From NCBI GenBank assembly GCA_038216175.1, contig JBBQQG010000008.1, positions 3,632 to 27,631 on the forward strand: DNA of 24,000 nt. Direction: 5' to 3'. The position numbers were made by a program, and so were the translations under genes. The stretch's first letter is position 1; each line of letters begins with the position of its first letter. The notes below the pieces were generated by a model. The model was not told the DNA's origin and did no database searches. It worked only from the letters and a program-made list of their open reading frames with translations. Below, piece after piece: positions 1 to 24,000 of the stretch. Source of the stretch: Candidatus Saccharimonadales bacterium (lineage in GTDB: Bacteria > Patescibacteriota > Saccharimonadia > Saccharimonadales > OMJO01).

Positions 1-75
1 CGGAAAATAGTTATTTATAAAGCTGATGGTCTTAGCCAAATTGTATTGTTTGAATCTATAGAACCAGAAGCATAA
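1..75 (+). CDS. 3' end of an unidentified upstream CDS (partial; ...RKIVIYKADGLSQIVLFESIEPEA*)
   Basis: Frame 1 is open from the window edge to TAA at 73-75. It is on the same strand as every other gene. It is too short to assign a family. Confidence 0.35.
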   Translation, partial: RKIVIYKADGLSQIVLFESIEPEA

Positions 76-95
76 AACCTATATACTTAAGTGTA

Positions 96-1226
96 ATGTC
101 TTTATTTTTACTTATTTCAGGAATTATATTAATTATACTTTTAGTTGTCATTCATGAGTTTGGTCATTTTATTATGGCAAGAAGAAGCGGGGTTGTAGTA
201 GAAGAATTTGGTATTGGAATTCCGCCCAGAGCATTAGTTCTTACAACTAAAAAAGGTATAGTCTACACACTCAACTGGATTCCATTAGGCGGATTTGTAA
301 AATTAAAAGGCGAGAATGATTCAGACACTGCTCCTGGTAGCTACGGTGCTGCCTCATTATTTAATAAGATTAAAATAATGTTAGCAGGAGTAATTATGAA
401 TGTGTTTGCTGCATTTATCTTGCTCACTTTTTTATCATTAATTGGAATGCCGCAACTTATTGATAACCAATTTACTATAAAAAGCGACACCAGAGTAGTT
501 AAAAATGAGATATTAATTGGGGGTGTAGAAAAAGATTCACCGGCAGAAAAGGCCGGATTAAAAAGCCGTGACAGAATAATGTCAATTGGACAAAATTATT
601 CAGATCAGCAACGAGTAGATTCAATAGACAATCTTCCAAAATTAACTAAATCTCTGGCCGGTAAAAAAGCAGTACTTTATTATCAAAGAAATAGTAGAAT
701 TGATTACACGACCGTTAATCTCAGAAGTAGTAGTGAGGTTGAAGCTAGCTTAAATACTAGTAATTCAAAGGGATATTTAGGTGTATATCCAACTGAATAC
801 AAACTACTTCGTTCAACCTGGAGCGCTCCGTTAGTAGCGGTAGGTTTTATTAAACAATTCACAGTACTAACATTCAAAGCACTAGGAACAGCTGTTTCTA
901 GTATATTTCATGGCCATGTTAAAGCTGCATCTACTCAAGTGGCCGGTCCGATAGGTATTTTTGTACTTATCAAAGATGGTAGTTCGCTTGGATACCAATT
1001 CATTTTAATGATAGTCGCTGTTATATCCTTAACTCTAGCAATAATGAATGTGCTCCCGATACCGGCCTTAGATGGTGGCCGCTTATTTGTAACTTTAATT
1101 TTTCATTTTTTCCGACGGCCGCTTCCTAAAAATACAGAGAATATAATTCATAGACTAGGCTTTTTATTTCTTATGATTTTAGCAATTTTAGTTACTATTT
1201 CTGATATAACAAAACGGAATTTCTAA
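96..1226 (+). CDS. rseP: RIP (site-2) zinc metalloprotease, M50 family, RseP-like with a single PDZ domain
   Basis: HEFGH (HExxH) at aa 20-24 inside the first TM helix. A central PDZ-like segment (GGVEKDSPAEKAGLKSRDRIMSIG) is present. The C-terminal NVLPIPALDGGRL motif is typical of M50/RseP. Multiple hydrophobic helices. Confidence 0.9.
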   Translation: MSLFLLISGIILIILLVVIHEFGHFIMARRSGVVVEEFGIGIPPRALVLTTKKGIVYTLNWIPLGGFVKLKGENDSDTAPGSYGAASLFNKIKIMLAGVIMNVFAAFILLTFLSLIGMPQLIDNQFTIKSDTRVVKNEILIGGVEKDSPAEKAGLKSRDRIMSIGQNYSDQQRVDSIDNLPKLTKSLAGKKAVLYYQRNSRIDYTTVNLRSSSEVEASLNTSNSKGYLGVYPTEYKLLRSTWSAPLVAVGFIKQFTVLTFKALGTAVSSIFHGHVKAASTQVAGPIGIFVLIKDGSSLGYQFILMIVAVISLTLAIMNVLPIPALDGGRLFVTLIFHFFRRPLPKNTENIIHRLGFLFLMILAILVTISDITKRNF

Positions 1227-2063
1227 GTGTTGGCAACAGGGAATATAAATTATGTTTCTATTGTCATTGTAGCGATTGCCAGTATTTGTATATTTCACGC
1301 TATTTTTAGCTATATCATTAAACCATCCGAGGAAAGTTTACTAAAAAATAAGCTACATTGGTTTGCATTTGAATCCGTTACAGTAACTATTGCAATTTAC
1401 CTACTTGCCCAGTTAATCGCCGTTGCTGTAATTACAATTGCACTCGGTCCTAAATTTATTGCGTCTGATTCCGTTATCGGACAGTTCATTACCGTTTTTT
1501 TTGTTGAAGGAGCTACTCTTTCAATGCTATTTCTATTCCTGCGAAGACGCAAAGCGAACTTAAGCGAACTAGGATTAAAAAAACCAAAACTTATCGATAT
1601 TGGCTACGCTTTATCGGGATTTGCAGCATATATATTAATATATGTAGTTGTTCTCCAAATTGTTCAAAAGCTTATTCCAAACATTAATACCAGTCAAAAA
1701 CAGGATTTAGGGTTTAGTACCCATAATAACGGGATTTCATTAGTAGCAATTTTTATAAGTCTAGTTGTACTACCCCCCCTAGTAGAGGAAATAATTACAC
1801 GGGGATTTCTATATACTGGGCTGCGCAGTAAAATCAATAAAGTTTTAGCGGCACTAATTACGAGTGCATTATTTGCAAGTGCCCATTTGCAAGCTGGAAG
1901 TGGCAATAAACTGCTTTGGGTTGCGGCTATCGATACCTTTATTTTATCGATTGTGCTCATATATCTGAGACAGAAAACTGACCGACTTTGGGCATCAATT
2001 TTGCTACATGCAATAAAAAACGGTATCGCTTTTGTCAGTTTATTTGTTCTTCATTTGTCATAA
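1227..2063 (+). CDS. CPBP family (CAAX/Abi-type) intramembrane glutamic metalloprotease
   Basis: All three CPBP motifs are present: EExxxR (VEEIITRGFLY), FxxxH (LFASAHL) and HxxxN (LLHAIKNG). The protein is polytopic and hydrophobic. The GTG start directly abuts the rseP stop (TAA 1224-1226, GTG 1227). Confidence 0.85.
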   Translation: MLATGNINYVSIVIVAIASICIFHAIFSYIIKPSEESLLKNKLHWFAFESVTVTIAIYLLAQLIAVAVITIALGPKFIASDSVIGQFITVFFVEGATLSMLFLFLRRRKANLSELGLKKPKLIDIGYALSGFAAYILIYVVVLQIVQKLIPNINTSQKQDLGFSTHNNGISLVAIFISLVVLPPLVEEIITRGFLYTGLRSKINKVLAALITSALFASAHLQAGSGNKLLWVAAIDTFILSIVLIYLRQKTDRLWASILLHAIKNGIAFVSLFVLHLS

Positions 2064-2120
2064 ATAGGAAAGTCGTTTTGTAGCTTCTAACTAAGCAATG
2101 TAGAATAGTGGCAATACATT

Positions 2121-3371
2121 ATGAGGTTATCCCAACTTTTTACAAAAACGAGAAAAGAGGTTTCGACAGATGAAACTTCAAAGAATGCCCAGCTGTTAAT
2201 TAAATCTGGATTTATTTACAAGGAGATGGCTGGAGTTTATGCTTTTCTACCTTTGGGGCTCATCGTAATTGAAAAAATAAAAGCAATCGTCAGAGAAGAG
2301 ATGGATAATTTGGGGGCAAGTGAACTATCGATGACAACAATTCAGTCAAAAGATTTATGGCAAAAAACTGACAGGTGGGATGATAAAAACGTCGATGTTT
2401 GGTTCAAATCCGAATTGAAAAACGGATCAGAAATAGGATTTGGCTGGTCACACGAGGAGCCTATTACCAATATGCTAAGAAGTTATATTTCAAGTTACAG
2501 GGATTTACCGGTTTATGTTTATCAGTTTCAAAATAAACTCAGAAACGAGCTACGTGCCAAGAGCGGAATAATGAGAGGTCGTGAGTTTCTAATGAAAGAT
2601 ATGTACTCTTTTAGTTCAGATGAAGATAAGCATAAGTCTTTTTACGATAATACGATCACAGCTTACAATAAGGTTTTTGATCGCGTTGGCATTGGTAAAG
2701 ACACCTTTCTGACATTTGCGTCAGGCGGTGCATTTACACAGTTTAGTCACGAATTTCAAACATTAACAGATTCAGGCGAAGATGTTATTTATTTGCATAG
2801 ACAAAAGAAGATTGCCGTTAATAAAGAAGTACTTACTTCGGAAGTACTCGATCAACTGGGACTTAAACGAGAAGAGCTTGAAGAGTTAAAAGCTGCCGAG
2901 GTTGGCAATATTTTTAGTTTCGGAAGTATAAAAACAGATCAATTGGGTTTAAGCTATGTTGATGTAGATGGAAAAACGCGTCCGGTTATATTAGGATCAT
3001 ACGGAATAGGTATAAGCCGTCTCATGGGTGTGATTGTTGAATTATTCTCAGATGAAAAGGGTATTGTTTGGCCTGAAAATATCGCTCCAGCTAAAGTTTA
3101 TTTAGCTCGCATAGGAGAAAACAATGAAGTAATTACATCGGCAGATATGTTTTATAAAGTACTTACTGATAAAAATATTGAAGTTATTTACGATGACAGG
3201 GATATTAGAGCTGGTGAAAAGTTCGCTGATGCCGATTTAATAGGTATACCATATCGCGTTGTCATAAGTGATAAAACCCTTAAAAGCGGGTTAATTGAAG
3301 TAAAGAGGCGGAAAGAAAAAGAATCTACAAATATGTCAGAGAAGGAATTTATAAAAAAATTGGCTACCTAA
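2121..3371 (+). CDS. proS: Prolyl-tRNA synthetase, bacterial-type N-terminus and core but lacking the INS editing domain
   Basis: N-terminus MRLSQLF...SKNAQLLIKSGFI. Class II motif 2 region YQFQNKLRNELRAKSGIMRGREFLMKDMYSF. SHEFQ and GSYGIGISRL motifs and a C-terminal anticodon-binding region are present. At 416 aa it is about 150 aa shorter than E. coli-type ProRS. Confidence 0.9.
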   Translation: MRLSQLFTKTRKEVSTDETSKNAQLLIKSGFIYKEMAGVYAFLPLGLIVIEKIKAIVREEMDNLGASELSMTTIQSKDLWQKTDRWDDKNVDVWFKSELKNGSEIGFGWSHEEPITNMLRSYISSYRDLPVYVYQFQNKLRNELRAKSGIMRGREFLMKDMYSFSSDEDKHKSFYDNTITAYNKVFDRVGIGKDTFLTFASGGAFTQFSHEFQTLTDSGEDVIYLHRQKKIAVNKEVLTSEVLDQLGLKREELEELKAAEVGNIFSFGSIKTDQLGLSYVDVDGKTRPVILGSYGIGISRLMGVIVELFSDEKGIVWPENIAPAKVYLARIGENNEVITSADMFYKVLTDKNIEVIYDDRDIRAGEKFADADLIGIPYRVVISDKTLKSGLIEVKRRKEKESTNMSEKEFIKKLAT

Positions 3372-3380
3372 GTCGTAGCT

Positions 3381-3389
3381 TGGTATAAT
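3381..3389 (+). promoter_or_regulatory. Extended -10 promoter element TGgTATAAT upstream of greA
   Basis: Exact TGnTATAAT match 63 nt upstream of the greA ATG. The leader carries an AAGGAG Shine-Dalgarno at 3436-3441. Sequence pattern only; no transcript data. Confidence 0.4.
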
Positions 3390-3451
3390 CGAGGCATTCC
3401 GAGTTTCAGATCACATTTGTTGATACGGCTTAATTAAGGAGCATAGTAATT

Positions 3452-3910
3452 ATGAAGAAACAATTTTATTTGACCAAAGAAGGTGTTGTTGAGCTTGAAT
3501 CTGAGCATAAAATTTTAGTATCACAAAGATCATTAGTAGCAGAACGTATTAAAACTGCTCGTGAATTCGGAGATTTAGCCGAGAATGCCGAATACAGTTC
3601 TGCCCGCCAAGAACAAGAAAGGCTCGAAGCTAGAATAAGTGAAATCGAGCATATTTTACAAAATGTAGAAGTTATTGCTAAACCTAAAACAGATAATAAA
3701 GTACAGCTCGGATCCAAAGTCAGTTTAAAAGGCGATGGTAAAAATAAAGAGTTTCAGGTAGTAGGTACTGTTGAAGCTGATCCTTTAAATGGAAAAATAT
3801 CAGATGAATCTCCAATCGGCAAAGCTTTGCTTGGCAAAAAAACTGGCGACGAAGTCGAAATTGTCACGCCGGCCGAAACGCTTAAATATAAAATTACAGA
3901 TATTAAATAG
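3452..3910 (+). CDS. greA: Transcription elongation factor GreA
   Basis: N-terminal coiled-coil with the conserved acidic tip region (AREFGDLAENAEYSSARQEQ) and a C-terminal globular domain. 152 aa. Strong SD upstream. Confidence 0.92.
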   Translation: MKKQFYLTKEGVVELESEHKILVSQRSLVAERIKTAREFGDLAENAEYSSARQEQERLEARISEIEHILQNVEVIAKPKTDNKVQLGSKVSLKGDGKNKEFQVVGTVEADPLNGKISDESPIGKALLGKKTGDEVEIVTPAETLKYKITDIK

Positions 3911-3955
3911 CTAGGCAATTATAAAATTTAATTCTAAAGATTATAATAAAACTAT

Positions 3956-5470
3956 ATGGCTACACTAAAAGAGTTAAGAGACGAAAGACTGAGAAAGTTA
4001 GCCGAGATAAAAAAGCTCGGAATAGATCCTTATCCGGCAAAATCTAATAGAACGAATTATTGTCAGGATGTGATTGACAATTATAGTGATTTTGAAAGTA
4101 AACAAGTCACAGTAGCCGGGCGAATAACTAGCTTCAGAAAATTTGGTAAAATTGCGTTTATTGTAATTAAAGACCAGAGCGGTACACTACAACTTTTTTT
4201 AAAAGAAGATATCGTTGAAAAATTAAATCCGTCAGATTCCGCCATCGGAATGGATGAATTAAATCTGCTCGATATCGGAGATTTTATCGATACTACCGGA
4301 AAAGTAATAACGACAAAAACTGGCGAAATATCGGTCGAAGTTAGTAAAATTAGACTACTAACTAAATCTCTTCGACCTATGCCAACAAAGCAGGATGGTT
4401 TTACAAACAAAGAAGAGCGCTTAAGACGTCGATATATAGATATGAATGTAAATAAGGATGTATATGAGCGTTATATTCGCAGAAGCAAGTTTTGGCAGGC
4501 AACAAGAGAGTTTCTGATACAAAAAGGGTTTTATGAGATTAACATACCTGTACTAGAAGCCATAGCCGGCGGTGCTGATGCCAAGCCGTTTATCACTCAT
4601 ATGGATGCTCTTGATCAGGATTTTTATCTTCGAATTAGTCATGAACTCCCTTTAAAAAGACTTTTAGTTGGCGGTTATGAAAAAATTTTTGATATAGGTG
4701 CTAGATTTAGAAATGAGAACTACTCTGATGAACATTTACCGGAACATATCGCTATGGAATGGTATTGGTCTTATGCCGACTGGTACGACGGAATGAAGCT
4801 GACGCAGGATTTGGTAAGGTTCATTGCAGATAAGACATGGCAGACTAGAAAATTCAAATTAGCTAATGGTCAAGGAGTAGATTTAGGACCAGATAAACAA
4901 GACTGGTCTCGGATAAGTTTTGTAGAACTAATTAAAAAGCAGTATGGTTTTAATTGTCTTGATGTCACTTTAGAAGAAGCGGTATCGAAATTAAAAGAAA
5001 TTGGTGGGGAAGTTGAAAAAATTGATAATAAAGCCCGAGTAATAGATAAGTTATGGAAAAAAATTAGGGTTGAGATTAGTGGTCCGGCATTTTTAATCGA
5101 CATACCGGTTTTTATGCAGCCGCTTGCTAAGTTACAGCCGAAGGACGATCGACTGACTGAGCAGTTTAACCTTATATTGGGTGGAACGGAAGCTTGTAAA
5201 GCGTATAGCGAGCTGAATGATCCCATCGACCAATATAAAAGGTTTACTGAACAGCAGCAGCTACGTAAAGAGGGCGATGACGAAGCTCAAATGATGGATA
5301 TAGACTACGTTGAAGCGCTTGAATACGGTATGCCTCCTGCTTGTGGCTATGGTCATAGTGAGAGGCTTTTTTGGATGCTTGAAGCAGTTACAGCTAGAGA
5401 AGGGGTGCCATTCCCGCAACTTCGATTTGAGATTGATGATAACACCAAGAATTTATATCCTGGGATTTGA
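3956..5470 (+). CDS. lysS: Lysyl-tRNA synthetase, class II
   Basis: N-terminal RLRKL...GIDPYP followed by an OB-fold anticodon-binding region. Class II core motifs are present (FYLRISHELPLKRLLVGGYEKIFDIGARFRNE; GMPPACGYGHSERL). 504 aa. Confidence 0.93.
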   Translation: MATLKELRDERLRKLAEIKKLGIDPYPAKSNRTNYCQDVIDNYSDFESKQVTVAGRITSFRKFGKIAFIVIKDQSGTLQLFLKEDIVEKLNPSDSAIGMDELNLLDIGDFIDTTGKVITTKTGEISVEVSKIRLLTKSLRPMPTKQDGFTNKEERLRRRYIDMNVNKDVYERYIRRSKFWQATREFLIQKGFYEINIPVLEAIAGGADAKPFITHMDALDQDFYLRISHELPLKRLLVGGYEKIFDIGARFRNENYSDEHLPEHIAMEWYWSYADWYDGMKLTQDLVRFIADKTWQTRKFKLANGQGVDLGPDKQDWSRISFVELIKKQYGFNCLDVTLEEAVSKLKEIGGEVEKIDNKARVIDKLWKKIRVEISGPAFLIDIPVFMQPLAKLQPKDDRLTEQFNLILGGTEACKAYSELNDPIDQYKRFTEQQQLRKEGDDEAQMMDIDYVEALEYGMPPACGYGHSERLFWMLEAVTAREGVPFPQLRFEIDDNTKNLYPGI

Positions 5471-5522
5471 GTAATAAGGATATCAGACTGTTTATGGTAT
5501 TGCTGATCGCGTATACTAATGT

Positions 5523-6056
5523 ATGTATAGGTTTCATATGCAGCATCATTCCCCAAGAAATAATCTAAGCCGGGATCATAAGTTAGGACTTACTCTAGCA
5601 AGCTTTGCTTTCATGCTTTTACTGATTTCAGTGTTGGTAAATCACGGTAATAACTTAAAATCTAACAATTTAGCATCGTTTAGTTTAAATAATCAAACAG
5701 CAGTGCTAGGCGCTCAAACTAGTGCTATAACTAATATGCTTACAGTTGATAAATTATCTGTTTCAGATAGTTCAAATAAATCAGTAAAACACTATATTAT
5801 AAGTGTAACGATTACCAACCTTACCAACAAAACTATTATTATAAATCGGCAAAATCAATTTAATCTGGTAGACGATTTAGGCAATTTTTACACCACATCT
5901 AGCCGGAATTTATCGTCAAATCAACTGGCCGGCATTGTTGAGACTGGAAAAAATTCTAGCGGAAATGTTGAATTTGACATACCCAGCCCGGCTCACGTCA
6001 ATACCCTTAGATTCCAGATTGACCAAGACAGCGCGCAGATAAACGAATCGATTTAA
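5523..6056 (+). CDS. Membrane-anchored hypothetical protein with an extracytoplasmic beta-rich domain (tentatively DUF4352-like)
   Basis: Single N-terminal TM helix (LGLTLASFAFMLLLISVLV). It is followed by an S/N/T-rich linker and a domain with alternating beta-strand-like pattern (HYIISVTITNLTNKTIIINRQNQFNLVDDLGNFY...GNVEFDIP). The start is uncertain (ATG 5523 or ATG 5538). The family call is from memory and weak. Confidence 0.55.
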   Translation: MYRFHMQHHSPRNNLSRDHKLGLTLASFAFMLLLISVLVNHGNNLKSNNLASFSLNNQTAVLGAQTSAITNMLTVDKLSVSDSSNKSVKHYIISVTITNLTNKTIIINRQNQFNLVDDLGNFYTTSSRNLSSNQLAGIVETGKNSSGNVEFDIPSPAHVNTLRFQIDQDSAQINESI

Positions 6057-6116
6057 CTGGTATTATTTTTTGTAACTTTCGCTACAATAACAAATGAAAG
6101 AATTAAAAGGTAAATT

Positions 6117-6815
6117 TTGATAGAAGTTAGAAACATTAATAAAATTTATGGTAAGAAAGATAATGCTTTTAACGCGTTAAAAGACATTAATTTTTCTATT
6201 CCAGATGGTAGTACGGTAGCAATAGTAGGTAAAAGTGGTTCTGGGAAGTCTACGCTTATGCATATAATGAGTGGTCTGGAGCATCCTACAAGTGGTGAAA
6301 TCATTATTAACGGTAAAAATCTGCAACAATTAAAATCACGGCAGATGGATAATTTTAGAGCCACTGAAATGAGTTTTATCTTTCAGTCGTTCTTTGTTGA
6401 AGCAAATCAAACCTGCTATCAAAACGTTATGCTTCCACTTGAAATAGCAAAAATACCTTTTAAAGACAGAAGAAATTTAGTAAAAATAGCATTACAAGCG
6501 GTTGAACTTGATGACAAGATCGATAGCCAAGCTAGCAAATTATCCGGAGGTCAAAAGCAGAGACTGGCTATAGCCAGAGCTATAGTAAATAAGCCGAAAT
6601 TAATTTTTGCCGATGAACCAACAGGAAATTTGGACAGTGCCACCGGTGAACTTATTATTAAGCAGCTTTTTAATTTAAATAAATTACTCGGATGCACAAT
6701 TATAATTGTCACGCACGATCAGGAACTTGCTGACAGATGTCAGATTGAAATTAGAGTTAAAGACGGCATAGTAATTGAAATATTAAATCGGACCAATAAA
6801 AACAAGGGACATTAA
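6117..6815 (+). CDS. ABC transporter ATP-binding protein, MacB/LolD/FtsE-like subfamily
   Basis: Walker A GKSGSGKST, signature LSGGQKQRLAIARA, Walker B LIFADEPT and H-loop VTHD. TTG start preceded by AAAAGG 6 nt upstream. The stop overlaps the permease start (TAATG). Confidence 0.9.
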   Translation: MIEVRNINKIYGKKDNAFNALKDINFSIPDGSTVAIVGKSGSGKSTLMHIMSGLEHPTSGEIIINGKNLQQLKSRQMDNFRATEMSFIFQSFFVEANQTCYQNVMLPLEIAKIPFKDRRNLVKIALQAVELDDKIDSQASKLSGGQKQRLAIARAIVNKPKLIFADEPTGNLDSATGELIIKQLFNLNKLLGCTIIIVTHDQELADRCQIEIRVKDGIVIEILNRTNKNKGH

Positions 6816-8188
6816 TGTTTATTATAGATATTATTAAACGCTCGGGGCGAAGTTTAAAAAACGCAAAAGCTAGAACTCTTTTAACTGCACTAGCTATTGC
6901 GGTAGGTACTTTCGCATTAACATTAACATTGGCTGCCAGTAATGGTGCCCAGCACTTTGTTAGTAAAATTATTTCTGACAACTTTGACCCAGCTGAATTA
7001 ATAGTTGTGAAAGATGAAACAGTTCTTGGTCGTACAAATACTACTACTCCGCAAGAATATGATGAAAGTTTTGGTACAGTAGCTTCTAGGGCTGGAGCAG
7101 CGACTCAGATTAAAAGACTATCAGACGATGATCTTAATAAAATTAAGAATTTGCCATATGTCGAAAGTACCAGAATAGGTTTAACAGTTAGCCTTCAATA
7201 TATTACAAGACCTGGAATAAAAAAATACGTTGGTACTGCACAGGCATTTAGCCCGGCCCAAAATCCTGAACTACTGGCAGGTTCAATTCCAAAACCACTT
7301 GGCAATAACAAGTTGCTTTTACCAGAAGGGTATTTAAAAGCTCTCGGTTTTAGTAGTGCTGAGGATGCAATCGGTAAATCTATTAAAGTGGTAGTTAAAA
7401 AATCATTTGATCAATCTTCAATTGCCAGTCTACTACAATCAGGAATCTCAGGTGGTTCAGTGCAGTTGCCAAACCCAACAAATACCGGATCACTTGTTGA
7501 ACAATACACGGTAGCAGGCGTTATGAAAAAGCCAACATCAACTCAGCCCGGTACTGAACTTTACATATTTATTGGTAGCGACGATGCACAGCGACTTAAC
7601 GATTTTACGACTAAAAATACTTCTGATTATCATCGTTATCCATTTGTCTATGCCAGAATAAAAAATGGAAAGGACGCTACGACTCTTAAAAAAGCTCAAA
7701 GTAAACTATCAACGTTAGGATATTCTTCACAAAGCGTTGCTGACACTGAAAAATTTCTGACTCAGATAATTTCAATTTTACAAGGGATTGTTGCAGCATT
7801 TGGTGCTATAGCAGTGATTGCATCTGTATTTGGAATAGTAAACACAATGTATATAAGTGTGCTTCAAAGAACTAGAGAGATAGGTCTTATGAAAGCTTTA
7901 GGTATGAGGAAACGAGATATTGGTAGACTGTTTAGATTTGAAGCTGCTTGGATAGGTTTTTTAGGTGGAATTATCGGATCGTTGCTGGCATTTATTTCTG
8001 GTACATTATTAAATCCGTGGATTACTAAAAAACTAGCACTTGGTGACGGGAATAGTTTACTAATTTTCAAACCGCTACAAATAGTAATTCTAATCATAAT
8101 ATTAATAATTATTGCAACTTTTGCCGGATTACTACCGGCCAGAAAAGCCGCTAAATTAGATCCTATCGAAGCATTAAGAACAGAATAG
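6815..8188 (+). CDS. ABC transporter permease, MacB/FtsX family with a large extracytoplasmic domain
   Basis: N-terminal TM helix (RTLLTALAIAVGTFALTLTLA), then about 270 aa of predicted extracytoplasmic sequence. The C-terminal 3-TM FtsX domain follows (VLQRTREIGLMKALGMRKRDIGRLF...LPARKAAKLDPIEALR). Translationally coupled to the ATPase. Confidence 0.88.
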   Translation: MFIIDIIKRSGRSLKNAKARTLLTALAIAVGTFALTLTLAASNGAQHFVSKIISDNFDPAELIVVKDETVLGRTNTTTPQEYDESFGTVASRAGAATQIKRLSDDDLNKIKNLPYVESTRIGLTVSLQYITRPGIKKYVGTAQAFSPAQNPELLAGSIPKPLGNNKLLLPEGYLKALGFSSAEDAIGKSIKVVVKKSFDQSSIASLLQSGISGGSVQLPNPTNTGSLVEQYTVAGVMKKPTSTQPGTELYIFIGSDDAQRLNDFTTKNTSDYHRYPFVYARIKNGKDATTLKKAQSKLSTLGYSSQSVADTEKFLTQIISILQGIVAAFGAIAVIASVFGIVNTMYISVLQRTREIGLMKALGMRKRDIGRLFRFEAAWIGFLGGIIGSLLAFISGTLLNPWITKKLALGDGNSLLIFKPLQIVILIIILIIIATFAGLLPARKAAKLDPIEALRTE

Positions 8189-8245
8189 TTGTCAAAAACT
8201 TAATTACCGATTATTTAAGCTGCTGAAAAGATTATTTTAAGTAGT

Positions 8246-8269
8246 TTATAAAATATTAATATTTTATAA
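8246..8269. repeat. Perfect 24-bp palindrome TTATAAAATATT/AATATTTTATAA in the intergenic region upstream of the heliorhodopsin gene
   Basis: Checked base by base: positions 8246-8257 are the exact reverse complement of 8258-8269, and the flanking pair 8245/8270 mismatches. The composition is all A/T, so the chance expectation is raised in this genome. Confidence 0.6.
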
Positions 8270-8316
8270 CTCGACAATTTAAGTAACTATTACAACTACG
8301 CAATATTGCAAACAGA

Positions 8317-8325
8317 TGTTATAGT
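8317..8325 (+). promoter_or_regulatory. Extended -10-like element TGtTATAGT, 6 nt upstream of the heliorhodopsin ATG (predicts a leaderless mRNA)
   Basis: TG at 8317-8318 and TATAGT at 8320-8325, with the ATG at 8332. There is no SD. A 10-bp palindrome GCAATATTGC (8300-8309) lies in the spacer/-35 region. Confidence 0.35.
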
Positions 8326-8331
8326 TTAATT

Positions 8332-9111
8332 ATGAGCAAAACAGAGGATTATAAAACGCAGCTACAGCGTTTGTATCAGGGCAGTATTGTAGTTTATTTA
8401 GGACTAGCAATCTTAGCTGGCTTTTTAATGGGAGAAGCATCGTTTCAGTTGACGCTTACTTATCTGGCAAAGGACGATCTTTTGAGTAAAGCAAACACGG
8501 TTTTTGCTCCAGCATCACATGCTTTTTTCGATATTCAAATGAGATGGGTTTTGGTCGTAATATTGGTATTATCGGCAGTTGTTCCGGCACTTTATCAGTT
8601 CTATTTGAAGAAGCGATATGAACAGGGTATAAAAAATAAATCTCTTACTCTGCGTTGGATAGATATGGCGATTACCGCTGCATTAATGGTAGAAGTTATT
8701 GCTCTGTTATCGGGAATCCAAGATCTGATGATTCTTAAAATTATCGGCGGAGTTGTCGTGATTTCATGCTTACTTGGATGGTTAGCTGAAAAACAATATG
8801 CTGAGTTGAAAAAACCAGTTTGGACAACATATATTCTAAGCTTAATTTTAGGTGTATTACCCTGGTTATTAATTATTACTAGTGCTATTGCAACTCCTTT
8901 TTATTCTTCAGTTCGAGCTCCGTGGTATTTGTATGCTCTCTATGCAGTATCGTTGATTACGTTCATCGCAGTATATTTAAATCAGTACAGATTCTTTAAA
9001 AAGGTAGGTCAATGGAAAGACTATTTGTTTGTAGAACGAAATTATCTGCTTATTAGTTTGTTCTCGAAAATAACGTTCGCTCTTGTGCTTATTATTGGTT
9101 TAAGAAAATAA
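8332..9111 (+). CDS. Heliorhodopsin-family 7-TM retinal-binding protein (putative)
   Basis: 259 aa with about 7 hydrophobic helices. Several blocks match my recollection of heliorhodopsin 48C12. LTYL matches the TM1-2 loop. LRWIDMAITAALMVEVIALLSGIQDL matches FRWVEYSLSSSVMIVLIAQICGIADI. LLGWLAEKQY matches LFGWLQEKY. GVLPW matches GIVPW. GQWKDYLFVERNYLLISLFSKITFAL matches GKWSNYLRGERAYIVLSLVAKSALAW, and this last block contains the Schiff-base lysine (K246 here, codon 9067-9069). Confidence 0.78.
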   Translation: MSKTEDYKTQLQRLYQGSIVVYLGLAILAGFLMGEASFQLTLTYLAKDDLLSKANTVFAPASHAFFDIQMRWVLVVILVLSAVVPALYQFYLKKRYEQGIKNKSLTLRWIDMAITAALMVEVIALLSGIQDLMILKIIGGVVVISCLLGWLAEKQYAELKKPVWTTYILSLILGVLPWLLIITSAIATPFYSSVRAPWYLYALYAVSLITFIAVYLNQYRFFKKVGQWKDYLFVERNYLLISLFSKITFALVLIIGLRK

Positions 9112-9119
9112 ATATAACT

Positions 9120-10370
9120 ATGTCGGAACAGGTGAAGATTGAAAAGCTTGTTCAAGGTGGTCAAGGTTTGGCGACACTATCTGATGGACGAAAGATTTTT
9201 ATTTGGAATGTTTTACCAGGTGAGGTAGTAGAATTTAACATAATAAAAAATAAACGTCAGTATGCTGAAGCGATAGCAACTAATATAATAAATGAATCTA
9301 AATATAGAATTTTACCAAAAGATTATAATTTTTTAGCAACGTCACCTTGGCAAATCATTAACATTAATGAAGAAAACAAAATAAAAAAAATGATCACGCG
9401 CGAAATATTCCTGCGAGAGGTAATTGAACTAGAATCATTTGAAATTACATCCAACGACCGCGAATTTAATTATCGAAATAAAATGGAATACAGTTTTTGG
9501 GGAGACGAAGAAGGCATACATTTAGCTTTGCACTCTCGTGGTAGTCATCAAAAAGAAATTGTTGAAGGCAGTGCACTGGCTATGCCAGGGATTAATAAAG
9601 GAGCTATTTCATTATTACAGTCTTTAAATAAATTAGGTGTTAGAGCTGCTCAGTTAAAATCAGTGATAATTAGGTGTACTCAAGAAAATCAGACAGTCGC
9701 AGCCCTATTCGTCAAAGACAAAACATTTCCAAAAATGACGCTGCCGTCCGAGTTAGCTGGTTTACAAGTGTATTTTTCAGATCCAAAAAGCCCAGCTTCT
9801 ATAGTAAGCGGCGATATTCAGGAATTAGGCAGCCTCATTTTAAAAGATAGACTTCTTGACATGAATTTATCATACCGAGTTGACTCTTTTTTTCAGATCA
9901 ATGTTCCGGTTTTTGAACAAGTACTGAAATTGTTATCGAAAAAGTGCAAATACCAAAATGTCGTAGATATGTACAGCGGAGTTGGAGCTATCGGATTATC
10001 AATTGCCAGTAAAAGCGCTGATTTAATTGATGTTAATCCTATTAATGTGGAATTAGCAAAAAAGAATGCCTCGGAGAGTAAATTAAAAGTAAATGTTATT
10101 AAGTCTAGCGTAGAAACTGCACTTCAATATATAAATACCGAAAAAACAGTTATATTTGATCCACCTCGGGCAGGATTAAATACTAAAATCATTAATACAT
10201 TGATAAGTGTAAAACCTAAGGAGATAGTATATTTATCTTGTAATCCTGTTACTCAGGCAAGGGATGTAAAGTTTCTAAACAAACTGTACAAAATAAAATT
10301 ATTTGAAATTTTCAATTTTTTCCCACATACTCCGCATATCGAAAGTTTAGCTATACTTAGTCTTATATGA
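9120..10370 (+). CDS. RNA (uracil-C5)-methyltransferase, TrmA/RumA (RlmD-like) family with an N-terminal TRAM domain
   Basis: SAM-binding motif VVDMYSGVGAIGLSIA, motif IV IFDPPRAGL and catalytic-Cys motif VYLSCNPVTQARD. A TRAM-like N-terminus is present (KLVQGGQGLA...PGEVVEF). The four Fe-S-cluster cysteines of E. coli RumA are not evident. The gene starts 8 nt after the heliorhodopsin stop. Confidence 0.85.
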   Translation: MSEQVKIEKLVQGGQGLATLSDGRKIFIWNVLPGEVVEFNIIKNKRQYAEAIATNIINESKYRILPKDYNFLATSPWQIININEENKIKKMITREIFLREVIELESFEITSNDREFNYRNKMEYSFWGDEEGIHLALHSRGSHQKEIVEGSALAMPGINKGAISLLQSLNKLGVRAAQLKSVIIRCTQENQTVAALFVKDKTFPKMTLPSELAGLQVYFSDPKSPASIVSGDIQELGSLILKDRLLDMNLSYRVDSFFQINVPVFEQVLKLLSKKCKYQNVVDMYSGVGAIGLSIASKSADLIDVNPINVELAKKNASESKLKVNVIKSSVETALQYINTEKTVIFDPPRAGLNTKIINTLISVKPKEIVYLSCNPVTQARDVKFLNKLYKIKLFEIFNFFPHTPHIESLAILSLI

Positions 10371-11053
10371 AGCTACATCGATTTTTTATTGATCCGAAGG
10401 TGGAACTTAAACAAGATTTTTGGATTCATGACGAACGTTTAATCCACCAATGGCTCAAAGTACTTAGATATAGTGCTGGGCAGCAATTAATTCTATTCGA
10501 TGGTGCGAATCACGATAGGCTGTATAAAATTCAAGAAATTAAACTAGACGAAGCTCATCTAGTGCTAATAACCGAATTTGAACGAAAATTACCAGTGAAA
10601 AATATATATTTATTCTGGTCTCTACTCAAGAAAGATAAAAATGATTGGGTAATTCAAAAAACTACCGAATTAGGCGTAAGTCATTTCATTCCTTTGATTT
10701 GTGATCGTACTGAAAAAACCGGTTTTGATGAGCCAAGAGCGAAAAAAATTATCATAGAAGCTACTGAACAGTGTGGTCGAAGTGATATTCCTAGTATTCG
10801 TGAGCCGATAACGCTGCAAACTGCAATTTCAGAATTTAATGGGAAAATACCGCTTATTATGTGCCAGCAAGGCGATAATCAAACTGAAACTAATTTTGAA
10901 AATGTTGGCATATTAATTGGCCCAGAAGGCGGTTGGTCAGACGATGAGAGGAATATATTTGTAAATTCCAACATTCCTTCATTTAACATACATGATTTTA
11001 CACTTCGTGCCGAAACAGCCGCCATTGCAGCTGTTGCAAAGCTGATACAATAG
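10367..11053 (+). CDS. rsmE: 16S rRNA (uracil1498-N3)-methyltransferase RsmE
   Basis: N-terminal MKLHRFFI and a PUA-like domain. C-terminal SPOUT motifs are present (IGPEGGWSDDE; LRAETAAIAA). ATGA start/stop overlap with the preceding methyltransferase gene. Confidence 0.88.
   Translation: MKLHRFFIDPKVELKQDFWIHDERLIHQWLKVLRYSAGQQLILFDGANHDRLYKIQEIKLDEAHLVLITEFERKLPVKNIYLFWSLLKKDKNDWVIQKTTELGVSHFIPLICDRTEKTGFDEPRAKKIIIEATEQCGRSDIPSIREPITLQTAISEFNGKIPLIMCQQGDNQTETNFENVGILIGPEGGWSDDERNIFVNSNIPSFNIHDFTLRAETAAIAAVAKLIQ
11043..11051 (+). promoter_or_regulatory. Extended -10-like element TGaTACAAT, 9 nt upstream of the nuclease-gene ATG
   Basis: TG at 11043-11044 and TACAAT at 11046-11051, overlapping the rsmE stop codon. 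The ATG is at 11061 with no SD in between. Pattern only. Confidence 0.3.
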
Positions 11054-11060
11054 TTGCACG

Positions 11061-11840
11061 ATGAATTATTGGACTGAACGTAGTATACCTTATACACCAG
11101 GACAATCAGAAATCTTTAAACTATCGCGAAGTAAAATCGAGCTGTTTACTCAGTGCCCAAGGTGTTTCTGGTTGGACGCTAGGCTAAAAATCAAACGGCC
11201 AAGCGGTCCTCCTTTCCAGATTAATAAAGCAATAGACGAACTATTTAAAAAAGAATTTGATATGTACCGACTAAAAGCTAAACCTCACCCTTTAATGTTA
11301 GAAAATAAAATAAAAGCTATTCCTTTTAGTCATAATGATCTTGATAAATGGCGCCATAATTTTACAGGCATAACAACGCTTCACAAATCTACTAATTTAC
11401 ATATTTTTGGTGCAATCGATGATGTGTGGATCGATAATGACGGCGAATTGATAGTAGTCGACTACAAGGCTACTTCTAAAAATGGTGAAGTTAATCTTGA
11501 TGCCGATTGGCAGATAAGTTATAAAAGGCAACTTGAAGTATATCAATGGCTTTTGCGACAAAATGGATTTAAAGTTAACAACACTGGTTACTTCGTCTAT
11601 ACCAATGCCAGAACTGATTTGGACGGCTTTTACGACAAGGTTGAGTTCAGAACAAAAGTAATCCCATATCAGGGAGATGATAGCTGGGTAGAATCAACTT
11701 TGTCTAGAATGAAAGTGTGTCTTGAGGGTGATTTACCAGAAGTTGGAACGGCAGCAATGGGTGGTGAATGCGATTATTGTTTATATGCTAAAAAACGTAC
11801 GGAACTGACTATAAATTACTTCAGAAATATTAAAACTTAA
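11061..11840 (+). CDS. PD-(D/E)XK nuclease family protein, Cas4/RecB-like with terminal cysteine pairs
   Basis: RecB-type nuclease motifs are present: GAIDD (D120/D121), VVDYK (D134-x-K136) and QLEVY (Q157...Y161). Cysteines C32-x2-C35 sit near the N-terminus and C237-x2-C240 (plus C220) near the C-terminus. This is reminiscent of the Fe-S staple of Cas4/AddB nuclease domains. Confidence 0.75.
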   Translation: MNYWTERSIPYTPGQSEIFKLSRSKIELFTQCPRCFWLDARLKIKRPSGPPFQINKAIDELFKKEFDMYRLKAKPHPLMLENKIKAIPFSHNDLDKWRHNFTGITTLHKSTNLHIFGAIDDVWIDNDGELIVVDYKATSKNGEVNLDADWQISYKRQLEVYQWLLRQNGFKVNNTGYFVYTNARTDLDGFYDKVEFRTKVIPYQGDDSWVESTLSRMKVCLEGDLPEVGTAAMGGECDYCLYAKKRTELTINYFRNIKT

Positions 11841-11860
11841 AGCTAGGCTATAATAAAGGA

Positions 11861-13159
11861 ATGTTAGATATTCAGTTCATCCGCGATAATGCCGATCTCG
11901 TTCAAGAAAAATCAAAACAGAAAAATGAAGATGTCGATATATCTAAGTTGTTATCTCTAGATAACGACCGACGACTACTTATTGGACAAATTGAAAGTAT
12001 CCGAGTTGCCAGAAACGATTTATCGGATGGATTAAAGCAGACTAAACCGACTCAAACACAGATTGAAGAAGGCAAAAAACTGAAAATTCAGATATCTGAA
12101 TTAGAAAATAAACTTCTACCAATTGATGTTGAATATTTTAAGCTGTTAAAAACTGTGCCTAATATGCCTCTTGAAAGTGTGCCAATAGGGTCAAGTGAAG
12201 ATGACAATGTGATAGTTAAAGAAGTTGGTGAAAAAAATAACTTCGATTTTGAAGTCAAAAATCACGCTGAAATCGCTATACAAAAAGGCTGGCTCGATAA
12301 AGACCGCGCAGCTAAAGTTACCGGTGCCAGATTTGCCTATATTAAAGGTGATCTAGTTAAACTTCAGTTTGCATTAATTAATTTCGTCATCGATAAATTA
12401 ACCGACCAAGACTTTATAAATAAAGTGATCTCGGATAATAATTTAAATGTGAGTAACAAGCCATTTATACCTGTTTTACCGCCTTTAATGATTCGAACTG
12501 AGATTTATGATGCAATGGACAGGCTAGAGCCTAGAGACGATAGGTATAAGATCGATAATGAGGATTTGTGGCTTCAAGGAAGTGCAGAGCATGTGCTTGG
12601 AAGTATGCATGCTAATGAAATTTTGTCAGAAAACGAATTGCCCATAAGATATTTAGGCTATGCGACATCGTTTCGAAAAGAAGCAGGTACCTACGGCAAA
12701 GATATGGAAGGCTTATTTAGAATGCATCAATTCGACAAACTCGAAATGGAAAGTTTGAGCAAAGCTGAAACCGGTCTGGCGGAACATTATTTCTTAGTTG
12801 CTATCCAAGAAGAGTTGATGAAACTGCTTCAAATTCCTTATCAGTTGCTGGATAAATGCACAGCTGACATAGGTAAACCAAATGCCCGCGGAGTTGATAT
12901 TAACGCTTGGCTACCTGGTCAAAATAAATACCGTGAAACTCATACCGCAGACTATATGACTGATTATCAGTCAAGGAGACTTAAGACACGTATGCGAAAT
13001 ACGTCGGGTGAAACAGAATTAATCCACACTAATGACGCTACTGCTATCCCGCTTTCTCGAATTCCGATAGCAATAATAGAAAACTATCAAACTAAAGATG
13101 GGGATGTATTAATCCCAGAAGTTATACAACCTTATATGATGGGCAAAAATAAGATTTAA
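11861..13159 (+). CDS. serS: Seryl-tRNA synthetase
   Basis: MLDIQFIRDN N-terminus with a long coiled-coil arm. Class II core motifs are present (FRKEAGTYGKDMEGLFRMHQFDKLEM; TNDATAIPLSR). 432 aa. Confidence 0.93.
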   Translation: MLDIQFIRDNADLVQEKSKQKNEDVDISKLLSLDNDRRLLIGQIESIRVARNDLSDGLKQTKPTQTQIEEGKKLKIQISELENKLLPIDVEYFKLLKTVPNMPLESVPIGSSEDDNVIVKEVGEKNNFDFEVKNHAEIAIQKGWLDKDRAAKVTGARFAYIKGDLVKLQFALINFVIDKLTDQDFINKVISDNNLNVSNKPFIPVLPPLMIRTEIYDAMDRLEPRDDRYKIDNEDLWLQGSAEHVLGSMHANEILSENELPIRYLGYATSFRKEAGTYGKDMEGLFRMHQFDKLEMESLSKAETGLAEHYFLVAIQEELMKLLQIPYQLLDKCTADIGKPNARGVDINAWLPGQNKYRETHTADYMTDYQSRRLKTRMRNTSGETELIHTNDATAIPLSRIPIAIIENYQTKDGDVLIPEVIQPYMMGKNKI

Positions 13160-13172
13160 AAGGAGTAGTAAT

Positions 13173-13529
13173 ATGATAAAGAAATTAGAAATTAGCGGTA
13201 TTCATTCTACCGTAACTCCTGAACTTAGAAAATATGTAACAAAAAAGATTGGTAAGCTTGATCGATATCTGCCACGACATGCTAGAGACAGTGTGCATGT
13301 TGAAGTTTCATTAAAAGAGACAAAATCCAAAGAGAAAAAGCAGTGTACTTGCGAGGTAATTGTTTATTTACCCAAAGAAGCATTAACGGCCAAAGAAGCT
13401 ACTTTAAACATGTTTGCGGCTGTTGATATTGTCGAAGCTAAAATCAAGAATCAACTTAAGAAATATAAAGATCTTCATTCCAGCAATCGACTTCATAGAC
13501 GACTGTTAGCACGATTGAAACGCAGTTAA
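13173..13529 (+). CDS. hpf: Ribosome hibernation/translation-inhibition factor, short HPF/RaiA type
   Basis: N-terminus I.G....T.ELR.YV..K..KL.RY is typical of the sigma-54 modulation/RaiA family. 118 aa with a basic C-terminal tail and no long-HPF dimerisation domain. Strong SD AGGAG at 13161-13165. Confidence 0.85.
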   Translation: MIKKLEISGIHSTVTPELRKYVTKKIGKLDRYLPRHARDSVHVEVSLKETKSKEKKQCTCEVIVYLPKEALTAKEATLNMFAAVDIVEAKIKNQLKKYKDLHSSNRLHRRLLARLKRS

Positions 13530-13671
13530 GGGTATATTCTATTATTAAATATAGTATGAATCACTTTTTTGTGTCAAAAGTAGTAAAAAGTACGTCGGTA
13601 ATTATCCTCTGTTAAGGTACAATAGTTATCAGTCACTTATGTCTGTTATTGCAAATAGGGAGTAATTAGTT

Positions 13672-16275
13672 GTGAATAGAATTTTGAAAAGGGTACTTGG
13701 CGACCCTCAAGCTAAAACGGTTAAAAGAATGCGAAAACGCGTTAAGGATGTTAATGCATTGGCGGACAAGTATAAAAAGATGTCTGATAAAGAGTTAGCA
13801 GGACAAACTACAGTACTTCAGACTAGGTTAAAAAAAGAGAGTTTAGACAAATTGCTACCAGATGCATTTGCTGTAGTCAGAGAAGTCGCAACCAGAACAT
13901 TAGGGCAACGGCATTTCGACGTTCAACTGATCGGCGGTATGGTGCTTCATGAAGGAAATGTTAGTGAAATGAAGACTGGCGAAGGCAAAACCATAATGGC
14001 AACTTTGCCTGTTTATTTGAATGGTATAACTAAAAAAGGCGTCCATATCGTTACTGTAAATGAGTATTTGGCACAGAGAGATGCCGGTTGGATGGCACAA
14101 ATTTATGATTTTCTTGGACTGAGTGTCGGGGTTATTATCGCCGATGAGTCACTAGTTTATGATAAAGATTATGAAAATACTGATCACGATGACCCTAGAA
14201 TGCACCATTTGCGTCCTACCACTCGTCAGGAAGCATATAAGGCAGATATTACTTACGGGACCAACAATGAGTTTGGTTTCGACTATTTAAGAGATAACAT
14301 GGTTAGAGAGGTTGATCAGTTAAGGCAAAGAGAACTTCATTACGCGATAGTCGATGAAGTCGACTCAATTTTAATTGATGAAGCTCGGACGCCGTTAATT
14401 ATTTCGGCGCCGTCGGTTACTAGCGGCAGTGCTTATTCTCAATTTTCCAAAGTCGTTAGGCAGCTGAAAGAAGAGACTGATTATGAAAAAGACGAAAAAC
14501 GAAAAAGTGTAGTACTGACTGATGCCGGTATTGAACACGTTGAAAAAATCCTAGGGATTACGAATCTTTATTCTACAGATAATATAAGAACAATCTATCA
14601 TTTAGATCAATCACTTAAAGCTGAGGCTTTGTTCAAAAGGGATAAGGACTACGTAGTTACGACTGATGGTGAAGTTGTAATCGTTGATGAGTTCACTGGT
14701 AGATTGTTAAAAGGACGAAGATACAACGAAGGATTGCACCAGGCAATCGAAGCAAAAGAAGGTGTAGAAGTACAAGAAGAATCGATGACACTTGCTACGA
14801 TATCTTTTCAAAACTACTTCAGGTTATACGAAAAACTGGCAGGCATGACCGGAACTGCACAAACTGAAAGTGAAGAATTCCATCAGATATATAAACTAGA
14901 TGTAGTTGAAGTCCCAGCGAATAAAAAAATTGTTCGTCAAGATAGGGCTGACAGAATTTACAAAACAGAAATGGGTAAGTTTAAAGCGATAATCAAAGAA
15001 GTTAATACACTTCATACTAAAGGCCAACCTGTACTAATTGGATCGGCTTCGATAGAAAAGAACGAAGTTTTAGGCGAGTTATTACTAAAATCTGGTATCC
15101 CGCATCAGCTATTAAACGCAAAAAATAATGAAAGAGAAGCATCTACGATCGCCAAAGCCGGTGAAAAAGGAGCAGTTACACTGGCCACAAATATTGCCGG
15201 CCGAGGTACAGATATCGTTCTTGGCGAAGGTGTTAAAGATTTAGGTGGACTTTTCGTTCTAGGATCCGAGAGACATGAATCAAGAAGAATAGACAACCAG
15301 TTGCGAGGTCGTTCGGGTAGACAGGGTGATCCCGGAATAACTCAGTTTTTTGTAAGTACGGAAGACGATTTAATGAGGATTTTTGGAGGCGACCGTATTG
15401 GAGCAATCATGGAGCGTTTAGGTGTCGACGATGAAACCCCAATTGAAAATCGTGTAATAAGTAAAAGTTTGGAAGGTGCACAAAAAAAAGTAGAAGGTTA
15501 TAATTTTGATGCAAGAAAGAACGTTGTCCAGTATGACGACGTTATGAACAGGCACCGAAAAGCTACTTACGCAATGCGTCGGGAAATATTACTACAAGCA
15601 GATATTAAAAAAAGGATAAAATTATTTATAGAAGATGAAGTCAGAGCTCTCGCATCATCTCCGCAGCTACTGAGCGATAAATTTGAATCTGTTATTAAAG
15701 AAGTGCTTCCTTTTGACGATGAAGCTCTAGATCGATTATTTAGTTCTGATGCCAGCAAATTTTCGAAAGTGTTAAAAACTGAAGCTTTAGAACTTTATCA
15801 GTCTAGAGAAGTTGCATTTACAGAAGATGTCATGCGTAAAGTTGAAAGAGATATTTACTTACAGGTACTCGACAATCTCTGGATGGAGCATCTGGAAAAT
15901 ATGGATCACCTTCGAGAAGGTATACATTGGATAAGCGTTGGGCAAAGGGATCCCTTGGTAGAGTATCGACGTCAGGGACAACATCTATTTGAAACAATGC
16001 AGGCAACACTTAGGCATGATGTGGTTAAGTCGTTATTCAGTGCCCAGCCAGTAGACATGGACCACATGCATGATCCTATAGAAACTGAACTTACTAGAGC
16101 GGCACGGCAATCGGTCGATAATGCAGATCGTATCTTGCAAGCAGACGAGTTTGAAGAAACAGATTTTGTGGCTAAGAAAACCGGCCAAAAGATTAAAAAA
16201 CAAGTTAATAGTTCAAGAAAAAAAGCACATAAAATAGAAAGACAACGAAAAAAAGCTGGGAAACGACGAAAGTAG
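13672..16275 (+). CDS. secA: Preprotein translocase ATPase SecA
   Basis: The protein is canonical SecA throughout (MKTGEGKT Walker A; DEVDSILIDEARTPLIIS; TNIAGRGTDI; LRGRSGRQGDPG). GTG start with GGGAG SD at 13658-13662. 867 aa ending in a Lys/Arg-rich tail without zinc-finger cysteines. Confidence 0.95.
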   Translation: MNRILKRVLGDPQAKTVKRMRKRVKDVNALADKYKKMSDKELAGQTTVLQTRLKKESLDKLLPDAFAVVREVATRTLGQRHFDVQLIGGMVLHEGNVSEMKTGEGKTIMATLPVYLNGITKKGVHIVTVNEYLAQRDAGWMAQIYDFLGLSVGVIIADESLVYDKDYENTDHDDPRMHHLRPTTRQEAYKADITYGTNNEFGFDYLRDNMVREVDQLRQRELHYAIVDEVDSILIDEARTPLIISAPSVTSGSAYSQFSKVVRQLKEETDYEKDEKRKSVVLTDAGIEHVEKILGITNLYSTDNIRTIYHLDQSLKAEALFKRDKDYVVTTDGEVVIVDEFTGRLLKGRRYNEGLHQAIEAKEGVEVQEESMTLATISFQNYFRLYEKLAGMTGTAQTESEEFHQIYKLDVVEVPANKKIVRQDRADRIYKTEMGKFKAIIKEVNTLHTKGQPVLIGSASIEKNEVLGELLLKSGIPHQLLNAKNNEREASTIAKAGEKGAVTLATNIAGRGTDIVLGEGVKDLGGLFVLGSERHESRRIDNQLRGRSGRQGDPGITQFFVSTEDDLMRIFGGDRIGAIMERLGVDDETPIENRVISKSLEGAQKKVEGYNFDARKNVVQYDDVMNRHRKATYAMRREILLQADIKKRIKLFIEDEVRALASSPQLLSDKFESVIKEVLPFDDEALDRLFSSDASKFSKVLKTEALELYQSREVAFTEDVMRKVERDIYLQVLDNLWMEHLENMDHLREGIHWISVGQRDPLVEYRRQGQHLFETMQATLRHDVVKSLFSAQPVDMDHMHDPIETELTRAARQSVDNADRILQADEFEETDFVAKKTGQKIKKQVNSSRKKAHKIERQRKKAGKRRK

Positions 16276-16288
16276 TCAATATTTAAAT

Positions 16289-17575
16289 ATGAAACATATA
16301 GTAAGTGAAGTAAGTTTAAAAAATGGCGCCAAAGGTTTGTTTATACATGTTCCAGACGCAAGTGTAATGACATTTGAAATTAATTTTAGGGCCGGAGAAT
16401 ATCTTGTTCAAAGAGAAAAATGGGAAACTCCACACTTGATGGAACATGTTCTTCTAGGAGCAAATCAATTAATCCCCAAGGCACGAGCATTTCAAGCCGA
16501 ATTCGAAAAAAATGGCGCCTATTGCAATGCAAGCACAGGAACTTACGATATTATTTATGAAGCTGAGTGTGCAGATTTTGAATGGGATAGGATTGCCGAT
16601 TTGCTGCTCACAGCTATTACTAAACCATTATTCTTAGAAGAAGAATTCGTGGCAGAATTTGGAAATGTCCGCGAGGAATTAACCGCTAGATCAAACAATC
16701 ATTTTCGTCATTTAAGTCTAGCACTGCGATCAGCTTATGGCTTTAAAGTCTTGACTGATCAGACAAGACTGGATCTAATGGAAAATGTTACTTTATCAGA
16801 TATCAAATTTCATTATGAGTCGACACATTCTACTAAGAATCTGAGATTTGTCTTAGCTGGTCAGCTGCCGTTATCTCGGCGCAAACTAGTTGAAGGTTTA
16901 ATTGAGAATATAGAGTTGCCTATAGGTAATAAGAGAATTGAGTTGCCGACCGAAAAGCCAAAATCTATAAAAAAGCCGCTATATATAAACAACGAGACTG
17001 TTAAAAATTTATATTTTTATTTAGATACTTTTTTATTAAGAAAAATGGCTGAAACTGAATATGACGCATTAGGTTTGATTAATTCGATGTTAACCGAAAC
17101 GCTATATTCGAGAATTCTTGGAACAGCCAGAGAACGCGGTCTAGTTTACAGTATGAGTTCTGGTATTGGACAGGCTAAAGACAGTAGCAATTGGTGGTTT
17201 GGATCACAGATAATGCCGAAAAATGCAGTCGCACTGTTCGAAATTATACGCACCGAGCTTAACGCAGTGTTTGAAGCCAATATTTTAGAATCCGATATAG
17301 CAGCCGCAAAACAGTACTCGTTAGGTAGATTTCAAAGAAGCGGGCAAACCGTTAGCGGTGTTGCAGCCGGATATAGTTCAAGATATTTTTTTGATGGGGA
17401 AATAGACGATTATTACAAAGTTCCTGAAAGAATTTCGGCAATAACTAAAGATTCCGTAGTTAAAGTAGCCAGATCAATGTTTACCGACAAAGTTTTCGGG
17501 TTGGGGGTTCTTGGTAACTGCGGCGAAGTGTTTGCGAACGATCTTCAAAAGCACATAAATACTCTTTGGCAATAA
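16289..17575 (+). CDS. M16 (pitrilysin/insulinase) family zinc peptidase
   Basis: Inverted zinc-binding motif HxxEH (HLMEH) near the N-terminus. The length (428 aa) and two-lobe layout are typical of bacterial M16B peptidases. Confidence 0.8.
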   Translation: MKHIVSEVSLKNGAKGLFIHVPDASVMTFEINFRAGEYLVQREKWETPHLMEHVLLGANQLIPKARAFQAEFEKNGAYCNASTGTYDIIYEAECADFEWDRIADLLLTAITKPLFLEEEFVAEFGNVREELTARSNNHFRHLSLALRSAYGFKVLTDQTRLDLMENVTLSDIKFHYESTHSTKNLRFVLAGQLPLSRRKLVEGLIENIELPIGNKRIELPTEKPKSIKKPLYINNETVKNLYFYLDTFLLRKMAETEYDALGLINSMLTETLYSRILGTARERGLVYSMSSGIGQAKDSSNWWFGSQIMPKNAVALFEIIRTELNAVFEANILESDIAAAKQYSLGRFQRSGQTVSGVAAGYSSRYFFDGEIDDYYKVPERISAITKDSVVKVARSMFTDKVFGLGVLGNCGEVFANDLQKHINTLWQ

Positions 17576-17606
17576 GTATACAGAAGCACGACTCCTGTAT
17601 ACTTAT
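17572..17606. repeat. 12-bp perfect inverted repeat (ATAAGTATACAG-11 nt-CTGTATACTTAT) spanning the M16 stop codon and the putative prfB -10
   Basis: The arms 17572-17583 and 17595-17606 are exact reverse complements, checked base by base. The loop is 11 nt. The right arm contains TATACT (17598-17603), 8 nt upstream of the prfB ATG. Confidence 0.6.
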
Positions 17607-17611
17607 CAATA

Positions 17612-18703
17612 ATGGAAGAAGTTACAAAGCAATATGACCAGTTATTAGCTGAAATAAAAGATGTTTCTGATAAATTAATGTTGAGTCAACTTAAACGCGA
17701 ATATGAAGAACTCACAAGAGAAAGTCAGGATGATGGATTTTGGAATAATTCTCAAACTGCTCAATCTAAAATGAAACGCTTAAGTATTTTAGAGTTACGT
17801 ATATCACCATGGCAACAGCTTAGTCAGAACTTGGCTGAGTTAAATGAACTGATTGAATTAAATGACGAAAGTCTAATAACTGATTTAGAGACACAACTCA
17901 TTAAGTTATCGACTAAAACAGGCGAGCTTAAAAAAATGCTTAAATTCGTAGGTCCATTTGACGATCATGATGCTATTGTTGGCATTCACGCAGGTGCGGG
18001 TGGCACTGATGCACAAGACTGGGCACAGATGCTTCAAAGAATGTATATCCGATATGCAGAATCAAATAAAATGAAAGTCAAATTAGTTCAAGAATCAATT
18101 GGTGAAGAAGCTGGAATTAAAAGTGTAACATTTGAAATCATAGGTGAATCGGCTTATGGGCATTTAAAAGGCGAACATGGTATACATAGATTAGTCAGAC
18201 TTAGTCCATATAATTCAGATAATCTCCGTCAAACAAGTTTTGCAAAAGTCGAAATAATGCCAAAAATAGATCAGCCTAATGAAATAGAAATTGACGAAAA
18301 AGACTTAAAGATAGATGTTTACAGAAGCGGTGGGCATGGTGGGCAAAGCGTTAATACGACAGATTCAGCTGTCAGAGTAACCCACCTACCAACCGGTATA
18401 GTAGTAGCAATACAAAACGAACGTAGCCAGCTTCAGAATAAAGAAACTGCGATGACGATTATCAGATCTAAATTAGCACAATTAAAGCTCGAGCAACACC
18501 AAGATAATCTTCGTCAATTAAAGGGGCCGAATGAGCAAGCTGCTTGGGGTAATCAAATTAGAAGTTACGTACTTCATCCGTATAAGCAGGTAAAAGATCT
18601 TCGTACAAAATATGAAAGTAGCGATGTAGAAAGTGTTTTAAATGGCGATTTGGACGCGTTAATAGAGGCTTACGAGGAGTTCACGCTAGAACACCCTAAC
18701 TGA
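17612..18703 (+). CDS. prfB: Peptide chain release factor 2, encoded in one continuous frame
   Basis: GGQ motif (SGGHGGQSVN, aa 243-245). The RF2-type recognition loop HRLVRLSPYNS...RQTSFAKVE aligns with E. coli HRLVRKSPFDS...RHTSF. The N-terminal region aligns across the usual frameshift site without interruption. Confidence 0.9.
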   Translation: MEEVTKQYDQLLAEIKDVSDKLMLSQLKREYEELTRESQDDGFWNNSQTAQSKMKRLSILELRISPWQQLSQNLAELNELIELNDESLITDLETQLIKLSTKTGELKKMLKFVGPFDDHDAIVGIHAGAGGTDAQDWAQMLQRMYIRYAESNKMKVKLVQESIGEEAGIKSVTFEIIGESAYGHLKGEHGIHRLVRLSPYNSDNLRQTSFAKVEIMPKIDQPNEIEIDEKDLKIDVYRSGGHGGQSVNTTDSAVRVTHLPTGIVVAIQNERSQLQNKETAMTIIRSKLAQLKLEQHQDNLRQLKGPNEQAAWGNQIRSYVLHPYKQVKDLRTKYESSDVESVLNGDLDALIEAYEEFTLEHPN

Positions 18704-18712
18704 TACTTAATT

Positions 18713-18721
18713 TGCTATAAT
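18713..18721 (+). promoter_or_regulatory. Extended -10 element TGcTATAAT, 7 nt upstream of the ftsE ATG (predicts a leaderless mRNA)
   Basis: Exact TGnTATAAT match, with 7 nt (AGAGCTA) separating the hexamer from ATG 18729. No SD is present. Confidence 0.4.
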
Positions 18722-18728
18722 AGAGCTA

Positions 18729-19424
18729 ATGATTTTGTTTGACAGGGTAAGTAAAGTATATTCTCGAACCGGTAATGCTCTCGATCGTATCAGCTTACAC
18801 GTAGAACCTAAAGAATTTGTGATTATAGTGGGAAAAAGCGGTGCCGGTAAGTCGACATTGCTAAAACTACTTACTCGTGAAGAGCGTCCTACGAGCGGTA
18901 AGATAGTTGTCGGTGGACTGGATTATGATAAGTTGAAAGACCGAGACATACCATTAATTAGAAGAAAAATCGGCGTAGTATTTCAAGATTTTAAGCTCTT
19001 ACCTAATAAAAATGTTTTTGAAAATGTAGCATTCGCATTAGAAATTGTAGGTTATGGCAATAGGGAAATACAGCATACAGTTCCTAGAGTACTTGAAATA
19101 GTTGGATTAAAGGGCAAAGAAAAAAATATGCCGCTTCAGCTTTCTGGTGGCGAAAGGCAAAGAGTCGCAATAGCCAGAGCTATTGTTCGACAGCCGAAAA
19201 TACTTATTGCTGACGAACCAACTGGAAACCTCGATCCTAAACATGCTTGGGATATAATAAAGATCCTTGAAAAGATTAATCGATATGGAACGACAGTACT
19301 TTTAACTACTCACAATCAAGATATCGTAAATCGTTTAAAAAGGCGCGTGATTACAATAGATGACGGAAAAGTTTCTAGCGACAGAGCAAATGCCGAGTAT
19401 CATCAACGGAGTGATCAGAAGTGA
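18729..19424 (+). CDS. ftsE: Cell division ABC ATP-binding protein FtsE
   Basis: Walker A GKSGAGKST, signature LSGGERQRVAIARA and Walker B LIADEPTGNLDP. It is immediately followed by, and overlaps (GTGA), an ftsX gene. Confidence 0.9.
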   Translation: MILFDRVSKVYSRTGNALDRISLHVEPKEFVIIVGKSGAGKSTLLKLLTREERPTSGKIVVGGLDYDKLKDRDIPLIRRKIGVVFQDFKLLPNKNVFENVAFALEIVGYGNREIQHTVPRVLEIVGLKGKEKNMPLQLSGGERQRVAIARAIVRQPKILIADEPTGNLDPKHAWDIIKILEKINRYGTTVLLTTHNQDIVNRLKRRVITIDDGKVSSDRANAEYHQRSDQK

Positions 19425-20365
19425 GTCGTAAGCTAATTACTTTTTGGCGAATAATAAAAGCCGGACTACAAAATTTTTTAAGAAACGCAACACTTGCAAT
19501 CGCGGCTATCGCGGTTATGGTCATCACTCTTACCATAGTTCTATTTTCAGTAATAGCTAATGCAACTTTTGCCAATACCGTCCAGCAGATCACTGACAAA
19601 ATCGATGTGTCAGTTTATTTGAAAGACAGCGTTACTGCAGATCAAAAAAATAAACTTATTACAGATGTATCCGGCCTAGGTAATGTTAAATCAGTAAATT
19701 ATATTTCTAAAGAGGATGCGCTTGCATTGTATAAACAACAAAACCAGAGTAATTTAGATCTATTGCTTGCTATTTCTCAAACTGATAATCCGCTACCAGC
19801 CAGCTTGTTGATAAAACCAAGAGATCCTAATAAGATCGACCAAATAAAAAACTTCTTAGAAAAACCAGATGTAAAAGCTTTTCAGTCAGACCAAACATCT
19901 TATTCCGGTGATCGGAAAGACGCGATTGATAAAATATCTAAGGCTACAAAATTGTTTCGAGAAATTGGTATAGTCGGAGTTATTATTTTTATGCTCGTAT
20001 CGATGCTAATAATCTTTAATACTATTAGGATGGCAATATTTAATAGAAGAGATGAGCTGACGATTATGAGGTTGCTCGGCGCTAGCTCATGGTATATAAG
20101 AGGTCCGTTTATAGTTGAGACTGTATTATACGGAGTAATATCTGCAATTATTTCGGTAACTCTTTGTAATACGCTATTTGTTGTATCATCGTCTGCTTTT
20201 GATGCAAGCAGTCTTGGGATACTAGATATTAAATATTCGAATAATTATTTCGCAACACATTTTTGGATTATATTGGCGGTTCAACTATCAATAGGTATAA
20301 TAATAGGAGCCGCATCATCCCTAATTGCAACGCGGCGATACCTCAAATTTAAGACAAGCAAATAA
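19421..20365 (+). CDS. ftsX: Cell division permease-like protein FtsX
   Basis: N-terminal ...GLQNFLRNATLAIAAIAVMVITL is typical of FtsX. An extracytoplasmic loop domain of about 110 aa and three C-terminal TM helices follow. GTG start overlaps the ftsE stop. Confidence 0.88.
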   Translation: MSRKLITFWRIIKAGLQNFLRNATLAIAAIAVMVITLTIVLFSVIANATFANTVQQITDKIDVSVYLKDSVTADQKNKLITDVSGLGNVKSVNYISKEDALALYKQQNQSNLDLLLAISQTDNPLPASLLIKPRDPNKIDQIKNFLEKPDVKAFQSDQTSYSGDRKDAIDKISKATKLFREIGIVGVIIFMLVSMLIIFNTIRMAIFNRRDELTIMRLLGASSWYIRGPFIVETVLYGVISAIISVTLCNTLFVVSSSAFDASSLGILDIKYSNNYFATHFWIILAVQLSIGIIIGAASSLIATRRYLKFKTSK

Positions 20366-20413
20366 ATATTATTTAATATTCAATAATTAAACCGATCAAG
20401 GTGGTATTTACGT

Positions 20414-21673
20414 TTGACACAAGCATTGAAAATCGTTGTATGGTGTGTTAATATAATTAAGGTAATTGCAAACAAAAAAATGCAAACAAAAATTGGCAAC
20501 ACCATTTCTTATAAGCGTACATTTTCTACACTAGCTTTAGCTGGTGTTTTGTCTGCTGGTTTTTTGCTAGCCCCTTATGTTAAAGCAGACAGTTTCGACC
20601 AACAGATTCAGTCGCTTAAATCGCAAAATACTCAAACACAGGTACAAGTAAATCAACTTCAGGCACAAGCTAAGAGCTATCAGGATGTCATAACCGGACT
20701 GCAAAGCCAGATTGCTGCCACAACTGCTCAAATTAACGCAAATCAGGCGAAAAGCAATGATTTGCAAAACCAAATTACGGCTGCAAAGATCGAACTAGAC
20801 AAACAGAAAAAACTTCTCGGCGATGATATCAAACAAATGTACGAAGAAGGCCAGATATCAACTCTGGAAATGTTGGCATCAAGTAAAAATTTAAGCGAGT
20901 TTTTTGATAAACAGCAATATAGAACTTCAGTTCAGAAAAAAATAAAAGACACTTTGGATAAAATAACTGCCTTAAAAATCCAGTTAAAGAATCAAAAAGA
21001 CGAAGTAGATCAATTGTTAAAAGATGAGCAGGCTATGCAGGACCAGCTAAATGCTGATCAGGCAAAAGAAAGCGGTCTATTATCATATACCGAAGATCAA
21101 AAGAATCAGTTTACCAAGCAGATTCAGGTAAATAATGCTCAAATCACTCAATTACGGGCACAACAGGCAGCAGCAGAGCGAGCTGCGTTTGCCGGATCGA
21201 CAAGTACTAGCGGTGGTATTATTAGCTACCGAGCTCTTACAGGCCAACAGCTGTGTGGCGGCGACTACAATTTCCACTGCGCCGATATTCAAGATAATTA
21301 CACTGACTATTGGGGGCTATGGAATCGAGAGTGCGTATCATATACTGCATGGTACGAGGGTACAATTTTAAATAAAAGTATTCCCTGGCATTTCTTCGCT
21401 GGAGTTGGTAATGCAAACCAGTGGGAAGGCGATTTACTAAGAAACCCGTCTGTAGGCAGTGTTGTCTATCCGAGTGAAAACCCATCGACATCGTCGCTAG
21501 TTGGAGATGTAGTCTATATGCCGATTGGCGTATTAGGGCATGTTGGAGTAGTACTTGGAGATCTTGGTAACGGCTGGTTAAGAGTCGGCCAGTATAATAT
21601 CTACGACCAGGGACGTTATAGTGAAATGGACCTACAGATTACGCACAATCTTGTATTTTTCCACTTTAATTAG
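20414..21673 (+). CDS. Secreted coiled-coil + CHAP-domain peptidoglycan hydrolase (PcsB-like)
   Basis: Signal-peptide-like segment (KRTFSTLALAGVLSAGFLLAPYVKA/DS). A Q-rich heptad/coiled-coil region of about 200 aa follows. The C-terminal CHAP signature has a catalytic Cys (NRECVSYTAWY), GNANQW and a His (GHVGVVLG). The start is ambiguous: TTG 20414 (GGTGG SD 9 nt upstream) or ATG 20480. Confidence 0.82.
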   Translation: MTQALKIVVWCVNIIKVIANKKMQTKIGNTISYKRTFSTLALAGVLSAGFLLAPYVKADSFDQQIQSLKSQNTQTQVQVNQLQAQAKSYQDVITGLQSQIAATTAQINANQAKSNDLQNQITAAKIELDKQKKLLGDDIKQMYEEGQISTLEMLASSKNLSEFFDKQQYRTSVQKKIKDTLDKITALKIQLKNQKDEVDQLLKDEQAMQDQLNADQAKESGLLSYTEDQKNQFTKQIQVNNAQITQLRAQQAAAERAAFAGSTSTSGGIISYRALTGQQLCGGDYNFHCADIQDNYTDYWGLWNRECVSYTAWYEGTILNKSIPWHFFAGVGNANQWEGDLLRNPSVGSVVYPSENPSTSSLVGDVVYMPIGVLGHVGVVLGDLGNGWLRVGQYNIYDQGRYSEMDLQITHNLVFFHFN

Positions 21674-21720
21674 AATCTAATTTTATTAATTATTTTAAGT
21701 TCAAGCTTTAAGTATTTATA

Positions 21721-21729
21721 TGCGATAAT
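21721..21729 (+). promoter_or_regulatory. Extended -10-like element TGcGATAAT upstream of the S41 peptidase gene
   Basis: TGnGATAAT lies 36 nt upstream of the TTG start. The leader carries GGAGG at 21756-21760. Pattern only. Confidence 0.3.
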
Positions 21730-21764
21730 GGATTAGTATTTTTGAAAGTCAAACCGGAGGAATA

Positions 21765-22982
21765 TTGAATAATCCATTATTATTTATTGCAAAATATAAA
21801 AGGCAATTATTAAAAAACTTATCAATTGTAATAGTTGTCTCAGGAATTTTTTTTCTAGGGTGGGGAATTGGCAACGGTCGTATTAATATTGGGCCCGATG
21901 CAGTTTTTCGAAAATCAACCCAGAAAAACCTGCCATCAAAACTAGACTATTCTTCAGCAGATAAAGTATATAATACTCTTAAAGCTGATTTTGATGGAAC
22001 TTTAGACCCAGCAAAACTTCAAGACGGCATTAATGAGGGGATTGCCAAAGCGACCGGTGATCCTTATACCGAATACTTTAATCCTACTGATGCTAAACAA
22101 TTTAATAGCGACCTTAACGGAACTTTTACAGGTATAGGTGCAGAGCTAAGTAAAAATAATACGGATATAGTAATAATTTCTCCAATAAGCGGATTTCCTG
22201 CCGACAAAGCAGGACTTAAGCCTAAAGACATTATCGCAGAGATTGATGGTAAGAGCGCTTATGATATTTCAATAACTGACGCAGTCAGTAAAATTAGAGG
22301 TCCAGAAGGTACGGACGTAAAACTTAAAATAGTCCGAAATACCAGTCAGATCATTGATCTGACAATTACCCGTCAGAAGATTACAATTCCTAGTGTAGAT
22401 TCAAAAATTTTAGATGGCAATCTAGGTTATATAAAAATAAGTAGATTTTCTGAAGATACTAATACTTTGGCTAAACAAGCAGCTGACAAATTTAAGTCAG
22501 CAAATGTAAAAGGGATTATATTAGATGTTAGAGGTGATCCAGGGGGACTTCTCGATGCTGCAGTAGGTGTTTCTGGTCTTTGGTTGCCAGAAGGTAAAAC
22601 TGTGCTGTCAGAACGTAGGAGCGGTATTATTGTTCGGAGCTATTTGTCACAGGGACCGGGTGAACTCTCAGGGATACCAACAGTTGTGTTAATCAATGAA
22701 GGTAGTGCCAGTGCTAGCGAAATAACGGCGGGCGCACTTAAGGATAATAATGCGGCAACATTAACAGGCTTAAAGAGCTATGGCAAAGGCAGTGTTCAGC
22801 AGATCGAACAACTTCCCGGAGGAGCAATGTTAAAAGTGACGATAGCTAGGTGGTATACTCCAGCCGGTAAAAATATAGACAAAGCAGGTATTAATCCTGA
22901 TAAGGTGATTAAAATTAGCGACGATGATATTAAAAATAATAAAGATCCGCAGTTAGATTCAGCGATTAACCAACTCAAATAA
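21765..22982 (+). CDS. S41 family C-terminal processing (tail-specific) peptidase, CtpA-like, with a PDZ domain
   Basis: N-terminal TM anchor. FTGIGAEL plus a PDZ domain (GFPADKAGLKPKDIIAEIDG). ILDVRGDPGGLL, the catalytic Ser region LINEGSASASEI and the Lys region YGKGSVQ are present. TTG start with a strong GGAGG SD 4 nt upstream. Confidence 0.88.
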   Translation: MNNPLLFIAKYKRQLLKNLSIVIVVSGIFFLGWGIGNGRINIGPDAVFRKSTQKNLPSKLDYSSADKVYNTLKADFDGTLDPAKLQDGINEGIAKATGDPYTEYFNPTDAKQFNSDLNGTFTGIGAELSKNNTDIVIISPISGFPADKAGLKPKDIIAEIDGKSAYDISITDAVSKIRGPEGTDVKLKIVRNTSQIIDLTITRQKITIPSVDSKILDGNLGYIKISRFSEDTNTLAKQAADKFKSANVKGIILDVRGDPGGLLDAAVGVSGLWLPEGKTVLSERRSGIIVRSYLSQGPGELSGIPTVVLINEGSASASEITAGALKDNNAATLTGLKSYGKGSVQQIEQLPGGAMLKVTIARWYTPAGKNIDKAGINPDKVIKISDDDIKNNKDPQLDSAINQLK

Positions 22983-23081
22983 CGGGAACAAATTACAGAA
23001 GTAATTGTGGTATTTTAGACGCTTGTGCAAATATTAACTGTAGGGTAGTATCTAAACAGTAAATATAAGAGGTGTGTATTA

Positions 23082-24000
23082 GTGGCAAGACGTCCAACTA
23101 AGTATGTATTTGTTACAGGTGGTGTACTTTCTGGACTAGGGAAGGGTATAACTGCCGCTTCTATTGGAAATCTTTTAAAGGCTCGCGGATTATCAGTAAA
23201 TATTCAGAAATGCGATCCATATTTAAATGTCGATGCTGGCACGCTTAACCCTGCCGAGCATGGCGAATGTTTTGTAACAAAAGACGGAGCAGAAACTGAT
23301 TTAGATCTTGGACATTATGAAAGATTTTTAGATCAAGAATTAACCCAATCTAGTTCACTTATGAGTGGTCGAGTGCTTAGTAAAGTCATAAACGACGAGA
23401 GGCACGGGAAATACCTTGGTAAAACCGTTCAATTTATTCCTCATGTTACTCAATGTATTATCAATGAAATAATAGCTGCCAGCGATGGCTTTGATGTTCA
23501 TATAGTTGAGATCGGCGGTACGGTAGGTGATTATGAAGGGCTCAGCTTTATTGAAGGTATTCGAGAACTTGGTTATAAAGTTGGACGAGATAACTGTTTG
23601 TATGTTCATGTTGTTTATGTACCTTATTTAGGTGCCAGTCATGAATATAAAACCAAGCCTGCCCAAAACGCGGTTCGTGATTTAAGAGGCCTTGGACTTG
23701 TGCCAGATGTACTGGTTGCTCGAAGTGAAGAGAAATCGCCCAAAAATATTATAAGTAAATTAAGCTTGTTCTCTGGAGTCGATCAGAAAGCTATAGCTCT
23801 ACTCCCAAACGCAGCTACGATTTACGATGTTCCGCTAACGTTAGAAGATACTGGTATAGCTGACGTCATATGCTTAAGACTAGGACTCAAGATTGCAAAG
23901 CCGGATTTAAACGAATGGAGAAGCGTAGTTAAGAAAGCACTTTCTAAATCAGGCAAGAACGTGACTGTTGGGGTAGTTGCAAAATATATGGATAATCAGG
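23082..24000 (+). CDS. pyrG: CTP synthase (5' partial; runs off the window end)
   Basis: My own translation from GTG 23082 gives VARRPTKYVFVTGGVLSGLGKGITAASIGNLLKARGLSVNIQKCDPYLNVDAGTLNPAEHGECFVTKDGAETDLDLGHYERFL. This is the canonical PyrG N-terminus. GAGG SD at 23069-23072. It is absent from the ORF track because no stop is reached. Confidence 0.92.
   Translation, partial: MARRPTKYVFVTGGVLSGLGKGITAASIGNLLKARGLSVNIQKCDPYLNVDAGTLNPAEHGECFVTKDGAETDLDLGHYERFLDQELTQSSSLMSGRVLSKVINDERHGKYLGKTVQFIPHVTQCIINEIIAASDGFDVHIVEIGGTVGDYEGLSFIEGIRELGYKVGRDNCLYVHVVYVPYLGASHEYKTKPAQNAVRDLRGLGLVPDVLVARSEEKSPKNIISKLSLFSGVDQKAIALLPNAATIYDVPLTLEDTGIADVICLRLGLKIAKPDLNEWRSVVKKALSKSGKNVTVGVVAKYMDNQ

Follow-up and report, generated by a model that had tools for sequence, protein, structure and literature searches.

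The ATG-to-TAA ORF of 259 aa at 8332..9111 (+) of the window, by which we mean the whole 24,000-nt stretch of DNA analysed, is confirmed by its sequence and predicted fold as a member of the heliorhodopsin (HeR) family, and sequence comparison places it in a Saccharimonadales-specific branch. As judged from alignments, the water-filled cavity that surrounds the Schiff base in canonical HeRs is for the most part taken up by less polar side chains in this branch (Y15, Y22, P85, L105 and M112 in the protein described here). Within a conserved string of housekeeping genes, it occupies a single variable slot, which in some related genomes carries no HeR gene. Taken as a whole, the data are best explained by a genuine HeR photoreceptor, a light sensor scavenging its retinal, and we favour this reading with moderate confidence.

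Family membership rests on several concordant lines. PF18761 (Pfam Heliorhodopsin) matches the ORF with 136 bits for a cut-off of 26.7 bits (E=1.8e-39), over profile positions 16-237 of 242 (222/242), and NF038020, the NCBIfam HeR equivalog, scores it at 129.1 bits for a cut-off of 100 bits; the type-1 (bacteriorhodopsin, Bac_rhodopsin) Pfam family gives no match at E<=1. Sequence matches in the PDB include TaHeR (6is6, E=1.3e-24) and 48C12 (6su3, E=7e-20), a similarity to the HeR family far beyond chance. In a 79-sequence alignment 32 positions are invariant or nearly so, and the protein agrees at every one of them; its start codon is supported since 72 of 81 homologs begin at the same alignment column. 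The AF2 model (pLDDT 91.6, pTM 0.89) predicts seven helices (7-32, 70-101, 106-126, 132-159, 164-192, 198-223 and 231-256), and its strands 37-43 and 62-69 would form the HeR-specific AB-loop beta-hairpin. Foldseek superimposes the model on 6is6, 6su3 and 6su4 with TM-scores of 0.83-0.89; its best 10 matches are all HeR structures (0.80-0.90), type-1 rhodopsins being at ~0.5. In the loops, K and R amount to 10 in 32 predicted-cytoplasmic residues versus 5 in 50 extracellular ones, and this positive-inside count favours the inverted topology with the N-terminus inside.

The earlier note had recognized a heliorhodopsin from a set of motifs, and each of them is found in its place: RWID (R108-W109-I110-D111), GWLAEKQY (G149-W-L-A-E153-K-Q-Y), GVLPW (G174-V-L-P177-W178) and the helix-G motif (E235-R-N-Y-L-L-I-S242-L-F-S-K246). 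Its family claim is borne out by the two profiles, which lie above their cut-offs with no match to type-1 profiles, and by the PDB and Foldseek matches; the seven helices it expected are those of the AF2 model, and K246 on helix G, its candidate Schiff-base lysine, pairs in the alignments with that of TaHeR and 48C12. It missed the departure from these prototypes at residue level (E107 to D, His23 to Y, His80 to P, Asn101 to L and Tyr108 to M), and it overstated novelty. The HeR assignment in Saccharimonadia is not new, since about 80 HeRs had been catalogued there, forming 'new clades' (Chiriac et al. 2022, Microbiome, PMC9166423), and NCBI's HMM would name the gene. The genome is reduced, as had been claimed, and of the Saccharimonadales/CPR type. 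All named relatives, as well as 20/20 genome loci, come from MAGs assigned to Saccharibacteria, Saccharimonadales or Patescibacteria, or from entries labelled only as unclassified 'bacterium'. A scan of genome contigs with this single protein gave no relative, and an identical protein is seen only on a 4.2-kb Logan contig. The catalogued proteins, of the same lineage and family as ours, were checked for SxxxK and reverse topology; their common motifs are SLVAK, SLIAK and SFVAK, compared with SLFSK (S242-L-F-S-K246) here. The accessible part of that article holds no description of an Asp counterion, a double-histidine loss, an E/K pair, lysine-less members or a fixed slot.

Among solved structures, the closest relative is TaHeR (6is6, and its E108D mutant 7clj), with E=1e-24 to 3e-25, ~25% identity and Foldseek TM-scores of 0.86/0.89. 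TaHeR is archaeal (Thermoplasmatales archaeon) and our protein comes from a CPR bacterium. The two have in common seven transmembrane helices, the AB beta-hairpin, the helix-C RW, the helix-E Pro-Trp and the helix-G pattern E-[RK]-x-Y...S-x-x-x-K, and they are similar in length (259-residue chain). K246 (codon AAA, 9067..9069, +), the helix-G lysine predicted to bind retinal as a Schiff base, aligns with K238 of TaHeR and K241 of 48C12, while S242 (9055-9057, +), which completes the SxxxK motif, aligns with S234 and S237 respectively. In the R-W-x-E motif of HeRs, Asp replaces the canonical Glu107/108, so that the carboxylate is retained as D111 (8662..8664, +), the predicted counterion on helix C. 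E-to-D counterion mutants of both 48C12 and TaHeR form pigment with unchanged spectrum (bioRxiv 10.1101/2020.06.24.168591), and the best sequence match of our protein is precisely 7clj, the TaHeR mutant that reproduces its Asp counterion and still forms pigment. It is plausible that D111 is the functional equivalent of the Glu counterion.

The wider branch is represented by 211 sequences from overlapping 90%-cluster and 50%-cluster sets. The lysine is kept in 174/211 members (82%), among which position 111 is D in 114 and E in 19. The acid of these lysine-bearing members lies at position 111 in 129, at position 242 in 24, at both in 4 and at neither in 17; the two locations are mutually exclusive by a Fisher test that ignores phylogeny (p=1e-14). 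Across the branch, the aligned sequences thus describe a counterion found now on helix C, now on helix G. Such exclusivity would be hard to understand unless there were a protonated Schiff base to balance, and this argues against a membrane role independent of retinal (structural, scaffolding or partner-binding without light), in which the lysine would be a tolerated ancestral leftover. In the protein itself K246, D111, S242, S81, M119, W109 and P177/W178 are all retained, as is the lysine in 82% of the branch. Yet the 37/211 sequences (18%) that have lost the lysine are full length, which indicates that the HeR scaffold can persist without retinal. Twenty of them carry a K-to-R replacement and 18 of these 20 keep the acid on helix C, where an Arg-carboxylate pair could replace the Schiff base; 15 of the 17 others lose the acid. 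The slot that houses the gene in the window also holds lysine-less forms in other loci (L052, L058, L063, L072, L086), one K-to-R copy (L017) lies beside a canonical HeR, and the organism is probably unable to make retinal. For the protein encoded in the window, we consider a retinal-independent role unlikely.

Around the Schiff base, the branch departs from what is known of the family. His23, His80, Asn101, Tyr108 and Asn16, the polar residues of the cavity, were called 'highly conserved within all HeRs' (PMC7049168), and they are replaced here by Y22, P85, L105, M112 and Y15. The branch consensus at these positions is F/Y at 22, P/S at 85, variable at 105, M/L/F at 112 and H/N/Y at 15, whereas canonical HeRs retrieved in the same searches display histidine at both positions equivalent to 22 and 85. 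The codons concerned by the double-histidine loss are 8395-8397 (Y22) and 8584-8586 (P85), on the + strand. With TaHeR, the corresponding changes are His23 to Y22, His82 to P85, Tyr109 to M112, Asn102 to L105 and Ser112 to T115. With the family prototype 48C12 (6su3, 6su4, 6uh3; TM-score 0.83-0.85), they are E107 to D, His80 to P, N101 to L, Y108 to M and M141/I142 to S145/C146, while the equivalents of R104/W105, S76, M115, E149, P172/W173, Q213, Y226, E230/R231, S237, K241 and Y92 are kept. Of the 17 residues listed as conserved in all HeRs (Kovalev 2020, PMC7049168), 9/17 are identical and 2/17 conservatively replaced. The cytoplasmic polar cluster is intact (R108/W109/E153/Y231/E235/R236/Q218), and R108, W109, E153, Y231, E235, Q218 and the helix-E P177-W178, equivalent to the Pro172 pi-bulge, are nearly invariant in the branch. 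The 'latch' proposed for signalling in HeRs (Gln26/Ser242/Trp246 in 48C12) is missing, its positions being occupied by L25, I247 and L251; Q216 of 48C12 is lost too, and the dimer residue Y179 becomes S184 (roles in PMC7049168). The protein probably does not share the photochemistry of 48C12 and TaHeR, in particular as regards proton release and the M state. With five proton-handling residues replaced and the 'latch' missing, extrapolating from these two proteins is risky.

Another signature of the branch is a charged pair, E121 on helix C (codon 8692-8694, +) and K136 on helix D (codon 8737-8739, +), at sites which are V117 and L132 in 48C12 and V118 and L133 in TaHeR. The E/K combination occurs in 130/211 branch sequences and E without K/R only twice; the variants V/I and L/V at these sites also co-occur, with a Fisher p=5e-7 uncorrected for phylogeny. 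The AF2 model places the end of helix C at 126 and the first residue of helix D at 132, so that E121 and K136 would stand at matched depth, ~4-5 residues from the extracellular ends. From covariation and this matched predicted depth, we infer a direct E121-K136 contact.

These charges raise the question of light-driven or light-gated proton (ion) transport, as reported for the viral V2HeR3. The extracellular half of canonical HeRs is fully hydrophobic, and the few subfamilies bearing charges in it (viral subfamily 2) have been set apart as functionally different (PMC7049168); a viral HeR carries protons (abstract of PMC12873467; PMC11109279), and our branch adds E121 and K136 in that half and also has conserved D67, R71 and R195. 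The viral HeRs of Kovalev subfamily 2 break the 'hydrophobic extracellular half' rule by a charged residue, as does this branch, and one of them lacks both His23 and His80 (PMC7049168), as our protein does. However, the viral charge is a Glu at the Leu202 position of helix F, not a pair on helices C and D, and viral HeRs are devoid of Pro172, whose equivalent P177 is kept here. Moreover, a glutamate so close to the helix ends and almost never found without its lysine points to a stabilising salt bridge rather than to a conduction path. Polarity around the Schiff base decreases instead of increasing, and a continuous chain of titratable residues is not evident. Transport appears quite unlikely on these grounds.

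As the earlier note had observed, no carotenoid or retinal biosynthesis domain is present among window ORFs of at least 80 aa, and scavenging is therefore the expected source. This agrees with what is known of type-1 rhodopsins in the group: Saccharibacteria that have them are devoid of blh, and the proteins bind external retinal (Jaffe et al. 2022, PMC9296517). In the light-sensor reading that we favour, all-trans-retinal from the host or the environment would form with K246 a protonated Schiff base whose charge D111 balances, and S81, T115 and S242 would surround it. Light would isomerise retinal, and a long-lived state would alter the cytoplasmic face and thereby modulate a partner protein; ion pumping would be improbable. 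Other HeRs are known to modulate partner proteins, namely glutamine synthetase, photolyase and the ABC exporter OmrDE.

Upstream of the HeR gene lie an ABC ATPase (6117-6815, +, Pfam ABC_tran) and a MacB/FtsX-type permease (6815-8188, +, Pfam MacB_PCD and FtsX); NCBIfam LolD, MacB and ADOP-like matches of this module (6117..8188) are below their cut-offs. An AT-rich spacer of 143 nt (8189..8331) parts the permease from the HeR gene and is, by synteny, the site of msrA in most relatives. Downstream, 8 nt (ATATAACT) separate the HeR stop TAA from the ATG (9120) of an RlmD-like 23S rRNA m5U methyltransferase gene (9120-10370, +), then by RsmE (10367-11053, +) and a PD-(D/E)XK nuclease (11061-11840, +), all three identified by domain matches. 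This order, including the 8-nt gap, had been described correctly before. In the spacer no msrA remnant is detected, nor elsewhere in the window (tblastn best E=0.66). The spacer has no Rfam match, and neither a regulatory RNA nor a tRNA is found in the window. No consensus promoter or terminator appears on the + strand of the spacer, where sites do not exceed those of shuffled sequence, such a scan being uninformative about co-transcription in a CPR genome.

Comparison of ~25 distinct HeR-anchored loci and 80 related loci anchored on PD-(D/E)XK reveals how this slot is organized. The PD-(D/E)XK gene is its fixed right-hand border. Some loci have RlmD or RsmE on the downstream side of HeR and others do not; from one genome to the next, the gene directly 3' of HeR may be RlmD, RsmE, PD-(D/E)XK or a HAD hydrolase. 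In L017, a K-to-R HeR copy and a canonical HeR lie side by side in the slot. A functional tie to the MacB module or the rRNA methyltransferases, beside which the earlier note had placed the gene, is not supported, as these neighbours come and go across the ~25 and 80 loci. The RlmD-like and RsmE methyltransferases were rejected as HeR partners, since a number of loci lack one or the other.

The position of the gene directly downstream of an ABC ATPase and a MacB permease, on the same strand, recalls OcHeR-OmrDE, where an actinobacterial HeR up-regulates the ABC multidrug exporter encoded upstream of it, the mechanism proposed being protein-protein regulation via cytoplasmic loops (Nat Commun 2024, PMC11109279). 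By this analogy, our protein would serve specifically to regulate the neighbouring transporter in response to light, and the same MacB-HeR order is seen in L001 and L050. However, OmrDE is made of heterodimeric half-transporters with fused TMD and NBD, instead of a separate ATPase and MacB/FtsX-type permease; the conserved co-oriented operon with fused TMD-NBD half-transporters that would characterize a HeR-ABC regulatory pair is absent here, and the 143-nt gap is not operon-tight. The ABC/MacB pair is missing from ~14/25 HeR-anchored loci and from 9/9 complete control slots that contain HeR. In loci that have the pair, msrA and other genes mostly part it from HeR, MacB directly abutting HeR only in the window, its near-duplicate L001 and L050; in L040 the pair occurs without HeR. 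We regard this regulatory link as very improbable.

Methionine sulfoxide reductase A (MsrA) is another candidate partner, with which HeR would take part in a light-triggered oxidative-damage response. msrA adjoins HeR upstream in 8/8 encoding contigs examined and in 23/25 distinct HeR-anchored loci; the adjacency concerns either orientation and two MsrA types only 40-43% identical to each other, and a role of HeRs in oxidative stress has been proposed (PMC8612252, as cited in PMC9166423). Yet among the 19 complete slots of the PD-(D/E)XK-anchored control, 4 contain both genes, 5 HeR only, 5 MsrA only and 5 neither (odds ratio 0.8, Fisher p=1.0), so that HeR and MsrA behave as independent residents of the same slot. 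Splitting HeRs by type does not rescue the link, because MsrA adjoins canonical and query-type HeRs alike; the window has no msrA, and our literature search found no work linking HeR and MsrA. MsrA was thus rejected as a functional partner and the damage-response explanation is highly unlikely. The neighbours of the HeR gene give no reliable information on its function, and its partner cannot be identified by gene order.

A bolder interpretation, which we put forward only tentatively, is that the branch is a paralogous Saccharimonadales HeR lineage, forming a functionally distinct class which rebuilt its chromophore site. Its origin would be a canonical HeR gene that was duplicated in tandem without leaving its fixed place in the genome, L017 still having the two copies next to each other. 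On this interpretation, the Asp counterion would have moved repeatedly from helix C to helix G, giving a type-1-like DxxxK; the histidine/water proton-accepting cavity would be gone and the E-K pair added, and about one in five members would have replaced the lysine, mostly by an Arg paired to the same acid. If true, such proteins could display other photochemistry, form a heteromer with canonical HeR or be partly light-independent, and they would represent a natural experiment in counterion relocation.

For the 24,000-nt window alone, what we describe is an ordinary HeR gene, correctly recognisable as such. The null result on its neighbours matters beyond this case: set against the PD-(D/E)XK-anchored control, the MsrA-HeR adjacency (23/25) illustrates that in gene-order-conserved CPR genomes even tight adjacency can be purely positional, and inferences on 'operon partners' of HeRs therefore need such a control. 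The organism is attached to a host and is in all likelihood unable to make retinal; a functional pigment would imply chromophore transfer between cells. Heliorhodopsins are abundant and their function is settled for few cases only, so that any lineage whose sequences bear a clear signature is of use. The pattern of this branch, with an Asp counterion, switching between helices C and G, loss of both histidines and K-to-R replacement keeping the acid, offers rhodopsin biophysicists ready natural variants for studying the retention and release of the proton on the Schiff base of HeRs, and for testing whether the HeR fold has a role without light.

The 259-aa product of the gene at 8332..9111 (+ strand), here called the query, belongs to the heliorhodopsin (HeR) family, as the earlier note had proposed from motifs that were all found in this ORF. 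It covers almost the whole Pfam Heliorhodopsin profile (E=1.8e-39), no type-1 rhodopsin profile matched it in the Pfam search, and it scores 129 bits against the NCBI HeR equivalog model (cut-off 100), so a standard annotation pipeline would already name it. By sequence search its closest solved structures are the characterised HeRs TaHeR (6is6; E108D mutant 7clj) and 48C12 (6su3, 6uh3). K246 (codon AAA, 9067-9069) aligns with their Schiff-base lysines, K238 in TaHeR and K241 in 48C12, which supports the role previously proposed for it. The AlphaFold2 model, built from a 79-sequence alignment (pLDDT 91.6, pTM 0.89), displays seven helices and a long AB loop holding the two-stranded sheet typical of HeRs. 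The ten best Foldseek matches in the PDB are all HeR structures (TM-score 0.80-0.90), type-1 rhodopsins reaching only about 0.5. The seven expected helices are thus present in the model, while the expected cytoplasmic N-terminus is a prediction favoured by loop charges (10 K+R among 32 predicted cytoplasmic loop residues versus 5 among the 50 on the extracellular side).

The query and its relatives were mapped onto TaHeR and 48C12 and scored against the residues conserved in all HeRs according to Kovalev et al. 2020 (PMC7049168). The query retains S81, Y96, R108, W109, M119, E153, P177/W178, Q218, Y231, E235/R236, S242 and K246. As judged from alignment and model together, it has the family fold and the lysine, with a carboxylate in the counterion position and a complete cytoplasmic polar cluster. 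In contrast to the characterised HeRs, the counterion E107 is replaced by D111 and S111 by T115, and the water-filled Schiff-base cavity has five of its lining residues exchanged (His23 to Y22, His80 to P85, Asn101 to L105, Tyr108 to M112 and Asn16 to Y15). Moreover, their Gln26/Ser242/Trp246 cluster is missing, and M141/I142 near the beta-ionone ring become S145/C146. Saccharimonadales-specific relatives, the query's branch, carry F/Y at position 22, P/S at 85 and mostly D at 111; the altered residues are therefore features of the branch and not peculiar to the query. K136, E121, R195, W198, Y201, N237, D48 and M33 are near-invariant and new to the branch, and the canonical H-H-RW-E pattern is confined to the lowest-scoring of the 150 listed representatives (about 105-120 bits).

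Covariation was examined in 211 branch sequences. Lysine 246 is present in 174 and lost in 37. Position 242 in helix G precedes the lysine by four residues, matching the spacing in the DxxxK of type-1 rhodopsins. Among lysine-bearing members the acid is found only at position 111 (helix C) in 129, only at 242 in 24, at both in 4 and at neither in 17, a mutual avoidance giving a Fisher p of 1e-14, uncorrected for phylogeny and drawn from two overlapping sequence sets. When the lysine is replaced by arginine, the helix-C acid is kept in 18 of 20 sequences; with any other replacement it is kept in 2 of 17 and lost in the remaining 15. This is the pattern expected of a charged pair in which position 246 interacts with one carboxylate; in the lysine-bearing majority, including the query, the pair would be the protonated Schiff base and its counterion. 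Positions 121 and 136 also covary (p=5e-7, with the same overlapping sets and absence of phylogenetic correction): the E/K pair occurs 130 times, E lacks a K/R partner in only two sequences, and hydrophobic residues likewise pair up. As the model places E121 five residues short of where helix C ends and K136 four residues past the start of helix D, the simplest reading would be a salt bridge close to the extracellular surface.

A large protein database yielded 80 relatives of 37-64% identity plus an identical protein. Every one has the HeR Pfam domain, and most of the small number with a taxon name are assigned to Candidatus Saccharimonadales, Saccharibacteria or Patescibacteria. Likewise, all 20 loci in species-representative genomes come from Saccharibacteria-type MAGs or unclassified 'bacterium' records. 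In a 50%-identity representative library, the family comprises 944 clusters at E<=1e-3, of which 119 match the query at E<=1e-30, so the branch is a sizeable share of HeR diversity. Many members (290-330 aa; P0003, P0008-P0010 and P0012 among them) bear a Lys/Thr/Ala-rich N-terminal extension of 40-90 residues, predicted cytoplasmic, that is absent from the query and its nearest relatives. The earlier note was right to place a HeR in the housekeeping string of a reduced genome, but this is not new: HeRs are already known in Saccharimonadia, where Chiriac et al. 2022 (PMC9166423) counted 80 and noted that CPR HeRs form new clades. The neighbour analysis of Chazan et al. also took in Patescibacteria.

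In the window (about 36% G+C) every sizeable ORF is on the + strand. The HeR gene is preceded by an RseP-like M50 protease, a Rce1-like protease, ProRS, GreA, class II LysRS, a DUF4352 protein, an ABC ATPase and a MacB/FtsX-type permease, the latter separated from it by 143 nt. After an 8-nt gap come an RlmD-like methyltransferase, RsmE, a PD-(D/E)XK nuclease, SerRS, HPF, SecA, an M16 peptidase, a peptide chain release factor, FtsE, FtsX, a CHAP-domain protein, an S41 protease and the 5′ part of CTP synthase (pyrG, from about 23.0 kb and continuing past 24000). The immediate neighbours of the HeR gene and the lack of carotenoid or retinal genes in the window are as previously described; the window also has no tRNA or Rfam match. 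ProRS (2121-3371) is short, 416 aa, without the editing-domain insertion (PF04073 tRNA_edit) carried by the 575-aa enzyme at the same position in related locus L010. LysRS (3956-5470) is class II (NCBIfam lysS_bact); in this syntenic position after GreA some Saccharimonadales have the class II and others the class I enzyme (lysS_arch, TIGR00467), as seen on comparing L004:3375-4907, L002, L006, L007, L009 and L011-L015 with L008, L010, L020, L022, L024, L026, L028, L030 and L031. It looks as if, inside a single order, an essential enzyme had been displaced in place by a non-orthologous one. The PD-(D/E)XK protein (11061-11840) has an unusually high mean column identity (75% over 23 loci), and four invariant cysteines (C32, C35, C237, C240) with a weak Cas4 match suggest a Cas4/AddB-like iron-sulfur nuclease.

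Comparison of the related loci L002-L031 and L032-L111 identifies the LysRS-to-PD-(D/E)XK interval (5471-11060) as a gene-turnover hot spot in this rigid string, the PD-(D/E)XK gene being its fixed right-hand border. Variable residents of this slot include ABC/MacB, DUF4352, a 149-aa hypothetical protein, a DUF427/NTP_transf_9 protein, msrA, HeR, RlmD-like, RsmE, a HAD hydrolase, asparaginase, a NYN domain protein and a DNA glycosylase. Depending on the genome, the site is empty or occupied by a query-type HeR, by a canonical H-H-RW-E HeR that shares about 27-32% identity with the query, or by a lysine-less derivative. In L017 (CAZPWF010000003.1), two HeR genes stand in tandem, first a canonical H-H-RW-E...S-K HeR (4961-5770) and then a query-type one (5824-6750) with K246 changed to R; msrA upstream is apparently split in two pieces. 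The tandem suggests, short of a reconstructed history, that the branch originated from a duplication in the slot, with the copies later lost differentially.

Partnership with a neighbour can be weighed in this setting. msrA lies directly upstream of HeR in all eight of the relative-encoding contigs looked up and, with genome loci added, in 23 of 25 distinct loci, where either orientation occurs and the MsrA sequences are of two types; the window, with no trace of msrA, is one exception. Because gene order is highly conserved in the lineage, control loci were sampled independently of HeR, using the PD-(D/E)XK gene as anchor (80 metagenome loci annotated by BLAST and HMMs). The 19 with the entire interval on the contig contain both genes in 4 cases, HeR only in 5, MsrA only in 5 and neither in 5 (odds ratio 0.8, Fisher p=1.0). 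HeR and MsrA are thus independent optional residents and their adjacency is positional, which makes coupling between them the less likely explanation and led us to reject the adjacency as evidence of partnership. A functional tie to the MacB module or to the rRNA methyltransferases is not supported either, these neighbours being variable across the same loci; MacB abuts HeR directly only in the window, its near-duplicate L001 and L050. Regulation of MacB is also less likely on architecture, since in the published HeR-ABC partnership (PMC11109279) the exporters are half-transporters whose TMD and NBD are fused, whereas the window encodes its ATPase and MacB-type permease as separate proteins.

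In the open-access papers searched, supplementary tables aside, we found no description of the Asp counterion or its relocation, of the two lost histidines, of the E/K pair, of the acid-keeping K-to-R variants, or of a fixed slot with turnover of HeR types. It is possible, though we think it rather doubtful, that the branch constitutes a functionally distinct HeR class. Rhodopsin-bearing Saccharibacteria lack blh, and their type-1 rhodopsins quickly take up external retinal (PMC9296517); for this reason we suppose that the query binds scavenged all-trans-retinal, a retinal-independent role being less likely. By analogy with other HeRs (PMC11109279), it would act as a slow-cycling light sensor whose cytoplasmic face modulates some partner, ion transport again being less likely. 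As its Schiff-base cavity is rebuilt, its proton-release step would probably differ from that of the prototype HeRs.
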